Below, piece by piece: positions 1 through 64,000 of a stretch of DNA of 64,000 nt. Every line of letters starts with the position of its first letter. Positions within the stretch are counted from its first letter, which is position 1. Location of the stretch: positions 38,784 to 102,783 of the forward strand of contig CAYPWJ010000003.1 in NCBI GenBank assembly GCA_964414415.1. Direction: 5' to 3'. The notes beneath the pieces were generated by a model. The model was not told the DNA's origin and did not search any database. It was given only the letters and a program-made list of their open reading frames with translations. A program made the translations under genes and the position numbers. The stretch comes from an uncultured Thermoplasmatales archaeon (GTDB lineage: Archaea > Thermoplasmatota > E2 > UBA202 > DSCA01).

Positions 1-1
1 C

Positions 2-358
2 CTCGGCATCGCGCACGGTCATGCATGGCCCGCTGACGAGGTGATGCAGGGCCGGGTGCTGGTGATGGGACACGTGCACCCCGTCGTCCGCCTCAGAGAC
101 GACCTGGGGTTCTCGACGTCCAAGCCGTGCTGGCTCCGTGCGCCGTTGCTGCGGGATGCAGCCCGGGAGCGGTATCCGTCGGTGAACCCGGACCTGGAGG
201 TCGTCGTCATGCCGGCGTTTAACCCGCTGTGCGGCGGGATGGCAGTCAACACCGAGGGCATCCTCGGGCCGCTGCACGGCGTCGTCGACGTCGACGCTGC
301 TGAGGTATACCTGCTTGACGGCACCCACCTGGGGAGCGTTGCATCCCTGCGGCTGTAG
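2..358 (+). CDS. Metallophosphoesterase (calcineurin-like), C-terminal part; 5' end lies outside the window
   Basis: Frame is open from base 2 (LGIAHGHAWP...VMGHVHP...VVMPAFNPLCGG). The GHxHP and PAFN motifs are typical of archaeal phosphoesterases. Confidence 0.7.
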   Translation, partial: LGIAHGHAWPADEVMQGRVLVMGHVHPVVRLRDDLGFSTSKPCWLRAPLLRDAARERYPSVNPDLEVVVMPAFNPLCGGMAVNTEGILGPLHGVVDVDAAEVYLLDGTHLGSVASLRL

Positions 359-401
359 AGCAGAAGCTTTTTATCCTGCATCTGTATTATCACGCGATAT
401 C

Positions 402-1340
402 ATGAAAATACTGGTGACGGACCCGGTTGCAGATGAAGCCATGGATATGCTCCGGGAACAACACGAGGTGGCGTTCAACGAGCTCACCGGCACCGAGCTC
501 GCAGCTGAAATCGGTCCATATCACGGTATCATGGTCCGCAGCGGCACGCAGGTGACACGCGAGGTCGTTGAGGCCGCCGACAACCTCAGGGTCGTCGGCC
601 GTGCAGGTATCGGCGTCGACAACATCGACCTCGAGGCGGCCAGCGAACGCGACGTCAAGGTCGTCAACGCGCCGACCGGTGCCACGCCGTCAGTGGCGGA
701 GCTCACCATCGTCCACATGCTGGCCCTCGCACGGCATCTGCCCCGAGCAGACAGGACGATGAAAGCCGGTGAATGGGCGAAGAAACAGCTGAAGGGCACC
801 GAGCTCAAGGGCAAGACCCTCGGCCTGGTCGGCTGCGGCAACATCGGCACCCTCGTCGCGGAGTACGCGCAGGCGCTGGACATGACCGTCGTCGGCTACG
901 ACCCCTACCTCTCCCAGGAGGAGCTGGCTGAGGCCGGCATCGAGAAAAAGGACTTCGACGAGATCCTCAAGATGGCGGACTACGTGTCGCTCCACGTGCC
1001 TCACGTCGAGGCGACGCATCACATCATCGACGCCGAGGCGCTGCAGACCATGCAACGTCACGCCTGCCTGGTGAACTGCGCCCGCGGGGGCGTGGTCGAC
1101 GAGGATGCGCTGTATGAGGCGCTCGTCGACGGCGAGATCGCCGGCGCGGCGCTGGATGTCTACGAGGAGGAGCCGCCCGGGGAGACGAGGCTGGCGGAGC
1201 TGGACAACGTCGTAATGACTCCGCACCTCGGCGCCGCTACCAGAGAAGGACAGGTGCGCGCGGGAACGGTCTGCGCCGAGCAGATGCTCATGGTGCTCAA
1301 CGGCGAGACGCCTGACTTCTGGGTCAACCGGAACGAATAA
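402..1340 (+). CDS. serA: D-3-phosphoglycerate dehydrogenase / D-2-hydroxyacid dehydrogenase
   Basis: Motifs MKILVTDPV, GRAGIGVDNID, GxGxxG (VGCGNIG), NCARGGVVDE, ALDVYEEEP, TPHLGAAT. No ACT domain. Start moved to ATG 402. Confidence 0.8.
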   Translation: MKILVTDPVADEAMDMLREQHEVAFNELTGTELAAEIGPYHGIMVRSGTQVTREVVEAADNLRVVGRAGIGVDNIDLEAASERDVKVVNAPTGATPSVAELTIVHMLALARHLPRADRTMKAGEWAKKQLKGTELKGKTLGLVGCGNIGTLVAEYAQALDMTVVGYDPYLSQEELAEAGIEKKDFDEILKMADYVSLHVPHVEATHHIIDAEALQTMQRHACLVNCARGGVVDEDALYEALVDGEIAGAALDVYEEEPPGETRLAELDNVVMTPHLGAATREGQVRAGTVCAEQMLMVLNGETPDFWVNRNE

Positions 1341-1352
1341 AAAATCGGCGCG

Positions 1353-1724
1353 TCAGTCGTAGTCGTTGCTTTCCTCTGCCTCGGGAGCCACGCCTTCCTC
1401 GCTGATGTTCGTTATTATCTGCATCGGTGTAGGTATCCTGAACTTCGGCCAGAGTGACGTGTTGGTGAAGCAGGAAAACTCGGTGACGTAGTACTCGTGG
1501 TCCCGGCTGATGACGCCCTGCAGCGTGAAAAATATCTCCCGTCGTTTCTCCAGGGCGAGGTCGCCGTCTGTGATTTCGACGATGGACCCTTCGGCATTGA
1601 TGGCGTCGGATCCCTCCAGCATGACCTCGAGGTTGAAGATGCATTCAGCGACTTTTTCCTCGTCCTCCACGATGTCGCCCATGCCGATGTAGAGGCCGGG
1701 GAAGCTGGACAGCTCCTGCTCCAT
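1353..1724 (-). CDS. Hypothetical acidic protein
   Basis: Coding-like ORF with an AT-rich TATA-like element (ttaaaata) upstream at about 1751-1758. No motif recognised. Confidence 0.55.
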   Translation of the reverse strand: MEQELSSFPGLYIGMGDIVEDEEKVAECIFNLEVMLEGSDAINAEGSIVEITDGDLALEKRREIFFTLQGVISRDHEYYVTEFSCFTNTSLWPKFRIPTPMQIITNISEEGVAPEAEESNDYD

Positions 1725-1777
1725 GGAGGTAAACACGCCGCGTACATAAATATTTTAACTCCAGGCCCTTGAAGCAC

Positions 1778-2200
1778 ATGGACGTCATCTCCTCGGTCGG
1801 GCATTCAAACCGCGGCGCCGACGCGTTCATCGAGCTGCTGCAGCGACACGGCATCGAAGCGGTCGTCGACGTCCGCCGGTGGCCCCTGTCACGATGGCCG
1901 CAGTTCAACCATGATGCGCTCAGGTATCTGCTCCGGGAGAACGACGTCGGTTATGTCCACCTTGAGGCGCTGGGCGCCCGCCGCGAGCAGGGCTACACGG
2001 CGTGGATGCAAAGCGAGGCGTGGCAAGAGGCATACCGGCGGCTCGTTGACCATGCACGCCGGCAGCCCACGGCGTTCATGTGTACGGAACGCCAGCCGCA
2101 GCGGTGCCACCGTCGCTACATCGCCCGCCGCCTCGCCCGGGATGGATGGCGGGTCGTCCACCTCGTCGACAGCGGCGTGGCGCAGGCGACGCTTGGCTGA
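1778..2200 (+). CDS. DUF488 family protein
   Basis: SVGHSNR...VVDVRRWP.SR.PQFN...LG...FMCTERQPQRCHRRYIA matches the DUF488 pattern. Confidence 0.8.
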   Translation: MDVISSVGHSNRGADAFIELLQRHGIEAVVDVRRWPLSRWPQFNHDALRYLLRENDVGYVHLEALGARREQGYTAWMQSEAWQEAYRRLVDHARRQPTAFMCTERQPQRCHRRYIARRLARDGWRVVHLVDSGVAQATLG

Positions 2201-2256
2201 CAGCCGATGCCGGAACGCTTTTAAGACATCTGGCTATACCATACGGGAGGGAAACC

Positions 2257-3297
2257 ATTTTTGACGTCCTCGAAGCAGTCATCCCCTACATCAGCGGGCT
2301 GTACACCCTTCCCTGGATAGCTGTCGGCTTCGTCGGCAACCTGCTGCTCAGCCGTATCTTCGGCGAAGAACGCGTCGCGGCGACGATGAAAAAAATCGGG
2401 CTGGTGCTGCTCTTCGTGTTCATCCCCATCCTGCTGTTCAAGCTCTTCCTGAACATCGACTTCCGGGCGAAGGAACTCGACTTCGCCGTGCTCGCCCTCG
2501 CCGCCATGGCCTTCCTGTACCTGATAGCCTACCTGTACGCCAGGCGGCAGGCTCCACGGTTCACCGACGGCGGCGGCGAGCGGCTGCATTTCATGAAGAC
2601 AACCATCGTCAACCAGGGACGGAGCGCCGCCTTCTTCGGGAGCGCCATCCTGGCCATCGAGGAGCTGCGTATTCCTGCCGGTATCTATATTACTCTCCTC
2701 GGCATCTATCTGTTCGCCATCGTGCCGTATCTGCTGGCGCATCTCCACGGTCGGGAGGCCGCTGCCAGCGAGACTAAAAACCCGTTGCCTCGTTTTTTAC
2801 GTATCTTCCCCTGGTACCTGGCCGCCTTTCCCATAGCGGCGACTGTTTTCCATGCGCAGACCGGCGTTACGACCTCCACGTATGAATGGGGCGTCCTGCT
2901 GGACTTCGCTGCAGCGATAACAATCCCGGCGGCGCTGTACTACGTCGGTTCAAGTATCAAGCTGTCGGACGTGACGCCTGAAAAGCTCCGGCAGCTGTTT
3001 TTTGTCCGTGCGGGCGAGCTGGCGAAGGTTCGGATGCTCCTGCTGCTCACCTTGGTCGTCACGCCTGCCGTCGTTGCAGTGCTGTTCGGCTCGCTCTGGC
3101 TGTTGGGGCTCATTCCGGCGGCGTGGCTCGCGGTGCTGCTGCTCAACGCGGTGCTGCCCATCACGAGCACCAACATGTTCCTGGCGCCGTACGGCATCAA
3201 CGAAAAGGTGACGGCGCTGTCGGTGACGTGGTCGACGCTGTTTTCGCTGCCGCTGTTCGTCGCGCTTTATTACGTGATGGCCCTGCTGTTTGGGTAG
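2257..3297 (+). CDS. AEC (auxin efflux carrier-like) family membrane transporter; start codon uncertain, probably ATT
   Basis: About 10 hydrophobic segments and AEC-like motifs (NQGRSAAFFG, AAAITIPAALYYVG, LPITSTN...APYG, VTWSTLFSLP). GGAGG at 2246-2250 precedes the in-frame ATT at 2257. Confidence 0.7.
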   Translation: MFDVLEAVIPYISGLYTLPWIAVGFVGNLLLSRIFGEERVAATMKKIGLVLLFVFIPILLFKLFLNIDFRAKELDFAVLALAAMAFLYLIAYLYARRQAPRFTDGGGERLHFMKTTIVNQGRSAAFFGSAILAIEELRIPAGIYITLLGIYLFAIVPYLLAHLHGREAAASETKNPLPRFLRIFPWYLAAFPIAATVFHAQTGVTTSTYEWGVLLDFAAAITIPAALYYVGSSIKLSDVTPEKLRQLFFVRAGELAKVRMLLLLTLVVTPAVVAVLFGSLWLLGLIPAAWLAVLLLNAVLPITSTNMFLAPYGINEKVTALSVTWSTLFSLPLFVALYYVMALLFG

Positions 3298-4584
3298 TTA
3301 TTCCTCGACGACCCGCTGGGCTTTGCCCATGCTCCGGGGAATCGTCTCTGGCTCGACGACCTCGACCGGGATGTGGAGGTTGAGCACCGCGTAGATGTCC
3401 TCCTCTATCTGCTCCGCCAGCTCGTCGAGGTTGCCCTGGCGGTGGCGCTTCCGGGTCGGCTCGAGTTTGACCGAGAGCGTCGTCAAACCGCGCTTGTCTT
3501 TCTTGATGAGCTGGTAGTGGCCGCTGGCGCCCGGCTGCTGCATGATTATCTCCTCGAGCTGGGAGGGAAACACGATGACGCCCTTTATCTTCATCATGTC
3601 GTCGCTCCTGCCCTTGATGCGGGAGATGACTGGCAGCGTCCGGCCGCACTTGCAGGGCTCCTCGGTATATTCGGCGATGTCGCCGGTGCGGAAGCGCAGC
3701 GCCGGGAAGCCTTCCTTGGTGATGGTGGTGAACACGAGCTCTCCCTCGTTGCCCGGAGGCAGCTGTTCGCCGGTCTCGGGGTCGATGATCTCGGTGAGGA
3801 AGTGATCGGCGTTGACGTGCATGCGCTGTTCCTGGCATTCGGTGACGACGCCTGGGCCGATGATCTCCGTCAAGCCATAATGCTCGTGGGCCCGGATGCC
3901 CCATTTTCCCTCGATTTTTTTGCGCATCTCGTCGCTCCATGACTCGGCGCCGAAGAGCCCCAGCCGGAGCTGGAAGTCCTCCCGCGGGTCGTGGCCCATG
4001 TCCCGGGCGACCTCGGCCATGAACAATGAGTAGGACGGCGTGCAGGCGACGGCCGTGGCGCCGAAGTCCTTCATCAGCGTTATCTGCCGCTTGGTGTTCC
4101 CGGAGCTCGTGGGCACGACGAGAGCGCCGATGCGCTGCGCTCCTTTTTCGAAGCCATGTGCGCCGGTAAAGAGACCGTAGCCGTAGGCGTTCTGCATCAC
4201 GTCGCCGGCGCGGAGGCCGTTTGCCCACAGCGAGCGTGCCATGACCTCTGCCCAGAGGTCGACGTCCGCTGCGGTGTATGGACCGACGACGGGCTTCCCG
4301 GTGGTGCCCGACGACGCGTGTAGCTCGACGCAGTCGCCGCGGTCGACGCAGAGGAGACCGAAGGGGTAGTAGTCGCGGAGCTCGGCCTTCGTCAGGAACG
4401 GCAGCTTGGTGATGTCGTCCAGCGTTTCGATGTCGTCAGGAGCAACGTCGGCCTGCTTGAGCTTGTCGTGGTAGTGCTCGTTGGTGGTATAGCAGCGCTG
4501 CACTGTCTTCCGCAGCCGACGGAGCTGCAGCTGTTTCAACGTATCAGGCGGCATTGTTTCCTGCTCTTTGTCCCAAAAATCCAT
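3298..4584 (-). CDS. paaK: Phenylacetate-CoA ligase family acyl-CoA ligase
   Basis: Motifs HASSGTTGKP, YGYGLFTGAHG, HYGLTEIIGPG, RFRTGDI, GRSDDMMKIKGVIVFPSQ, IPRSMGKAQRV. Confidence 0.88.
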   Translation of the reverse strand: MDFWDKEQETMPPDTLKQLQLRRLRKTVQRCYTTNEHYHDKLKQADVAPDDIETLDDITKLPFLTKAELRDYYPFGLLCVDRGDCVELHASSGTTGKPVVGPYTAADVDLWAEVMARSLWANGLRAGDVMQNAYGYGLFTGAHGFEKGAQRIGALVVPTSSGNTKRQITLMKDFGATAVACTPSYSLFMAEVARDMGHDPREDFQLRLGLFGAESWSDEMRKKIEGKWGIRAHEHYGLTEIIGPGVVTECQEQRMHVNADHFLTEIIDPETGEQLPPGNEGELVFTTITKEGFPALRFRTGDIAEYTEEPCKCGRTLPVISRIKGRSDDMMKIKGVIVFPSQLEEIIMQQPGASGHYQLIKKDKRGLTTLSVKLEPTRKRHRQGNLDELAEQIEEDIYAVLNLHIPVEVVEPETIPRSMGKAQRVVEE

Positions 4585-4618
4585 GATGGTAATGCGCTGC
4601 GCTTTAAAAAATGCGTCG

Positions 4619-5152
4619 CTATCGCTGCCGACGGAGATATACCAGTCCATCCTGTTCGTTCTCGACCTCGAAGCCGAGCTTTCCGAAGAGGTGCAGCATC
4701 GCCTCGTTGTCCCGGGTGACCTCGGCGGTCAGCGTCGGGACGCCGTGTCGCTCGGCCACCCGGATGAGATGGCGGAGGAGGGCGGTGCCGACGCCGCGGT
4801 CCTGCCAGTCGTCTCTGACGACGACGGCGACTTCCGCTTCGCTGTCATGCCGCGTGTATCTCCCGACGCCCAGCGGCACCTCGCCGTGGTAGTCCATCCA
4901 TGTGGCGAGCACTGCAACGTCTCGCTCGTAGTCGTTGTCGAGATAGGTCTGGAGCTCCTCGCGGGGCATCCATGTCTTCGTGTGGAACCAGCGCCGTCGT
5001 TTGGTTTCCGGGGAGAAGGCATTGAAGAGTTCGAGCATGAGCTCCTCGTCGTTTGGCCGGATGGCTCTGAGCACGATGCGGCTGCCGTCCTGTATCCGCG
5101 CTGTCGTGCGCAGTTCCCCGGGGTCTACAGGGGAGCTCGATGTAGCGACCAT
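4619..5152 (-). CDS. GNAT N-acetyltransferase (Pat/PatZ-like GNAT domain)
   Basis: DGSRIVLRAIRPND...AEVAVVVRDDWQDRGVGTALL (acetyl-CoA motif A)...NEAMLHLFGKLGF. Confidence 0.82.
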   Translation of the reverse strand: MVATSSSPVDPGELRTTARIQDGSRIVLRAIRPNDEELMLELFNAFSPETKRRRWFHTKTWMPREELQTYLDNDYERDVAVLATWMDYHGEVPLGVGRYTRHDSEAEVAVVVRDDWQDRGVGTALLRHLIRVAERHGVPTLTAEVTRDNEAMLHLFGKLGFEVENEQDGLVYLRRQR

Positions 5153-5347
5153 CGGGATACAATACCCGGGATTATTAAAAGCTGTTTTGGCGTGAAGCCG
5201 CACTCAGAGCTCATGAAGAGGCAAGGGAGATACGGGTACACCGGATGGGAATTTTTCCGTGCTCGGTGGTTGCGTGGACGCTGTCATGTGGTGCATGGTG
5301 CGCCAACCGAAACTTTATAGGCATATATGACCTTCTATACGGGAGGA

Positions 5348-6010
5348 ATGCCGCGCGATAGACCGGGTACGGGCAACAGGCAACGGGCATTGTACCGACG
5401 GAGACAGATACACAGCCGGCTGCGTTCCAGGATGAACGGGGGGAGGCGGGCTACCACTGGCGTTGAGAAGCTTCTCAGTAATCTGCAGCTGCCGTCGAAG
5501 GTTGAAGAGGCGACTACGGAGCTGTACAGGCGGGCCGTGGAAACACATACGCTGCGCGGCCGGGATACGAAAACGCTGCTGGCCGCCGCTGCCTACGCCG
5601 CCTGCCGACAGTACGGGGTGCCGGTTACTCTCGATGAGATAGCTGAGCGGTCGGGCATCAGCAGGAAAGACGTCGGGAAAAATTTCCGGTGGCTGGCGCA
5701 TGAACTGCAACTGAAGCTTCGACCGATGTCGCCGCTGGATTATCTGGACAGGTTTTGTCAGCGGCTTGAAAGAAGCGAATGCGTCCGGTCGGCGGCCCGT
5801 CGCATTCTTGAGCAGGCTGACGAAAAAGAAATAATCAGCGGGCGTGGGGCGACCGGGATGGCCGCCGCCGCCATCTATATTGCCTCGATTCAATGCGGCG
5901 ACAAGATAACGCAGCGGGCGGTCGCCGGCGTGGCCAGGATAACGGAGGTTACGCTCCGGAATCGATATAAGGAGCTGGCAGAGCGGCTCAACCTCGACAT
6001 GGATGCCTGA
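5348..6010 (+). CDS. TFB (TFIIB) paralog with two cyclin repeats, lacking the Zn ribbon and B-reader
   Basis: AAAAYAACR, VTLDEIA, SGRG..G.AAAAIYIA and TQRAVAGVARITEVTLRNRYKEL align by eye with the full TFB at 62528-63475. TTTATA at about 5314 and GGAGG immediately before ATG 5348. Confidence 0.85.
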   Translation: MPRDRPGTGNRQRALYRRRQIHSRLRSRMNGGRRATTGVEKLLSNLQLPSKVEEATTELYRRAVETHTLRGRDTKTLLAAAAYAACRQYGVPVTLDEIAERSGISRKDVGKNFRWLAHELQLKLRPMSPLDYLDRFCQRLERSECVRSAARRILEQADEKEIISGRGATGMAAAAIYIASIQCGDKITQRAVAGVARITEVTLRNRYKELAERLNLDMDA

Positions 6011-6139
6011 GTGGATGACGTTGCAGGTGGCGCTCTTTGTAGTATGAGCTGTCGGTGTTTCGTGCCGCGGAACCCACGCTGCCGGCTATTAACAATAGTT
6101 AATTTTAAATAACCCGGTGCATTGTATAGGTGTGATACG

Positions 6140-6985
6140 ATGAAACACGCAGGCATTGGAATCGTTGCCGTCGGCGTGGCGCTGCTCATGCTGGCGGCCA
6201 TGCTCCCCGTGCAGCCCGCGTCTCCGCTTGCCGCCGCGCCGGGCGACAACACGCCGCCAAACCCGCCGGATATATCGGGACCCGGCGAGGGAAAGATATG
6301 GGAGGTCTACACCTACCAGTTCACGATTACCGACCCAGACGGCGACAAGATGGAACGCCTCGAAATCTATTTCGGCGACGACAAGGAGGAAATCCTGAAC
6401 TGCGGATGCACGCAGCCCTACTGGCCGTCGGGCACCACGATCAACGTCACCCATCGCTGGACCCAGCGCGGCGACTACACCATCAAGGCCAGGGTGCGCG
6501 ACGTCCTCGGCGAGTACAGCGACTGGGGCACGCTTCAGGTCTCCATGCCCAGGAAAGCCGCAGCGATCAACGGCCGCCCTGTATCTCCCGCGCCGGTGCA
6601 GACGGCGGCCGGGCTGAACGACACGACGCCGCCCAACGTCACCATCGTCAACCCTCGTGCGGGATACCTTCATATCGGGGGTAAACCCCTGATGGAGCTG
6701 CCGTCGTCCATGTCGACCCTGCTTCCCGGCTCGTTTCTATTCAGCAGGGGCAAGGCCCTGGTGACCGACAACGTCGACGCACCGGACGATCTACAGGTGA
6801 CGGTATATCTCGACGGCGAGCAGCGTGCGATCGCCGAATGGAGCCCCTGCAGCCGGTACCACGAATGGGGCGTCCTCGGGCGCCACGTGGGCCCAACGAC
6901 GCTCCGCGTTGCGGCAACGGACAGCAGCGGCAACGTCGGCAGCGCCGAGATGCCCGTCTGGTACGTCTGCCTCCTCCAGCAGTAG
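6140..6985 (+). CDS. Secreted protein: signal peptide, PKD-like domain and C-terminal Ig-like module
   Basis: Hydrophobic N-terminus (AVGVALLMLAAMLP), PKD-like YTY..TDPDGD...YFGD...HRW..G.YTIKARVRD, then the DTTPPNVTIVNPRAGYL module. Confidence 0.75.
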   Translation: MKHAGIGIVAVGVALLMLAAMLPVQPASPLAAAPGDNTPPNPPDISGPGEGKIWEVYTYQFTITDPDGDKMERLEIYFGDDKEEILNCGCTQPYWPSGTTINVTHRWTQRGDYTIKARVRDVLGEYSDWGTLQVSMPRKAAAINGRPVSPAPVQTAAGLNDTTPPNVTIVNPRAGYLHIGGKPLMELPSSMSTLLPGSFLFSRGKALVTDNVDAPDDLQVTVYLDGEQRAIAEWSPCSRYHEWGVLGRHVGPTTLRVAATDSSGNVGSAEMPVWYVCLLQQ

Positions 6986-6996
6986 CTTTTCCCTCT

Positions 6997-7530
6997 TTAT
7001 TTTCGCAGCGACTGCAGCACCTCGCGGTGCACATCGTAGGCCTGCTGGTCGTAGAGGACGAAGCGCACCAGCTCCAATGCGTCGTTGTCCTCCAGCCATG
7101 CAACCACGGTGGGTAGGGTCACCTCGGCAGCTTTCTCCAGCGGGTAGCCGAAGGCGCCGGTGCTCAGTGCCGGAAACGAGATACTGGCCAGACCATACTC
7201 TCGGGCGAGCTGCAGCGCGTTGCGGTAGCATGCCTCCAGCAGCTCCGCGTTCCGCTGCTGGCCGGAGTAGACGGGACCGACAGTGTGGATGACGTACCGT
7301 GCAGGCAAATTGTAGCCCAGCGTGATTTTCGCTTCCCCGGTTCGGCAGCCCTCCAGTTCTTTGCATTCCTCCCAGAGTTCCGGCCCTGCGGCGCGATGGA
7401 TGGCACCGGCGACGCCCCCGCCCGGGGCAAGCCGCTTGTTGGCGGCGTTGACCACCGCGTCTGTTTCCTGCAGCGTGATGTCGCCCACCGTGAGCTCCAG
7501 CGTCGCCTCGCCGACTGATAGTTGTTCCAT
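6997..7530 (-). CDS. Macro domain protein (O-acetyl-ADP-ribose deacetylase, YmdB-like)
   Basis: GDITLQETDAVVNAAN..L..GGGVAGAIHRAAG, VIHTVGP and SISFPALSTGAFGYP motifs. Confidence 0.9.
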   Translation of the reverse strand: MEQLSVGEATLELTVGDITLQETDAVVNAANKRLAPGGGVAGAIHRAAGPELWEECKELEGCRTGEAKITLGYNLPARYVIHTVGPVYSGQQRNAELLEACYRNALQLAREYGLASISFPALSTGAFGYPLEKAAEVTLPTVVAWLEDNDALELVRFVLYDQQAYDVHREVLQSLRK

Positions 7531-7599
7531 GGGTGAGAGCAGCAACGACCTATAAAAAAATAGTGCAGGGAAACATATCATATATCCCCTCCGTATTAC

Positions 7600-8655
7600 A
7601 TGACAATGGGCGTCGTGACAGGTGGTAACGGGCAACACGAAAGATGCCAGCTGTGCGGTGCAGCCGTCACCGATATCTCGGCTGCCCTCGGCATCTGCCG
7701 CACCTGCATAAGAGAAGCCCCCTCGGCATCACTCCCTCTCATCGACCAGGCGCACGACCGCCTACGCCGCGCCGGCGGACTGCCGATAGAGCCGCCAAAC
7801 GACGGCGGCATCCGGTGCACCGTGTGCGCCAACGAGTGCCGGATCGGGTACGGCGAGACGGGCTACTGCGGCCTCAGGGAAAACGTGCGGGACATGCTGA
7901 TAGAGCGACAGGGCATCGTCCGCACCCGTTACAGCCCGGCCCCGCATGAATGCCTGGGAGCACCGGCCTGTCACGCCGACGGCTACACGCTCGAGGTCTT
8001 CGCCTACGGCTGCACGTTTAACTGTCTGCATTGCCCGCACCCGGAGCACCGCCGCACCGACGAGGTCAAACGACTGGGGATTCCCGCGCTCCAGCAGCTG
8101 GCGCAGCAGGCGTCATGCATCCGCTTTTACGGCGGCGCACCGGAACCGCAGCTTCCCTTCCTGCTTGAAGCGACCGAGCGCATTCTGGAGCGGGGAGAAG
8201 CACGCATCTGCTGGGAGCTCAACGGCAGCGCTGCCCCGGACCTGACGAGACGGGCTGCACGACACGCCGCCGCATCGGGAGGCATCGCCACCATGAGAAT
8301 CATGGCGCGCGACCCGATGCTCCACCGGACGCTGACAGGGCGGGACAACCGGCGTACCCTCGCCGCCTTCAAGATGCTCGCCGACGACTTTGATGCAGCG
8401 ACGCTGGCGGCAGCAACGATGCTCGTTCCCGACTACATCGACGCAGATGAGGTGGCTGCCATCGCCTCGTTTATCGCATCGTGCAACCCGGATATTCCCT
8501 ATATGCTGCTCCCTCCGCAGCCTGACAGCGCCGCTGTTGCCCTCCCGCCATCGAGCGACGAGCAGGTCGAGGCCTGCCGCGCTGCGGCGGCAAAATATTT
8601 AAACCGCGTGCACATTTGCAGCCTGGCATCTGCAGGGGTAAACAACCCTTTGTAG
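7600..8655 (+). CDS. Radical SAM protein (PFL-activase-like / AmmeMemoRadiSam-related)
   Basis: CxxxCxxC (CTFNCLHC), N-terminal Cys clusters CQLC, CRTC and CTVCANEC..G..GYCGLR, plus FYGGAPEPQ. Confidence 0.75.
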   Translation: MTMGVVTGGNGQHERCQLCGAAVTDISAALGICRTCIREAPSASLPLIDQAHDRLRRAGGLPIEPPNDGGIRCTVCANECRIGYGETGYCGLRENVRDMLIERQGIVRTRYSPAPHECLGAPACHADGYTLEVFAYGCTFNCLHCPHPEHRRTDEVKRLGIPALQQLAQQASCIRFYGGAPEPQLPFLLEATERILERGEARICWELNGSAAPDLTRRAARHAAASGGIATMRIMARDPMLHRTLTGRDNRRTLAAFKMLADDFDAATLAAATMLVPDYIDADEVAAIASFIASCNPDIPYMLLPPQPDSAAVALPPSSDEQVEACRAAAAKYLNRVHICSLASAGVNNPL

Positions 8656-8678
8656 ACGGCGGATGCGAGACCCCTATC

Positions 8679-8731
8679 TTTATATACATGATTGTATATT
8701 TGGGTAAAAGTTTCCCCCTATCAGGTGAACA
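8679..8731 (+). promoter_or_regulatory. TATA-like box (TTTATATA) and GGTGA RBS upstream of the ribosomal protein cluster
   Basis: tttatata at about 8679-8686; aggtgaaca immediately before the rpl3 ATG. Confidence 0.5.
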
Positions 8732-9709
8732 ATGCCAGAAAAACATCATCCGAGACGAGGTTCACACGGCTATTCGCCACGCAAGCGCGCCCAGTCCGAA
8801 GTAGCCCGCATTCATTCCTGGCCGGAGGGCGGCAGCGAGCCGCGACTGCAGGGCTTCGCCGGCTACAAGGCAGGCATGACGCACGTGCTGCTGGTTGACT
8901 ATCGGCCGACGTCGACGACCTCGGGCCGGGAGGTTCAGGTCCCCGTTACGGTCGTCGAGGTACCGCCGCTCAAGGTAGCAGCGGTGCGCCTCTACCGCGA
9001 CACCCCCTACGGTCTCAAAACCGTGACGGAACAATGGGCGGACAACCTCGACGAACTCGATGATACGATACCTGCACAGGAAAACGGCGGCAGCCTTGAA
9101 GCCGACGACATCGACGATGTCCGCGTCATCGCCCACACCATGCCCCGGCTGGTCAGCGGCATACCGAAAAAGACGCCCGAGCTCATGGAACTCCGCGTGG
9201 GCGGCGGCGACGTCGACGCCCGCCTGGAGCAGGCGAAAGCGACCCTCGGCAGCGAGGTCAGCCCTGCCGACGTCTACGGCGAGGGTACCATGGTTGACGT
9301 CGCAGCGATAACCAAGGGAAAAGGATTCCAGGGTTCACCAAAGCGATTCGGCGTCAAGCTGCTCACCCACAAAAACCGGAAACACCGGCGGCAGGCCGGC
9401 ACTTTGGGCCCCTGGCTGACATGGGTCCGCTCCACGGTGCCGCAGGCGGGACAGATGGGCTACCATCCGCGCGTCGAATACAACAAACGCATCCTCAAGA
9501 TCGGCGAGGACGGCGACGACATCACCCCCGATGGAGGTTTCAAGCACTACGGCGTCGTCCGCAACAATTACCTCATCATGCACGGGTCCGTTCCGGGCCC
9601 GGCGAAGCGCCTCATTCGTATGCGAGACGCCATCCGCTACCAGAAGGGCGTCGAAGTCGAAAAACCAGAAATTACCTACATATCGACCACCAGCAAACAG
9701 GGGATATAA
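8732..9709 (+). CDS. rpl3: 50S ribosomal protein uL3
   Basis: HHPRRGSHGYSPRKRA, FAGYKAGMTH, TKGKGFQG, GQMGYHPRVEYNK. Confidence 0.97.
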   Translation: MPEKHHPRRGSHGYSPRKRAQSEVARIHSWPEGGSEPRLQGFAGYKAGMTHVLLVDYRPTSTTSGREVQVPVTVVEVPPLKVAAVRLYRDTPYGLKTVTEQWADNLDELDDTIPAQENGGSLEADDIDDVRVIAHTMPRLVSGIPKKTPELMELRVGGGDVDARLEQAKATLGSEVSPADVYGEGTMVDVAAITKGKGFQGSPKRFGVKLLTHKNRKHRRQAGTLGPWLTWVRSTVPQAGQMGYHPRVEYNKRILKIGEDGDDITPDGGFKHYGVVRNNYLIMHGSVPGPAKRLIRMRDAIRYQKGVEVEKPEITYISTTSKQGI

Positions 9710-10470
9710 TGAAGGCAAAGGTATATGGGCTCGACGGCAGCGTCACCGACGAACGATCTCTGCCTGCAGCATTCGAGCAGGGGTTTCGCCCCGACGTCAT
9801 CCGCAAGGCGTTCAACGCGATGCGCGCCAACGCACGCCAGCCCTACGGCGTCGACGAGCGAGCCGGCAAACGCCACCCCGTTGAGCCCTGGTCTCCCGGG
9901 CGCGGCGTCTCCCGTGTCCCCCGCCTCAGCCAGGGCCGCCGCGCCGCGTTTATGCCCGGTACCGTCGGCGGTCGAGCGGCGCATCCCCCTAAACCGGAAA
10001 AAGACTGGGGGAAAAAGATCAACAAGAAAGAGAAGGCACTCGCTCGCCGGGCGGCACTCGCGGCCACCGCCAGCCCTGAACTGGTTGCAGGGCGCGGTCA
10101 CCGCTTCGGCGAGGACGTCACGCTGCCACTCGTTGTCGACGACGCGTTCGAGCGACTCGCAAAAACTAATGACATGATCCAGGCGCTGCAAAAGCTCGGC
10201 GTCTACGGCGACGTTGAACGTGCCAGGCAGGGACGGCACATCAGGGCCGGGAAGGGAAAGCGACGCGGTCGTAAGTACCGGACGCCTCGCTCCCTGCTCA
10301 TCGTGGCCGGTGACACGGAAAACGTTAAAAAAGCCGCCGGTAATTTAACAGGAGTGGACGTCGTGACGCCACAGGAAGTCAACGTACTGCATCTCGCCCC
10401 CGGGGGAGACCCGGGTAGGCTTGCCGTCTTTACCGTCAACGCGTTAGAGCAGATGGAGGACCGGCAATGA
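9709..10470 (+). CDS. rpl4: 50S ribosomal protein uL4
   Basis: Starts at ATG 9709 overlapping the rpl3 stop; FRPDVIRKA, GRGVSRVPR, RAGKGKRRGRKY, LAPGGDPGRL. Confidence 0.96.
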   Translation: MKAKVYGLDGSVTDERSLPAAFEQGFRPDVIRKAFNAMRANARQPYGVDERAGKRHPVEPWSPGRGVSRVPRLSQGRRAAFMPGTVGGRAAHPPKPEKDWGKKINKKEKALARRAALAATASPELVAGRGHRFGEDVTLPLVVDDAFERLAKTNDMIQALQKLGVYGDVERARQGRHIRAGKGKRRGRKYRTPRSLLIVAGDTENVKKAAGNLTGVDVVTPQEVNVLHLAPGGDPGRLAVFTVNALEQMEDRQ

Positions 10471-10724
10471 ACCCGTATGACATCATCCAGCATCCCTATG
10501 TCACCGAAAAATCGATGCTCATGATGGAGGACAACAACGCATTACAGTTTGCGGTCAAAATGGAAGCAAACAAGAAAGAAGTCAAAAGCGCCGTCGAGCA
10601 GATGTTCGACGTCGAGGTAGCGAAGGTCACGACCCGCATCGCGAAGGAAGGAAAGCTGGCCGTCGTGACGCTCACGCCTGAATACGAGGCGGAAGACATC
10701 GCCATGAGACTAGGTATCTTCTAA
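10467..10724 (+). CDS. rpl23: 50S ribosomal protein uL23
   Basis: IIQHPYVTEKS...ANKKEVKSAVEQMFDVEVAKV; operon position. Confidence 0.95.
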   Translation: MNPYDIIQHPYVTEKSMLMMEDNNALQFAVKMEANKKEVKSAVEQMFDVEVAKVTTRIAKEGKLAVVTLTPEYEAEDIAMRLGIF

Positions 10725-10732
10725 GTGATATA

Positions 10733-11434
10733 ATGGGAAAGCGATTGGTACATCAACGGAGAGGCTCCGCACGCTCCCGCTACCGGAGTCCATCGTTCAA
10801 GCACAAAGGCCCGATAGCCTATCCCTCGCTGGAGGAAACCGAGGGCGTCGTGCGGGACATCGTTCACAACCCGGGCACGTCGTCCCCGCTGGCCGTCGTG
10901 GAGACCAGAGACGGCAGCAGATTCACCATGCTTGCCCCCGAGGGTATTGCATCGGGCGAGACTGTTCGATTTACTGAGAGAAGCATCCTGAAACCCGGCA
11001 ACGTGCTGCCGCTGTCCTCGATACCGGAGGGAACACCTGTCTACAACATCGAGAGCAACCCGGGCGACGGCGGTACGTTTGCCCGCTCAGGCGGCAACCA
11101 TGGCACCGTTGTGGGGCACGGAGAACACGTCATCGTGAAGCTCCCGTCCGGTGCACAGAAAAAATTGCATCCTCGATGCCGGGCTACCGTCGGCGTTGCT
11201 GCCGGTGGCGGCCGGAACGAAAAACCGTTCATGAAGGCCGGCAAGCGGCATCACGCGCTTCGCTCCCGCGGCGGCATCTATCCACGGGTGCGCGGCGTGG
11301 CGATGAATCCCGTCGACCATCCACACGGTGGCGGCGCCCATCAGCACGTGGGCAAGTCGTCGACCGTCGGCCGGAATGCGCCTCCGGGACGGAAGGCGGG
11401 CAGCATAGCGGCACGGAGGACCGGGAAGAAGTGA
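10733..11434 (+). CDS. rpl2: 50S ribosomal protein uL2
   Basis: MGKRLVHQRRG, RVRGVAMNPVDHPHGGG. Confidence 0.97.
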   Translation: MGKRLVHQRRGSARSRYRSPSFKHKGPIAYPSLEETEGVVRDIVHNPGTSSPLAVVETRDGSRFTMLAPEGIASGETVRFTERSILKPGNVLPLSSIPEGTPVYNIESNPGDGGTFARSGGNHGTVVGHGEHVIVKLPSGAQKKLHPRCRATVGVAAGGGRNEKPFMKAGKRHHALRSRGGIYPRVRGVAMNPVDHPHGGGAHQHVGKSSTVGRNAPPGRKAGSIAARRTGKK

Positions 11435-11438
11435 TACC

Positions 11439-11870
11439 ATGGCACGGAGAAGCAAAAGGAAAAAGAAAAAGCTTGACCTCGGCGCGAAGAAAGAGTTTAC
11501 CTATCGCGGTCTGAGCGTCGACGAGATGAAGGAGATGACGGTCGACGATTTCATAGCGTATCTGCCGGCGCGGAAGCGACGCAGCCTCCAGCGGGGTATG
11601 ACCCGTGAGCAGCATAATTTGCTGCAGCGGGCGAAGAATGCAGATGACGGCGACGTCATCAGGACGCATCTCCGGGACATGGTCGTGCTGCCGCCGTTTT
11701 TCGACCGTGAGTTCGCGGTGCACAACGGGACCGAGTTCGTTCGCGTCAAGATTCAGCCCGAGATGGTCGGGCATTACCTTGGAGAGTTCGCCATGACCAG
11801 AAAGGAAGTTGAGCATACGGGACCGGGACTGGGAGCCACGCGCTCCTCCAAGTTCCTGCCCCTGAAGTGA
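11439..11870 (+). CDS. rps19: 30S ribosomal protein uS19
   Basis: FTYRG, RTHLRDMVVLP, VHNG, MVGHYLGEFAMTRK. Confidence 0.96.
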   Translation: MARRSKRKKKKLDLGAKKEFTYRGLSVDEMKEMTVDDFIAYLPARKRRSLQRGMTREQHNLLQRAKNADDGDVIRTHLRDMVVLPPFFDREFAVHNGTEFVRVKIQPEMVGHYLGEFAMTRKEVEHTGPGLGATRSSKFLPLK

Positions 11871-11874
11871 TATC

Positions 11875-12327
11875 ATGAGCTATTCAGCATACAGAAACCC
11901 GGAAAAAAGCGCTCGCGCCCGTGGCAACGAACTGCACTGCTCGCCGAAGCATTCGCAGAACATCATGCGGGCGATCAAGGGGATGTCCATCGAGGAGGCG
12001 AAGCAGTTCCTGGAGGACGTCGTCGACAAGAAGCGCGCGGTGCCGTTCACCACGCACAACCGTGACGTATCACATCGCAAGGGCATGGGCCCGGGCGCGT
12101 ATCCCGTGAAGGCGTCGCGACTCATCCTGCGCGTCCTGAAGAACGCGGAGAACAACGCCGAGTACAAGGGGCTTGACACGGAGAGCATGGTCATCTCTCA
12201 CGCATCGGCCTACAAGGGACAGAAGGTCGAGGGGATGATGCCCCGTGCCTTCGGCAGGTCGAGTCCAAAGAACAAGCAAACCACCAATGCAGAACTCATC
12301 GTAGAGGAGACAGAAAATGGCTATTGA
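11875..12327 (+). CDS. rpl22: 50S ribosomal protein uL22
   Basis: SPKHS, KKRAVPF, GAYPVKAS, PRAFGRSSP. Confidence 0.96.
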   Translation: MSYSAYRNPEKSARARGNELHCSPKHSQNIMRAIKGMSIEEAKQFLEDVVDKKRAVPFTTHNRDVSHRKGMGPGAYPVKASRLILRVLKNAENNAEYKGLDTESMVISHASAYKGQKVEGMMPRAFGRSSPKNKQTTNAELIVEETENGY

Positions 12328-13300
12328 GCGAAAGTTCGTCCAGGAAGGAGCGAAACGGATGCTTATCAAGGAGTACCTTGAAGACGAGACGGAGCGCGCC
12401 GGCTTCGGCGGCCTTGATATACAGCGGACGCCGCTCGGCACGCTGCTCTCGCTGTCGACGGAGCGGCCGGGCATCGTCATCGGTCGCGGCGGCAAAAACG
12501 TCAAGGCGCTGACCAAGAACCTGGAGGAGGAATTCGAGCTGGAGAACCCGCAGCTGGAGGTCGAGGAGATCGGCAGCCAGGCGCCGCTCAACGGACAGAT
12601 CATGGCGCAGAAGGTGGCATCGGCGCTGGAGCGCGGCTGGCATTTCCGCCGCGTCGGTCATTCCACGGTGCGGCGCATTATTGGCTCCGGTGCGCGGGGC
12701 TGCCAGGTCATCATCTCCGGCAAGATCACCGGCTCGCGCCATCGAACGGAGAAGTTCACCAAGGGCCACGTCAAGTACTGCGGCGAGGTCGCCAGCGAGG
12801 TCATGGACGAGGGCATCGCGGTGGCGAAGCAGAAGGCCGGCGTGCTGGGTGTCAAGGTCAGGATCATGCAGCCTGACGCGAAGATGCCTGACGAGGTCGA
12901 GATTGTCTCCGAGCCGGAGGAACCGGAGGAGCAGAAGGAAGAGCAGAAAGAGGAGGAGACAGAAGGGCGGAAAGAACGGGAGGAGCCGGCGGCCGAGGAG
13001 GAAGAGAAGGAGGAGCAGGTGGAAGAGCCGGTGGAGGAACCCGCCGCGGAGGAAAAACCGGCGGAGCCGGAGGAAGCAGCTGCGGAACCCTCGTTTGACC
13101 CATCGCGGCTTGAAGACATTGACTTCAAGGACATCACCGGCGTCGGCGGCAGCATGATGGAGCGGCTGCAGCAGGCCGGTATCAAGGACGTCAGGGAGCT
13201 TTATGAAATGAGCATCGATGACCTTATCGAGATAAAAGGCATCGGCGTGACGAAGGCGAAACAGCTCAAGGAAGCCATCGAGGAGGTGATGCAAGCATGA
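12317..13300 (+). CDS. rps3: 30S ribosomal protein uS3 with an acidic linker and C-terminal HhH domain
   Basis: KH domain ERPGIVIGRGG and GARGCQVIISGK; E/P/A-rich linker; C-terminal ITGVGGSMMERL and IKGIGVTKAKQL motifs. Confidence 0.96.
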   Translation: MAIERKFVQEGAKRMLIKEYLEDETERAGFGGLDIQRTPLGTLLSLSTERPGIVIGRGGKNVKALTKNLEEEFELENPQLEVEEIGSQAPLNGQIMAQKVASALERGWHFRRVGHSTVRRIIGSGARGCQVIISGKITGSRHRTEKFTKGHVKYCGEVASEVMDEGIAVAKQKAGVLGVKVRIMQPDAKMPDEVEIVSEPEEPEEQKEEQKEEETEGRKEREEPAAEEEEKEEQVEEPVEEPAAEEKPAEPEEAAAEPSFDPSRLEDIDFKDITGVGGSMMERLQQAGIKDVRELYEMSIDDLIEIKGIGVTKAKQLKEAIEEVMQA

Positions 13301-13497
13301 AGCCATCCGAGATACGTGAGATGAGCAGCGACGAGCGCCACAACCAGCTTGAGGACTGGCGGAACGAGCTGATGGAGGAGTACGGCAGGGCGGCGATGGG
13401 CGGCTCACCGCAGTCTCCGGGACGCATCAGGTGGATTCGTCGCAATATCGCCCGAATGCTGACCATTATGCAGGAGGAAGGAGAACTGAATGAGTGA
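13297..13497 (+). CDS. rpl29: 50S ribosomal protein uL29
   Basis: EIREMS, PGRIRWIRRNIARMLT; operon position. Confidence 0.93.
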   Translation: MKPSEIREMSSDERHNQLEDWRNELMEEYGRAAMGGSPQSPGRIRWIRRNIARMLTIMQEEGELNE

Positions 13498-13789
13498 GAT
13501 TTGTCCTGTCTGTGGTCTGCCTGAGGAGTTGTGTGTCTGTGAGAACATTGCCCGGGAAGGACAAGAGATAACGATTTATACCGAAAAGCGACGCTACGGG
13601 AAAGTGATGACCGTGATAGAGGGACTCGACGACGCCGACATCGACATCGAGGGACTGAGCAAGGAGCTGAAAACATGCTGCGCGTGCGGCGGCACCGTCA
13701 AGAACCGGAAAATCGAGCTGCAGGGCCATCACATCCAGAAAGCGAGAGACCGGCTCGAGGACCTTGGATTTGCCGTTGACGTGGAATGA
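13490..13789 (+). CDS. sui1: Translation initiation factor aIF1 (SUI1/YciH)
   Basis: CPVCGLPEELC, RRYGKVMTVIEG, CACGGTVK, IELQGHH. Confidence 0.93.
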   Translation: MSEICPVCGLPEELCVCENIAREGQEITIYTEKRRYGKVMTVIEGLDDADIDIEGLSKELKTCCACGGTVKNRKIELQGHHIQKARDRLEDLGFAVDVE

Positions 13790-14037
13790 TGGACAGGAAA
13801 ACATTTATGAAGCACGAGTTTATAGGCCTCCCGATACGGATAACGGAAGCGGCGGACCCGACGCTGCAGAACGTTGAAGGCACCATCATCGACGAGACCA
13901 AGAACACGTTCGTCATCAGGAACGACGGCACCAAGCGGGTGCCGAAACGCCACACGGTCTTCGAGATAGACGGCGTTGCTGTCCGCGGCGACGACATCGC
14001 CTACCGACCGGAAGACAGAATAAGGAAGATAAAATGA
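13786..14037 (+). CDS. rnp1: RNase P protein subunit Rpp29/POP4
   Basis: HEFIGLPIRI, GTIIDETKNTF, RPEDRIRK; canonical position in the cluster. Confidence 0.9.
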   Translation: MMDRKTFMKHEFIGLPIRITEAADPTLQNVEGTIIDETKNTFVIRNDGTKRVPKRHTVFEIDGVAVRGDDIAYRPEDRIRKIK

Positions 14038-14345
14038 TTGGAGTTGACATAAAAGAACCGGAACGCGAATGCACCGACCCCAACTGCCCGTTTCACGGCA
14101 CACTGTCAGTCCACGGTGCCGCATTGACCGGCACGGTGGTGTCCACGGCGATGGACAAGACCGTCGTTGTACGCAAGCAGCGGATGCATCGCGTGCCGAA
14201 GTACCAGCGCTACGAGAAGCGAAGCAGCCGGTACAAGGCACATCTGCCCGGCTGCATCGACGTGGAGCAGGGCGACGAGGTAACGGTCATGGAATGCCGC
14301 CCGTTGAGCAAAACGGTGTCGTTCGTGGTGGTGGAGAAACAATGA
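14034..14345 (+). CDS. rps17: 30S ribosomal protein uS17
   Basis: CTDPNCPFHG, MDKTVVV, KYQRYEKR, ECRPLSKT. Confidence 0.96.
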   Translation: MIGVDIKEPERECTDPNCPFHGTLSVHGAALTGTVVSTAMDKTVVVRKQRMHRVPKYQRYEKRSSRYKAHLPGCIDVEQGDEVTVMECRPLSKTVSFVVVEKQ

Positions 14346-14740
14346 GAGGCATCTCTTCGAAGGTCACGAAGGGCGTGAACACCGGCAGCCGCCTGGACTG
14401 CGTGGACAACACCGGTGCCAGGGTCGTCGAGGTGGTGTCGGTGAAGCACATCAAGACCACGCGCCGGCAGCAGCCCGCAGCGGGCGTCGGCGACAAGATC
14501 GTTGTCAGCGTCAAGAAAGGCCGGCCTGAGATGAAGCGGCAGCTGTTCGAGGCCGTCGTCGTCAGGCAGCGTCGGCCGTATCATCGTGCAGACGGCATGA
14601 GCATCCAGTTTGAGGACAACGCCGCCGTGATTGTTACGCCGGAAGGCGACCTGAAGGGCTCGGCTGTCAAGGGCCCCGTGGCGCGTGAGGCGGCGGAGCG
14701 ATGGCCCCGGATCGCGGCAACGGCGTCAATGATTGTGTGA
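14342..14740 (+). CDS. rpl14: 50S ribosomal protein uL14
   Basis: CVDNTGA, AGVGD, FEDNAAVIV, KGPVAREAAERWPRIA. Confidence 0.96.
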   Translation: MRGISSKVTKGVNTGSRLDCVDNTGARVVEVVSVKHIKTTRRQQPAAGVGDKIVVSVKKGRPEMKRQLFEAVVVRQRRPYHRADGMSIQFEDNAAVIVTPEGDLKGSAVKGPVAREAAERWPRIAATASMIV

Positions 14741-14744
14741 TACC

Positions 14745-15458
14745 ATGAAATCGAAGCAGCCACGAAAACAGCGGAAGAGATATCACGACGCCCCGCTCCA
14801 CAAGAAGCGGAGCCGCCTTGCATCGCACCTGGCAGATGACCTTATCGTCAAATACGGCAAGCGCAGCATCCCCGTCGTTCGGGGTGACACCGTCAAGGTC
14901 GTCCGCGGTGACTTCAAGGGCCACTCTGACAAGGTGCGCGACGTGTATCTGGACGACCAGACCGTCGAGATCGAGGGCGCGGTTACCTCCAAGGTGGACG
15001 GCAGCAAGGTACCGCGGGCTATTCATTGCTCGAACGTCATCATCACCAAGCTCAATCTCACTGATCCCTGGCGGCGGCGGAAACTCGAGCGCGGTCTCTC
15101 CAAGGAACAGAGGGAAGAAATCGAGCGGGAGGCCGAGGAGCAGATCATCGAGCAGCAACGCATGGAGGAGGAAGCGGCTGCGGCGGAAGAAGCCGAGGCC
15201 GAGGCGGCGGAGGAGGCGGAACCAGAAGCAGCACCGGCTGAGGAAATCCCCGGGGAAGAGATTCCTGAGGAACCGGCCGAGGCTGAAGAGCTTCCCGAGG
15301 AGCCCGCAGAGGAAGCGGAACTGGAGCAGGAAACCATCAAGGCCGATATGGACGAATCGGAAACCGAGACGGGTGAAGAACCTGAAGGAGAACCCGTCGA
15401 ACCGGAGATCGAAGACGCTGAGGAAAGTGAATCGGTAGAGGAAGAAGAGGAGAAATGA
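14745..15458 (+). CDS. rpl24: 50S ribosomal protein uL24 with a long acidic C-terminal tail
   Basis: SKQPRKQRK, RGDTVKVVRGDFKG (KOW), IHCSNVIITKL, followed by more than 100 aa of E/P/A-rich sequence. Confidence 0.95.
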   Translation: MKSKQPRKQRKRYHDAPLHKKRSRLASHLADDLIVKYGKRSIPVVRGDTVKVVRGDFKGHSDKVRDVYLDDQTVEIEGAVTSKVDGSKVPRAIHCSNVIITKLNLTDPWRRRKLERGLSKEQREEIEREAEEQIIEQQRMEEEAAAAEEAEAEAAEEAEPEAAPAEEIPGEEIPEEPAEAEELPEEPAEEAELEQETIKADMDESETETGEEPEGEPVEPEIEDAEESESVEEEEEK

Positions 15459-15462
15459 TATA

Positions 15463-16167
15463 ATGTCACACATGAAACGTGTTACCGTCCCGCGGACGTG
15501 GCCCGTCGAGCGAAAAACGCACACCTGGTCGCTGCATCCGTCGCTGGGCCCGCATCCCGTCGAGCAGAGCATCCCGCTCGCCTTTGTACTGCGTGACTAC
15601 CTCGGGTATGCCGACACTGCAGGGGAGGCCCGTCACGTTATCGCCTCCCGCGAGGTGATGGTTGACGGCGCTGTGCGAACCGACCCGCGGTTTTCATGCG
15701 GATTGATGGACGTGATCTCGCTTCCCACGGCGGACGAACACTACCGGCTGCTCGTCGACGCGAAGGGAACCATCAGGCTCGTACCTGTCAACGCAGACGA
15801 TGCCGCCTGGAAGCTCTGCCGCGTGCAGAACAAGACCACGGTGAAAGGCGGCACGACGCAGCTCAACCTCCACGACGGCCGAAACTGCGTCGTGGAGCAG
15901 GACCACGGCACCGGCGACGTAGTGAAACTGGCGGTGCCCGACCAGGAAATACTGGAGACGTTTCCGTTTGCCCCGGGAAGCACAGCCCTGGTGACGAACG
16001 GAAAACATGCCGGTGAAATCGCGCCGATAACCGCCATCACGACCACGAGGAGCTCCCGTCCCAACGTCGTCGAGCTGGAGGGATTCTCCACCATTGAGCC
16101 CTACGTGTTCGTCGTCGGAACAGACACCGCATTGATTACCGTTCCCGAGGTGAGCGTCTATGAATGA
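15463..16167 (+). CDS. rps4e: 30S ribosomal protein eS4
   Basis: HMKRVTVPRTWPVERK, GPHP, VDGAVRTD..F.CGLMDVI, QLNLHDGRN. Confidence 0.95.
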   Translation: MSHMKRVTVPRTWPVERKTHTWSLHPSLGPHPVEQSIPLAFVLRDYLGYADTAGEARHVIASREVMVDGAVRTDPRFSCGLMDVISLPTADEHYRLLVDAKGTIRLVPVNADDAAWKLCRVQNKTTVKGGTTQLNLHDGRNCVVEQDHGTGDVVKLAVPDQEILETFPFAPGSTALVTNGKHAGEIAPITAITTTRSSRPNVVELEGFSTIEPYVFVVGTDTALITVPEVSVYE

Positions 16168-16678
16168 GACTATGAATGAGATGAAGTCGCTCAAGATTGA
16201 AAAGATAACGGTCAACATCGGCGTTGGAGAGGGCGGCGAACGGCTGCGGAAAGCCCGGCAGGTGCTGGAAGAGGTGACCGGGCAGGACGCCATCCTCACC
16301 ACGTCGAAAACCATCAACAAGGACTGGGCCATCAGACAGGACATGCCCATCGGCTGCAAGGTGACGTTGCGGGACGACAAGGCAACTGATTTCCTCAAGC
16401 GGGCGCTGTCCACCAGGAACAACCGGATAGTGGACTGGTCGTTTGACGAGCAGGGCAACGTCTCGTTCGGTATCCCCGATCACACTGATTTCGAGGGCAT
16501 GAAATACGACCCGGACATCGGGGTGTTCGGCATGGACGTGTGTATCACAATCGAGCGACCTGGCTTCCGGGTGAAGAAACGCCGGGTACGACCGCGGAAG
16601 ATACCGAAGCGCCATCGCGTCTCGCCCGAGGAATCAATGGAGTTTTTGGAAGAAGCATTTGACGTCGAGGTGGTCTGA
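16160..16678 (+). CDS. rpl5: 50S ribosomal protein uL5
   Basis: [44 protein letters not shown]. Confidence 0.96.
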
Positions 16679-16680
16679 CC

Positions 16681-16839
16681 ATGGTAAAGATAAAGGAGAA
16701 AGAGGAAGAGTACGGCCGACAGGAGGGCTGCATCCGCTGCGGGCGGAAACGCGGCATCATCCGGAAATACGGGCTTCGACTCTGCCGCCAGTGCTTCCGG
16801 GAGACGGCGGAGGAAATCGGCTTCAAGAAGTACTCCTGA
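16681..16839 (+). CDS. rps14: 30S ribosomal protein uS14 (Zn-binding); absent from the ORF track
   Basis: Translated by hand: [52 protein letters not shown] (CxxC...CRQC). Confidence 0.93.
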
Positions 16840-16884
16840 CCTTTACCGTAAATCTAAAAAGAACGCCCAGATACCAGTATACAG

Positions 16885-18645
16885 ATGACCATGGAATCGG
16901 GCGATGCGTATACCAGGCAGCCCATCGTGCTGGTGTCAGGGCACGTCGACCACGGCAAGACGACGTTGCTCGACCATATCCGGGGTACGACCGTCACGAT
17001 GCGGGAGGCCGGTGCTATCACCCAGCACATCGGCGCCACCGAGGTGCCCATCGATATCATCCAGGAGCTCTGCGGCTCGCTGTTGAAGGGAGACCGGTTC
17101 GACATCCCCGGGCTGCTGTTCATCGACACGCCCGGTCATCACGCGTTTACCACGCTGCGGGCACGCGGCGGCGCGCTCGCCGACCTGGCCGTCGTCGTCG
17201 TGGACATCAACGACGGCCTGATGCCCCAGTCGCTTGAAGCGATCGACATTCTGAAGAAATACAGGACGCCGTTCATCCTGGCGGTCAACAAGATCGACAC
17301 CATCCAGGGCTGGCGGCAGACGGACGGCTGCATCGACGACCGTCTGGACCAGCAGATCTCTCGCACCCGGGAGATATTCGAGGAAAACTTTTACGAGATC
17401 GTCGAGGGACTCTACGACCGGGGTTTTTCCTCTGACCGCTACGACCGCATCCGGAATTTCACCTCGAACGTGGCCCTTGTTCCAGTCTCCGCGAAGACCG
17501 GTGAAGGCGTCGCCGAACTGCTCATGGTGATGGTTGGGCTCGCGCAGCGGTATCTCGGAAACAGCCTGCAGACAGCGGCGCGGCCCGCCGAGGGAACCGT
17601 GCTTGAGGTAAAGGAGGAAAAAGGCCTTGGAACGACTGTCGACGTCATCATCCACAGCGGCGTGATCAGGGCTGACGACCGGATCGTCGTCGGCGGACGC
17701 AACGGCCCCATCGTCACCTCTGTCAGGGCGCTGCTGAAGCCACGCCCCCTCGACGAGATACGCGATCCCTCGGAGCGATTCAAACACGTGGAGGATGCAC
17801 GGGCGGCCACCGGCGTCAAGATAGCGGCACCGGATCTCGATGACGTGTTTGCCGGTGCTCCCCTGCGGGTGGCCGGCGCCGACGTCGAGGCGGATGTCGA
17901 CGCCATCGAGGACGAAATGAAGATAGACATCCCGACGGACGATGAAGGCATCATCGTCAAGGCGGATGCCATCGGCTCCCTGGAGGCGCTTGCCACGCTG
18001 CTGGAGGACACGAAGCTCCGCAAGGCTGAGGTCGGCAGCATCTCGAAGAAGGAAGTGATAGAGGCCTCCACCAACGAGGATCCGCTCCACCGCGTCGTGC
18101 TTGGCTTCAACGCCCCGGTGCTCCCCGAGGCCAAGGAGGCCGTCCGTGACTCCGACGTGACAATCATCCAGAGCCCCGTCATCCATACCATCCTGGAGGA
18201 GCTGGAGGACTGGCAGGAGAAACGAAAGCGGGAGCTCGAGGAGCAGAAACGAGAGGAAATCACCCATCCCGGCGAGGTGCTCTTCCTGCCGGACTGCACG
18301 TTCCGGGTGAGCAAGCCCGCGGTCATCGGCGTGCGGGTGCTCGCCGGGGAGATACGGCCGATGCAGCGATTGATGCGCCAGGACGGCACCACCGTCGGCA
18401 GGATAAAAAGCATCCAGCAGGAGCAGCAGACCATCGACAAGGCCACGCAGGGGATGGAGGTCGCCATCGCCCTCGAGGGCGCCACCGTCGGCCGGCAGAT
18501 CAAGCCCGAGCAGACGCTCTACGTCGACATTCCATCCCGGGAGGCGCAGCAGCTGGCGGACATGGACCTGTCGCCGGAGGAGCAGGACGTCCTCGACAAG
18601 GTCACCAGGATAAAACGAGAAGAGGACGCCTTCTGGGGCATCTAG
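16885..18645 (+). CDS. infB: Translation initiation factor aIF5B (IF-2)
   Basis: GTPase motifs GHVDHGKT, TQHIGATEV, DTPGH, NKID; IIVKADAIGSLEAL. Confidence 0.96.
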   Translation: MTMESGDAYTRQPIVLVSGHVDHGKTTLLDHIRGTTVTMREAGAITQHIGATEVPIDIIQELCGSLLKGDRFDIPGLLFIDTPGHHAFTTLRARGGALADLAVVVVDINDGLMPQSLEAIDILKKYRTPFILAVNKIDTIQGWRQTDGCIDDRLDQQISRTREIFEENFYEIVEGLYDRGFSSDRYDRIRNFTSNVALVPVSAKTGEGVAELLMVMVGLAQRYLGNSLQTAARPAEGTVLEVKEEKGLGTTVDVIIHSGVIRADDRIVVGGRNGPIVTSVRALLKPRPLDEIRDPSERFKHVEDARAATGVKIAAPDLDDVFAGAPLRVAGADVEADVDAIEDEMKIDIPTDDEGIIVKADAIGSLEALATLLEDTKLRKAEVGSISKKEVIEASTNEDPLHRVVLGFNAPVLPEAKEAVRDSDVTIIQSPVIHTILEELEDWQEKRKRELEEQKREEITHPGEVLFLPDCTFRVSKPAVIGVRVLAGEIRPMQRLMRQDGTTVGRIKSIQQEQQTIDKATQGMEVAIALEGATVGRQIKPEQTLYVDIPSREAQQLADMDLSPEEQDVLDKVTRIKREEDAFWGI

Positions 18646-18675
18646 CGGTCTCTCCATCGGTGAGAGCGGCGGCTG

Positions 18676-19275
18676 TCAGCCCAGGGACATCGCTTCCGCG
18701 ATTTTTTCTTTGCAGTGACGCTGCAGCTCATCCGGCGACCGGGTGGCGTCAAGGATAACGAAGCGGTCCTCCTCCCGGGCGAGACGACGGTAGTTTTCCT
18801 GCACCCGCCTGAGGAACGCACGATGCTCAAAGGGAGACAGCGCCCGGCCGTCGATGCGGCGGAGTGCCTCCCCCGGGTCGAGCACGAAGAGAAAGGTGAT
18901 ATCCGGCGTGACGCAGAACGGGCGGTGGAGGTCACGGAGCCACCTGACGGGATCGTCAATCTGCCCGAGATGGACGGCCTGGTAGGCGATGGTGGAGTCC
19001 ATGTACCGGTCGCAGAGCACCAGCTTGTCTGCATCGAGCTGCTCCCGGATGTGCCTGGTGTGCTCTATCCTGTCAGCCATGAAGAGAAACGCGGTCGTCG
19101 CAGCGGCTCGCTTCTCCGCCACGGCCCGGTCAACCATGTCGCCCAGCCAGGTGTCAGTCGGCTCCTTCGTCCAGGCGACGTCGTGCTGCCCGCTGAGCGT
19201 CCGGGCGAGGCGGCGCGACACCGTCGTTTTGCCGGAGCCGTCGATGCCTTCGAAGGTGAACAACCAGCCGGCCAT
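18676..19275 (-). CDS. tmk: Thymidylate kinase
   Basis: FEGIDGSGKTT P-loop, KEPT, DRYMDSTIAYQ. Confidence 0.93.
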   Translation of the reverse strand: MAGWLFTFEGIDGSGKTTVSRRLARTLSGQHDVAWTKEPTDTWLGDMVDRAVAEKRAAATTAFLFMADRIEHTRHIREQLDADKLVLCDRYMDSTIAYQAVHLGQIDDPVRWLRDLHRPFCVTPDITFLFVLDPGEALRRIDGRALSPFEHRAFLRRVQENYRRLAREEDRFVILDATRSPDELQRHCKEKIAEAMSLG

Positions 19276-19312
19276 ACAGGTGAATGGCAGCCGGGCTATT
19301 AAACGTATATGG

Positions 19313-20008
19313 TCACCGGCGCCGCGCTCGCTTGAGGACGCCCATCAGGGTATGGTACTCCCATTTGGAGAGCATCGCCCGCCCGATGATACGCCGGAAC
19401 ATCACCGATGTCTTGTCCCGCTTGTGCTCCGGGTAGCCGGTGGCCTCGAGCAGCTGGTCGAAACGCCGGTACAGCAGCTCCTTTTCACGGCGGTCGGTCC
19501 GACGGGTCACCGGCGCTGCGGCGTCGTCGGCCGTCAGGGCGTAGAGGGTGACCGCCACGGCGTGCGAGAGATTCATCGACTGGTAGGCATCCGACGTGGG
19601 AATATGGATCAACGCGTCACAGCGCCGTATCTCGTCGTTGAGCAGCCCGTAGTCCTCCCTGCCGAAGGCGAGGCCGACGCGTCCCTCGAGAGCCGCAACG
19701 CGGTCGGCGAACGTGGGGAGCGAGAGCGCGCTGCGGAGATGCTTTTTTTCACTGGTCGTCTCGATAGCCGAGGTACCCGCGAGGTAGGCGACCTCCCGCG
19801 CCGCGTCGGCAAACGTCTCGACGACCGCGCCGTCGTCGAGCACCGGCTGCGCGTGGACCGCCATCGTCCTGCATCGCTCATCGTCAAGCGAAAACGGCGG
19901 GGAGACCACCAGCAGCTCGTGGACGCCGAAGTTCAACATCGCCCGGGCTGCAGCGCCGACGTTGCCGGGGTATTTTGGCTCGACGAGGATGACCGCAAAG
20001 GAAGCCAT
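19313..20008 (-). CDS. trmJ: SPOUT tRNA (C32/U32-2'-O)-methyltransferase, TrmJ/LasT family
   Basis: VILVEPKYPGNVGAAARAMLNFG, FGREDYGL, SMNLSHAVAV. Confidence 0.88.
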   Translation of the reverse strand: MASFAVILVEPKYPGNVGAAARAMLNFGVHELLVVSPPFSLDDERCRTMAVHAQPVLDDGAVVETFADAAREVAYLAGTSAIETTSEKKHLRSALSLPTFADRVAALEGRVGLAFGREDYGLLNDEIRRCDALIHIPTSDAYQSMNLSHAVAVTLYALTADDAAAPVTRRTDRREKELLYRRFDQLLEATGYPEHKRDKTSVMFRRIIGRAMLSKWEYHTLMGVLKRARRR

Positions 20009-20011
20009 CGG

Positions 20012-22468
20012 CTAGAAGCTGAAGATCGACACGACGACGGTGCCGCTGGTCGCGGTCCGCCCGGCGTGGTCCGCCGCGGTGACGTGCAGCGCCCTGGTGC
20101 CGATGTCGCTGGACCACGTCCACTGGTAGGGCGGCTGCAGGTCGATGTTTTCAGGCTCGTCGTTGACCCAGAAGGTCACCTCGTCGACGCCCGACGCGTC
20201 GTCCGCCGCCGTGGCGATGACGGTGAGCTGGCCGAACGAGACGGTTCTGCCGCTGGCCAGGGGGATAACCGGACGGTCGAACAGGTAGAGATAGCCGATA
20301 GCCGGGCGCATCAGCGACACCGATGGTGCCTCGGTGTCCACCTTCACGGTGGTGGAGGTGGTGTCCTCGACGGTGCCCTGGCTGTCGACGGAGTAAAACT
20401 CGAGGACGTTGACGCCCTCGCTGCTGACGTTGAACGGGCCGGTGTAGGTCTGCCACGCCGTGCTGCCCACCCGGTACATGGTGTAGTTGATACCGTCGGG
20501 GTCGCTGGCCGTCAGTGTTACCTGGACGCTATCGAGATACCAGCCGTTGTCGCCGTCCGGCTGCGCGGGATTGAACGTTGCCACGGTGGTGGGGACGGTG
20601 ATGTTTATCTTGAAGGTGACGCTGTCCACGGGCTCCACGTTGCCGGCGTTGTCCACGGAGTAAAAGTCGACCTGGTAGTAGCCGTTGCTCGACACCATGA
20701 ACGGAGCGGTGTAGGTCGTCCATGTCCCGTTGTTGACGCGGTACATGGTGTCGTTGACGCCGGAGTCGTCGTCCGTCGCGCTGAGGGTCACCTCGACGGG
20801 GGAGGCATACCAGCCGTCGGGGCCGTCCGGCGACGACGGATTCAACGTCGCTGTCGTGTCAGGCGGCGTGACGTCGCCGGCCGAGGTCACGGTGAACTGG
20901 TAGGTGCTGCTGATGACGCCGTTTCCGAGCACGTCGACGGCGTAGATGGTGTAGTTGTAGGTGCCGAGCACCGAGTAGCTCTCGTTGCGGTAGTAGGTGG
21001 TGCAGTGGATGTAGTCCATGGTGAAGTTGGCCGTGGAGCCATCCGGGTATTCCACCTCCACGTAGAGACTGTCGACGCCGGCGCCGTCGTCGGTGGACTG
21101 GCAGGAGATGTTGACGTGGCCGCCCTGTGACTGCTCGCCCGGCGTCGCCTGGACGCTCGAGATGCCGGGCGGCGTGTCGTCGACCCGATGGGTATGGTTG
21201 CGGACTGGTTCCCGGTTGCCTGCACGGTCGTCGCTGTAGAACTCCAGGTAGTGCAGGCCGTCCCCGGTCACGGTGAAGTTAGCCGTATATAGATTGAAGT
21301 TGTCGTTGCGACCGACGCCGCTACCCGGCGACGGCGTCCAGCCGCCATGCCAGACGCGGTAATAGGTGGCGTTGACGCCGGTCAACGCGTCGCTGGCGGT
21401 GAAATTGAAGACGGTGGACGAGGTGACGTAGCTGCCGTAGCGCGGGCCGGCCAGGTGCTTGCTCGTCGCCGGAGCGGTGGTGTCGACGCCGAGGTCGTCG
21501 TCTGCAGCGCCCGGGGCGGCCTCCTGGTTGGTGGCGTTGTCCGTCGCCCGGGTGTACAGCTCGTAGTAGCCGTCACCCGCCGGGGCGGTAAAGCTGAACT
21601 GCCATGGCTGGCTGCTGTCCGTGGCGAACGAGGTCCATGACCCCCATGATGCATTGTCGGAGCTGTATCGATAGTACAGCGTGACGTCTCCGACGCCGGA
21701 GAGCCCATCCGTGGCGGTGACGTTGACAGATACAGGCGTTGCACCGTGCCAGTAGGATATCGGGTCGACGCTGGAGGATGGCGGGGTGACGTCGTAGCCC
21801 GCCTGTTCCTCTATCGGGGGTGGTGTCTCAAGGTTGCCGGCGGTGTCCCGCGCTCTGGCCTTGAACTCGTAATATCCCGTTCCGTTGGTGAAGGTAAACT
21901 GCCATTGCCATGGCGACGCGGTGTCGGTGGCGAACGAGGTCCATGACTCCCAGGATGCATTGTCGGAGCTGTACCGGTAGAGCAGCGTCACTCTGTCGAC
22001 CTGGTAGTTGTCGCTGGCGGTCGCGGTGACGGTGGCGTTGTCGTTGTACCAGTACCGCGGCAGCGTATCCACGGAGCTGCCAGGCGGCGTGGTGTCCTCC
22101 ACGGTAAAGTTCTGTGACGGGTCACTGGAGGTATTCCACCCGCTGGCGTTGCGGGCTTTGACGACGTAGGTGTAGGTGCCAAGCGGGTCCGGGTAGCTGT
22201 AGCTTTGATTGAAATACCAGGTGGAGGCCCCGGCGCTGTCCATGGAGTAGTTGCCCATCTGGGTGGCGTTGGGATATGATATCTCCACCCATGCCTCCGC
22301 GGCGTCGGTGATGTCGGCGGTGATGTTGACGGCGCCCGGCACCTCGACCGGGTCAGGTGTCTCGGTGACGGAATTTATGTCAGGCTGCGCGAACGCCATG
22401 CAGGCAGCCAGTGTGACAAGCAGTGCTATACCAGGCAGTATCCATTTCTTTCCCGTGTGCTTTCCCAT
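20012..22468 (-). CDS. Secreted Ig-like repeat surface protein (818 aa)
   Basis: Signal peptide (WILPGIALLVTLAACMAFA), repeated D.T.P...ATD..SGV...Y...D..GN units, and the shared C-terminal module. Confidence 0.8.
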   Translation of the reverse strand: MGKHTGKKWILPGIALLVTLAACMAFAQPDINSVTETPDPVEVPGAVNITADITDAAEAWVEISYPNATQMGNYSMDSAGASTWYFNQSYSYPDPLGTYTYVVKARNASGWNTSSDPSQNFTVEDTTPPGSSVDTLPRYWYNDNATVTATASDNYQVDRVTLLYRYSSDNASWESWTSFATDTASPWQWQFTFTNGTGYYEFKARARDTAGNLETPPPIEEQAGYDVTPPSSSVDPISYWHGATPVSVNVTATDGLSGVGDVTLYYRYSSDNASWGSWTSFATDSSQPWQFSFTAPAGDGYYELYTRATDNATNQEAAPGAADDDLGVDTTAPATSKHLAGPRYGSYVTSSTVFNFTASDALTGVNATYYRVWHGGWTPSPGSGVGRNDNFNLYTANFTVTGDGLHYLEFYSDDRAGNREPVRNHTHRVDDTPPGISSVQATPGEQSQGGHVNISCQSTDDGAGVDSLYVEVEYPDGSTANFTMDYIHCTTYYRNESYSVLGTYNYTIYAVDVLGNGVISSTYQFTVTSAGDVTPPDTTATLNPSSPDGPDGWYASPVEVTLSATDDDSGVNDTMYRVNNGTWTTYTAPFMVSSNGYYQVDFYSVDNAGNVEPVDSVTFKINITVPTTVATFNPAQPDGDNGWYLDSVQVTLTASDPDGINYTMYRVGSTAWQTYTGPFNVSSEGVNVLEFYSVDSQGTVEDTTSTTVKVDTEAPSVSLMRPAIGYLYLFDRPVIPLASGRTVSFGQLTVIATAADDASGVDEVTFWVNDEPENIDLQPPYQWTWSSDIGTRALHVTAADHAGRTATSGTVVVSIFSF
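21621..21973. repeat. Intragenic direct repeat: 47 bp at 21621-21667 and 21927-21973
   Basis: gtggcgaacgaggtccatgac-ccccat/tcccag-gatgcattgtcggagctgta; 45 of 47 identical, offset 306 bp (102 codons). Confidence 0.85.
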
Positions 22469-22526
22469 GTACTGATAATAAAATTATGGTTATAAAACAT
22501 TCGGTAGCGGAGCATCGAGCCAGGGG

Positions 22527-23771
22527 CTACAGGTTGAATATCTTTATGATTATCTCGTCGCTTCGATGCTGCCCCGCGTTGTCGTAGGCGGTTGCCCTGA
22601 CGACGTGTGTGCCCATTGAGAGGTAGTCCCAGGTCCACTGGTAGGGCCCCTGGTCGTCTTCTATCTGTAGCTCGTTGTCCACGTAGAACGCCACCCGGTG
22701 TATCCCTGACTCGTGGTTGCTTGCCTGCGCCGCTATGGTGATGGGGCCGATGACGACGGTGTTGCCGGTGAACGTCGGCACGATTTCCCTGCCCTGGATG
22801 TAGAGATACCCGGCGCGTGGCGTGGTGATGGTGACGGTGGGCCGGATTTTGTCTATCTTGAAGGAAACGTTGTTGGATGGCTCTCTGTTTCCCGCGACGT
22901 CGGCGGAATAGAACTCCAGGGTATGCCTGGTGTCATCTGACACCGTGAACGCACCTTCATATTCCTGCCAGTCGCCGCCGTCGAGCCGGTAGAAGGTGGC
23001 GTTGACACCCGACGTGGGATCGGTGGCGTCCAGCATGACGGAGACGTTGCTGATGTACCATCCCTGGCTGCCCTGCACCCCCGAGAGATCGCAGACAGTG
23101 GAGGGGCACGCCGTGTCTATCTGGATGGTGCTGTGACGCGGTGTCTCCTCGTTCCCGGCTTCGTCCACGGCGTAGTAGTACAGGCTGTGGACGCCGTCGC
23201 CTGTCACGCTGAAGGGCGCGTGATAGTGAAGCCACGGCGCTCCGTCGAGCATGTAGGTGATGTAGTCTACCCCCATGCCGGTGTCGCAGGCGTACATGCT
23301 GACGGTCACGTTGCTGACGTACCAGCTGCTATTTCCCCTGGTGCCTGCAAGAGAGGCGTAGGTGTCCGGCGGGACGTCGTCTTCTTTTACCTGGAAGCTG
23401 TGGTTTGCCGACCTGTTTGCGTTGCTGCTGTTGTCGGCAGCCCAGATGTGGTAGGTGTAGACGCCCGGCTCGGTGTAACGCTGCGTGTATTCATACCGGC
23501 TGGTGTATCCAACCCTGGCCATGCTCATGTTTATCTGTGATTGACCGTCGGGGAACGTTATCACCGCCTTGACCGTGGCCACGGTGCCGTCGTCGGTCAC
23601 GTCGCACCGGATGGTGACGTCTTCCTCCTGCCACGCGGTAGCCGGGTGCGCCGTTACGTTCTCGATGACCGGCGGTGCATCCAGCGTCTCCCCGAGAGAG
23701 ACGACCGGGGTCAGCATGCAGACGGCAACTGCCACCGATAGGCCTCCCTTCACGATGCCTCCGATGTCCAT
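22527..23771 (-). CDS. Secreted Ig-like repeat surface protein (414 aa)
   Basis: Signal peptide (LSVAVAVCMLTPVVSLG), two G..GWY.SNV.V...A.D..GV..I.Y.LDG units, and the shared C-terminal module. Confidence 0.8.
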   Translation of the reverse strand: MDIGGIVKGGLSVAVAVCMLTPVVSLGETLDAPPVIENVTAHPATAWQEEDVTIRCDVTDDGTVATVKAVITFPDGQSQINMSMARVGYTSRYEYTQRYTEPGVYTYHIWAADNSSNANRSANHSFQVKEDDVPPDTYASLAGTRGNSSWYVSNVTVSMYACDTGMGVDYITYMLDGAPWLHYHAPFSVTGDGVHSLYYYAVDEAGNEETPRHSTIQIDTACPSTVCDLSGVQGSQGWYISNVSVMLDATDPTSGVNATFYRLDGGDWQEYEGAFTVSDDTRHTLEFYSADVAGNREPSNNVSFKIDKIRPTVTITTPRAGYLYIQGREIVPTFTGNTVVIGPITIAAQASNHESGIHRVAFYVDNELQIEDDQGPYQWTWDYLSMGTHVVRATAYDNAGQHRSDEIIIKIFNL

Positions 23772-23805
23772 GCTAGAATAACCACAGTCGTGTTATATAA
23801 TTATC

Positions 23806-23849
23806 GGAAAAAGAGAAAAACAGAGGGGAAAGGGGAAGGGAGAGAGAGG
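23806..23849 (-). terminator. Polypyrimidine (C/T-rich) tract after the 23850 gene; putative terminator
   Basis: Purine-only run on + (aaaaagagaaaaacagaggggaaaggggaaggggagagagagg, with one C) directly after the stop codon on -. Confidence 0.45.
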
Positions 23850-25244
23850 TTAGCTGTTCTCGGTGAACAGCTGTAGGTTGTAGATGGTCGCGGTGGCTGT
23901 CTCTGTTGCCTTGTTGCCGGCGACGTCGTACGCCTCGACGGTGATGGTGTGCATGCCCATCAGTGTCTCGTCGAGCGTGTATGATACGTCCTGGCTGGCG
24001 GTGGCGCGGAGCTCGCCGTCGAGGTAAACCTCGGTTGTGGCGACGCCGGATGTGGCGGTGTCTTCGACGTCTGCCTCGATGGTCAGCGAGCCGACGACGA
24101 TGGTTCGGCCGGTGGCTGTGGGCATGATGGCCCGGTTGAACAGGTAGAGGTGCCCTGTCGGCCGCTCGATGGTTATCTCGGGGCCGTAGAGGTCGATCTG
24201 TATCTCCTTGGTGTTGACTGCCTCCTCTCGTCCGGCGTTGTCGACGGCGTAGTATTCAAGCGTGTGCCGGCCGTCGCTGTCAACCGTAAAGCCGCCGTCA
24301 TAGGTCTGCCATGCGTTGTTGTCGACGCGGTACATGACGTGGCTGACGCCGCTCGCTTCGTCGCTCGCTGTCAGCTCGACCGTCACGCCGCTCGTGTACC
24401 AGCCGTTGTCACCGGTCGGCTCGCCGGGCGTGACGGTGCAGCTGCTCGACGGCTGCCCGGCGCCGACGTCTATCACGGTGCTGCCCATGCCGCCGATGTT
24501 GCCCATGACGTCCTTCGCGTAATAGGAGACGGTGTGCCTGCCGGGCTCCTCGACGGTGAACGGCTCGCTGTAGCTCGTCCAGTCGCCGTCGTCGACGCGG
24601 TAGTGGATGCTGTCGACGCCAAGCTCATTGTCGCTCGCCGACAGCACCATGGCTGTGTCGGCGGTGACCTGCCAGGTCTGCCCGGACGTTACCTCGGCGA
24701 TACCGTCGAAAGACAGACTGGTCGACGGCCCGCTGGTGTCAAGGACGTAGGTCTCCCTGTGGCGTTCTTCGATGTGACCCCAGCTGTCCTCCGCCCAGTA
24801 CTCGACGGTGTGTTCGCCGGGTTGGTAGCCGTGCAGGCTGTTGATTTGGAACTGCGCCTCGCGGTTCCACGGGCCGGTCTGCACGGGGCCGCCGTCGATG
24901 CTGTATTTGATGTGCCACCAGCCGTCGTCGCTGGCGGTTATGTGGAACGTCGACGCTGACACGATGTAGCCGTCAGGGTCGAGCGTGACCCGCAGGCTGG
25001 AGGACGGCACGTCGGTGTCCTTCCACGCCGTCATCTTGGGGGACAGCATGTCTTCGTTCCAGGCGAGACCATAGACGTAGCCCTCGTAGCCGTCGGTGTC
25101 CGCGGTGTTGACGCCGGTGTCGTTGTAGAGCAGCCAGTCGCTGCCGGCGTGCTCCTCGCCCCGTGCCACGGAGCCGTAGAGATATGCAAATAATATCTCC
25201 TCGTGGTGCTTCAGCGCTGCTGCCAGGTCACCGGTGACGTCCAC
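23850..25244 (-). CDS. Chimeric ORF: 36-aa MNT nucleotidyltransferase N-terminus fused to an Ig-repeat surface-protein tail
   Basis: GTG 25244 with a TTTTTATT box about 22 nt upstream. EEILFAYLYGSVARGEEHAGSD is followed abruptly by WLLYNDTG and Ig repeats. No signal peptide. Confidence 0.65.
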   Translation of the reverse strand: MDVTGDLAAALKHHEEILFAYLYGSVARGEEHAGSDWLLYNDTGVNTADTDGYEGYVYGLAWNEDMLSPKMTAWKDTDVPSSSLRVTLDPDGYIVSASTFHITASDDGWWHIKYSIDGGPVQTGPWNREAQFQINSLHGYQPGEHTVEYWAEDSWGHIEERHRETYVLDTSGPSTSLSFDGIAEVTSGQTWQVTADTAMVLSASDNELGVDSIHYRVDDGDWTSYSEPFTVEEPGRHTVSYYAKDVMGNIGGMGSTVIDVGAGQPSSSCTVTPGEPTGDNGWYTSGVTVELTASDEASGVSHVMYRVDNNAWQTYDGGFTVDSDGRHTLEYYAVDNAGREEAVNTKEIQIDLYGPEITIERPTGHLYLFNRAIMPTATGRTIVVGSLTIEADVEDTATSGVATTEVYLDGELRATASQDVSYTLDETLMGMHTITVEAYDVAGNKATETATATIYNLQLFTENS

Positions 25245-25335
25245 AGTAGGTAAAGCCAGGGAGCAATAAAAAAGATGATGATGCCGTCGCTCCCGGTCCC
25301 GCAAACGTTTTTAACCGCTCCGGCCATACCCGCCC

Positions 25336-26223
25336 ATGACCAACGTTATCTCCATGCTCGACGTGCAGGACGCGCTGCATGACATCATCGACGACGGCAT
25401 CGACATGAAGCGCCACGGCCACGGCAGAGACCTCGAGGATTGCATCCTGGCGATGATCTTCGAGAAGTCGAGCACGCGCACCCGTGTCTCCTTCGAGGCG
25501 GGTATCCGGCGGCTCGGCGGCTACGCCGTCTTTCTCGGCAAGGACGACATCCAGCTGGGGCGCGGCGAGACCATCGAGGATACTGCATTGGTGCTGTCGC
25601 GCTACGCGGATCTCCTGATGTACCGGGCGTTCGACCATGCGGACATGGTGGAGCTGGCGAGGCACGCGACGGTGCCCGTCATCTCGGGGCTGGACGACGA
25701 GGAGCATCCCTGCCAGGTCGTCACCGACCTCATGACGGTCAAGGAGCACCTGGGCCGGCTGGACGGCCTCCACATGGTGTATTTTGGCGACGGCGGCAAC
25801 AACATGGCGAACTCGCTGATGCTCGGCGCCGCCATGACGGGTATGAAGATGACCGTCGTGGCGCCGCGGGAGCTCTGGCCGTCTGACCGGTATCTCGGGA
25901 TGGCGCGGGAGCTCGGCGACGTCGAGGTCACCGAGCTGCACGACGACGCCGCGGCCGGTGCAGATGTCGTGGTGACGGACACCTGGGTGTCGATGGGCGA
26001 CGAGGCGGAAAAACAGGAGCGCCTCGAGCTGCTTGAGGGCTACACCGTCGACGCTGACGTGATGGCGCGGGCTGACAGCGAGGCGATCTTCATGCACTGT
26101 CTCCCGGCCTACTACGGCAACGAGGTATCCAAGGAGGTCGCTCATGGCCCGCAGTCGGTTATCTTCGACGAGGCGGAGAACAGGATGTGGGCCCAGATGG
26201 CGATTATGAAGTGGCTGCTCTAG
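25336..26223 (+). CDS. argF: Ornithine carbamoyltransferase
   Basis: FEKSSTRTRVSFE, HPCQ, TDTWVSMG, FMHCLP, FDEAENR. Confidence 0.93.
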   Translation: MTNVISMLDVQDALHDIIDDGIDMKRHGHGRDLEDCILAMIFEKSSTRTRVSFEAGIRRLGGYAVFLGKDDIQLGRGETIEDTALVLSRYADLLMYRAFDHADMVELARHATVPVISGLDDEEHPCQVVTDLMTVKEHLGRLDGLHMVYFGDGGNNMANSLMLGAAMTGMKMTVVAPRELWPSDRYLGMARELGDVEVTELHDDAAAGADVVVTDTWVSMGDEAEKQERLELLEGYTVDADVMARADSEAIFMHCLPAYYGNEVSKEVAHGPQSVIFDEAENRMWAQMAIMKWLL

Positions 26224-26483
26224 AAGAGGCGGCCGACTTTTTCGACCTCTATCTGGGCGACGCCGTCGACGCTGGAGAGCGTGTCGACGAGGTCGTCGGG
26301 GCTCTCGTCTCCGGTGACGAGGTCGAGCATGACTGCCTTGAGGCCAAACGCGACGGGGGCGATGTCCGTCCCCTGGACCTTTGCGGTGTCCGGCACCGCC
26401 TCCACGACGCGTTCCTTGAGCGATTCGAGGTCCACCTCGGTACCGGTGGGCATGACTTTCAGGGTGATTCCGACGTCTCCCAT
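26220..26483 (-). CDS. ef1b: Elongation factor aEF-1beta
   Basis: MGDVGITLKVMP, PVAFGLKAV, VDGVAQIEV. Confidence 0.92.
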   Translation of the reverse strand: MGDVGITLKVMPTGTEVDLESLKERVVEAVPDTAKVQGTDIAPVAFGLKAVMLDLVTGDESPDDLVDTLSSVDGVAQIEVEKVGRLF

Positions 26484-26491
26484 GGTGTCAC

Positions 26492-26653
26492 CTATGGCCC
26501 CCGGAATCCGCACTCGGGGCATTCATAGGTGGCGGCTCGTTCCCGGCATGTGCTGCATCGGTTGATGGTGGCCCCGCATTCGGGGCAGGGAAACGCCACG
26601 CTTCCTCGTTCGACCAGTCCGCGTCCACATGAGACGCATCTTCCTTCTCGCAT
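26492..26653 (-). CDS. Small Zn-ribbon protein (DUF1610/HVO_2753-like)
   Basis: CVSCG, FPCPECG, RCSTCR, YECPECGFRGP; conserved neighbour of aEF-1beta. Confidence 0.85.
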   Translation of the reverse strand: MREGRCVSCGRGLVERGSVAFPCPECGATINRCSTCRERAATYECPECGFRGP

Positions 26654-26765
26654 GAGACGGGTATGTCGCTCCGTCATTTAAAGTTTACCGCCACGCTGCC
26701 CCCGGGAGACGCTCCATGCTGTCTCCGGCGCTGTCATGGAATCCGTCATTCCCCGTTGATATCTC

Positions 26766-28208
26766 ATGGACCGCCTGGTGCCCCGTGCCAAAAACTATAA
26801 ATCGATGGGGATATTGCACAACAGCACTATGAATCCGTTCCTCAACCCGTTCTTTCTGCTCCGGGTTGCGAAGGGCTACCTCACCGACGTCGACCGGGTG
26901 TGGAACCTGTCGCCGGGGCAGCTGCAGCGGTACCGGGACAGGGCCCTGTGTCGCATGGTGCGCTACGCCTACGAGGTCCCGGTCTACCGGGAGAAATACC
27001 GCGAGGCTGGCGTCCATCCCGACGACGTCTCAGGCGTCGAAGACATCAAGAAACTGCCGTATATCACCAAGGACGACCTCCGGCGGCATTTTCCCGACGG
27101 CATCGTCCATCCGCGTTTCAACACGGACAACGCGCACGTTGTCAGCACCTCGGGCTCGACGGGGCAGCCTGTCTCGCTGTATACCGACGTCTACACCGTC
27201 ATCAAGGCCCTGTTTGGCTTCATCCGCGAGCTCCGTGAATACGGCGTCGACTGGCGCCGCACACGGATGAGCGTCATCGTCGACCTGACGCCGGAGAGCG
27301 CCGAGGAGGCATATCTGAGCAGGACGGTGATGCCCTATCTGGGGAAGCTGTTCTCGTTTGACAACATGCAGATTTTGCATGTCGGGGACTCGCCCGACCA
27401 GCTGCTGCATCGCATCAACGACTTCCAGCCGGAGTTCCTCGGCGGCTATCCGGGTGTCCTGCGTGCGCTCGCCGTCCGGAAGCGCAAGGGCCACGGCGAC
27501 AACATCTCCCCGCGCGTGATGTCCTCGTCCGGTGCGGTGCTGGACGACTACACCAAGCGGTACATCGAGGAGACGTTCGACGCGCCTATCTACGACGTCT
27601 ACGGCTCGACGGAGGCAGGCCCGGCGGCGTTTGAATGCCGCGAGGGCAACTATCATATTCACTCCGACCTTGTCCATCTCGAGTTTCTCGACGATGACGG
27701 GAACGACGTCGAGGCCGGGCAGCCGGGCCACGTCGTGGTCACAAAGCTCTACGGCCGCGGGACGCCCGTCATCCGGTACACGGGCATGAAGGACTACATC
27801 ATCCCCCGTGACGACAGGTGTGACTGCGGCATCCAGACGCCGCTGCTCGGCATCGTCGGTGGACGCAAGGTCGACTCCATCGTGCTGGAGGGAGACAAGA
27901 TCATTCCGCCGTCGGCCATCACCGGCGTCCCGGGCAAGGTCATGCATCAGCTCGACACGGACAAGATCCAGCAGTTCCAGATCATCCAGAAAGAGATGGA
28001 CCACATCGAGATCCACATCGTCATCGACGAGCGCCTGCGCGACGTCGGCCCATCGGTGGAGGCCATTTTTGACGAGCTCAAGCGGCGCTACGACCGGATA
28101 TTCGGCGACGGCGTCGAGGTCGCGGTGAAAGAGGTCGGCCACATCAGGCAGAGCGGCCAGGTGGACACGCCGCCGCATGTCGTCATCTCGGACGTCCCGA
28201 TGGAGTAG
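26766..28208 (+). CDS. Phenylacetate-CoA ligase / CapK / F390-synthetase-like adenylate-forming enzyme
   Basis: STSGSTGQP, YDVYGSTEAG, GTPVIRYTGMKD, CDCG...GGRKVD. Confidence 0.78.
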   Translation: MDRLVPRAKNYKSMGILHNSTMNPFLNPFFLLRVAKGYLTDVDRVWNLSPGQLQRYRDRALCRMVRYAYEVPVYREKYREAGVHPDDVSGVEDIKKLPYITKDDLRRHFPDGIVHPRFNTDNAHVVSTSGSTGQPVSLYTDVYTVIKALFGFIRELREYGVDWRRTRMSVIVDLTPESAEEAYLSRTVMPYLGKLFSFDNMQILHVGDSPDQLLHRINDFQPEFLGGYPGVLRALAVRKRKGHGDNISPRVMSSSGAVLDDYTKRYIEETFDAPIYDVYGSTEAGPAAFECREGNYHIHSDLVHLEFLDDDGNDVEAGQPGHVVVTKLYGRGTPVIRYTGMKDYIIPRDDRCDCGIQTPLLGIVGGRKVDSIVLEGDKIIPPSAITGVPGKVMHQLDTDKIQQFQIIQKEMDHIEIHIVIDERLRDVGPSVEAIFDELKRRYDRIFGDGVEVAVKEVGHIRQSGQVDTPPHVVISDVPME

Positions 28209-28248
28209 CCGGCGCAGCTGTTTTATAGCGTCTGTCTGTTACCGCGGT

Positions 28249-28896
28249 ATGAAAGCGCTGGCGCTGGCGGTGACGCTGCTCGTCGCGCTGCCCGTCCCGC
28301 TCTTCGCGGCGCCGCAGCCCGCCGGGGAGGACGTGGTGCTGGTCACCGGGTTCGCGCCCTTCGGCCGGTGGGACAGCAACCCCTCCGGTGAGATAGCCCT
28401 CGCGCTGAACGGCACCACGGTTGACGGCGCCCGCGTCGTCGGCGTGGTGCTCCCCGTCGCCTTCAACGCCTCCTACATCCGGATGCAGGCGGCCATCGAG
28501 CGACACGACCCGGCGGCGGTCATCGCCCTCGGCCTGGATGGCAGCGCGTGTTCGATCCAGGTGGAATGCATCGCGGTTAACCTGCAGCATCCCTCGCCCT
28601 GGCAGCTCTCCCGTGTCAACGCCTCCGGCTCCGTGCTCCGCCGCTCGTCGCTGCCAGCCCGGGCCATCGCCGCCGCGATGCGCGGGGAGGGCGTCACGGC
28701 GCGCCGGTCATGGTTCGCCGGGCTCTACGTCTGCAACGACGTGTTCTACCGGCTGCAGGGCCACGCCGGACGCCACGAGGTGCAGGCGGGCTTCATCCAC
28801 GTGCCGCCGACGCCGATGCAGGAGCCCTACGGGATGGAGATGGCGGCGATGCTACGAGGCATCCGCACCGCGGTCAACGTCACCATGGCGACATGA
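28249..28896 (+). CDS. pcp: Pyroglutamyl-peptidase I (C15) with an N-terminal signal peptide
   Basis: VLVTGFAPFG..DSNPS and triad contexts ECIAVN (E), YVCNDVFY (C), GFIHVP (H); leader MKALALAVTLLVALP. Confidence 0.88.
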   Translation: MKALALAVTLLVALPVPLFAAPQPAGEDVVLVTGFAPFGRWDSNPSGEIALALNGTTVDGARVVGVVLPVAFNASYIRMQAAIERHDPAAVIALGLDGSACSIQVECIAVNLQHPSPWQLSRVNASGSVLRRSSLPARAIAAAMRGEGVTARRSWFAGLYVCNDVFYRLQGHAGRHEVQAGFIHVPPTPMQEPYGMEMAAMLRGIRTAVNVTMAT

Positions 28897-28907
28897 TTTT
28901 TTATGCC

Positions 28908-29216
28908 ATGGCTCGTTGCGGCTCCATGAAATGCGGCGTGGCATTCATCCGCGCCGTCGGCATGTACGGCAGCAGGAACGACACCAGGCGGCAGCTGGAG
29001 CGCTGCCTCAGGGACATCGAGGACGACGGGAACGACGCCTCGGCGGGCCAGCGCATCGAGCGGCAGCTGGAGGAATGCTTCAACGAGCCATTCTCGGTGA
29101 CGACGAGGAGCATCCAGAGGGTCAGGCGCATGGCATCGATAGAGATGAAATCTCTATCTTTAAATATGAGGTGGCCATTAGCAGACCCGTCGAGGGAGTC
29201 ACATGATACGGATTGA
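28908..29216 (+). CDS. Hypothetical protein
   Basis: G/C-rich third positions over the first 75 codons or so, with an internal RQLE.C repeat. The 3' end runs into the ferredoxin promoter, so the boundaries are doubtful. Confidence 0.3.
   Translation: MARCGSMKCGVAFIRAVGMYGSRNDTRRQLERCLRDIEDDGNDASAGQRIERQLEECFNEPFSVTTRSIQRVRRMASIEMKSLSLNMRWPLADPSRESHDTD
29138..29166. promoter_or_regulatory. Perfect 9-bp inverted repeat abutting a TTTAAATA box upstream of fdx-ggr
   Basis: GATAGAGAT-gaa-ATCTCTATC at 29138-29158, followed immediately by tttaaata. Confidence 0.55.
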
Positions 29217-29373
29217 CCGTGAGCGCTGTCTGCACTGCGGCGGCTGCGTCGGCCTCTGCCCGGTGGACGCGCTCACCCTGTACGGCGAACGGCTGGAGGC
29301 GTCGGAGGCGTGCACCGAGTGCATGATTTGCGTTACGTTTTGCCCGGTCGAGGCGCTGGAGGCGCCACAATGA
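29203..29373 (+). CDS. 2x[4Fe-4S] ferredoxin; absent from the ORF track
   Basis: Translated by hand: MIRIDRERCLHCGGCVGLCPVDAL...CTECMICVTFCPVEALEAPQ, two CxxCxxCxxxCP motifs. Confidence 0.92.
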   Translation: MIRIDRERCLHCGGCVGLCPVDALTLYGERLEASEACTECMICVTFCPVEALEAPQ

Positions 29374-30542
29374 AGAGCGATGTCCTGGTCGTCGGCGCCG
29401 GACCGGCGGGCAGCGTCGCCGCCATGGAGTTCGCCCGCCGCGGCTTCGACACGCTGCTCGTGGAAAAAAAGCAGGAGATCGGACCGCCGAAGCGCTGCGC
29501 CGAGGGCGTCTCCCAGAACGGTCTCGAGACGGTCGACGTCGACGTCGACATGGACGTCCACCGGCGCATCGAGGGCGCCTCGCTGTACGCGCCGTCGGGC
29601 AAACGCGTCGATATGAAGGGCGGCGACATGTTCGGCTACGTGCTGGAGCGCAAGGTCTTCGAGAAGCAGCTTGCCGCTCGGGCTATCGATGCAGGTGCCA
29701 CCTGCATGGTGGACACGCAGGCCCTGGGCATGCACCGGAGCGGCGACCGCTGGCGCGTCCATCTGCGTGGTCTCGAAGGCGAGCGTGACGTCGCGGCGCG
29801 GCTGGTCGTCGGGGCGGACGGCGTCGAGTCCAAGGTCGGCCGGTGGGCCGGCTTCCAGAGCGTCAACCGCCTGACCGACTACCACTCGGGAATCCAGTAC
29901 GAGATGGCCGGGGTGGACGTCGACAGCCGGCACATCCATCTGTTCTTCGGCACCGAGGTCGCGCCGCTGGGCTACGCCTGGATTTTCCCGAAGCGGTTCT
30001 CGGCCAACGTCGGTCTCGGCATCCTGGAGCGGAAGGCCGCAATGAGCGCCCATGGCTACCTCCGGCGGTTCATCGACAGCCATCCGGACATCTTCGCCGG
30101 GGCGAGCCCCATCGAGATAAACGCGGGCGGCGTTCCCGTCAATCATTTCACCGAGATGGTCGGCGCCGGCGTCATGCTCGTCGGTGACGCGGCGCAGCTC
30201 GTCAACCCCATCCACGGTGGCGGTATCATCAGGGCGATGCATTCCTCGCAGCTGGCGGCCGAGGTCGCTGAGCCGGCGCTCACTGACGGCGACCTGTCGA
30301 CGCGCCGCCTGCAGGAATACGTGCATCGATGGGACGAGGCCTACGAGGAGAAGACGGCGAAGCTGCTGAAGCTCCGCAGGTTCCTCGAGAAGCTGGAGGA
30401 CAAGGACTTCGAGCTGCTGGCGGACATCCTGGAGGGCGAGGACATCTACGAGCTGAGCCAGGCCCGCATCTCGTTTTTCATCAAGAAGCTGCTGAAGCGC
30501 CCGTCGCTGCTCGGCCTCGCCAGGAAATATCTGACGGAGTGA
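29370..30542 (+). CDS. Geranylgeranyl reductase (digeranylgeranylglycerophospholipid reductase)
   Basis: VVGAGPAGS, PKRCAEG, YVLERKVFEK, GADGVES, GYAWIFPK, LVGDAAQLVNPIHGGGI; preceded by a ferredoxin. Confidence 0.9.
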   Translation: MKSDVLVVGAGPAGSVAAMEFARRGFDTLLVEKKQEIGPPKRCAEGVSQNGLETVDVDVDMDVHRRIEGASLYAPSGKRVDMKGGDMFGYVLERKVFEKQLAARAIDAGATCMVDTQALGMHRSGDRWRVHLRGLEGERDVAARLVVGADGVESKVGRWAGFQSVNRLTDYHSGIQYEMAGVDVDSRHIHLFFGTEVAPLGYAWIFPKRFSANVGLGILERKAAMSAHGYLRRFIDSHPDIFAGASPIEINAGGVPVNHFTEMVGAGVMLVGDAAQLVNPIHGGGIIRAMHSSQLAAEVAEPALTDGDLSTRRLQEYVHRWDEAYEEKTAKLLKLRRFLEKLEDKDFELLADILEGEDIYELSQARISFFIKKLLKRPSLLGLARKYLTE

Positions 30543-30638
30543 CCGTGTCAGCGGGAGAGACCGATGGGCGCTGTCAACATCCGCGAGAGCGACCAGTAAT
30601 TTGAAATAACGACGCTGGATATGCAGCGTGGAGGCACC

Positions 30639-31871
30639 ATGAACAGCGACATTTTGAAACTCGTGATGTGTCTGGCGGTGGCGGCGCTTCTCGTTCCCCT
30701 GCAGGGCGTATCCAGCGGCGGCCGGTCCGTCGTCTGGCATGACGCCGCTGCACAGCACGATGAACGGCACGTGAGGCAGCCGTACGTCTGGGATGCCATT
30801 GCTCCCGGCGAGGCCGTCACCGTGCCGGGTGACCCGCCGGATCGCTGGGACTGGCGGAACGTGAGCGGCGACGACTGGACGACGCCTGTGAAGGACCAGC
30901 TGCAGGATACCTGTGGCTCCTGCTGGGCGTTCGGGGCGCTCGGCGGCCTGGAGGCCATGGTCAAGATATGGCATGACGATTCCGGGATGCAGGTTGACCT
31001 GTCGGAGCAGTACATGCTGTCCTGCTCGCCCGGCGACTGCGACGGCTGGTACTGGTTCAGCACGCTCAACTGGGTACAGCATCACGGCGCCATCCCCGAG
31101 GCGTGTCTGCCCTACGAGGCCGACGACACCGTTCCCTGTGACGCGAAATGCGACGGCTGGCGTGGGCAGCTGGTGGGCATCGAGCGCTACCACCACGTGG
31201 CTTCGGACCCGACGTCGATCCAGAATGCCCTCGTGACATACGGGCCGCTTCCCGCGAGCATGGACGTCTACGCTGACTTCTACCCCGACTATGACGGCGG
31301 GGTCTACGTGCAGCAGTCCGACGAGTTCGTCTTCGGGCACTGCGTGACCATCGTCGGCTACGACGACACCTGGGGCAGCCAGGACGAAGGCTACTGGATC
31401 GTCAAGAACAGCTGGGGAACCGAGTGGGGCGAGGACGGCTGGTTCAGGATCGCCTACGGTGAATGCGACATCCAGCAGAGCGCCTACTACTACGAGGGGC
31501 CCAACTATCCACCGGAGCAGCCGGGGCAGCCCGAGGGTGCAACCCGGGGGAAGCCAGGGGAGACCTACACCTATACCGCGGTGACAAGCGACGTGGATGG
31601 CGACGACATCCGCTACACCTTTGAATGGGGCGACGGCAACACCACCCGGACGGACTACGTTTCATCGTCGACCGAGGTCTCGGTCAACTACAGCTGGGCG
31701 GAAAAAGGCGCCTACAACGTCCGCGTCAGGGCAGAGGACCGCCACGGCCTGGACGGCAACTGGTCGACACCGCTGCCGGTCAGCATGCCGAAGCAGCACC
31801 CGGCTCCCGCGTTGCTCCAGCAGCTTCACAGCTGGCTGATGCAGGTGCTCCGCTGGCTGACGTTACCGTAG
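30639..31871 (+). CDS. Secreted papain-like (C1) cysteine peptidase with a C-terminal PKD domain
   Basis: WDWR, QxxCGSCWAF, DLSEQY, GHCVTIVGY, WIVKNSWG..WGEDG; signal peptide; PKD followed by a VSMPK tail. Confidence 0.9.
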   Translation: MNSDILKLVMCLAVAALLVPLQGVSSGGRSVVWHDAAAQHDERHVRQPYVWDAIAPGEAVTVPGDPPDRWDWRNVSGDDWTTPVKDQLQDTCGSCWAFGALGGLEAMVKIWHDDSGMQVDLSEQYMLSCSPGDCDGWYWFSTLNWVQHHGAIPEACLPYEADDTVPCDAKCDGWRGQLVGIERYHHVASDPTSIQNALVTYGPLPASMDVYADFYPDYDGGVYVQQSDEFVFGHCVTIVGYDDTWGSQDEGYWIVKNSWGTEWGEDGWFRIAYGECDIQQSAYYYEGPNYPPEQPGQPEGATRGKPGETYTYTAVTSDVDGDDIRYTFEWGDGNTTRTDYVSSSTEVSVNYSWAEKGAYNVRVRAEDRHGLDGNWSTPLPVSMPKQHPAPALLQQLHSWLMQVLRWLTLP

Positions 31872-32528
31872 CGAGGCACCGCTGCCGTCGACGAGTACCG
31901 CCATGTGGTCCCGGGAGTAGGGAGAGAGCGTCACCGCCTGCAGGATGGGATAGCGCTCCTTGATGCTGCGCTGCACCCTCCGGAAGACGTTTTTCGGTCG
32001 GGCGGCGACGTCGATGCTCCGTGCTTTCACCATGAGCATCCCCCGGAGCGGGGAAAAAAATGACATGTTTTTCAGGAATATGTCGACCTGGTCCTGCTGT
32101 GAAATGTCCTGATACACGAGGTCGGAGCTGCCGGCGACGTAATGCCCATACTGGCGGGGTCGCCGGGCGTCGCCAAGGACGGGGACGACGTTGTCTCGTT
32201 GCCGGCAGAGCTGCACCAGCTTGCGCATCGCTCGCTCTGACTTTTCGACCGCATATACGACACCGGGGGTGACGATGTCCGAGACGTGGGAGACCGTGGT
32301 GCCAGTTGCCGCCCCGAGGTACAGGACCGTGCTGCCCCGCCGGAGCGGCAGCACCTCGAGCCCGTTCTGTATCGCCGCGGCCAGCTTGCTCTTGTAGGGG
32401 CTCCATGAGCGGTATTCCATGCCGTCTATCGAGCGGCGCGGCTCGCCGTATACCGCCACGCCGGGCGTCAGGTTGCTGGTGTACAGCCGACCCTCGTGCC
32501 GGTACACACCAGGGTGGAGCTGCTCCAT
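31863..32528 (-). CDS. flpA: Fibrillarin-like rRNA/tRNA 2'-O-methyltransferase
   Basis: VYGE, YRSWSPYKSKLAAAI, VLYLGAATGTTVSHVSD, YQDISQQDQ, VKARSID. Confidence 0.95.
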   Translation of the reverse strand: MEQLHPGVYRHEGRLYTSNLTPGVAVYGEPRRSIDGMEYRSWSPYKSKLAAAIQNGLEVLPLRRGSTVLYLGAATGTTVSHVSDIVTPGVVYAVEKSERAMRKLVQLCRQRDNVVPVLGDARRPRQYGHYVAGSSDLVYQDISQQDQVDIFLKNMSFFSPLRGMLMVKARSIDVAARPKNVFRRVQRSIKERYPILQAVTLSPYSRDHMAVLVDGSGASLR

Positions 32529-32530
32529 GG

Positions 32531-33811
32531 TCACCGCACGCGGCGCTGAGCGACGTTGCACGCCACCGTCGAGGCGTCGAAGACCGGTGCCACCAGCGGG
32601 GCGTAGGCGGTCTCCACGTCTGCGACCTGTTCAAGCGTCAACGAGTGCTGGATGGCGACGGCGAAACGGTTGACGTGCTGCGCGGCTCCCGGCCCGACGG
32701 CCTGCGCGCCAACGAGGCGGCCGTCGTCGTCGGCGAGCACCTTCACCAGCAGCTTTTCTCCATCCATGTAATCGGGGAGGGTGCTGCCCGGGTATTTGCC
32801 GCTGACCGGCGAAAACGATAGCTCGTTGCTCGTCGGCCCCACCGCCGCGATTTCCAGGTCGAACAGCCTGGTGGTCCGGGCGTTGAGCAGCGGCGGCATC
32901 CTCGCGTCGCCGCCGACCGCATTCTGACCGGCGACGACGGCCTGCCGCACGGCGGTGCTGCCCAGCCCGACGACCGCCGTGCCGCCCGTGACATCCCGGT
33001 ACTGGGTGCAGTCACCGACCGCGTAGACATCCGGGATGCTCGTCTGGCAGCGCTCGTCCACCTCGATGGCTTTGTCGGCGATGTCCTCGGCCAGCTCGAC
33101 GTTCGGGCGGGTGCCCGTTGCGACGAGCACCAGGTCAGTGTCAAGGGTCTCCTCGGTGTCGTCGTGCTCTACGGTGACCTGCATCGGGCTGCCTGCCTCG
33201 ATCGAGGTGACGGGGCTGTCGAAGTGAAAGGTGATGTCGTCCGGCATGCCGCGCTGCACGACGCGGGCGACGTCGTCGTCGAGCATGTTGAGCAGCAGGC
33301 TCGGCAGGAATTCGACGACGGTGACGTCGAGGCCCAGATGATGGAGGGCCTCCGCCGCCTCCAGCCCGATGAGCCCGGCGCCGACCACGACGGCGTGGCT
33401 GCCCGCTGCGGCCTGCTCCTTGATTGCCGCTGCGTCGTCGAGCGTCCGGAGGAAAAACGTGTCGCCGCGTGGTTCAACCGGCGAAAACGGCGAGGCGCCC
33501 GTGGCGAGGATGAGCCGGTCGTAGGTCACGTCGCCGCCGTCGGTCTGCACGGCTTTGCCCTTGAAGTCGATGTTGGTCACCTCGGTGTCGAGGCGGAGGT
33601 CGATGTCCGCCGTGTTGAACCATTCCCGGCTGAACTCGATGGCGTCCTCGGGCGCGAGGTCGCCTGATACCACCCACGGCAGCGCGCACTTGGAGTACTG
33701 CGGGTATGGCCCCTTCTCGAGCATCACGATATCCGCCGTGCGGTCCTCCTTCCTGGCGAACTGTGCGGCCGTGGCGCCGGCGGCGCCGCAGCCAACGATA
33801 ACGAGTTTCAT
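32531..33811 (-). CDS. FAD-dependent pyridine nucleotide-disulfide oxidoreductase (CoA-disulfide reductase / NADH oxidase family)
   Basis: VIVGCGAAG, YSKCALP (single redox Cys), ILATGA, VVGAGLIGLE, VYAVGDC, ETAYAPL. Confidence 0.85.
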   Translation of the reverse strand: MKLVIVGCGAAGATAAQFARKEDRTADIVMLEKGPYPQYSKCALPWVVSGDLAPEDAIEFSREWFNTADIDLRLDTEVTNIDFKGKAVQTDGGDVTYDRLILATGASPFSPVEPRGDTFFLRTLDDAAAIKEQAAAGSHAVVVGAGLIGLEAAEALHHLGLDVTVVEFLPSLLLNMLDDDVARVVQRGMPDDITFHFDSPVTSIEAGSPMQVTVEHDDTEETLDTDLVLVATGTRPNVELAEDIADKAIEVDERCQTSIPDVYAVGDCTQYRDVTGGTAVVGLGSTAVRQAVVAGQNAVGGDARMPPLLNARTTRLFDLEIAAVGPTSNELSFSPVSGKYPGSTLPDYMDGEKLLVKVLADDDGRLVGAQAVGPGAAQHVNRFAVAIQHSLTLEQVADVETAYAPLVAPVFDASTVACNVAQRRVR

Positions 33812-34046
33812 GAGACTGGATAGCCCGGGCGCTTAAGTGTTTTTCGAGCGGCGTGCACAACAACCGTCATGGATGGAGCGCCGGGAGTGTTCCGGCAAAA
33901 CGAGGGGGGAAGACCCAAAAAAAGAAAATCTGGGTGGTGGAGGCATAAACGCTACCGGTCTTCCCGATCCCCTCAATGACCCATCCGGCAGGTTATTTAT
34001 ATATCTGTCGGTTTTTCTGCCGTATGATGACACACTGCTTGCAGGC

Positions 34047-34889
34047 TCAGCGCGATGCGGGAATCAGGTGGCTGCCGTCGCAGGTCGACGCATCAAAGGC
34101 AAAACCCTCGCGGCAGACGGCATAGGTCAGCCCCTGCCGCCGGCATGCTCGGCCGACTCGCCGCAGCAGTCGACGTCGCTGCTCTTCCGGGAGATAATAC
34201 GTGTTTCCCCGTTTGGTGAATCGCAGCTCGCTCAGTGCGTCCGGCAACGCGCGGTGCATACGCCGTAGTCCATCGTTGCGGGGTTTGACCGTCGAGGATA
34301 CGACGTGCTGACAGTAGGGAGCCACCGCCGCTACGATATCCTCGATGTCTCCATCCGTCAAACCGGGGATGACGGGGTCCAGCCGAACCGAGCATGGGAC
34401 GTCGTTCCCGGCGAGCACGCGCAGTGCCTCCAGCCGTTTGTCGGGCGGGGGCGCCTGCGGCTCAACGCGGGCGACGACGTCAGGCTGCAGCGACGTTATG
34501 GTCAGACTGACCGCTGCCCGCATGCCGGCGAGCAGCGCCGCGTCGCGGGCCACCAGCCCTGACTTGGTGACCACCAGGACAGGGACGTCCCGCTCCCTGA
34601 AGAGCTCGAGGCATCGCCTCGTCACCTGCTGCTCCTTTTCCATCGGCGGATACGGGTCGGAGCTGTTCGCCATGCTCACGTAGCGCCGCTGCATGTCCGC
34701 GCTGCGCAGCTCCCGGGCGAGCCGCTGCAGCACCTGCTCTTTTGTCCGTGCCTCGAACGGCCGGGGGATATAGGCGGTGATGTAGCAATAGAGGCATCCA
34801 TGCGGGCAGCCGGTGTAGGGGCAAAACGAGTACTTCGGCGGGCAGGTGCACCGGCTGCTGTTCCACGGGTCGAACGCGTTGAGCACCAT
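34047..34889 (-). CDS. Radical SAM protein (SPL/Rv2578c-like)
   Basis: PYTGCPHGCLYCY (CxxxCxxC), SSDPYPPME, VVTKS, VRLDPVIPGL. Confidence 0.82.
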   Translation of the reverse strand: MVLNAFDPWNSSRCTCPPKYSFCPYTGCPHGCLYCYITAYIPRPFEARTKEQVLQRLARELRSADMQRRYVSMANSSDPYPPMEKEQQVTRRCLELFRERDVPVLVVTKSGLVARDAALLAGMRAAVSLTITSLQPDVVARVEPQAPPPDKRLEALRVLAGNDVPCSVRLDPVIPGLTDGDIEDIVAAVAPYCQHVVSSTVKPRNDGLRRMHRALPDALSELRFTKRGNTYYLPEEQRRRLLRRVGRACRRQGLTYAVCREGFAFDASTCDGSHLIPASR

Positions 34890-34965
34890 GCATCGGTGCA
34901 TCGCGCCGGTGCTTTAAGGCTTTCCGCCATACTTTTTTAAACGCGTTCGCCATCACGATGGACAG

Positions 34966-36120
34966 GTGAACAGCATGGTCGAGATAAAACCATTCAGCGG
35001 CATCAGGCCGACCGACCCGGCGTCGTTCTGCATAAAGCCATACGACGTCATCGGCGACGAAGAACTCCGGCGGCTCCGCCAGGGTGACAGCGCAATCCAC
35101 GTCATCCTGCCCGAGGGAGACGGCGACGAGGTCTACGACAACGCCAGGCGCGCGCTTCAGCAGGCAAAGGAGAAGATGACCCGGGACGAGCCATCCATCT
35201 ATCTCTACCGGGAGAGCAGCGAGGAGTTTACGCAGCGCGGCTTCATCCTCACCGCCTCGCTCGGGGACTACGAGGCAGGCCGGATAAAAAAACACGAGGA
35301 GACACGGGAAAAACCGCTGTGTGACCGCGTGCGCCACATCGAAGCCACCGATGCCAACACCGGCCTCGTCTGGACGGTCTTCCGCAGCAACGCCCGGCTC
35401 AAACGGCTGATGGACAAGGCAGCCCGGGGTCAGCCCGTCGCCGATTTCGACAAATACGGCTACCGTCACACCCTCTGGCGGATATCCGACAGCGGCGCCA
35501 TCCAGGCTATCAGGGACGCCTTCCAGGACGTGCCGCTCTACATCGCCGACGGCCACCACCGGATGCGGGCCGCCTACGAGTACAGCCAGCGGCACGACGA
35601 CGAAGAGGCACAGTATGTCATGCTGTTCGCCGCCAGCGACGACGAAATGCGCATCCTGCCCTACAACCGGGTGATACGCGAGATAGACAGCGACTCCTTC
35701 ATCGACGACATCGCATCTACCTTCGAGGTCAGCAGGCTGGAGCAGCCGGCGGAGCCCGACGAGCACGAGATACAGCTCTACTACAACGGGGCATGGTGGC
35801 AGCTGCTACCCCACGACGTACCCGACGACATCGTTGCATCGCTCGACGTCAGCATCCTGCAGGAGCAGCTCCTCGACCCGGCGCTCGATATCACGGACGT
35901 CCGCAACGACCCAAATATTTTCTTCGAGGGCGGCGACCTCCCGCGCAGCCACTACGAGCACCTCGTCGACCGAGAGGGCAACGCCGCTGTCTTCTATCTC
36001 CACCCCACGAGCATCGAGGATCTCGAGGCCGTCGCCGACGCAGCACGGAACATGCCTCCCAAGTCAACCTGGTTCGACCCCAAGCTGCTCACCGGGCTGG
36101 TGTTCCACTCGCTCCGCTAG
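34966..36120 (+). CDS. DUF1015 family protein
   Basis: IKPFSGIRP, PYDVI, IKKHEETR, LYIADGHHR, MPPKSTWFDPKLLTGL. Confidence 0.88.
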   Translation: MNSMVEIKPFSGIRPTDPASFCIKPYDVIGDEELRRLRQGDSAIHVILPEGDGDEVYDNARRALQQAKEKMTRDEPSIYLYRESSEEFTQRGFILTASLGDYEAGRIKKHEETREKPLCDRVRHIEATDANTGLVWTVFRSNARLKRLMDKAARGQPVADFDKYGYRHTLWRISDSGAIQAIRDAFQDVPLYIADGHHRMRAAYEYSQRHDDEEAQYVMLFAASDDEMRILPYNRVIREIDSDSFIDDIASTFEVSRLEQPAEPDEHEIQLYYNGAWWQLLPHDVPDDIVASLDVSILQEQLLDPALDITDVRNDPNIFFEGGDLPRSHYEHLVDREGNAAVFYLHPTSIEDLEAVADAARNMPPKSTWFDPKLLTGLVFHSLR

Positions 36121-37055
36121 TCCCACATCTTGACGCCGTCGCCTGAAACGGAGGTCACCAGCGCCCGCCCGCCGGCTTTCTCTATCGAGATGGCCACCCG
36201 CTCCGGCTCGTCGGTCAACGCGATGATGCTCCCGCCGCCACCCGCACCCGTCAGCTTGGCGCCGTAGGCACCGGCACGCCGGGCCGCCGCGATGAGCTTC
36301 TCCAGCGCGTCGGAACTCGCACCCAGCGTGTGCAGGTTTTTCTGCGCCTCGTTCATCGTCTCGCCCAGGGCGACGTAGTCCCGCTGCTGCAGCGCCTCGA
36401 CGCCGTCGATGACGAGCTCCCCGATACGCTCGGTGAGCTCACGGCCGAAGCTCGAATGAGTGACGAAACGCCGCACTTTTTTGACCTGCCGCGGGGTCTT
36501 CGACTTGATGCCGGTCATCCCGACGACGATGTGGACGTCCTCCATCGGCGGGATCTCGACCTCGTGGACGTACCAGGTCTTCCCGTCGCGGCTGATCTTC
36601 CAGAGGAACCCGTCACGTTGCTCCCGGGCCAGCAGGATAGCGCCCCCGTGGGTGCACGCCGACGTGTCGTTGGGGCTGCCGCCGCCCTGCACCTCGTACT
36701 CGACCTCGAAGCTCTCACGTGCCACCTGCTCCAGGGAAAACGTGTCGTCGAGGCTGCGGATGCATGCAACCGACGCGGTGGTGATCGCCGCCGAGGAGCC
36801 GAGCCCGCTGGCCGACGGGATGTTGGAAAACGTCGTCGTCTGCAGCGGCGGGCCGTCCCACAGCGTCTCGATGGCATGCTTGATGTAGGTGTGCCGGTAG
36901 CCGTCAAGCGGCCGTCCGTTCACCTCGTTTGCCTCGCCTGGCCGCATCTCCACGCCGACACGGAGGTCGATGGCCGTCGAGAGGCAGGGCTGCCCGTACA
37001 TGACGCCGTGCTCGCCGAGCAAAATGATTTTCCCCGGAACCGATGTGACAGCCAT
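36117..37055 (-). CDS. mvk: Mevalonate kinase (GHMP)
   Basis: PGKIILLGEHGVMYG, PSASGLGSSAA, GAKLTGAGGGG. Confidence 0.88.
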   Translation of the reverse strand: MAVTSVPGKIILLGEHGVMYGQPCLSTAIDLRVGVEMRPGEANEVNGRPLDGYRHTYIKHAIETLWDGPPLQTTTFSNIPSASGLGSSAAITTASVACIRSLDDTFSLEQVARESFEVEYEVQGGGSPNDTSACTHGGAILLAREQRDGFLWKISRDGKTWYVHEVEIPPMEDVHIVVGMTGIKSKTPRQVKKVRRFVTHSSFGRELTERIGELVIDGVEALQQRDYVALGETMNEAQKNLHTLGASSDALEKLIAAARRAGAYGAKLTGAGGGGSIIALTDEPERVAISIEKAGGRALVTSVSGDGVKMWD

Positions 37056-37136
37056 CTATCGCCATAACGCCGGTAGGGTAAAAAAGTTACTGTTTCCGCC
37101 GGGCGGCAAGATATATATGGCGGGCGGTATACCACC

Positions 37137-37754
37137 ATGGACCGCCTGCTGGTGTTCGACTACGACGGCGTCCTCGTCGACAGCCTCGACGTCTTCAAGC
37201 GACATTTCCTTCAGGCCTGCAGAGACGAGGACATCGACGCCATACGCACCGAGGAGGACTTCCTGTCGCTCTTCGACGGCAACCTCTATCAAAGCATGAC
37301 GCAGCGTGGCCTGTCACGCGACCAGATCCTCACCGTCGTCTTTTCCGTCCGTGACGGCGTGATGGAGGAACGCGAGGCGATACAGCTCTTCCCCGGCATC
37401 CGGGAGGCGGTGCACGCGCTGGCCGAGGACAACACGCTCGCCGTCGTCACCTCCAACGACACCCAGGTCGTCAGGCATTTCCTCAAAGCGCGTGACATCG
37501 ATCGCTTCACCGACGTCATCGGCTCCGACAGAGAACCGAGCAAGCAGGCGAAACTCCAGCGCCTCAAGCGACATCACGACGCCGCCTGTTACTACATCGG
37601 CGACACCGTCGGCGACATCATCGAAGGCAAAAAAACCTCGGTGGCGACCGTCGCGGCCGCGTGGGGCTGGCACGACGAGCATCGTCTCCGCCAGGCAGAG
37701 CCGGACCACCTCATCCACCGGCCGGCGGAGCTACGCCACCTTTTCTCCCGCTGA
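37137..37754 (+). CDS. HAD-superfamily hydrolase (phosphoglycolate phosphatase-like)
   Basis: FDYDGVLVDS (DxD), VVTSN, YIGDTVGDI, AWGW. Confidence 0.85.
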   Translation: MDRLLVFDYDGVLVDSLDVFKRHFLQACRDEDIDAIRTEEDFLSLFDGNLYQSMTQRGLSRDQILTVVFSVRDGVMEEREAIQLFPGIREAVHALAEDNTLAVVTSNDTQVVRHFLKARDIDRFTDVIGSDREPSKQAKLQRLKRHHDAACYYIGDTVGDIIEGKKTSVATVAAAWGWHDEHRLRQAEPDHLIHRPAELRHLFSR

Positions 37755-37756
37755 TG

Positions 37757-39088
37757 TTACAGCAGCGCGTCAAGCCGGAAATAATGAACCGGCATCGAGC
37801 ACGCACGGGTCTCATCCCCGGCGAACGACACCACCATCTCCCCCGTTGACGGTTGCGCCACCCACTGGAACAGCGACCGATATATCTCGCTGACGTGCAC
37901 CGCGACGCCAAACACGAGATCCGTCCTCCCCGTGTACTCGTCACGCAGCAGATCCATCGTCCCGTTGAGGTCGAGCGTGCCGTACCGGCGCTCGACTTCC
38001 TCGCTCAGCGCACGGTAATGCATCCACGGGATAAACATGTAGGTCTTCCCGGTCAGCGCCCAGAAAAAACTCAGGGGGCCGCTCGGGTCGTAGCGCACCC
38101 GGTCGAGCTCGACCTCGGCGCACTGCGGCGTCACATACATCGGCGTCCGCCGCACCACGTCCTTGATCTGCCAGAACGGCGCCACGCCTTCCTCCTCGCT
38201 GTCCCAGGTGCCGACGTAGGAGATGTTCGCGGTCTGCTCCAGGGCGTAGCCCGCCGGCTGGCCTGCATCCGAGATGACGAAATTCCAGCCGCACGTCCGG
38301 TTGTGCGTCATGATGTCGACGGCCTCCCCGGCGCTGTCCGCCCGGTCGAGCACCATCCGCATCCGGAAGAAGGCGCTGATGCCGTGGAACGTCGTGTCGT
38401 TGGTCAGGCAGGTGTCCTCCCCGATGGCGATGCCCTGCTCGTTGAAGCCGCTCCAGCAGCCGATGTTGCCGGCGAACTCCGGATACATCGACGCATGCGC
38501 ACCGGCGGGGTCGCGAACCATGACGACAAGGGTGCTCTGCAGCCGCCGCCCCGTCACGGGATCCCTGACGTCGAGCTGCCAGTCGAAGCTCCGGACGTGG
38601 TAGAGACCGCCGCTCGCTGTCGCGTCGCCCCAGAGCGATATCTCGCAGCAGGATACCATGTGGTTGAACAGCGCCGGCATCGTGTTCAGCACCGCCACCT
38701 CCTCGAACGACAGCGACGAGCCGTCGGCCATGCCCTGCATCTCCTCCAGGTAGCAGCCGGGGAGATAGGGCCGCATGACACGCCAGACCTCGAGGATGTC
38801 CTCGTAGTCGTAGCCGTGCCGCTCGAACGCGTCGAGCTGTGCACGCATCGCAACGCCGATGCGCTCGTCCAGCAGCCTCCCGTGCTGGTAGCCCATCTCG
38901 TAGTAGGAGCCGTTGAGATGGAGCACAGTGACATTGCTCCGTGTCTCCAGCCAGCCGCCCTCCACCGGTGCATCCACCGTTCCCTCGCGGTCGACCCCGA
39001 GCTGGATATCGTGCAGTCCCAGGGACGGCGTGACCAGCAGCGCCGCGACGGCGACACCCAGCACCAGCGTAGCGATATCTCGATGCAT
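37757..39088 (-). CDS. Secreted C45-family (Ntn) peptidase/acyltransferase
   Basis: Signal peptide; GSYYEMGYQHG, YLEEMQGMADG, SCCEISLWG (predicted autoprocessing Cys), RSFDW, GFNEQGIAIG. Confidence 0.78.
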   Translation of the reverse strand: MHRDIATLVLGVAVAALLVTPSLGLHDIQLGVDREGTVDAPVEGGWLETRSNVTVLHLNGSYYEMGYQHGRLLDERIGVAMRAQLDAFERHGYDYEDILEVWRVMRPYLPGCYLEEMQGMADGSSLSFEEVAVLNTMPALFNHMVSCCEISLWGDATASGGLYHVRSFDWQLDVRDPVTGRRLQSTLVVMVRDPAGAHASMYPEFAGNIGCWSGFNEQGIAIGEDTCLTNDTTFHGISAFFRMRMVLDRADSAGEAVDIMTHNRTCGWNFVISDAGQPAGYALEQTANISYVGTWDSEEEGVAPFWQIKDVVRRTPMYVTPQCAEVELDRVRYDPSGPLSFFWALTGKTYMFIPWMHYRALSEEVERRYGTLDLNGTMDLLRDEYTGRTDLVFGVAVHVSEIYRSLFQWVAQPSTGEMVVSFAGDETRACSMPVHYFRLDALL

Positions 39089-39162
39089 GGTCTCACATCT
39101 GCAATAGCTCCCGGTTTAAATAGTATCCCGTGCCATTGCGGGGCATGGCTTCACTGGAAAAG

Positions 39163-40626
39163 CTACATCCAGGTGAACACCCACATGGCGGCCGCGCCGG
39201 CGTTGCCGGCAGCGTCGTATGCCTTCACCTCAAGCCGATGCAGGCCGAACCGGGCGTCCGACCATTTCTGCTCGAGCGATGGCCCGTCGGTCGAGGTCAC
39301 CAGCTCGCCGTCGCGGTAGTACTCGATCCTGTCGAGGCCGGAGAGCGCATCCGTCGCCGTGGCCTCAACGGTGACGGGACCGATGATGACGACGCCGAGC
39401 GGCATGTCACGGTGATCGCCGAAGAAGTACAGCTTTCCCCGTTCAGGCCGGGTGATGCTGACATCCGGCGCGCTGCCGTCGACGTAGACCGGGGTGCTGG
39501 AGGTTGCCTGTCGCCCATCGCCGTCGGTGACGGTGAGCTCAACCTCGTATGTTCCCTCCTCGTCGTAGGTGTGCGCTGGCGTCGCACCGGTCGCGGTGTC
39601 CCCGTCGTCGAAATCCCAGGAGTAGGAGACGACGGGGGCCACGAAACCGGTGCTTTTGCTGCCGTCAAACGCGACGGACCGACCGGCCTCCGTATAGTAC
39701 GGCCCGCCGGCTCTGGCAACGACCGGAGACGTGTCCACCGCGATGAGGAAATGCTCTATCTGGCAGTCTCCATAGGCAATCCGGAAGTATCCGTCCTCGC
39801 CCCAGCCGGCGCCCCAGCTGTTCTTGACAATCCAGTATCCCTCGTCCTCGCCACCCCAGCTGTCGTCGTAGCCCGTAATGACCACCTGATGGTTGATGTC
39901 CCTGGTCGGCTCCTCCCCGGGATGCTCATAGACGCCGCCGTCGTAGCCGCCGAAGTCGTCATAGACAGCCATCTCCGCCACCAGTGGCCCGTGCTCGACC
40001 AGCAGCGCCTTGACGTCCCTCCGGGCTGGATCGCTGTATCCGTCGTACTCGGTGACCGGATAGAGCGTGTCACGCCAGCCGTCGCATTTATCAGCGCAGG
40101 GGATACCATCGTCTGCACGGTAGGGGAAGCACTCCTCGGTGATGGCGCCGCCGTGACTGTGGAGATACCCGTAGGCCCACCAGGCGTTCCATCCGCTGCA
40201 GCCGCCGCTGGCCGGGGGACACGACAGCAGGTATTGCTCGGACAGGTCAACGTCGACATCAGGACTCCGCGCCTCGATGTTTACCATGGCCTCCAGTGCG
40301 CCGACGGCCGCGAAGCCCCAGCAGCTGCCGCAGCTGCCCTGCGACTTGGCGACGGTCATCCAGTTTCCACTCACGTTGCCCAGGGATGCATCCCGCCAGT
40401 CCCACGCCGGAGGTACCCCGCCGCCGGACACCGCGGGGCTCTCGCCGTTCACCTGGAGGTCGTATGTATCGATGGGGACACATCCATATCCGTGCCGTGA
40501 GGCGTCGCCGCTGTCGACGGAGGTGACGCTCGTCTCGCCCACACCCAGGTTGTGGACGGCGGGCACGAGAAACAGCACCGCCACCGTTATACACGCCAGG
40601 CTTTTCGAGAGATGGTTTCGCTGCAT
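39163..40626 (-). CDS. Secreted papain-like (C1) cysteine peptidase with PKD and C-terminal Ig-like module
   Basis: WDWR, QGSCGSCWGF, DLSEQYLLSC, NHQVVITGY, IVKNSWG; PKD FDGSKS..YSWDFDDG; shared C-terminal module. Confidence 0.9.
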   Translation of the reverse strand: MQRNHLSKSLACITVAVLFLVPAVHNLGVGETSVTSVDSGDASRHGYGCVPIDTYDLQVNGESPAVSGGGVPPAWDWRDASLGNVSGNWMTVAKSQGSCGSCWGFAAVGALEAMVNIEARSPDVDVDLSEQYLLSCPPASGGCSGWNAWWAYGYLHSHGGAITEECFPYRADDGIPCADKCDGWRDTLYPVTEYDGYSDPARRDVKALLVEHGPLVAEMAVYDDFGGYDGGVYEHPGEEPTRDINHQVVITGYDDSWGGEDEGYWIVKNSWGAGWGEDGYFRIAYGDCQIEHFLIAVDTSPVVARAGGPYYTEAGRSVAFDGSKSTGFVAPVVSYSWDFDDGDTATGATPAHTYDEEGTYEVELTVTDGDGRQATSSTPVYVDGSAPDVSITRPERGKLYFFGDHRDMPLGVVIIGPVTVEATATDALSGLDRIEYYRDGELVTSTDGPSLEQKWSDARFGLHRLEVKAYDAAGNAGAAAMWVFTWM

Positions 40627-40697
40627 TGGCCATGAACAACGGCAGGGGTATTTTAAATGCTTTTACTGCCCGGCTGGCAGCGTGGCATCTGCCTTTT

Positions 40698-40817
40698 TCA
40701 GGTGTTAGGTCCCTGGAGGATCTCCCGCCATTCCTCCCGGCAGAACGGACAGGTCACCTGGTTGACACCCTTGATTTTTTCGTAGTAGAAGACGCCGCGG
40801 CACTGCAGAATCGTCAT
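40698..40817 (-). CDS. Possible small Cys-containing protein or gene remnant (39 aa)
   Basis: MTILQCRGVFYYEKIKGVNQVTCPFCREEWREILQGPNT, with coding-like codons in an otherwise intergenic region. Confidence 0.3.
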   Translation of the reverse strand: MTILQCRGVFYYEKIKGVNQVTCPFCREEWREILQGPNT

Positions 40818-41054
40818 CTCGAGCTCGCCCTGGCCGTTGGCCCGTCTGGGGAACGTATAATTGCTGGACTTAAAATTTATTAAACTACCGCTATTAGGAT
40901 GCTGGGGCAGGCAAAAATCTGAAACTCTAACCGTGAGGTTTTATGTTTTGCAAGCTTGCCTCCGACATGCCTGCTCCTCCCTTATCCTCAAAATATACGG
41001 CGGCAGACAGCTTCAGCAGAGGGAAAGCGCACCAACTCCGTGAAGAGGAACATT

Positions 41055-41083
41055 AGAGAAAAAAAGAAGGGAAAAAGAGAGGG
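41055..41083 (-). terminator. Polypyrimidine tract after the 41084 gene; putative terminator
   Basis: agagaaaaaaagaagggaaaaagagaggg on +, directly after the stop on -. Confidence 0.45.
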
Positions 41084-42658
41084 CTACAGTCCAAGGACGA
41101 GTGGCCCGAGGATGAAGCCGCTCATGCTCTTGGTGGCACCGCCCGCCTCGATAGATATCGTAGTGGGTCCAACACCGACGACGAGGCCTGTGCTGATGTC
41201 CTTCGACTCGCCGGCCGGCAGCACATCGATGGTACCGGTCGTAGTGCCGCCCACGAATACGGGTCCGCTGAACTCGATGGACCAGTCCACGTTTTCCGCT
41301 GGAGCGCTGCCCGTGTTGGATACCGTTGCCTTCAGGCCAAATCCACCGGATACAGCAGGAATCTCGATGCTGGGTGCTGGCAGCACATCGTAATATATGT
41401 CCTTGTTGCCGTTGCGGTTGTCCGTCCAGATGATGCCACCCTGTGATATCTGGAGCGACGATGGCTCCTCGACCACGGTGCCGTCTTCGTCGTTGACCTG
41501 TTCAGGCTCCTCCCAGCTGGCGCCGCCGTCCGTTGACTTCGTGAGATAGAGGTTGCCGTCACGGATAAAGGAACAGTAGACGGTAGAGCCGCTCATAAAT
41601 ATGTCTGGATGCAGGTCGTCGGTCTGTGCCTCCGCGGGGAAGGATCCATCCTGCCATGTTTCTCCTTCATCGGAGGAATACTTGCAGGTGAGATCCCAGT
41701 CGCCATAGGTCGGGTTCTGCGACATGTATACCACGCATAGATGGCTGCCGCTGGCCCCGACAGCCGGGTCCTTGTAGGGGTCGCTGCCTTCCCACGTCTT
41801 GACAGGCCAAAGGGCCATGTCACTCTCTTTGTTTGGGTCGCCCCAGTGAATACCGATGCCGTGTGCACCTGAAGACTCGTTTTCGTAGTCCCAGACCTCC
41901 CAGAAGTGGTTCGATGTCGCCGCCATGTCAGCATTGTATGACAGCGGGAAATACTGGTCGCCTGTCCAATAGTATCCGGCCTCCTCCCATTTACCGAGCA
42001 TGAATCCTCCCTCGATTGCGCTTTGGAGGTTGTAGCCCGAGTATTCGACATGCCCGGTATATCCCCAGCCCCATGACGTCTCGCTCATGGCAGCCGCTGA
42101 AAGCGAGGAGCGCTCTGAGTCATATCCGCTCTGATCGAGATAGCCAGTCTGCCATGCCCCCGGGTCTGCAGGATCTGGGGCATAGAGGACATAGAATCGC
42201 TGTGCCGTCCGGTCGTTCCAGACGCCGTACATGACATCGCTGTCCGGCGGGGTGACCAGGGCCGGCCAGTTCTGCAGGTTGCTCGCCATATCGCCGGTGT
42301 CGGTGTTGTAGAGCTCGTTCCAGCTGCTTCCGTCGGTGGACCGCATGAAATAGATATGTCCCTCAAGGGCTCCGAGCTGCCGTTCCCAGGCTGCCACGTA
42401 GCTGCCGTCCGGCGCTTTCACTACGACCGGATGCCTATCGTCTTCCTCTGAGGAGGAAAGCTGGATGTCGCCGTTGCCTCCGGATGCGGCGGCTGTACGC
42501 TGTTCTGTCAGTTTAGTCGGGTCACTGGGGTGCTTGTCCACATTGGCGGTAAGCTCGTCGGGGGTATCTGTGCTGGAAAAAGACTGTGCTATTGGAACAC
42601 ACAGCATAGCACCAGCCACGACTGCTATAGCCATAATTTTGCTTGCTTTTACGCTCAT
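41084..42658 (-). CDS. Secreted BNR/Asp-box (sialidase-fold-like) protein with a CARDB-like C-terminus, paralog A
   Basis: Signal peptide; Asp-box-like motifs RSTDGSSW, YSSDEGETW, KSTDGGASW; ends SGFILGPLVLGL. Confidence 0.72.
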   Translation of the reverse strand: MSVKASKIMAIAVVAGAMLCVPIAQSFSSTDTPDELTANVDKHPSDPTKLTEQRTAAASGGNGDIQLSSSEEDDRHPVVVKAPDGSYVAAWERQLGALEGHIYFMRSTDGSSWNELYNTDTGDMASNLQNWPALVTPPDSDVMYGVWNDRTAQRFYVLYAPDPADPGAWQTGYLDQSGYDSERSSLSAAAMSETSWGWGYTGHVEYSGYNLQSAIEGGFMLGKWEEAGYYWTGDQYFPLSYNADMAATSNHFWEVWDYENESSGAHGIGIHWGDPNKESDMALWPVKTWEGSDPYKDPAVGASGSHLCVVYMSQNPTYGDWDLTCKYSSDEGETWQDGSFPAEAQTDDLHPDIFMSGSTVYCSFIRDGNLYLTKSTDGGASWEEPEQVNDEDGTVVEEPSSLQISQGGIIWTDNRNGNKDIYYDVLPAPSIEIPAVSGGFGLKATVSNTGSAPAENVDWSIEFSGPVFVGGTTTGTIDVLPAGESKDISTGLVVGVGPTTISIEAGGATKSMSGFILGPLVLGL

Positions 42659-43090
42659 TCTTCTGCCTCCAGGTATGTATCAAGCGCTGTCTTAAAAATG
42701 TATCGAATAAATATAAGAGTGAAAAGGCTCTATTTGGGGTGTCATGGCGGCCACCTGCCGCCCCGGGGCCTCTGGACGGTGACCACTGCCTAGTTCTCCC
42801 GATCGTTTCCCTGTCCAAAGAGATGGACCACCAACACCAGTTTAAATCTTTTATTTCAACAATTTTATCGGAGATCACCCGTCTCAAGATGAACCAAAAG
42901 AAATCACATACAGCGTCGCCATCCTCAAAGTCAAATAAATACTTGACATATACGGCTTCATCTCGAAACTATCGTAACTGGCATCGACCAGGCGAAAAAA
43001 CCTCCTTACGCTCTTCAAGCCAAGCGCTTTGGTTTGCCGGTATTGGAGGTATTACATGGTATATGGTTTTCGAGAGAGTCGAGAGAGCCG

Positions 43091-43127
43091 AAATTAAAAA
43101 AGAAGAGAGATAGAGAGGGAGAGATGG
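43091..43127 (-). terminator. Polypyrimidine tract after the 43128 gene; putative terminator
   Basis: Purine-rich aaattaaaaaagaagagagatagagagggagagatgg on +, after the stop on -. Confidence 0.4.
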
Positions 43128-44777
43128 CTATAGCCCGAGGACAAGCGGCCCAAGGATGAAGCCGCTTGCACTGCCGGTGGCGCCGCCTGCAGCGACCGAT
43201 ATCGTCGTTGGGCCGATGCCGACCGCGAGGCCGCTGCTAATGGATGTTGACTCACCTGCAGGCAGGCTGTCTATGGTGCCCTCCGCGTGGCTGCCGACGA
43301 AGACCGGGCCGGACAGGTCGATGGTCCACGCGACGTCGCTGGCAGCCTCTGTTCCTGTATTGCTGACGGTGGCAGTGGCGCCAACGCCGCCCGTGACACT
43401 TTCCACGTTGAGCTGCGGCGCCGGGACAGGTGCCCAATATATGTCGTTGTTGCCGTTGCGGTTGTCCGTCCAGACGATGCCGCTGCTGTGGATGTCGATG
43501 GTGTTTTCCCCGGATACAACGGTGCCGTCCTCCTCGTTTATCTGCGATGGCTCTGCCCAGGTTGCGCCGCCGTCAGTGGACTCCGTGAAGTAGAGGTTTC
43601 CATCTTTTTCGTAGGCCACGTAGACGGTGCTGCCGCTCATGTAGACCGCCGGGAAGCTCTCGTCCACCTGATGCTCATTGGCGACAAACGTGGTGTCCCA
43701 TGTTTCTCCGGCGTCCGACGTGTACTTGCAGCGGATGTCCCAGTCACCGTAGTTGTTGTCCGTGGTCATGTAGACGACAACTGCCCTGTCTCCCGATGCT
43801 TCAACGCTCGGGTGCGCTGCTTCATAGCCTGCCTCGTCTCCGCCATCCAGGAAGTAGGAGTTCTCGGCGTATTCGATGTCGCTCTCCTGGACCGGGATAC
43901 ATTTCTTGTAATATATCTGGGATTTTTCTTCAATATTAGACTGGCATACCACATAGAAGAATTCACCCTTGCTGTCCCAGCCAGGGTTATTGTCGTGGAC
44001 GGCAGCTGTCTCGATGTCCTGCGACGGCGTATACTGGCCTGCTGGACCTGTTCCGGAATCCCAGTTCCAGACGATTGAGCCAAGGTTTTCACCAGCGCCG
44101 CACCACCACAGCTCGAGGCCCTGGTTCATGCCCTCGTCGTCGTTGATCATCGCCGGGACGGGGCCGGGTCCATAATCGAAGCCCATGTTGTTGTACCACA
44201 TGTGGTCTTCGAAGTTGAGGCAGGTTGCCCCGGGCCGTCTGCCTTCTTCCCAGCTATATGCCTTCCAGGTTTCACTGTCGGTAATATCCGGGATCTGGGT
44301 AAAGTAGCCGCCCTGGTTCGTCCGCTCCAGGCATTCCAGCCACAGGCCTTCGTAATCAGGCCCTTCGTACCTGGTGGCGTCAAAGTAGGCCATGTCTCCA
44401 TACCAGGCGTAGCCGTCGAAGCCGAGCAGCGACGCGCTCCATGATTCACCGTCGTTGGAGGAGTAAGCCAACCCGATATCTGCGTTAAAAGCACTCTTTA
44501 CCTGCGTCCAGACGACGCCGGTGTTGCCGTCCCCGTCTTCAGTAATCCGGGGGATGGTGTCGTTTTTCGGGCTTTCCTTCGTCAGCAGGACATTTCCCTG
44601 TCCGCCAGCCGTCGACGTCTGCATCGGCGAGAGATCGAGCGATATACGCTCTGCATCGTCGAACTGCATCGACGACGCGTCTTCATTGTCATCGGCTGCC
44701 TGCATCACCGGCACCGCCGCCGCTCCCATCATCACCACCGCTATCGCTACACTCAGCATAATTTTTCTCGTTTGCAT
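43128..44777 (-). CDS. Secreted BNR/Asp-box protein with a CARDB-like C-terminus, paralog B
   Basis: Signal peptide; YSSNDGESW, YTSDAGETW, ESTDGGATW; ends SGFILGPLVLGL. A 33-bp DNA stretch (43449-43481) is 32/33 identical to 41405-41437. Confidence 0.72.
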   Translation of the reverse strand: MQTRKIMLSVAIAVVMMGAAAVPVMQAADDNEDASSMQFDDAERISLDLSPMQTSTAGGQGNVLLTKESPKNDTIPRITEDGDGNTGVVWTQVKSAFNADIGLAYSSNDGESWSASLLGFDGYAWYGDMAYFDATRYEGPDYEGLWLECLERTNQGGYFTQIPDITDSETWKAYSWEEGRRPGATCLNFEDHMWYNNMGFDYGPGPVPAMINDDEGMNQGLELWWCGAGENLGSIVWNWDSGTGPAGQYTPSQDIETAAVHDNNPGWDSKGEFFYVVCQSNIEEKSQIYYKKCIPVQESDIEYAENSYFLDGGDEAGYEAAHPSVEASGDRAVVVYMTTDNNYGDWDIRCKYTSDAGETWDTTFVANEHQVDESFPAVYMSGSTVYVAYEKDGNLYFTESTDGGATWAEPSQINEEDGTVVSGENTIDIHSSGIVWTDNRNGNNDIYWAPVPAPQLNVESVTGGVGATATVSNTGTEAASDVAWTIDLSGPVFVGSHAEGTIDSLPAGESTSISSGLAVGIGPTTISVAAGGATGSASGFILGPLVLGL

Positions 44778-44882
44778 GGTATCTTGCCTCCTTTTCGTAA
44801 TGAGGTATATGCTTAAATAGTTATTGATGATTTTTTTGCCGTCCGCATAGCGCGTATGTTAGCCCGTATTATAAAAGAAGAG

Positions 44883-44966
44883 CGCGGGGAGCGAGATTCG
44901 AACTCGCGAGGGCATACGCCCACAGGATTAGCAATCCTGCGCCGTACCAGGCTGGGCCATCCCCGC
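44883..44966 (-). tRNA. tRNA-Ser(GCT); CCA not encoded
   Basis: Reverse complement GCGGGGA-TG-GCCCAGCCTGGTACGGC-G-CAGGA-TTGCTAA-TCCTG-long variable arm-GCGAG-TTCGAAT-CTCGC-TCCCCGC-G. All stems pair; discriminator G. Confidence 0.95.
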
Positions 44967-45000
44967 AGCTGAGAATGGAATATGACGGCGGCATAAAAAG

Positions 45001-45924
45001 TTAGTGCCTGCCGCGTAGCCGGGGGAGCAGTGCAGCTGTCACTGCCTCTCGTGTCAGGTGTCTCCGCGTGACGGCGCCGTCGGAGAGGAAGCCGGCCAGG
45101 TTTTCCCCGTCCGGTGTCAGATCGCCGATGTCGGTGTCGTTGAGCTCCTCAGTCATCCCTGCCGGTATCTGGAACGCCGGACCGGTTCCACGGGTCATGT
45201 AGCCGGCGCTGTCGACCACTGTGCAGACGTGCTCCAGCATCGCCACCTGGTGCCGGTGTATGATGCCTGCCTCGATGCCGACGCCGTAGTCAGCGCTGTC
45301 GAGGCTCTGCTGTGCCCGGTGGAGTGCGCCCTTCCATATGTCTTCTCCTCTTGGGGTTTCCATGGTTTCTACGGGTGTGGCCGTGCAGTGGATGTCGAGA
45401 TGGCTGAGGAGATGATGGAATGCCTCGGCGGCTGCCGTTCGCTTGGTTTCGTTGGACGTTCCAATGGAGACCTCGAGCGGGATGGCTCGACGGCCGTCGG
45501 TTATCTCTCCCTGGCTGATGCGCGTGGAGCTGATGGGGATGCCGTCGTCCGCCAGCACGTATGGCACGACGATGATGCGGAGCGGCGGGATGTCGTTGCT
45601 GCGCCTGACCTCGTTTATCTTGTTTGCCACCGGCGCTGTCTCGGGGGAGACCACGATGGCGTCGCAGGCCCCGGTAGCTGCCGGTCCGTATTGGTCGTCG
45701 AGTCGTATGATCTGTGCCGCCTCTCCGTTGCAGCTGTCCTGGATGAAGCGATGGAGGCGCTCTTTCCGCTTCTCGTATGGCGGGACGTCTTTGCCGTGGC
45801 GGCTGGCGAGTTCGTCGCTGGTCAGGCCGATGATGACCCGGTCGCCGACGTGGAAGGCTCTGCGGAGCAATGCCTCGTGTCCGGCGTGGATGATGCTGAA
45901 CGTCCCGCCCAGGCAGACCTGCAT
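45001..45924 (-). CDS. coaD: Bifunctional phosphopantetheine adenylyltransferase / inosine-xanthosine triphosphatase (YjjX/DUF84)
   Basis: LGGTFSIIHAGH (HxGH), AIVVSPET, ISSTRI; C-terminal IGTSNETK...KGALHRA...GVGIEAGI. Confidence 0.87.
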   Translation of the reverse strand: MQVCLGGTFSIIHAGHEALLRRAFHVGDRVIIGLTSDELASRHGKDVPPYEKRKERLHRFIQDSCNGEAAQIIRLDDQYGPAATGACDAIVVSPETAPVANKINEVRRSNDIPPLRIIVVPYVLADDGIPISSTRISQGEITDGRRAIPLEVSIGTSNETKRTAAAEAFHHLLSHLDIHCTATPVETMETPRGEDIWKGALHRAQQSLDSADYGVGIEAGIIHRHQVAMLEHVCTVVDSAGYMTRGTGPAFQIPAGMTEELNDTDIGDLTPDGENLAGFLSDGAVTRRHLTREAVTAALLPRLRGRH

Positions 45925-45997
45925 AGACGTGCAACGCCTCCCTGTTTTTTATTGTTGTGCCGGAAAAGATTAAAAATCGCTGGCTGATGTACATGCG

Positions 45998-47542
45998 ATG
46001 AAAAAGCTGGTTGCTGTCGCTGTTTTTCTTTTCGTCGCTGCAACGGTGGTCCCCGCCGTTGGTTTCTACGGGGAGGGAGAGACATCGTCGCCGGTTCAGC
46101 TCGACGTTGCAACCGATACGGCTGCGCGCCCGGTCCGCATTCATTTTCCCACGGATACGCTGCCGGACGGCGAGGCAGCGGTCGTGGTCCCCGGCCCGGC
46201 GATGCCCGTCATCGTGCCACAGGGTCGTTCCTTCGTGGCGAGCGTCCGGCTTGACGGGACGCCGTCGGGCTGGACGTGCAGCCTTGCAACGGCCTACGAT
46301 GCTGTGGTGACGGAGCAAAAGATCACGGTGAAGGATACGACGTTCAACGATTCCACCGGCTGCTGGGACGTCGAGATGCAGGTGTCATCCTCGCTCCCGC
46401 CCGACCTCTATAATCTCACCGTCGAGGTGGAATGCCAGGGCGAGATATACCGGCTGTCGGCCCCGCGGTCTGTATCCGTCGTCAGCGGGTACAGGCAGCG
46501 GTTCTCCTTCGTCCATCTCACTGATTTCCACATCGGCGACCCGCGTGGCTTCAAAGAAAACATCCGGCGGACGCTCGGCTGGAAGGCAGCGAAGAAAAGC
46601 GTCAGGGAGATAAACCTCATGCATCCCGACTTCGTGGTCATCACCGGCGACCTCGTGTTCGGGCAGCTTTACCCGTTCGAGTATGGCTTTGAATACCGGA
46701 CCTGCTACGACATCCTCCAGCGGTTCGACGTGCCGACCTACCTGGTGCCGGGCAACCACGACGGCTACATCCAGACCGGACAGGACGGCCTCGCGTGCTG
46801 GCGGCGCACCTTCGGCCCGCTGTATTACTCGTTCGACTACGGCGACAGTCACTTTGTCGGGGTGAACTCCTACGATTGGCCCAGCAGGAGCCGCCATGCC
46901 ATCTCCTACGTCGCGTTCAACTGGGGCGGCCACGTACAGGGGGAGCAGCTGTCATGGATAGAAGACGACCTCGCCCGGCATGGTGATGCCTGGAATGCGA
47001 TGCTGCTGCATCACAACCCGCTCTGGGAGACCGAAAATGACTCGCTGCTCGGCAACGGCTACCAGGGTCGCCGTGAGCTGCTGTCGCTCATCGAGCAGCA
47101 CGGCGTCGATGCCTGCTTCGCCGGCCACGTCCACTCCGACGACGTCACCATCCGCAACGACACCACCTATATTACCACGACGACGGTGTCCAGCGGCACC
47201 AGCGGCGATGCATACTGGGGGTACCGAGTGGTAGCGATGGACAACGCCTCGCTGGCTGATTTCAACTACACTGTTGACCATCAATCGATTCCGCTCTACC
47301 GTCTCAACTATAGCTACAGCACGAACGACGGGTCAACCCGGACGGTCGAAGCACGCGTGGAAAACGACCTCGCCGTGCCGATAGATGCATACCTCCGGTT
47401 CTACGTCCCTGCAGGCAGCTACACCGCCGAGAACGGCGGCATCGTCAGGCAGCGCAGCGACGGCGACACGATGCATCTCGTCGTTCAGGCAGATGTTGCC
47501 CCCTTGACCACGGAAACCGTGACAGTCCACCCGCCTAGCTAG
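45998..47542 (+). CDS. Secreted calcineurin-like metallophosphoesterase
   Basis: Signal peptide; HLTDFH, ITGDL, PGNHD, HH, AGHVH motifs. Confidence 0.85.
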   Translation: MKKLVAVAVFLFVAATVVPAVGFYGEGETSSPVQLDVATDTAARPVRIHFPTDTLPDGEAAVVVPGPAMPVIVPQGRSFVASVRLDGTPSGWTCSLATAYDAVVTEQKITVKDTTFNDSTGCWDVEMQVSSSLPPDLYNLTVEVECQGEIYRLSAPRSVSVVSGYRQRFSFVHLTDFHIGDPRGFKENIRRTLGWKAAKKSVREINLMHPDFVVITGDLVFGQLYPFEYGFEYRTCYDILQRFDVPTYLVPGNHDGYIQTGQDGLACWRRTFGPLYYSFDYGDSHFVGVNSYDWPSRSRHAISYVAFNWGGHVQGEQLSWIEDDLARHGDAWNAMLLHHNPLWETENDSLLGNGYQGRRELLSLIEQHGVDACFAGHVHSDDVTIRNDTTYITTTTVSSGTSGDAYWGYRVVAMDNASLADFNYTVDHQSIPLYRLNYSYSTNDGSTRTVEARVENDLAVPIDAYLRFYVPAGSYTAENGGIVRQRSDGDTMHLVVQADVAPLTTETVTVHPPS

Positions 47543-48864
47543 AGGGCGACGTGCTGCCCGTTCTGCAGGATGTGGACGTCCCGGCCAAGGGTGTAGCCCA
47601 TCTCCGTGGCGAGCGCCGCGACGGATGCAAGCTTCTGCATGTCGCCGTGCGCCGGCACGATGGAGTTCGGCTGCACGATTTTTATCAGGTCGCGGATGTC
47701 CTCCCGTGAGGCATGCCCCGACACGTGAAGGTCTTTGAACATCCGGGCGTGCTTGTTGTGTATCTTGTGCTCCAGAATCTGGCGGTTGCCCCGGATGGTC
47801 GGCGTCGGGATGACGCCGCAGGCGAAGACCACGAAGTCGTCGGGCTTGATCGTGAACGGCACTTCCTCGTTCGCCATCCGTGACAGCGTCGCGTTGGGCT
47901 CACCCTGGCTGCCCGTCGCCACCACCATGTAGTCATCCCGGTTTTTGTCTATCTCGTCGAGGCGTCCCTTCGACCAGTAGGCGCTCTTGATGATCTCGGC
48001 CTGGCTGGAGAAGTCGACGAAGTCGAGCTGCTCGGCAGCGTTGATATAGTCGTGGAGCGAGCGGCCGACGAACACGACCTCTCTCCCCATGGCCTGTCCG
48101 ACGTCGAATATGCTTTTGAGGCGCGGGGTGTGCGAGGAGAACGTGGTGACGATGACGCCGTGTCCCTCGGTCTCCATGCCGAGGAGGACGTCCCGCAGCA
48201 TCTCCCGTGCCACTGATTCGGAGTAGGTCTTGTTTTCTTTTTCCGCGTTGGTGGAGTCCACGATGAGCGCGACGGTGTTCTCGTTGCCGAGCTGCCGGAG
48301 CCGCTCCTTGTTGGTCGTCTGCCCGATGGTGGGCTGGTTGTCGAACTTGTAGTCCAGCGAGTAGAGGATGTTCCCCGCCGGGGTGATGATGTTGACCATC
48401 GAGGCCTGGATGACGGAATGCGTCGCCAGGATGAACTCTATCTCGAGGGTGTCGGACACCTGGTAGGAGGAGTTGGGGCTGATGCTGATGATCTTGTTTT
48501 TGAGGTTGAAGTTGTCATTCTCCTCCTTCTGCCGCAGGATTTCGGTGACGTAGGGCGTGGTAAAAATCGGGCAGTCATATTGCGAGGCGAGGCGCTTCGC
48601 CGCGCCGATGTGGTCGAGATGAGCGTGGCTGAGCACGATGGCTTTGACCTTGTCGCGTATGTTCGAGATGGGGCCGTCGTCGGGGATGGCGTCTTCCTGT
48701 ATCAGTCGCTTCGTTGACAGCTGGTCTATCTTGTCCTGCAGCGGCACGTACCGGTCCATGTAGATGCCCATGTCGAGGATGACAGCCTCGCTGCCGACCT
48801 CCAGACACGTCATGTTCCGGCCGACTTCCTCGTAGCCGCCCAGGGCATACAGTGTTATATCCAT
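47539..48864 (-). CDS. rnj: Ribonuclease J (beta-CASP metallo-beta-lactamase)
   Basis: ALGGYEEVGRNMT, SHAHLDHIG, THSV, DSTN, TFSSH, GSQGEP, HVSGHAS. Confidence 0.92.
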   Translation of the reverse strand: MDITLYALGGYEEVGRNMTCLEVGSEAVILDMGIYMDRYVPLQDKIDQLSTKRLIQEDAIPDDGPISNIRDKVKAIVLSHAHLDHIGAAKRLASQYDCPIFTTPYVTEILRQKEENDNFNLKNKIISISPNSSYQVSDTLEIEFILATHSVIQASMVNIITPAGNILYSLDYKFDNQPTIGQTTNKERLRQLGNENTVALIVDSTNAEKENKTYSESVAREMLRDVLLGMETEGHGVIVTTFSSHTPRLKSIFDVGQAMGREVVFVGRSLHDYINAAEQLDFVDFSSQAEIIKSAYWSKGRLDEIDKNRDDYMVVATGSQGEPNATLSRMANEEVPFTIKPDDFVVFACGVIPTPTIRGNRQILEHKIHNKHARMFKDLHVSGHASREDIRDLIKIVQPNSIVPAHGDMQKLASVAALATEMGYTLGRDVHILQNGQHVAL

Positions 48865-48917
48865 AGTATATCTGGAGGCCATAAGACCGAGGCCCTATTT
48901 AAATATTGGTAACGCCG

Positions 48918-49145
48918 TCACTCGTTCCGGAAGACCTGTCTGAACCACCGGCTGTAGATGGCGCGCTGCAGCCTGGTGAGCGCGATGTTTTCGATGTTGG
49001 GCTTGACGACGCGGTGGAGATGCAGCCGGATGGCTTCCTTGGCGAACTCGGCGATGGTGTCGTAGCCGCGGTACGGGTCATCCACCACTTTTTTTACCTC
49101 CTCATGCAGCGCCTTCCGCACGGAGATAGTGCTATATTCGGGCAT
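48918..49145 (-). CDS. Ribbon-helix-helix (CopG/MetJ-like) DNA-binding protein
   Basis: Alternating beta-strand YSTISV followed by KALHEEVKKVV and GYDTIAEFAKEAIRLHL. Confidence 0.7.
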   Translation of the reverse strand: MPEYSTISVRKALHEEVKKVVDDPYRGYDTIAEFAKEAIRLHLHRVVKPNIENIALTRLQRAIYSRWFRQVFRNE

Positions 49146-49226
49146 CTCTGCCTCCCAATACGTGTAACGTGTGGCGCCTATTTATGTCCTCCGGAAACCT
49201 TTTTATCCAGCTGGCTTTTCCCTCTC

Positions 49227-50414
49227 ATGCGTCAGGCGATTGCTGCCATCCTCATCGTCGCTGTTCTCCTCGCCGGCTGCACCACGTGGCCCTTCGAGGA
49301 CACCACGCGGGAGGGCTTCAGCGCCGGGGACCTGACCGCTCCGGATGTCTCGTCCTACGAGCGCCTGCAGCCCACGCCGGAGGAGCAGCTGCCCTACTCG
49401 CCGGGCTTCGTCGCTCCCGGTATAAGTATCACGCCGTCCAGTCTGTACGCCCGCTACGGTGGAGCCATCAAGATAACGGTCAACAACACCGGCAGCAACG
49501 ACCTGTTTGTCTACAACGCTGGCCTTGCCATCGACGACGACACCTGGCAGTGGACGGACGGCTCCCGGGGGATAAAGGTGCAGGCCGGTCATACCGGCGC
49601 CATCTACATGGCGGTGGGCGGCGGCCTGTCGCAGCCGGGCTTCTATGATTTCTCGCTGGAGCTCTCGTTCATGGTGAACAACCGCGCCGGCTCGATCCCG
49701 TATGCCTCCTACAAGTGGTACGACGCTGGCACCCGGACGTATAGCTCGTTTTCTAATCTCTCGAGCCTGCAGGTCCAGCCGTATAACAGCAGCAGCAATC
49801 CCTCGCGTTCCTACAACTACTACCGTGATTTCGACCGGGTAAACAAGCGGGTTGACCCGGATCAGCTCCTGGTCCGTCGGACGGCCCGGGACATCGCCGG
49901 GGCCTACGCCGGGTCCACCGGGGCGTACAACGTCGCTATGGTGTGCGCCGTGTTTGACTATCTGCACGGGCATCACAGCTACATCGACGACCCCGACAAC
50001 AGGTGGCAGACGCCGGCGACGACGCTGCAGCAGGGCGGCGACTGCGAGGACTACGCGATGCTGTTCTCGGCGCTGGTGACCAGCCTGGGCGGCACCACGC
50101 GGGTATACGTAACCGACACTCATGCCTTTCCAGGGGTCTACATCGGCGGCAGCGCCGCCGAGGCGCGCCGGGTCGTGCAGGGCATCCAGGCCTACTACGG
50201 CACCGATTTCTCCGTGGCGGTGCTCAAGGAAAACCTGGTTGATGAAAAAAAGATGAGATACTGGCTGGTGGCTGACTGCCTTGCCGGGAGCTTCTATCTC
50301 GGTAATCTGCCGGTGGGCGGCGCGCCGGTCGGCCCGCCGCTGCAGGATCCCTTCTACAACTGGGGCTTCGGCGGGACCAACACCCTCAGGGTCATCGACG
50401 TGATGCCTGACTGA
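49227..50414 (+). CDS. Transglutaminase-like (Cys-His-Asp) lipoprotein
   Basis: Lipobox LLAGC; YIDDP, GGDCEDYAMLFSAL, THAF, LVAD. Confidence 0.8.
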   Translation: MRQAIAAILIVAVLLAGCTTWPFEDTTREGFSAGDLTAPDVSSYERLQPTPEEQLPYSPGFVAPGISITPSSLYARYGGAIKITVNNTGSNDLFVYNAGLAIDDDTWQWTDGSRGIKVQAGHTGAIYMAVGGGLSQPGFYDFSLELSFMVNNRAGSIPYASYKWYDAGTRTYSSFSNLSSLQVQPYNSSSNPSRSYNYYRDFDRVNKRVDPDQLLVRRTARDIAGAYAGSTGAYNVAMVCAVFDYLHGHHSYIDDPDNRWQTPATTLQQGGDCEDYAMLFSALVTSLGGTTRVYVTDTHAFPGVYIGGSAAEARRVVQGIQAYYGTDFSVAVLKENLVDEKKMRYWLVADCLAGSFYLGNLPVGGAPVGPPLQDPFYNWGFGGTNTLRVIDVMPD

Positions 50415-50482
50415 GGGAGCGGGGTGGCGAGGCGGGCGGGGCAACAGCTTTAAATGAGACCGGCCATTACCTGTTGATTGTC

Positions 50483-51904
50483 ATGAAGCTTGACCTCGAG
50501 CCGCAAGTGGTCTGGAAGCATTTTGAGGAGCTCACGAAGATACCTCGCTGTTCCAAGCACGAGGAACGCGTCGCCGAGTACGTCATGGAGGTCGCCCGCG
50601 ATGCCGGATGCACCGTGGGGCAGGACGACGTCGGGAACGTCATCGTGCGGAAAGAGGCAACAGGCGCCTCTGATGCCCCCATGGTTACCGTGCAGGCTCA
50701 CCTTGACATGGTCTGCGAGAAAAACAGCGACGTGGACCATGATTTCTCGTCTGACCCTCTTGACGTCTATGTCGACGGCGACGAGGTGAAGGCCCGCGGG
50801 ACCACGCTTGGCGCCGACAACGGCGTCGGCGTGGCTGCGGCCCTCGCATTGATGGAGGCCGACGACCTCACTCATGGCCCGCTGGAGTTCCTGTTGACCG
50901 TCGATGAGGAAACAGGGATGACCGGTGCCTTCGGCCTTGAGGAGGGAGCCCTCGACGGCGACATGCTCATCAACGTCGACAGCGAGGAAATCGGCTCCGT
51001 GTACATCGGCTGTGCAGGCGGCGCGAACACCACCATCCACCTCCCGCTGTCCTTCGAGGACGCCGACGGCCCGGCGCTGCAGATACAGCTCCGCGGCCTC
51101 AGCGGCGGCCATTCCGGCACCGACATCGACGAGGGGCGGGCGAACGCCATCAAGCTGCTGGCGCGGCTTGTCTCCACCCTCGACGCACGTCTCAGCAGCA
51201 TCGACGCCGGCGACAAGCACAACGCCATCCCCCGGGAGGCAACCGCGGTGGTGGTGCCCACGGATCTCGATGCCACCCGCCGCTTCGTCGGGGAGTTCGA
51301 GGAGACGCTCCGCAACGAGTACTCGGAGACCGACCCGGATCTCGCCTTCGACGTGTCGGAGCACGATGCAGCGCGGATGATGGACGACGACAGCCACGAG
51401 CGGGCGCTCCGCATGCTCGTCGGGCTGCCTCACGGCGTGCTGGCGATGGACCAGCAGGTTGAGGGGCTCGTGGAGACCTCGACGAATCTGGCTGTCGTGA
51501 AGACCGCTGATGAGCTTGAGGTGCTGATGAGCTCCCGGAGCTCCGTCGAGTCGAAGCTCGACGCGGTTTTGCACCGTATCAGGGCTATCGCAGAGCTGGC
51601 TGACGCTGCAGCCGAGGACGAGGGACGCTATCCGGGATGGAAGCCCGACCTTGCCTCGGATCTGCTCCAGCTGTCGAAGGACGTCTGGAAGGAGATACAC
51701 GGCGAGGAGCCCGCGGTGAAGGCCATCCATGCCGGGCTTGAGCCAGGGGTCATCAAGAGCATCATGGGGCAGATGGAGACCATCTCCATCGGTCCGCAGA
51801 TAGAGCATCCCCACAGCCCCGACGAGGTGGTCTACGTCTCCAGCGTGCAGACGTTCTGGGACTACCTGCTCAGGCTGGTGGAGCACATCGAGCAGCGCGG
51901 CTAA
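50483..51904 (+). CDS. pepD: Aminoacyl-histidine dipeptidase (M20C)
   Basis: IPRCSKHE, QAHLDMVCEK, GTTLGADNGVG, DEETGM, DSEE, GGHSG, HAGLE, HSPDE. Confidence 0.92.
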   Translation: MKLDLEPQVVWKHFEELTKIPRCSKHEERVAEYVMEVARDAGCTVGQDDVGNVIVRKEATGASDAPMVTVQAHLDMVCEKNSDVDHDFSSDPLDVYVDGDEVKARGTTLGADNGVGVAAALALMEADDLTHGPLEFLLTVDEETGMTGAFGLEEGALDGDMLINVDSEEIGSVYIGCAGGANTTIHLPLSFEDADGPALQIQLRGLSGGHSGTDIDEGRANAIKLLARLVSTLDARLSSIDAGDKHNAIPREATAVVVPTDLDATRRFVGEFEETLRNEYSETDPDLAFDVSEHDAARMMDDDSHERALRMLVGLPHGVLAMDQQVEGLVETSTNLAVVKTADELEVLMSSRSSVESKLDAVLHRIRAIAELADAAAEDEGRYPGWKPDLASDLLQLSKDVWKEIHGEEPAVKAIHAGLEPGVIKSIMGQMETISIGPQIEHPHSPDEVVYVSSVQTFWDYLLRLVEHIEQRG

Positions 51905-51908
51905 ACGG

Positions 51909-52307
51909 CTACCCCTCTCTTTTTTCTCTTTTTATGTTGTGGGCCCGCGGCCCTTTCTTTGTCTCCTTGACTTCGAAGCTGAGCCGCTGTCCCTCGCGCG
52001 GGCTGAAGTCGAGGTCGTCCCGGTGGAAGAAGACATCTTCATCGAGTTTTTTTACGCTGAGGAATCCGTAGCTCCGGCCGGTGAACCATTTCTTGACGGT
52101 GCCGGTATGCCGCTCCCGGCCCTCCATCGCCAGCCAGCAGTCCCTGCAGAAAAAATTGCCGCACATCGGGCACTCGTAGACCTGGCCGTCGTAGTCGTAC
52201 AGCTGCCGGTTGCAGCGGCCGCACCGCATCTCGTCGAGCAGCTCGTCGGCGCACTCCTGGCAGATGCCCGTATCCGGCTGCAGCAGGTCCCGCACCTTCC
52301 GGTTCAT
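51909..52307 (-). CDS. Cys8 Zn-finger fused to a cold-shock domain
   Basis: CQEC, CGRC, CPMC, CRDC, then GTVKKWF...YGFL (RNP1) and DVFFH (RNP2)...GPRAHNI. Confidence 0.85.
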   Translation of the reverse strand: MNRKVRDLLQPDTGICQECADELLDEMRCGRCNRQLYDYDGQVYECPMCGNFFCRDCWLAMEGRERHTGTVKKWFTGRSYGFLSVKKLDEDVFFHRDDLDFSPREGQRLSFEVKETKKGPRAHNIKREKREG

Positions 52308-52308
52308 G

Positions 52309-52755
52309 CTAATCGAGTGTAATGCTCTGCTGGCCTTTATATTTTCCCGCGTACCGCTGCCGCGGCGCCGACGCCATCTCCTCGAACACAACCTGGCAGA
52401 AGGTGTCCCCCTGCTGGAGCTCGAGTTCCCGGTGGGTGTTGAAGCACGCCAGCGTCAGGGTGCCCTCGAAGCCGACGTCGACCTTGCCGAACGACGCCAT
52501 GACGCCGCGGCGTGCATAGCTGGAGCGGATCCAGAGCTGCGCCGCGTGATGCGGCAGCCGGAGGTACTCGCGGGTGGAGACGGCGAACCACGTCATCGGC
52601 GGAATCGTGGCGTGCCGCGTTGTCTCATCGTCGACCAAGACCTCCTTGATGGAGAGGTCGTAGCCGTTCGGCGTGAGCTGCGCCTCGCTGAACGGCTCGA
52701 TTGACAGGTCGCCGCGTTTTTGTGCCCCGAGGATGTCCGCGTCGGAGAGAATCAT
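52309..52755 (-). CDS. dcd: dCTP deaminase / trimeric dUTPase family
   Basis: MILSDADI, PNGYDL, RSSYARRG, VDVGFEGTLTL, YAGKYKGQ. Confidence 0.85.
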   Translation of the reverse strand: MILSDADILGAQKRGDLSIEPFSEAQLTPNGYDLSIKEVLVDDETTRHATIPPMTWFAVSTREYLRLPHHAAQLWIRSSYARRGVMASFGKVDVGFEGTLTLACFNTHRELELQQGDTFCQVVFEEMASAPRQRYAGKYKGQQSITLD

Positions 52756-52832
52756 GCCCTGCTATGCCGCAGACGGTTTAAAGTGTTATCCCTCTGCCAC
52801 AAATGCCATAAAGCGACGGGCGATATGCCATC

Positions 52833-53993
52833 ATGAGACGGGAAACCATCTGCGTTGCAGAGGAGACAGATGAACCGTCGCGGCCGGTCAACGTGCCGGC
52901 GTATTTCTCCTCGACCTACCATCTCACCGACGAGGCATACCGCAGCATTGCCGAAGGCGAGGGACGCCGCAGCTACGTCTACAGCCGCTGGCGCAACCCG
53001 ACGGTGGCAGCGCTGGAGCACAAGATGGCGCGGCTGGAGGACGGCGGGAGCGCCGTTGCAACCGCGTCGGGCATGGCTGCCATAGCTGCAGCGATGCTCT
53101 CGTTTCTCGACGAGGGCGACGAGCTGGTGACCAGCCGCGACCTCTACGGCGGGACGTTTTCGTTCATCGAACGGGAGCTCCGCAGCTGCGGCATCGGCAT
53201 TTGCTACGTCGACTGCACCTCGCCCGACGAGGTCGCCGCGGCTATCAGCGACGACACCGGCCTGCTCTTCTTCGAGTCCGTCACAAACCCGCTGCTCAGG
53301 GTCGTCGACATCCCGGCGGTGGCAGCGGTGGCGCACGACCACGACGTGCCGCTCGCTGTCGACGCGACGTTTGCCTCACCGGTTAACCAGCAGCCGCTGT
53401 CCCTGGGCGCAGACGTCGTGATACACAGCACGTCGAAATACATCGGCGGGCATTCCGACCTCATCGGCGGCATTGTCGTCGGGACGGAGGAGACCTGCGA
53501 CGGCATCTGGGGGACGATGACCCGACATGGCGGCTGCCTGGATCCACATGCGGCGTTTCTGCTGCTCAGGAGTCTCAAGACGCTGCATCTCCGGATGCAG
53601 GCGCACAACGACAACGCGATGGAGCTCGCCCGCTACCTCGACGACCACGACGCGGTGGAGAAGGTCTGGTATCCCGGCCTCGAGTCGCATCCGCAGCATG
53701 GATTGGCACAGCAGATGCTCCGGGGCTACGGCGGCATGATATCGTTCCGCATCGCTGGCGGCGACGAGGACGGCCTCCGGTTCATGCGCAGCCTCGAGGT
53801 GGCATCAGAGGCGGCGAGCCTGGGCGGCGTCGAGACCCTGGTGAGCATGCCGTTCAACACCTCCCACAGTTACCTGTCGGAGGAGGAGCGCGCCGCCGTC
53901 GGGATCAAGCCCGGCACCATCCGGCTCTCCGTCGGCGTCGAACACGTCGACGACCTCATAGCGGACATCGAGAGCGCGCTGGCTGTCATTTAA
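52833..53993 (+). CDS. Cys/Met metabolism PLP enzyme (cystathionine gamma-synthase/lyase or methionine gamma-lyase)
   Basis: YSRWRNPT, SGMAAI, YGGT, ESVTNP, DATFASP, HSTSKYIGGHSD, SLGGVETL, IRLSVGVE. Confidence 0.9.
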   Translation: MRRETICVAEETDEPSRPVNVPAYFSSTYHLTDEAYRSIAEGEGRRSYVYSRWRNPTVAALEHKMARLEDGGSAVATASGMAAIAAAMLSFLDEGDELVTSRDLYGGTFSFIERELRSCGIGICYVDCTSPDEVAAAISDDTGLLFFESVTNPLLRVVDIPAVAAVAHDHDVPLAVDATFASPVNQQPLSLGADVVIHSTSKYIGGHSDLIGGIVVGTEETCDGIWGTMTRHGGCLDPHAAFLLLRSLKTLHLRMQAHNDNAMELARYLDDHDAVEKVWYPGLESHPQHGLAQQMLRGYGGMISFRIAGGDEDGLRFMRSLEVASEAASLGGVETLVSMPFNTSHSYLSEEERAAVGIKPGTIRLSVGVEHVDDLIADIESALAVI

Positions 53994-54059
53994 CAAGAGG
54001 TATACTTCCGACGTGAATAGGGATGGTTTCTCCGGTCAGCCGGGTGTGTCATCCAGGTC

Positions 54060-55895
54060 TTATCCCAGGTTGGCTATCCAGACGTTCCGGGTATAAATAG
54101 CTGGGTTATCTCCCTGCACCTTTACCTCGATGGTGTGGCGTCCCAGCGCCCGTTCGGTCCAGGTCCACTGCCATGGCTCCTCGGTCAGCGTCGCCGTGGT
54201 GTCTCCGTCGACCGAGAAGGTAACGGTGTCGGCGCCCGGTGCCGTTGCGTTGACGGTGATGTCACCGAGTATGACGGGGATGTCCAGGGAAAGCGGCATG
54301 ACCTTGCGGTCGTTGACGTAGAGGGCGCCCTCCCGCGGCCGGTCGATGCCGCCGACCGTGAGATGCAGCACGTCCGAGTACCACCACGTTTGCCCCCGGA
54401 TGGTCTGCCGGCCGTCGGTGCCGTTCACCGTCTCGCGGTAGGAGGCGTTGGTGCGTTCCTGGATCAGCCGGAGGTAGGGCTCGCCGCCGTAGACGTCGGG
54501 AGCGAGGGTGTCGTCGTACACCTGGTCGACCTGTGCCCTGGCGACGACGTAGAGGTCCGTTGCATCTTCGGGCACCTCGATGGTGTCCTCCCAGGTGACG
54601 CCGCTGGTTCTGCCGTTCCGGGCGCCGTCCCAGCCGGTCCCGCCGCGGTATCTGCCGGCGTAGTCGTCATGGTCCACGCCGGTCTCCATCGGATGCTCGA
54701 TGACGTCGGGGTTGGTGCTCCACTGCAGCATCGTGTGGTCGACCGCCATGCTGCCGTTGACCTGCCACTGCAGCGATATCTCGCTGTCGGTGACGCCACC
54801 CGGCGGGTGTATCCAGCGGATGTAGGGCTGCGCCAGGTCTATCTGGTGGAGCATGTACCGCCGGACGCCGACGGCGTAGCCCGGCAGGGTGTCGCCGCCG
54901 AGCTTCCACTCCGGCGGGTTTTTCACGACCGACAGCTCCGGGGAAATCCACATGACGCCCGTGCCGGGGTAGCCGCCGCTGCGCTGCACGAACGACGCCT
55001 CGGCGGGATGCCGCGCCACGTTGGAGCCATATGCCCAGGGCGCCAGGCTGCCCGCCGCCGGGTAGCCGACGGTGTCGGGGATCGTCCCGATGTTGCCCTC
55101 GTTGAGGTCACCGCCGTAGTCGCCCATGTAGCTGCCGAGGCGGAGCGACGCCGCGTCGTAGAAACAAAAGTCAGGCGGTGCATACCAGTACTCCCGGCCG
55201 GAGATGGGGCTCGTGGCGTTGACCTGGAGATGCGTCGACCCCCACGGATAGAGGAGCATCCGGGCGCCGCCGTGGAAGTCAGTGCCCACGCGGATGGAGT
55301 GATTGTTCACGAAGCGCACCAGCGTTTGCCCGGGCACGCTGCTCCAGCATTCCGGTGGCCCGCGCCTGCCGGGTCCGTCGTAATCCGCACCCCGGTTGAG
55401 ATCCCAGCCGTGGCTGTCGGTGCGCTGCAGGTTGTCGAACCCCCAGGGATTGTGAGACACCTCGATGTATATCTCCCGGTGGTCGAGCAGCCATCGCAGC
55501 CATGCGTCGCCTGGCGCCTGGCGCATCAGCCAGTCGGTGAACCAGTAGGCGGAGACAGTGCCCACGGTTTCGTCGCCGTGGGGGCTGCCGAGGAACAACG
55601 CCTCGGGCTTATCCAGGCCGCGGCTCTCGTTGGTAATCCTGACGTACCAGCAGTCGTAGCCACCTGCAACGGTGCCGGTGTCGTACAGCTCGTTGGCCTT
55701 GAACACCTTGAGATAGCCAGGATGCCGCTCCTCCAGCTCCTGGTACCAGCCGACGAGCTGGCTGTAGCTGCCGGGTTTCTCGTACAAGGTGACGCTGTCC
55801 CGGACCGCGGTGACGGGGTGGAATACAACGGCGATGAACAAGAGAACGGCGAGGCAGACTGCCGCTTTGCGTGTAAGCAGGTCCATGGACTGCAT
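54060..55895 (-). CDS. Secreted M14-like Zn carboxypeptidase with the C-terminal Ig-like module
   Basis: Signal peptide; PHGDE (HxxE), NPWG, DLNR, DFHGG; shared C-terminal module. Confidence 0.78.
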   Translation of the reverse strand: MQSMDLLTRKAAVCLAVLLFIAVVFHPVTAVRDSVTLYEKPGSYSQLVGWYQELEERHPGYLKVFKANELYDTGTVAGGYDCWYVRITNESRGLDKPEALFLGSPHGDETVGTVSAYWFTDWLMRQAPGDAWLRWLLDHREIYIEVSHNPWGFDNLQRTDSHGWDLNRGADYDGPGRRGPPECWSSVPGQTLVRFVNNHSIRVGTDFHGGARMLLYPWGSTHLQVNATSPISGREYWYAPPDFCFYDAASLRLGSYMGDYGGDLNEGNIGTIPDTVGYPAAGSLAPWAYGSNVARHPAEASFVQRSGGYPGTGVMWISPELSVVKNPPEWKLGGDTLPGYAVGVRRYMLHQIDLAQPYIRWIHPPGGVTDSEISLQWQVNGSMAVDHTMLQWSTNPDVIEHPMETGVDHDDYAGRYRGGTGWDGARNGRTSGVTWEDTIEVPEDATDLYVVARAQVDQVYDDTLAPDVYGGEPYLRLIQERTNASYRETVNGTDGRQTIRGQTWWYSDVLHLTVGGIDRPREGALYVNDRKVMPLSLDIPVILGDITVNATAPGADTVTFSVDGDTTATLTEEPWQWTWTERALGRHTIEVKVQGDNPAIYTRNVWIANLG

Positions 55896-55970
55896 TGCGG
55901 CGTGGCTCTTAAACGTTGCCCGGCTAAAAGCTTTTTAAAGGATGAGCGTATACCCATTGCAGGTGATTCA

Positions 55971-56186
55971 GTGGGTAACGTACGTCCGACGTATATCAAG
56001 CGAGTCGCGGAGAAGCTGGTAGCCGCGTTTCCAGACAAACTCTCAGAGGACTTCGAGTCCAACAAGGAGCTCCTCGAGCGCCACACAAACATTGACAGCA
56101 AGGTCATGCGAAACCGTGTCGCCGGCTACATCTCCACCATGATGGAACAACGACAGCGGCACCATGAGATCCAGCCCGAAGCTTGA
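55971..56186 (+). CDS. rps17e: 30S ribosomal protein eS17
   Basis: GTG start; MGNVRPTYIKRVAEKL...DFESNK...SKVMRNRVAGYI. Confidence 0.93.
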   Translation: MGNVRPTYIKRVAEKLVAAFPDKLSEDFESNKELLERHTNIDSKVMRNRVAGYISTMMEQRQRHHEIQPEA

Positions 56187-56868
56187 ACGAGCGCTGACGG
56201 CGTTGCGCGACGGCGACTTCGTCCTCATCTACGACGCGAAGGGACGGGAGGAGGAAACCGATTTTATCGTCGCTGCCGAGCACGTCACCCCCGAGCACGT
56301 CTACCGGATGCGGCGTGACGGCGGCGGCCTCATCTTTCTGATGCTGCATCACGACATAGCGGCGAAGCTCGGGCTGCCGTTCCTGGCCGATGTCCTCGCC
56401 ATGGGAGCCGACCGGTGGCCGGCGCTGGCGGCGCTCTCCCCGGACGACATCCCCTATGACACGAAGTCGTCGTTCTCGGTTCCGGTCAACCACCGGGAGA
56501 CGTTCACTGGCATCACCGACAATGACAGGGCGCTGACCATCAGCGAGATGGCGACGCTGGCCGCCGACGTTGCCGGCATGGACGAGGGCGAGGCACGAGG
56601 GGTGTTCGGCGAGCGGTTCAGGGCACCCGGGCACGTGGCGGTGTGCCGCGCCGCCGCCGGGCTGCTCATGGAGCGACGCGGCCACACGGAGCTGTCCGTC
56701 GCGCTTGGAGAGATGGCCGACGTTGTCCCGGTCATGGCGGGCTGCGAGATGATGGACCGCGGGGAGGCGCTGTCCAAGACGGACGCGATGGCGTACGCCG
56801 ACGAGCACGGCATGGTGTTCCTGGAGGGACAGGACATCGTGGAGGCATGGGAACAATGGTACGAGTGA
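56164..56868 (+). CDS. ribB: 3,4-dihydroxy-2-butanone 4-phosphate synthase
   Basis: YDAKGREEETD, RDGGGLI, NHRETFTGITDNDRALT, FRAPGHV, RRGHTE, CEMMD. Confidence 0.92.
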   Translation: MRSSPKLERALTALRDGDFVLIYDAKGREEETDFIVAAEHVTPEHVYRMRRDGGGLIFLMLHHDIAAKLGLPFLADVLAMGADRWPALAALSPDDIPYDTKSSFSVPVNHRETFTGITDNDRALTISEMATLAADVAGMDEGEARGVFGERFRAPGHVAVCRAAAGLLMERRGHTELSVALGEMADVVPVMAGCEMMDRGEALSKTDAMAYADEHGMVFLEGQDIVEAWEQWYE

Positions 56869-57302
56869 TGGCATCAGGCGTCTTCGATCTGCTGCACATC
56901 GGCCATCTCCATTATCTGCGGGAGGCCCGCAGCATGGGCGACGAGCTCGTCGTCGTCATCGCCACGGACGAGACAGTTCGGGAGCGGAAGCACTCGCCGA
57001 TTATGCCTGCAGCGATGCGCCGCGAGCTGGTGGCGGCGTTGAAGCCGGTCGACCTTGCCGTCGTCGGGCACCCCGATGACCCGTTCCGCGTCGTCGAGCG
57101 ACTGCAGCCCGGCGTCATCGCGCTGGGCTACGACCAGGAGGTCGAGGGCCTCAAGCGGGAGCTCCGGGAGCGCGGCATCAATGTCGAGGTGCGCCGGTGC
57201 ACCCGCTACCAGGAATACGACCTCAACGGCACACGCAAGATCATCGGCCGCATCGAGGAGAAACTCGAAAAGAACGAGCTCTACCTGGGCGACGAGAAAT
57301 AG
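56856..57302 (+). CDS. ribL: Archaeal FAD synthase
   Basis: MVRVMASGVFDLLHIGHLHYL (HxGH), VIALGYDQ; position in the rib cluster. Confidence 0.87.
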   Translation: MVRVMASGVFDLLHIGHLHYLREARSMGDELVVVIATDETVRERKHSPIMPAAMRRELVAALKPVDLAVVGHPDDPFRVVERLQPGVIALGYDQEVEGLKRELRERGINVEVRRCTRYQEYDLNGTRKIIGRIEEKLEKNELYLGDEK

Positions 57303-57331
57303 CCCGTTTTGCACCCTGTTTTTTTTTTCCA

Positions 57332-57442
57332 GTGGCGCTCTGCCGCGACCGCCTTCGACACGTTTAAAAACAGAGATATCCTTTGATTGCTGGCGAGCAA
57401 CACAGAGAGGGAATAAAAAAATATAATGTGGCAGAGCGCCAC
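57332..57442. repeat. 13-bp perfect inverted repeat pair flanking an 85-bp AT-rich segment
   Basis: gtggcgctctgcc (57332-57344) is the reverse complement of ggcagagcgccac (57430-57442). Confidence 0.75.
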
Positions 57443-57482
57443 ATCAGACACCTGCCTGACAGGCAGATGAGGCTCGCCTAGT
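57428..57482 (+). repeat. Degenerate partial copy of the adjacent tRNA-like sequence
   Basis: Shares gtggcagagcg, cctgcc and gctcgcctagt with 57525-57577, in the same order and at near-identical spacing. Confidence 0.65.
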
Positions 57483-57518
57483 GTATCAACATCTACGCCG
57501 TACGTTTTGAAACACGCT

Positions 57519-57600
57519 GCAGGGGTGGCAGAGCGGCTGAACGCGCCTGCCCGAGGAGTAGGTGGCGCTCGCCTAGTCCCTCGAGGGTTCAAATCCCCCC
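57519..57600 (+). pseudogene. Decayed tRNA-Leu(GAG)-like sequence lacking the 3' acceptor strand
   Basis: GCAGGGG-TG-D arm GCAGAGCGGCTGAACGC-CCTGC/GTAGG anticodon stem with a CCGAGGA loop-long variable arm-GAGGG TTCAAAT CCCCC. The expected CCCCTGC is replaced by CGTAACG. Confidence 0.7.
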
Positions 57601-57685
57601 GTAACGAGCCACCTGTTTTTTGATGCCATCGAATCAGGGCGAGACGAAACCACATCACTTATGTAGCGAAAATGTATAGCTTGAT

Positions 57686-60600
57686 GTGGCCGAGCTAGAT
57701 TCGACGCGGGATGCAGGCGAGTACATGCAGGGTGAGCTTTTCTCGGAGCATTATATAGCAGACAGACTGCGGGACAGCCAGCGGTTCATCGACATGACTG
57801 GCAAGGCGGACGAGGCCTTCCGCATCGTCAGCCACATCTATGAACAGAAAAAAGACATCCTGGAGCGTCTCGACGAACACTCGCTGGAGGACGACTTCCT
57901 GAAACCGGTGCTCGCGGCGCTGGAGCACGTCACCGACGTCCAGCCGCCGTATCTTTCACATAAAGGGATGGAGGACATCCCCGACTATGCGTTGTTCAAC
58001 GACGAGGGAGAGAAACAGACAGCGCAGCGCAAGAAAGACGTCGACAGCGACACCTATTTCGACGTCTCCATCGGGCTGATAGAGGCAAAGCGATGGGATA
58101 AAAACCTCGACAGGGGACGCAGGCGGACGCCGTCGGTCCAGATAAAACGCTACCTGCGGATGACAACCGTGAAATGGGGCATCCTGACCAACGGCAGGAA
58201 ATGGCGGCTGTACTGCAAGGAGAGCCCGTTTTCCTCCAACGTGTTCCTCGAGTTCGACCTTCAGCGGATGCTGGAGCACGACAGGGCAGCGATGTTTCGG
58301 CTGTTCTATGCGTTCTTTTCACACGACGCCTTCAGACGTGTCGACGGCCGGTCGTTCCTCGACGCCGTCTATGAGAAAAACATCCGGTTCGCCCGGGAGG
58401 TCGAGGACGACCTGGAGCGGAACGTCTATGAGGCGCTGCGCGTCCTCGTCGAGGGGTTCCTGCGCTTTGAGCCCAACGGGCTCGACAGGGGCGACGTGGA
58501 GGACATCCACGACAGCTGCCTCATCCTGCTCTACCGGCTGCTGTTTCTGTTCTATGCGGAGTCGAAGGACCTCATCCAGTTTTCGTCTCATTACCGGAAG
58601 TATTCACTCATCCATCTGAGCGAGAAAATCGCTGCGGACATGGATGAATACGCGCCGCTCGTCGACGACTACTGGCAGACGCTGCAGCGGACGTTCGCCA
58701 TCATCAACCGCGGCAGCGAAGAAGTGGTCGGTGAGGCAGGGATTCCGCCCTACAACGGCGGGTTGTTCGACCCAGACCGGCATCCGTTCCTGGAGCGGTA
58801 CAGCATCAGCGACAACTACCTCAAGATGGCGGTAGAGCTGCTCGCCAGGCGGCAGACGGACACCGGCCGTCAATGGGTGGACTACAAGACCCTGCAGATC
58901 CGGCATCTCGGCTCCATCTACGAGAAGCTGCTGGAGTACAAGGTCCGGGTGGCGGAGACCGACCTCGCGGTGGACGACGGCGAGTACCATGCAGCCGAGG
59001 AGGACGAAGACGCCGTGGTCGAGGAGGGCGAGCTCTACCTGGTAACTGACAAGGGCGAGCGGAAGGCCACCGGCAGCTACTATACGCCGGACTACGTCGT
59101 CGAGTACATCGTCGAAAACACGGTCGGTGAGCTCATCGACGAGCGGACCGGGCAGGCTCGCCAAGACGGTGAAAGCGAGGCGGACGCCATCCTTGATATC
59201 ACGGTGCTCGACCCGGCGATGGGCAGCGGCCATTTCCTGGTCGGCGCGGTCGAGTACATGGCCGACGAGCTCGTCGAGGCGGTCAACCGCGACATCGAAA
59301 ACGAGGTATGGGACGAGGGCGACAGAGACCACGACTGGGCGAAACGCGCCGTCGTCAGCCACTGCATATACGGCGTCGACGTGAACCCGCTGGCGGTCGA
59401 GCTGGCGAAGCTCTCGCTGTGGCTCACCACGCTCAGCAAGGGCAAACCGTTGAGCTTCCTCGACCACCGATTGAAATGCGGCAACAGCCTGATAGGCGAA
59501 CGCCTGGAGGACCTGCCGGTGCTGCCGGGCGACGAACGCACGCAGGATAGAAAGATCCACACGCCGTTCATCGACAAGCTGGCGGACCAGGCAGCCGAGA
59601 TAGAGGACATCCCCGACGACTCACTCTCAGACATCAAGCGAAAAGAACAGCTCTACCGGCAGCTGAGGGACTCCGACGCCTACAAACGCATCAAGACACT
59701 GGCTGATGCACGCACCGCGATATATTTCGGCGTCGGCGACGACCACCCCGAGCTGAAGGACCGGTACAAGAACCTCGCCTGGGAGGCCCTGATGGGTGAC
59801 GCGTCGAAATGGGAGGACAAAAGCAGGGCGAGCTGGGTGAGGGAGGGCCGTGAGATGGCGCGTCGGCAGCGGTTCTTCCACTGGGAACTCGAGTTCCCCG
59901 ATGTCTTCTTCGGCGACGGAGAAACCGGCGATAACCGGAAGACAGACAGCAACAGCACCGGCGGCTTCGACGCCGTCATCGGCAACCCGCCATACGTCCG
60001 GCAGGAACAGCTCGGGAAGAACAAGGAATATCTCAGCGAGAGTTATTCCTCCTATCACGGAATGGCTGACCTTTACGTTTATTTCTTTGAGAAGGGACAT
60101 GAGCTGCTCAAAAGAAACGGGTTGTTTGGATATATTTCTTCAAATAAATTCATTCAGGCTGGATATGGCAAAAATCTTCGCTCGTTTTTGACCAACGGTA
60201 TTTTTGTTAAAGAAATCGTTGACTTCGGCGAGCTTCCTGTTTTCCCAGAGGCGGCCACTTTTCCGGCCATTTTCATAACAGAAAAATCTGGTAGAGAGGA
60301 GAGACCTACCACTTATACAAAGGTAAAATCCTTAGATTTCGTATCCCTTGAACAATTAGTTGATGATGCGTCTGATTCCTTGTTGCCTTCATGTTTCCAG
60401 GGAGATACATGGAACCTTGTTTCTGAACGCGAAATTAGAATCGTACAAAAAATGGACAGAAAAGGTGTTCCACTGGAGCAGTATGTCGACGGAAACATTG
60501 AATATGGCATTAAGACTGGATTAAATGATGTATTCGTTATCGACAGAACTCTAAAGGATGACATAGTTTCGAGAGACCCGGCAAGCTCAGAAATCATAAA

Positions 60601-61903
60601 ACCTGCCCTAGCTGGCGACGATATCAGAAGGTATAAAATTAACTTCCGCGACAGATACGTTATTTTCACTCGTAGAGGAATAGACCTCGAAAAATATCCT
60701 GGGGTTAAAGAGTATTTGAATCAATACAAAGAATCTCTAATACCAAAGCCGGAAGGGTGGGATGACAAACACGATGGAGAATGGAAAGGCCGTAAACCAG
60801 GAAGTTATGAGTGGTACGAAATTCAGGACACAGTAGATTACTATGAAGCATTTGAAAAACCAAAGATAGTCTTTCCAGATATTGCCATGAATTCTAGATT
60901 TGCCTTTGACAATGATAAAAGATACGTCCTCAACACAGGGTATGTTATCCCTGTTGATGATTTCTTCTTGCTGGCCATACTCAATTCCACGCTAATCGAG
61001 AGCTGGTATCGGCATAATTCCGCGGTGCTCGGCGATGCAGACATGGGCGGAAGAATGCGTTTTATTTACCAATACGTCTCAAAAATCCCGATAAAGGAAA
61101 TCAGTTATGACACTCCTGAGCCAGAAAGAAAAAAGTTGACTAAGGATGCACAAGACCATTACCGAGACTACCTAACGAATGACGACACGGAGATATTCGA
61201 GCTCATCGATGCGCTACTACCGCAAGCAGACAGAGAACAAAAAAGCGACGTCGCCAAAGAGTTACTAGCCTCTCTTGCCCGAAAGATGACAGAATATAAG
61301 CAGCAGAGAGACAACCTCAACCTCAACGTGCTCGACTATCTCGGCAACTACGTCTCCGGTAACAAGTTATCCGAGCTGTCTACACCGCCGCAGGGCCTCT
61401 CCTCAACCATACTCGTCAAGACAGCCACCGAGCTAGACAACCTTCGCATCGGATCCATATCGTTCGATAGAAATGGGAAGAAACTCGTACTGTATGCGAC
61501 AGCACGATACAAGCCAGAAAATCCAGATAAACATGACACCGACAGGTGGGGCTACACCGAAACCGAGACCATACCGGCGATGGAATTCCTCGACCTAACA
61601 GAGACAGAAAAAGCACTCGTGGAAGCATTCGTGCCGCTCGCCATAGAAAAAAGCGGCGGATTTGCAGGTTTCCGCGAAAACGCCACAAAGACAAAGTCAC
61701 TCATCGACCGACTCGGAGACCTCACACTGCCGAAGCTAGACGACGTCGAAAGCAGCTTCAAAAAATATCTGAAAATCAAAGGCCGCGCAGACGAACTCGA
61801 CAAAAAAATCAGGAAAACCGACGAGCTCATCGACCATATTGTCTACCGGCTCTACGGTCTCACCGACGAAGAGATAGACATCATCGAAAAAAGCCTCGAC
61901 TAA
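57686..61903 (+). CDS. Type IIG/IIL-like fused restriction endonuclease and N6-adenine methyltransferase (Eco57I-like)
   Basis: N-terminal PD-(D/E)xK (IPDYAL...IEAK), WGILTNG, GSYYTP, LDPAMGSGHFL (motif I), IYGVD.NPLAVELAKLSLWL, GNPPY (motif IV), TaqI_C-like TRD. Confidence 0.88.
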   Translation: MAELDSTRDAGEYMQGELFSEHYIADRLRDSQRFIDMTGKADEAFRIVSHIYEQKKDILERLDEHSLEDDFLKPVLAALEHVTDVQPPYLSHKGMEDIPDYALFNDEGEKQTAQRKKDVDSDTYFDVSIGLIEAKRWDKNLDRGRRRTPSVQIKRYLRMTTVKWGILTNGRKWRLYCKESPFSSNVFLEFDLQRMLEHDRAAMFRLFYAFFSHDAFRRVDGRSFLDAVYEKNIRFAREVEDDLERNVYEALRVLVEGFLRFEPNGLDRGDVEDIHDSCLILLYRLLFLFYAESKDLIQFSSHYRKYSLIHLSEKIAADMDEYAPLVDDYWQTLQRTFAIINRGSEEVVGEAGIPPYNGGLFDPDRHPFLERYSISDNYLKMAVELLARRQTDTGRQWVDYKTLQIRHLGSIYEKLLEYKVRVAETDLAVDDGEYHAAEEDEDAVVEEGELYLVTDKGERKATGSYYTPDYVVEYIVENTVGELIDERTGQARQDGESEADAILDITVLDPAMGSGHFLVGAVEYMADELVEAVNRDIENEVWDEGDRDHDWAKRAVVSHCIYGVDVNPLAVELAKLSLWLTTLSKGKPLSFLDHRLKCGNSLIGERLEDLPVLPGDERTQDRKIHTPFIDKLADQAAEIEDIPDDSLSDIKRKEQLYRQLRDSDAYKRIKTLADARTAIYFGVGDDHPELKDRYKNLAWEALMGDASKWEDKSRASWVREGREMARRQRFFHWELEFPDVFFGDGETGDNRKTDSNSTGGFDAVIGNPPYVRQEQLGKNKEYLSESYSSYHGMADLYVYFFEKGHELLKRNGLFGYISSNKFIQAGYGKNLRSFLTNGIFVKEIVDFGELPVFPEAATFPAIFITEKSGREERPTTYTKVKSLDFVSLEQLVDDASDSLLPSCFQGDTWNLVSEREIRIVQKMDRKGVPLEQYVDGNIEYGIKTGLNDVFVIDRTLKDDIVSRDPASSEIIKPALAGDDIRRYKINFRDRYVIFTRRGIDLEKYPGVKEYLNQYKESLIPKPEGWDDKHDGEWKGRKPGSYEWYEIQDTVDYYEAFEKPKIVFPDIAMNSRFAFDNDKRYVLNTGYVIPVDDFFLLAILNSTLIESWYRHNSAVLGDADMGGRMRFIYQYVSKIPIKEISYDTPEPERKKLTKDAQDHYRDYLTNDDTEIFELIDALLPQADREQKSDVAKELLASLARKMTEYKQQRDNLNLNVLDYLGNYVSGNKLSELSTPPQGLSSTILVKTATELDNLRIGSISFDRNGKKLVLYATARYKPENPDKHDTDRWGYTETETIPAMEFLDLTETEKALVEAFVPLAIEKSGGFAGFRENATKTKSLIDRLGDLTLPKLDDVESSFKKYLKIKGRADELDKKIRKTDELIDHIVYRLYGLTDEEIDIIEKSLD

Positions 61904-61997
61904 CAACAGGACAACGCTGCACCGGGCGTTTTTTCCTCCCCCTCCCCTATCGGCGTAAACGCTAAAAGGACACCAGGGTTTATGGAGGACGAGACAG

Positions 61998-62456
61998 ATG
62001 AAGCACATCGGCATCGCGGATACCACGTTCGCCCGGTATGACATGGCAGCCGCGGCGATCGACGAGCTCAAAAGCAACGCCACTGGCTTCAAGATAGAGC
62101 GGTACACCGTCCCCGGCGTCAAGGATCTGCCATGCGCCGCACGGCGGCTCATCGACCGTGGCTGCGACATCATAATGGCGCTGGCGATGCCCGGGCCCGC
62201 CGACATCGACCGGCAGTGCGCCCACGAGGCCTCGCAGGGGCTCATCCAGCTGCAGGTGCAGACGGGTGTCCACATTGTCGAGGTCTTCGTCCACGAGAGC
62301 GAGGCCGACGACGACGCGGAGCTCCGATGGCTGGCGGAGCAGCGCAGCCGCGACCACGCGGTCAACGTCGTCAACCTGCTGTATCACCCCGAGCGGCTGC
62401 AGCGGCAGGCCGGCACCGGGCAGCGCGAAGGCTACGAAGACGCCGAGCCGCTGTAA
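61998..62456 (+). CDS. ribC: Archaeal-type riboflavin synthase
   Basis: IGIADTTFARYDM, TVPGVKDLP, CAHEAS.GL, IVEVFVHESE, LRQG-like tail (GQREGYED). Confidence 0.9.
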   Translation: MKHIGIADTTFARYDMAAAAIDELKSNATGFKIERYTVPGVKDLPCAARRLIDRGCDIIMALAMPGPADIDRQCAHEASQGLIQLQVQTGVHIVEVFVHESEADDDAELRWLAEQRSRDHAVNVVNLLYHPERLQRQAGTGQREGYEDAEPL

Positions 62457-62527
62457 AGCTGTATAGAGCTGTAAAAAAAAGACGCTGCGGTGACCCGGAT
62501 TCATTCCCGCGTCTCCCGCTTCTTTTG

Positions 62528-63475
62528 TTACATGTGCCCCGGGAGGTCGAGGTCGAGGTGTTCCACCATCTCCTTATAGCGGTTCCTGATGGTCACCTCG
62601 GTGACACCTGCGACGGTGGCGACGTCGCTCTGCGTCCTGCTTTCTCCCCCCTGAAGCGAGGTGATGTAGATGATTGCCGCCGCTATCCCGGTGGGTCCCC
62701 GCCCGCTCGTCAGACCCTGCTCCTTCGTCCGTCGGAGGATGTCCAGGGCGTTGCGTTCGGTGTCCTCATGCAGGTCGAGCTTCCTGCAAAAACGAGACAG
62801 GTAGTCCTGCGGCTGGAGCGGAATGAGCTTCAGCTTCAGTTCCCGGGAGAGAAAACGAAATGTTTTCCCGATCTCCTTCCTGTCCACCCCGGCGGACTCC
62901 GCCACTTCTTCCAGGGTGCGGGGGGCACCGCATTGGCGGCAGGCGGCATACAGGGCAGCAGCGGTGACCGCCTCCACGCTTCGCCCCCGTATCAGTCGTT
63001 GCTCCACCGCGCTCCGGTACAACGCGGCGGTTGCCTCCCGCACCTGCCGGGGTAATTCCATGCTCGAGGAAATCCTGTCCAGGCGGGAGAGCGCAAAGGA
63101 CATGTCGCCCCGGGACGTTTTTCCTCTGCCGACGCGCTGCTGCCATTTCCGCAGCCGGTATACCCCCGGGCGGTTGCGTGCTGGAATCGATTTTCCATAG
63201 CTGTCTGTGTTCTTCCAGTCGATAACGGTGGGGAGGTCCGAGGGATGCCGCACCGGCCCGCCGGTTCGAGCGACTTTTTTTTGTTCCTCCTGGTCGAAGG
63301 CACGCCATTCCGGTCCCTGGTCTATATATTTGTCCTCGATGACCAATCCACATTGTCTGCATACAAGTTCCCCGCGCTCATAGTCACGGGCGATGCGGGC
63401 TGAGCCGCACTCCGGGCATTGTGTAATCTCTTCCTGCTTTACCCTGTTATTCTTTGACATTATCTTCTTTGACAT
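62528..63475 (-). CDS. tfb: Transcription initiation factor IIB (full-length TFB)
   Basis: Zn ribbon CPECG...GELVCRQCG, GPEWRAF B-reader, YRLRKWQ linker, two cyclin repeats, VTEVTIRNRYKE. Confidence 0.95.
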   Translation of the reverse strand: MSKKIMSKNNRVKQEEITQCPECGSARIARDYERGELVCRQCGLVIEDKYIDQGPEWRAFDQEEQKKVARTGGPVRHPSDLPTVIDWKNTDSYGKSIPARNRPGVYRLRKWQQRVGRGKTSRGDMSFALSRLDRISSSMELPRQVREATAALYRSAVEQRLIRGRSVEAVTAAALYAACRQCGAPRTLEEVAESAGVDRKEIGKTFRFLSRELKLKLIPLQPQDYLSRFCRKLDLHEDTERNALDILRRTKEQGLTSGRGPTGIAAAIIYITSLQGGESRTQSDVATVAGVTEVTIRNRYKEMVEHLDLDLPGHM

Positions 63476-63480
63476 TATCT
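63451..63480. repeat. Perfect 15-bp tandem duplication spanning the tfb start codon
   Basis: tctttgacattatct twice (63451-63465 and 63466-63480), giving MSKKI-MSKNN. Confidence 0.85.
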
Positions 63481-63710
63481 ATCCTTTGCCCCCGGAAAAG
63501 GTCTATACCGCCGGTTGTATAAAGCTTTATGGGGCACGGGCACCGGGCGGCCGCGGTCTCGTTTATCCCCGGGATAGACGATATAGCTTTGGATAGCTTC
63601 AGGTGCGGTGGAGGGGGTATAGAGATACGGCAAAAAACAGAGAAAAAAGGGAAAAGGGCAGGCGGGTCCTGCATACGGGGAACGACCCCGTCGGTTGAGA
63701 CGTACGTCGA

Positions 63711-63902
63711 TTACTCGATGACTTCGACGTGGACGGCTTTGGGTCCACGTGATTCCTCTTGCATGTCGAACTTGACTTTTGTTCCTTCGTTCAGTTGGGC
63801 GCCCGACTGGACGTCGGACTCGTGTACAAATACGTCTTTCTCGCTTTCGTCTGTCCCTATGAATCCATAGGACATCATCCATTTCTTTACGGTTCCTTCC
63901 AT
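63711..63902 (-). CDS. csp: Cold-shock protein (CspA-like, 63 aa)
   Basis: MEGTVKKW...YGFI (RNP1), DVFVHESD (RNP2), GPKAVHV. Confidence 0.9.
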   Translation of the reverse strand: MEGTVKKWMMSYGFIGTDESEKDVFVHESDVQSGAQLNEGTKVKFDMQEESRGPKAVHVEVIE

Positions 63903-64000
63903 TGTAGGTGTTTCTCCTGCTCCCCATACCTGCGCTCTTATATATAGTTTGGGTGCTCCCGCTGGCGCTACTACCGTAGTTTCTACCACAAATTATTTAA

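Follow-up and report, generated by a model that had tools for sequence, protein, structure and literature searches.

A short paralog of the archaeal transcription initiation factor TFB, encoded in the 64-kb stretch of DNA analysed here (the window), comprises the TFB core without the Zn ribbon and the B-reader. Judged from sequence comparison, it is a genuine conserved family under purifying selection, and not a frameshifted or decaying gene. Reasoning from its domain content and by analogy with engineered TFB variants, we put at roughly one in two (0.5) the probability that this protein acts as a promoter-occupying competitor of full-length TFB, i.e. as an attenuator or repressor working at the general-factor level. 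The features referred to below are as follows, in coordinates of the window.

4619..5203 (or 4619-5152), minus strand: GNAT acetyltransferase, the divergent upstream neighbour (Pfam PF00583, E 8.5e-15).
5307..5312, plus strand: BRE-like element CCGAAA directly 5' of the TATA box, read from the sequence; CC(G/C)AAA occupies the same position in 8 of 8 loci.
5314..5319, plus strand: TATA box TTTATA; (C/G)TTATAA or CTTTATA in 8 of 8 orthologous loci.
5348..6010, plus strand: coding sequence of the short TFB paralog from ATG to stop, 220 aa plus the stop codon.
5348..5443, plus strand: N-terminal basic tail (residues 1-32) with LYRRRxIHRRLRS, by alignment a degenerate remnant of the B-linker/pre-core region.
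5444..5704, plus strand: first cyclin repeat (residues 33-119), with five AlphaFold2 helices and alignment to 1AIS_B.
5732..5986, plus strand: second cyclin repeat (residues 129-213), from the AlphaFold2 helices and the best Pfam PF00382 stretch (126-212).
5912..5986, plus strand: helix-turn-helix (HTH) BH4'-BH5', the BRE-recognition unit, which contains TEVTxRNRYKEL.
62528..63475, minus strand: canonical full-length TFB, 315 aa, with Zn ribbon and two TFIIB repeats (Pfam).

Pfam recovered two TFIIB repeats in the short protein (PF00382, E 1.7e-39, in two stretches) and no Zn ribbon (Zn_Ribbon_TF, PF08271). In BLASTP, the protein aligned to residues 93-311 of the full-length TFB of the window with 47% identity and hence starts inside the segment that joins the B-reader to the first cyclin repeat; with a beginning at about TFB residue 93, the B-reader (GPEWRAF ... 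RTGxP) is missing from the alignment as well. The NCBIfam model NF001658 was matched at profile positions 99-310 only, with 228.6 bits against a cut-off of 384. The short TFB is thus not a complete TFB, given that ribbon and B-reader are absent and the score stays below this cut-off, and its repeats, HTH and fold clearly mark it as a member of the TFB/TFIIB superfamily. Pfam and alignment agree here with the original prediction, made from the sequence alone, of a TFB core that lacks the Zn ribbon and retains both cyclin repeats and an intact HTH. In public annotation, the orthologs are named 'transcription initiation factor IIB'.

The AlphaFold2 model of the short TFB (mean pLDDT 82) consists of ten helices in two repeats. 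Its best Foldseek matches were the archaeal TFB structures 1D3U_B and 1AIS_B (E 2.6e-13, rmsd 1.5 Å, TM 0.80/0.87; the 1D3U_B superposition covers 189 columns), and the remaining top matches were TFIIB in Pol II pre-initiation complexes. At the sequence level, residues 37-217 align to residues 14-196 of 1AIS_B/1D3U_B (E 9e-45), the Pyrococcus woesei TFB core from crystals of its complex with TBP and DNA, which makes the two nearly co-extensive. The B-linker helix, which had been described as part of the protein, is retained in its C-terminal part only: LYRRRxIHRRLRS stands against LYRLRKWQRRIRVS, the KWQ and ERN residues are lost, and the region appears degenerate, its predicted helix (tail residues 9-28) having a low-confidence pLDDT of 50-57. 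The tail of the short clade aligns to RNRxxLYRLRKWQRRIRVS of full-length TFBs and is rich in arginine, with 9-13 lysine or arginine residues within the first 34 positions of all members and 12 in the window protein.

The C-terminal HTH (string TQRAVAGVARITEVTLRNRYKEL, residues 188-210) includes TEVTLRNRYKEL, a pattern identical to that of canonical TFBs, and across the clade TEVTxRNRYKEL is invariant apart from its variable position and a single K-to-Q variant. The recognition helix is the same in the short TFB and in the full-length TFB of the window, and because of this identity both proteins should read the same BRE. Within the first repeat, the clade shows no or almost no variation in the RGR loop and YAACRQ, which agree with canonical TFBs, and the same holds for the R/K-K pair that precedes IGR/VGK. 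From the structures 1AIS, 1D3U and 1VOL, we take the RGR loop, YAACRQ, the R/K-K pair and the recognition helix to be the motifs that face DNA and TBP. When the short clade was compared with 102 full-length TFBs, in which 134 columns reach a conservation of 80% or more, 77 of these columns were kept. Changes fixed in the clade comprise IGRxYRF to VGKxFRW (FRW for YRF), KRTQ to KITQ where the HTH begins and KxLIRGRS to THTxRGRD; besides, PRT has become P(L/F/V)T. W115 of the short TFB aligns with F192 of Pyrococcus furiosus TFB, which contacts template-strand DNA at -19 (PMC6212726). As these changes lie at or near positions facing DNA or TBP, the affinity or specificity of the short protein may differ from that of TFB.

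The gene is preceded by a promoter of its own. A BRE/TATA element (CCGAAACTTTATA) is common to 8 of 8 examined loci, about 28-35 nt before the ATG, with the consensus CC(G/C)AAA(C/G)TTTATAA over the eight loci, its distance to the ATG being fixed, and in-frame stop codons upstream in most of them. With the usual TATA-to-start-site spacing of about 25 bp (PMC6212726), transcription of the short TFB should begin at about 5341-5344. The distance between TATA box and ATG would leave a leader of few nucleotides, so that, on this reading of the sequence, the mRNA is probably near-leaderless and a functional Shine-Dalgarno site is unlikely. Of the TATA box and ribosome-binding site claimed for this gene, the former stands, and is joined by a BRE, both kept in all eight loci, while the putative ribosome-binding site does not: GGGAGGA (5341-5347) directly touches the ATG and shows no conservation in the orthologs. 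The start at 5348 agrees with the conserved MS... starts of the orthologs. An alternative ATG at 5327 would give a 227-aa version but is located just 8 nt past the TATA box and, given the start site expected at about 5341-5344, ahead of where the transcript starts. M29 (5432), from which the public gene call reads 192 aa, is an unlikely start as well, this methionine not being conserved.

A search of 5.8 billion proteins returned nine further clusters (P0002-P0010) of 200-221 aa and 63-79% identity, after which the matches fall abruptly to full-length TFBs of at most 54% identity. All nine related clusters share the truncation point, making ten clusters with the window protein, and the members that are complete at this end start with a variable head, MSxxxxxxGG, followed by RxRxLYRRRxIHRRLRSK. 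Among 1.84 billion representatives at 50% identity, the whole short clade was one representative (408 bits), with the next match at 256 bits. DNA was obtained for eight members, and pairwise Nei-Gojobori dN/dS (ω) among them ranged from 0.07 to 0.33 at dS of at least 0.5, with the least saturated pairs being the window protein and P0002 (dS 0.73, ω 0.16) and P0008 and P0005 (dS 0.69, ω 0.13). Pooled by region, ω was 0.17 in each cyclin repeat and 0.29 in the basic tail. Orthologs with the same truncation and dN/dS below 1, which the original prediction had proposed to look for, hence do exist. In a tree of the core region, the short clade was monophyletic on a long stem, with the full-length TFB of the window and its ortholog P0029 as sister, although this tree was built by neighbour joining only and long-branch effects are possible.

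The distribution of the clade appears narrow. One ortholog (P0007) carries the name 'Thermoplasmatota archaeon', and the organism of the window is likewise placed in the Thermoplasmatota. Scanning genome contigs with single-protein patterns retrieved no member of the short clade, and in an alignment scan of genome contigs the matches listed were all full-length TFBs of at most 57% identity; the generic VTxRNRYKE pattern dominated the latter scan, which provides no species-level census of the clade. In a metagenome scan with the clade-specific pattern GKxFRWL, 1 of 95 matches was real (locus L118, similar to P0006). Four other candidates for short members (P0018, P0030, P0077 and P0112) were rejected because their clusters hold members of many different lengths, P0030 and P0112 sitting in 90% clusters together with full-length members; these are most likely fragments or miscalled starts.

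Misassembly of the locus is excluded: an independent Logan metagenome contig (run X2) covers 4600-6300 and shows 0 differences, and the identical gene occurs in three further public assemblies (L085-L087). The sequencing runs that contain the locus are exclusively DNA metagenomes from sediment, and no RNA run was found among them. Upstream, the GNAT gene on the opposite strand bounds the intergenic region and leaves no room for a missing 5' exon-like piece, and an HMM of the TFB N-terminus found no ribbon there, in line with the earlier view that this is not a frameshifted full-length gene. The GNAT/short TFB arrangement recurs in L081, L082 and L118. Synteny with L081 (GCA_964514975.1) extends over an AMP-binding ligase, GNAT, the short TFB, a PKD protein, a macro-domain protein, a radical-SAM protein and the rpl3 operon, except that an additional gene separates the short TFB from the PKD protein in L081. 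Between the two loci, the ten neighbours compared are 69-95% identical with dN of 0.02-0.23, while the short TFB is 65% identical with a dN of 0.27 (ω 0.24), the highest dN among the 11 syntenic genes. The gene is thus constrained yet evolving much faster than the neighbouring ribosomal-protein genes.

A subclade of the family, P0005/P0007/P0008 with 'MSNSKE...' starts, is found outside the syntenic locus. The gene for P0007 (L088) lies in a low-GC (0.48) stretch of small ORFs without family assignment, which also encodes an MCM-P-loop/winged-helix helicase that matches viral PHROGs. P0008 (L083) is encoded in a contig end of lower GC content (0.48-0.58 versus 0.67 further in), and P0008 and the window locus both occur in the metagenome-assembled genome (MAG) GCA_905333555.1, which may accordingly encode a second ribbon-less TFB on island-like DNA, but could also be chimeric. 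Neither tRNA genes nor signs of integration were seen near L083, L088 and L081, and PADLOC reported nothing significant for the short TFB and its neighbours. In virus collections, the 23 TFB loci retrieved from IMG/VR do not exceed 43% identity and include no member of the short clade; 22 of them are complete and encode full-length proteins with two CxxC motifs, and the remaining one (L112) is cut by the contig start. A tblastn search of INPHARED likewise returned no short-clade member, its sole match being the TFB of Sulfolobales virus YNP1 (29% identity), which keeps its B-reader.

The complete TFB that had been noted at 62528-63475 was confirmed by Pfam and lies on the minus strand, a detail left unstated before. 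Its ribbon matches PF08271 with E 2.3e-21, it scores 433.9 against the NF001658 cut-off of 384, and its best relatives come from Thermoplasmatales/Thermoplasmata MAGs (at most 67%). This protein is the likely evolutionary source and competitor of the short paralog. A TBP gene was not found within the window.

What could a TFB core do in the presence of an intact TFB? The Zn ribbon and linker are needed for RNAP binding, as the original prediction had stated for the ribbon, and the core carries all TBP and promoter functions (PMC3025549, PMC7289017). The two cyclin repeats and the C-terminal HTH of the short protein would bind TBP and the promoter BRE/TATA exactly like TFB; without a Zn ribbon or B-reader to dock RNA polymerase, the complex would be unable to recruit the enzyme; and by competing with the full-length TFB of the same genome, the protein would behave as a built-in dominant-negative TFB. 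This is what the engineered TFB2ΔN does, which binds promoters, fails to bring in RNAP and has a dominant-negative effect in Sulfolobus cells (bioRxiv 10.64898/2026.09.06.749720). Since the short TFB has the same domain content as TFB2ΔN, the promoter-occupying competitor is the best-supported reading, with TBP and DNA binding, the failure of RNAP recruitment, competition with TFB and the promoters and conditions affected all being things we infer. Certain observations sit less comfortably with it. A promoter of consensus strength points to substantial expression, and a general inhibitor made at such levels without regulation would exact a cost; the Arg-rich tail is under selection (dN/dS 0.29) though not obviously needed by a pure decoy. 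The invariant clade-specific changes at or near positions facing DNA or TBP also belong among these observations. Besides, the highest dN of the 11 syntenic genes together with the very narrow clade implies an accessory role, which could be something else.

The retained binding determinants would serve equally well for a placeholder or TBP stabiliser that poises promoters and is later swapped for full-length TFB, with a net effect that is neutral or positive or is confined to a subset of promoters; poising or bookmarking in, e.g., slow-growing sediment cells would be a conceivable setting. In many archaea, TBP depends on TFB for a stable complex with DNA (PMC7289017), and the clade-specific changes at DNA-facing positions could confer subset specificity. 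However, canonical TFB has the very same recognition helix, and an engineered ΔN TFB inhibits in vivo (bioRxiv 10.64898/2026.09.06.749720), and we regard a placeholder function as doubtful. Alternatively, the mechanism could be that of the competitor while the biological role differs, with the short TFB serving genetic conflict as an element- or island-linked factor for host take-over, exclusion or defence through shutdown of TBP/TFB-dependent initiation. The P0005/P0007/P0008 subclade outside the syntenic locus, the low-GC (0.48) ORFans of L088 with their helicase matching viral PHROGs, the location of P0008 (L083) in a lower-GC contig end of a MAG that also holds the window locus, and the highest dN among 11 syntenic genes for the window copy would all fit such a role. 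Against it, the window copy is chromosomal, of native GC content and syntenic among genomes whose neighbouring proteins are 69-95% identical, no integrase or tRNA target was seen, IMG/VR and INPHARED hold no member, PADLOC gave no significant match, and the binning of that MAG could be chimeric; overall, we consider a conflict role unlikely.

Could the missing half be supplied by a different protein? The original prediction had entertained a split TFB, in which a separate Zn-ribbon/B-reader protein joins the short core in trans to form an alternative initiation factor, and there is a precedent in Sulfolobus TFB3, a ribbon-bearing fragment that acts in trans on the TFB complex (PMC7289017). However, an HMM of the ribbon/B-reader region, trained on about 100 full-length TFBs and run over six frames of the 64-kb window, found only the full-length TFB (E 4.7e-35; next best E 1.5), and no ribbon/reader ORF was present in the sequence around the eight short-clade loci or three unrelated ribbon-less TFB loci. 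Querying the database with the N-terminal 92 aa of the host TFB gave only contig-end fragments and frameshifted TFBs, and the short protein has no evident interaction module, all of which makes a split factor improbable. We also considered a function outside transcription, since eukaryotic Orc6 is a TFIIB-fold protein without a ribbon and the short TFB could similarly be a DNA-binding protein acting, e.g., at replication origins. The Pfam ORC6 family (PF05460) does match residues 42-122 weakly (E 3.6e-4), and one ortholog is encoded 3.5 kb from an MCM-like gene; still, the score of 21.2 bits is below the gathering cut-off of 22.2, the sequence is far closer to TFB than to Orc6 despite the shared ribbon-less fold, the best structural matches are all TFB/TFIIB, and the strictly conserved BRE-recognition helix and TBP-facing motifs point to promoter binding. 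An Orc6-like role is therefore very improbable. Finally, a functionless, still decaying remnant of a duplicated TFB would agree with the fastest-evolving gene of the syntenic block and with the narrow distribution, but is largely refuted by intact ORFs with the same ends in 10 clusters, by dN/dS of 0.07-0.33 at dS of at least 0.5 and by the conserved promoter. Neither decay nor misassembly, which the original prediction had named as grounds for its rejection, can thus account for the truncation: all nine related clusters share the truncation point, the X2 contig is free of differences and eight loci share the promoter.

Returning to the promoter-occupying competitor, several known factors invite comparison. 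With canonical archaeal TFB (Pyrococcus, 1AIS/1D3U), the short protein shares the two repeats, the recognition helix, the RGR loop, YAACRQ and the fold (rmsd 1.5 Å), yet it differs in lacking the Zn ribbon and B-reader, in its degenerate B-linker, in the FRW, KITQ and THT substitutions and in evolving much faster than neighbouring housekeeping genes. TFB2 of Pyrococcus furiosus is an alternative TFB with a poorly conserved B-reader that keeps its Zn ribbon and still supports transcription; like the short TFB, it is thus an alternative TFB with a defective N-terminal region. The engineered TFBc and TFB2ΔN have essentially the domain content of the short TFB, which begins about 23 residues before the crystallised TFBc of P. 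woesei, but these are laboratory constructs, whereas the short TFB is a natural gene, transcribed separately and under selection, with a conserved Arg-rich tail. TFB3 of Sulfolobus and Thermoproteus is a truncated paralog as well, which modulates initiation and is no substitute for TFB (PMC7289017, PMC3189178). It keeps the ribbon, loses the second cyclin fold and activates in trans, while the short TFB has lost the ribbon and kept the full core; the earlier description of TFB3 as the reverse truncation accordingly holds. A parallel in concept is TFS4 of Saccharolobus solfataricus, an inhibitor that arose as a general-factor paralog, with the binding module retained and the catalytic or productive part gone (PMC5715097). 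TFS4 differs in belonging to the TFS/TFIIS family, in targeting the secondary channel of RNAP and in that its activity was demonstrated experimentally; a TFS4-like inhibition by the short TFB is what we infer from domain content and the published ΔN constructs only.

A full-text literature search returned no description of a natural N-terminally truncated TFB. Among the 50%-identity representatives, 46 of the best 149 are without a TFB-type ribbon/reader, about two dozen of these being Met-starting proteins of at most 245 aa with a complete core. Two of them were confirmed on contigs as ribbon-less TFB cores, P0207 (L213), encoded directly after a Gar1-like gene, and P0293 (L215, on a 438-kb contig), and neither has a ribbon within 4 kb. 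Among the other short representatives there are surely some fragments. These data suggest that several archaeal lineages contain, here and there, ribbon-less cores as well as TFB cores that carry a different N-terminal domain, under the name 'transcription initiation factor IIB'. Tentatively, and with the odds somewhat against it, ribbon-less TFBs could represent a recurrent, undescribed class of archaeal anti-initiation factors, with independent examples in other lineages and some copies borne by element-like DNA, that would occupy TBP-BRE/TATA without RNAP and thereby throttle transcription globally or selectively, e.g. during dormancy in sediments or in conflicts with mobile elements. The Thermoplasmatota clade would then be one conserved example of this class.

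The short TFB is small and resembles TFBc, of which crystals with TBP and DNA exist already. Most explanations of how archaeal transcription is regulated invoke repressors and activators of bacterial type or swaps of full TFB and TBP paralogs. A naturally selected TFB core able to occupy promoters yet unable to bring in the polymerase would add a different principle, namely competition at the general factor itself; it would mirror TFB3 and be akin in concept to TFS4.

The start of the short TFB, the ribbon-less paralog of 220 aa, was placed at window position 5348 and not at 5432, because of its conserved promoter and the starts of its orthologs. Public gene calls at this locus begin at M29 (5432), giving a protein of 192 aa (P0001), a start that removes the conserved arginine-rich tail. 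Besides, P0122, a 246-aa JGI protein that falls into the cluster of the clade member P0006, is called 26 residues too long. The promoter of the full TFB, the canonical ribbon-bearing protein of the window, carries a similar AAAGCTTTATAC (window 63476-63540, minus strand). Its TATA-to-ATG distance of ~40 nt and a G-rich/AGGA stretch therefore point to a leadered mRNA, compared with the predicted near-leaderless mRNA of the short paralog.

When the window (402-11434) was compared with the syntenic block of 11 genes at L081 (GCA_964514975.1), the short TFB ranked first in dN (0.27) and last in identity (65%) among all 11 genes. Its dS was likewise elevated (1.13, vs 0.5-0.8 for its neighbours), which might be a sign that this gene has in part a history of its own, e.g. 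through recombination or transfer. Upstream, within the divergent GNAT acetyltransferase gene (window 5062-5091), the Logan contigs of two sediment metagenome runs (X1 and X3) end, overlapping by 30 nt, and the contig of a third run (X2) is continuous through this site; strain variation in the sediment population is a more probable cause of the break than a structural difference.

Two further members of the short-TFB clade lie in DNA of comparatively low GC content:

L088 2832-3488 (region 1-10055), GCA_049975285.1: P0007, ortholog of the short TFB
L083 8001-8660, GCA_905333555.1, contig CAJOUV010000051.1: P0008, a second ribbon-less TFB

The region around P0007 has a low GC content (0.48) and contains ORFs without Pfam families, together with a 625-aa MCM-P-loop protein that bears a winged helix at its C-terminus and has viral PHROGs among its matches (phrog_18685, E 6e-40). 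The region resembles an integrated element or plasmid; neither an integrase nor a tRNA was observed in it. P0008 comes from a MAG that also holds a locus identical to that of the window (L085). It shares 67% identity with the window protein and sits in different surroundings, amid small ORFs and downstream of an MBL-fold hydrolase gene, on a contig end with a GC content of 0.48-0.58 vs 0.67 elsewhere on the contig. The two ribbon-less TFBs of GCA_905333555.1 are thus either paralogs of a single genome or the product of a chimeric bin.

Incomplete TFBs of other kinds were also found. P0315 (71 aa, from a 63-kb JGI contig) is an N-terminal fragment with 80% identity to the full TFB of the window, whose reading frame is lost directly after GPEWRAFD; either a close relative carries a frameshifted TFB, or the assembly is in error here. 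A viral protein lacks the ribbon cysteines:

L117 2198-3202, Sulfolobales virus YNP1 (KP282679.1 35401-36405): 'putative TFB', 334 aa

Its N-terminal ribbon region (start ...IFDPERGEYV) is devoid of CxxC pairs. The YNP1 protein retains the B-reader motif (GPEWRAY) along with both cyclin repeats and carries a C-terminal CPRCGH motif; its ribbon loss differs in kind from that of the short TFB. Besides, TFB genes of full length, Zn ribbon included, occur on a series of IMG/VR contigs classed as viral (L094-L116), at 31-43% identity to the short-TFB query. The contigs measure 6-144 kb, and roughly half of them fall in the range 90-144 kb. One of these genes (L112) is truncated by the contig start, and one 136-kb contig harbours two (L107 and L114). 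These contigs may stem from large archaeal viruses with their own TFB, or be host DNA wrongly labelled as viral.

Ribbon-less TFB cores unrelated to the short-TFB clade exist as complete ORFs:

L213 4001-4675, GCA_025464205.1: P0207, 224 aa
L215 4001-4720, GCA_038881895.1, 438-kb contig: P0293, 239 aa

On neither contig was a TFB ribbon or reader present within 4 kb of the core. A Gar1-like gene directly precedes P0207, with RadA and primase nearby, and TFE-alpha is encoded 4 kb from P0293. The NCBIfam alignment starts at profile position 98 in P0207, 107 in P0293, 93 in P0170 (another database protein) and 99 in the window protein. In further representatives (P0190, P0164, P0185/P0182/P0189, P0168/P0226/P0229), TFB cores are fused to other N-terminal modules, among them an AbrB/SpoVT-like segment (P0190), a long Zn-finger/HTH region (P0164) and divergent CxxC...CxxC ribbons missed by the TFB-ribbon HMM. 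Such fusions suggest that the TFB core has been reused as a module.

Follow-up and report, generated by a model that had tools for sequence, protein, structure and literature searches.

Partial tRNA genes in archaea usually stem from the integration of mobile elements, which leaves a complete and a partial copy of the tRNA gene as direct repeats of ~44 bp at the ends of the element (PMC9897764). In Thermococcaceae, the partial genes are terminal fragments and the elements measure 9-23 kb (PMC9897764). The window studied here, the whole 64,000-nt stretch of DNA that was analysed, carries two tRNA-like copies in tandem on the plus strand, referred to as unit 1 (57428..57482) and unit 2 (57519..57600). 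They resemble the Thermococcaceae partial tRNA genes in scoring below threshold, in their incomplete cloverleaf, in standing beside horizontally acquired DNA and in being easily mistaken for a tRNA gene, and differ from them in having no integrase and no partner repeat, in their tandem arrangement and in a small internal deletion. With ordinary tRNA pseudogenes, unit 2 shares recognisable arms, damage at conserved positions (C33, acceptor strand, T stem) and an unconstrained substitution rate; what sets it apart from these is the second, partial and conserved copy alongside it. To our knowledge, decayed duplicate tRNA genes have rarely been reported in compact archaeal genomes.

A third class for comparison consists of tRNA-derived and tRNA-linked small RNAs. 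A tRNA-like element 5' of haloarchaeal 5S rRNA is cut by tRNase Z, and some C/D box sRNAs derive from tRNA introns or from co-transcripts with tRNAs. The present locus is like these in that tRNA-related sequence is reused beyond decoding and in that the block around unit 1 may be co-transcribed with a tRNA-like unit. It is unlike them in that unit 1 lacks an acceptor/T-arm minihelix on which RNase P or RNase Z could act, as well as C/D or H/ACA boxes (inspected by eye), and in that it is known here from sequence alone. The Rfam family sX4 (RF02223), a Xanthomonas sRNA, shows local similarity through its tRNA-Ser-like stretch, but belongs to a different domain of life and is matched at 23.5 bits, below its gathering score of 70, so that the locus is not a member. 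The locus is best classed as an ordinary tRNA pseudogene accompanied by a possibly exapted piece of a tRNA.

The units lie between ribL and ribC. On the left stands ribL (archaeal FAD synthase, CTP_transf_like; 56856..57302, plus strand), which was identified by translation and by a PF01467 match on an identical NCBI contig. Its product has 82% amino acid identity to proteins of three Thermoplasmatales MAGs, and because of this identity the window was assigned to a Thermoplasmatota archaeon. A T10 run that serves as the ribL terminator (57319..57328, plus strand) is the last stretch to align with related MAGs (L001-L003) before the sequences part. On the right stands ribC (riboflavin synthase, DMRL_synthase; 61998..62456, plus strand), whose promoter region is alignable to relatives from about 61948 on. 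In the related MAGs ribC comes directly after ribL with a gap of 90-270 bp, and in the window it is displaced 4.7 kb further from ribL. Because ribL adjoins ribC in these relatives, about 57330-61945 is an insertion of ~4.6 kb; it contains both units and a single gene, which encodes a type IIG restriction-modification (R-M) enzyme. No clear target-site duplication was found at the ends of the insertion, merely a vague likeness of T-run terminators. Two further candidates in this region were discarded: a minus-strand ORF of 125 aa (57281-57658) is of low complexity and spurious, and a perfect 13-nt inverted repeat (57332-57344/57430-57442), considered as the ends of a miniature transposon, has 6 of its 13 positions changed in a sister lineage.

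NCBI contig CAJOVT010000829.1 (GCA_905333795.1) is identical to the window over 57290-57740, and contigs assembled from runs X1 and X2 are identical to it at the locus at depths of 22 and 10. Because an independent NCBI contig and the contigs of two runs agree, the locus is not an assembly error. The sister lineage co-occurs in the same sediment runs and in the runs of a second study (X1, X3, X6); it has the same gene order and is ~15% diverged, with 117/803 differences in ribL and 82/495 in the R-M gene. Its unit 2 was reconstructed from complete difference lists, for which the counts check (20 substitutions and 8 gap letters), and its 3' part was confirmed by the loose-end consensus TCCTCCGCGTAATGAGCCACCTGTTTTTTT (X1 and X3). 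The sister sequence comes from low-depth contigs (3-5x), with the T arm supported by two of them; whether it forms a cloverleaf was assessed manually and from an RNAfold prediction. The earlier note had proposed that an intact tRNA in the reads would mean an assembly error. A more intact form is indeed present there, but it belongs to this separate, co-occurring lineage, and the window form was assembled identically three times.

Unit 1 is a partial, remodelled class II tRNA copy covering the 5' part of the D arm, the anticodon arm and the start of the variable arm. As had been claimed before, it repeats three blocks of unit 2 in order, and two exact 11-mers unique to the two units anchor the repeat. 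The first, GTGGCAGAGCG, occurs exactly twice in the 64 kb, at 57428 and 57525, and the second, GCTCGCCTAGT, likewise exactly twice, at 57472 and 57567; their order is the same in both units and their starts are spaced 44 vs 42 nt. An ordered pair of exact 11-mer repeats within about 100 nt is, as a sequence coincidence, far beyond chance. Over the 32-nt block 57451-57482, unit 1 is identical to 57546-57577 of unit 2 at 24 of 32 positions, against 26/32 when the sister unit 2 is taken instead. Unit 1 keeps a loop CTGACAG with U33 and a strand GCAG, states that the sister unit 2 shares and the window unit 2 has lost, which upholds the common ancestry suggested for the units. The earlier remark that unit 2 has lost the GCAG strand holds insofar as GCAG has been replaced, but the anticodon stem is unbroken, GTAGG pairing with CCTGC via a G.U pair. 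The units stand 95 nt apart with nothing in between. A third occurrence of GTGGCCGAGC at 57684 is not preserved in the sister lineage and is probably due to chance. The three-block pattern gave 0 matches in GTDB species genomes, JGI metagenomes and IMG/VR, and an Rfam search with unit 1 alone gave no match.

Unit 1 lies within a 100-nt block (57393..57492, plus strand) that is invariant between the lineages, with 0-1 differences, and is a candidate small RNA or regulatory element. In X3 the block is represented by one shared contig with a summed depth of 9.93 and 0/100 differences; in X6 it carries 1/100 differences, C57445T. By depth it is single copy per genome. Its surroundings have changed: 57304-57352 is unalignable between the lineages, 57353-57392 has 5/40 differences, 57493-57740 has 35 substitutions and 19 gap letters in 248 positions, and the flanks overall differ by 12-25%. 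The invariance of the block resembles the pattern of the control tRNA-Ser described below. Its fold is more stable than those of shuffled sequences (z = -3.33 on the plus strand and -3.37 on the minus strand; 0/200 shuffles as stable), in a test that comes out equal on both strands and for which the block ends were chosen from the conservation data.

In the predicted fold, a closing stem formed by GCGAGC (57393-57398) and GCTCGC (57473-57478) encloses two hairpins. Hairpin 1 is the palindrome ATGTGGC-AGAGC-GCCACAT (57426..57444, plus strand). The X6 substitution C57445T turns an A57425 x C57445 mismatch into a pair, by which the predicted hairpin 1 stem becomes 9 bp long (pairing read from the sequence); it is the one substitution seen in the block, in a comparison of two lineages. 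Together with a T7 run, hairpin 1 scores as terminator-like on the minus strand. Hairpin 2 is the perfect palindrome CTGCCTG-A-CAGGCAG (57452..57466, plus strand), the counterpart of the anticodon arm, with U33 kept in its predicted loop CUGACAG. A TATA-like sequence TTTAAAAA (57363..57370, plus strand), centred about 26 nt upstream of 57393, is a putative promoter of the block and is altered to TCTAAAAA in the sister lineage. The plus strand of the block has no internal T run, and a T4 run (57505..57508, plus strand), kept in the sister lineage, may be a weak terminator for a plus-strand RNA starting near 57393. From these sequence features we infer a fit to a plus-strand RNA of about 110 nt. 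No Rfam family matched the block, and a covariance model of the 100 nt, searched against the window and 87 loci, found only itself. The unit 1 block, not unit 2, is the part with the best prospect of being in use today; its conservation and its fold point to a small RNA or a regulatory element that was exapted from tRNA sequence, or alternatively to a recombination tract.

The latter reading, in which both units are junk and the 100-nt identity was left by recent recombination or gene conversion between co-occurring lineages, is possible although we consider it unlikely. The two lineages compared share samples (X1, X3, X6), and next to the region stands a mobile R-M module with further signs of mosaicism; but in the neighbouring 800 nt of ribL there is no other shared stretch of at least 31 nt, and the tract starts exactly where the 5' strand of the closing stem is predicted to start. 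The sole substitution, which comes from the samples of another study, makes a base pair, and the pattern of conservation equals that of the tRNA-Ser control.

Unit 2 (57519..57600, plus strand) is a class II tRNA pseudogene, and what the earlier note described, a near-complete type II tRNA that has the anticodon GAG, C33 and mismatches in the D and T stems but no 3' acceptor strand, can be read directly from its arms. The 5' acceptor strand GCAGGGG is followed by TG and by the D arm GCAGAGCGGCTGAACGC (GCAG-AGCGGCTGAA-CGC), in which A12 faces C23, and then by a G. The anticodon arm CCTGC-CCGAGGA-GTAGG contains C33, the anticodon GAG (57553-57555) and a single G.U pair in its stem, the variable region comprises 20 nt, and the T arm GAGGG-TTCAAAT-CCCCC has a single A.C mismatch. 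Its T loop GGGTTCAAATCCC occurs once in the window. Directly 3' of the T-stem strand CCCCC stands CGTAACG, for which no pairing with GCAGGGG is possible, and further 3' a T6 run (57616..57621, plus strand) forms a putative terminator, read from the sequence and represented by T8 in the sister lineage. ARAGORN did not call unit 2, its sole call in the window being a tRNA-Ser at 44882-44966, and the Rfam tRNA model RF00005 scored 17 bits on 57519-57603 (E = 0.84), below its threshold of 29.

Alignment with real tRNAs showed that the acceptor strand GCAGGGG and the T arm of unit 2 match those of a Thermoplasmatota tRNA-Leu. The D arm has 24/25 identity to a real tRNA-Ser(CGA), and D arms of this type recur in phage and bacterial tRNA-Ser genes. 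The discriminator at position 73 is absent from the window unit 2; in the sister lineage a G follows CCTCCGC, and this G73 and the start GCGGGG match the genome's own tRNA-Ser. In archaea, the A73 discriminator is an identity element for LeuRS. Judged by these features, the label 'Leu' is carried by the anticodon alone, and the best name for unit 2 is class II tRNA pseudogene with a GAG anticodon. Searches of GTDB species genomes with the exact 28 nt of the D-arm/anticodon stretch of the window gave 0 matches, as did those for a real tRNA-Leu(GAG) with the unit 2 anticodon arm in GTDB and for the unit 2 D arm combined with a GAG anticodon in JGI metagenomes; blastn of the region against phages and plasmids returned nothing meaningful. 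A split or intron-containing tRNA was considered and, on inspection, rejected, the predicted folds containing no 3-4-3 bulge-helix-bulge and the vicinity no partner strand CCCCTGC.

Comparison with the sister lineage reveals how unit 2 lost its acceptor strand. The sister unit 2 reads GCGGGGGTGGCAGAGCGGTCAAACGCGCCTGCTTGAGGGGCAGGTGGCGCTCGCCTAGTCCCTCGCAGGTTCAAATCCCCTCCTCCGCG; next come TAATGAGCCACCTG and a run of eight T (T8). Its acceptor stem is complete at 7 bp (GCGGGGG/CCTCCGC, with one G.U pair), and its anticodon arm has U33, the loop TTGAGGG and a perfect stem CCTGC/GCAGG; its T stem, GCAGG/CCCCT, is worse than that of the window, and the A12 x C23 mismatch is common to both. At the deletion site (57598..57600, plus strand) the sister sequence reads CCCC-T-C-CTCCG-CG, which yields the 3' acceptor strand CCTCCGC. 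Because the trailer CGTAA(C/T)GAGCCACCTG and its T-run are homologous in both lineages, the missing acceptor strand of the window is a 6-nt deletion in a C/T run and not the result of an integrase crossover. With unit 1 as outgroup, the changes U33 -> C, G38 -> A and C40 -> T are placed on the window branch. The T-stem changes probably occurred on the sister branch, since a real Thermoplasmatota tRNA-Leu has GAGGG at that place. Read in this way, each lineage has damaged a different part of a once complete cloverleaf. The sister unit 2 is itself no clean tRNA, given its T stem, A12 x C23 and G73, and a functional ancestor is what we infer from the two forms together.

Between the lineages, unit 2 has accumulated 10 substitutions in 82 nt in addition to the 6-nt indel. 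This rate of 12% compares with 14.6% in the ribL coding sequence and 12-25% in the intergenic flanks. The control tRNA-Ser(GCT) at 44882-44966 has no difference over the 62 nt covered by a sister contig, its flank beyond 44966 is 15-19% different between the lineages, and a further sister contig stops matching exactly at 44881, bordering the 3' end of the tRNA-Ser. Because it changes as fast as coding sequence, unit 2 is a decaying pseudogene; it is homologous to tRNA in every arm, is damaged at conserved positions and evolves at about the background rate, the marks of a tRNA pseudogene.

These rates also bear on whether unit 2 could still work as a tRNA-like RNA of a non-canonical type and with a functional tie to the R-M gene, for example as an RNase P/Z processing signal or a decoy. 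It does stay beside the R-M gene in both lineages and contains unchanged segments (57522-57536, 57560-57583 and 57586-57598), but its coding-like substitution rate stands against 0 differences over the 62 nt of tRNA-Ser, and its lesions differ from one lineage to the other and fall on positions that define a tRNA (acceptor strand, U33, T stem). The sister form folds stably (-48.7 kcal/mol, z = -3.76), but into a long hairpin rather than a cloverleaf, and the window form folds no better than shuffles (z = -0.96 and -0.80). The R-M head module, moreover, is found elsewhere without unit 2. We regard a working unit 2 as improbable. Of the earlier idea of a co-opted tRNA-mimic RNA, what survives is its application to unit 1, for which it is possible in view of the invariant block.

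The R-M gene (57725..61903, plus strand; gene-caller start GTG 57686) fuses nuclease, methylase and specificity domain. The protein of 1392-1405 aa matches Pfam N6_Mtase, MmeI_Mtase, Eco57I and TaqI_C, and its best relatives are 45-58% identical. Like type IIG enzymes of the Eco57I/MmeI kind it is a single polypeptide; its homologues elsewhere stand without the units. We know of no tRNA-like or small-RNA partner for the type IIG class of R-M systems. The head of the gene is a module (57646..57778, plus strand) comprising a promoter-like region, the inverted repeat CCACATCA/TGATGTGG and the first ~18 codons. This module recurs with 7 differences, other upstream sequence and no units on a contig of brine/seawater metagenomes (X4/X5) and on a second X3 contig. 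Because the head occurs elsewhere with different upstream sequence, the tRNA-derived block and the R-M module are separable, with the junction at 57646, and the link to the defence gene that the earlier note had suggested is conjectural. No units were found beside related R-M genes at 80 GTDB species-genome loci, where the best identity was 44% and where there was mostly no upstream tRNA, and the three best R-M protein matches lie in unrelated genomic contexts.

One possible route of R-M control would be a shared half-site, TGATGTGGC/GCCACATCA, which makes up hairpin 1 and recurs on either side of the R-M promoter region. The promoter copy of this half-site is altered in the sister lineage, and for that reason it is only a lead. 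The unit 1 block might be pictured as the descendant of a duplicated class II tRNA fragment that has become a small RNA specific to the lineage, or else a palindromic operator, and controls the adjacent R-M gene; we offer this role tentatively and hold it to be doubtful.

The structure of the insertion weighs against the earlier proposal that the units are scars of successive integrations, a reading in which they would be att remnants of integrations into a tRNA-Leu gene and the R-M gene would be cargo of the last element. Integration-derived partial tRNA genes are common in archaea (PMC9897764), the units do stand at the left edge of an insertion that is absent from relatives, and a few distant R-M homologues adjoin tRNA genes (L089, L092, L111). 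However, the R-M gene is the sole gene between ribL and ribC, so that the insertion holds one ORF and no integrase, and no tRNA-derived repeat turned up around 61903-61997 or in the rest of the window. In related genomes the ribL-ribC site carries no tRNA gene. Unit 1 corresponds to an interior part of the tRNA, differently spaced, and not to a terminal exact repeat, and it stands 95 nt away from unit 2; the acceptor strand of unit 2 was lost by a 6-nt deletion within homologous sequence; and the R-M head module begins at 57646, apart from the units. Of four features by which an att-site partial tRNA may be recognised, the repeats at opposite ends, the integrase and the terminal fragment were not found, and the insertion absent from relatives was. 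We consider the proposal very improbable and do not retain it.

Chance resemblance or an assembly artefact, which the sub-threshold Rfam score and the silence of ARAGORN might suggest, is scarcely credible against three independent identical assemblies, two exact 11-mer repeats in the same order, and tRNA arms that are all recognisable, with a D arm at 24/25 to a real tRNA-Ser.

The reading that we prefer, at a probability of about 0.6, is that unit 2 is an eroding tRNA pseudogene and unit 1 an older partial duplicate within an invariant block that is likely a structured RNA. In the common ancestor of the two sister lineages, the lineage-specific ribL-ribC insertion would have contained a class II tRNA gene that was still complete and had GAG as its anticodon. 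Constraint of the tRNA type would then have been lost, and erosion would have proceeded differently in each lineage: in the window lineage, slippage in the C/T run would have deleted the 6 nt that removed the 3' acceptor strand, accompanied by U33 -> C and G38 -> A, and in the sister lineage the 5' strand of the T stem would have been damaged. Unit 1 would be the older partial duplicate of the same tRNA, now resident in the constant block 57393-57492. The block would most likely be a small structured RNA that starts near 57393 behind the TATA-like box, folds into two hairpins closed by the stem GCGAGC/GCUCGC and ends near the T4 run; alternatively, it may be a palindromic regulatory site. This account is built on what the sequences show directly, namely the repeat, the insertion and the deletion, the rates of substitution and the constancy of the 100-nt block; the functional ancestor, the transcription of the block and its strand, and any role in R-M control are its conjectural parts.

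For annotation, the locus is a clear instance of a sequence that resembles a tRNA and adjoins acquired DNA, yet is neither a tRNA gene nor an integration scar, and the sister lineage present in the reads reveals exactly how the tRNA gene broke. If the conserved block is merely a recombination tract, the locus is an ordinary one. If the block is transcribed, a tRNA fragment would have found a second use, as a new small RNA or a control site, at the start of a defence gene, and the locus would offer a handle on the regulation of archaeal single-gene type IIG R-M systems, which is poorly known. A regulatory role, if true, would make the locus a documented archaeal case of a tRNA fragment exapted as a regulator of a defence gene.

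The type IIG restriction-modification (R-M) gene (57725..61903, + strand) has a head (window 57646-57778), comprising the promoter-like region and the first ~18 codons, that is ~95% identical to a 5448-nt contig found in brine and seawater metagenomes and also to a second sediment contig. Upstream of the head both contigs differ from the window, and in the brine/seawater contig the R-M coding sequence past 57778 is far more diverged than the head. The head resembles a module that is conserved, or recombines, on its own. At the other end of the gene, GC content of the C-terminal part (window 60000-62000) is 45%, versus ~61% for the rest, and the best homologues of the protein align to its first ~58% only, which together suggest that the specificity domain has been swapped.

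Four copies of the 9-mer TGATGTGGC / GCCACATCA are present (window 57424-57446 and 57649-57690), two of them exact and two matching at 8/9. One inverted pair forms hairpin 1 (57426..57444) and the second flanks the R-M promoter-like region on both sides; the 9-mer could be a shared operator half-site. A 14-codon ORF, MWQSATSDTCLTGR (window 57426-57470), lies entirely within the invariant block (57393-57492), which holds the partial tRNA copy, and a coding role for it is not favoured because the sole substitution seen in the block would alter Ser7 to Leu.

Window 57506-57644 was matched to the Rfam model of sX4, a Xanthomonas sRNA, at 23.5 bits; this identity was rejected, as the model itself carries a tRNA-Ser-like stretch that accounts for the score. 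Around the genuine tRNA-Ser(GCT) (44882-44966), GC content is lower (0.56-0.59 across window 40000-46000), and this region may be another island adjoining a tRNA gene.

A perfect 13-nt inverted repeat at the insertion's left boundary, GTGGCGCTCTGCC / GGCAGAGCGCCAC (window 57332-57344 and 57430-57442), encloses an 85-nt A/T-rich stretch; 6 of the 13 left-arm positions are changed in the sister lineage, a co-occurring, ~15% diverged relative. A related Thermoplasmatota MAG, L002, carries its own insert of ~180 bp (6445-6640), containing the hairpin GTGGCGGTAAAACCAC, in the same ribL-ribC spacer. This spacer is apparently a hot spot for insertions.
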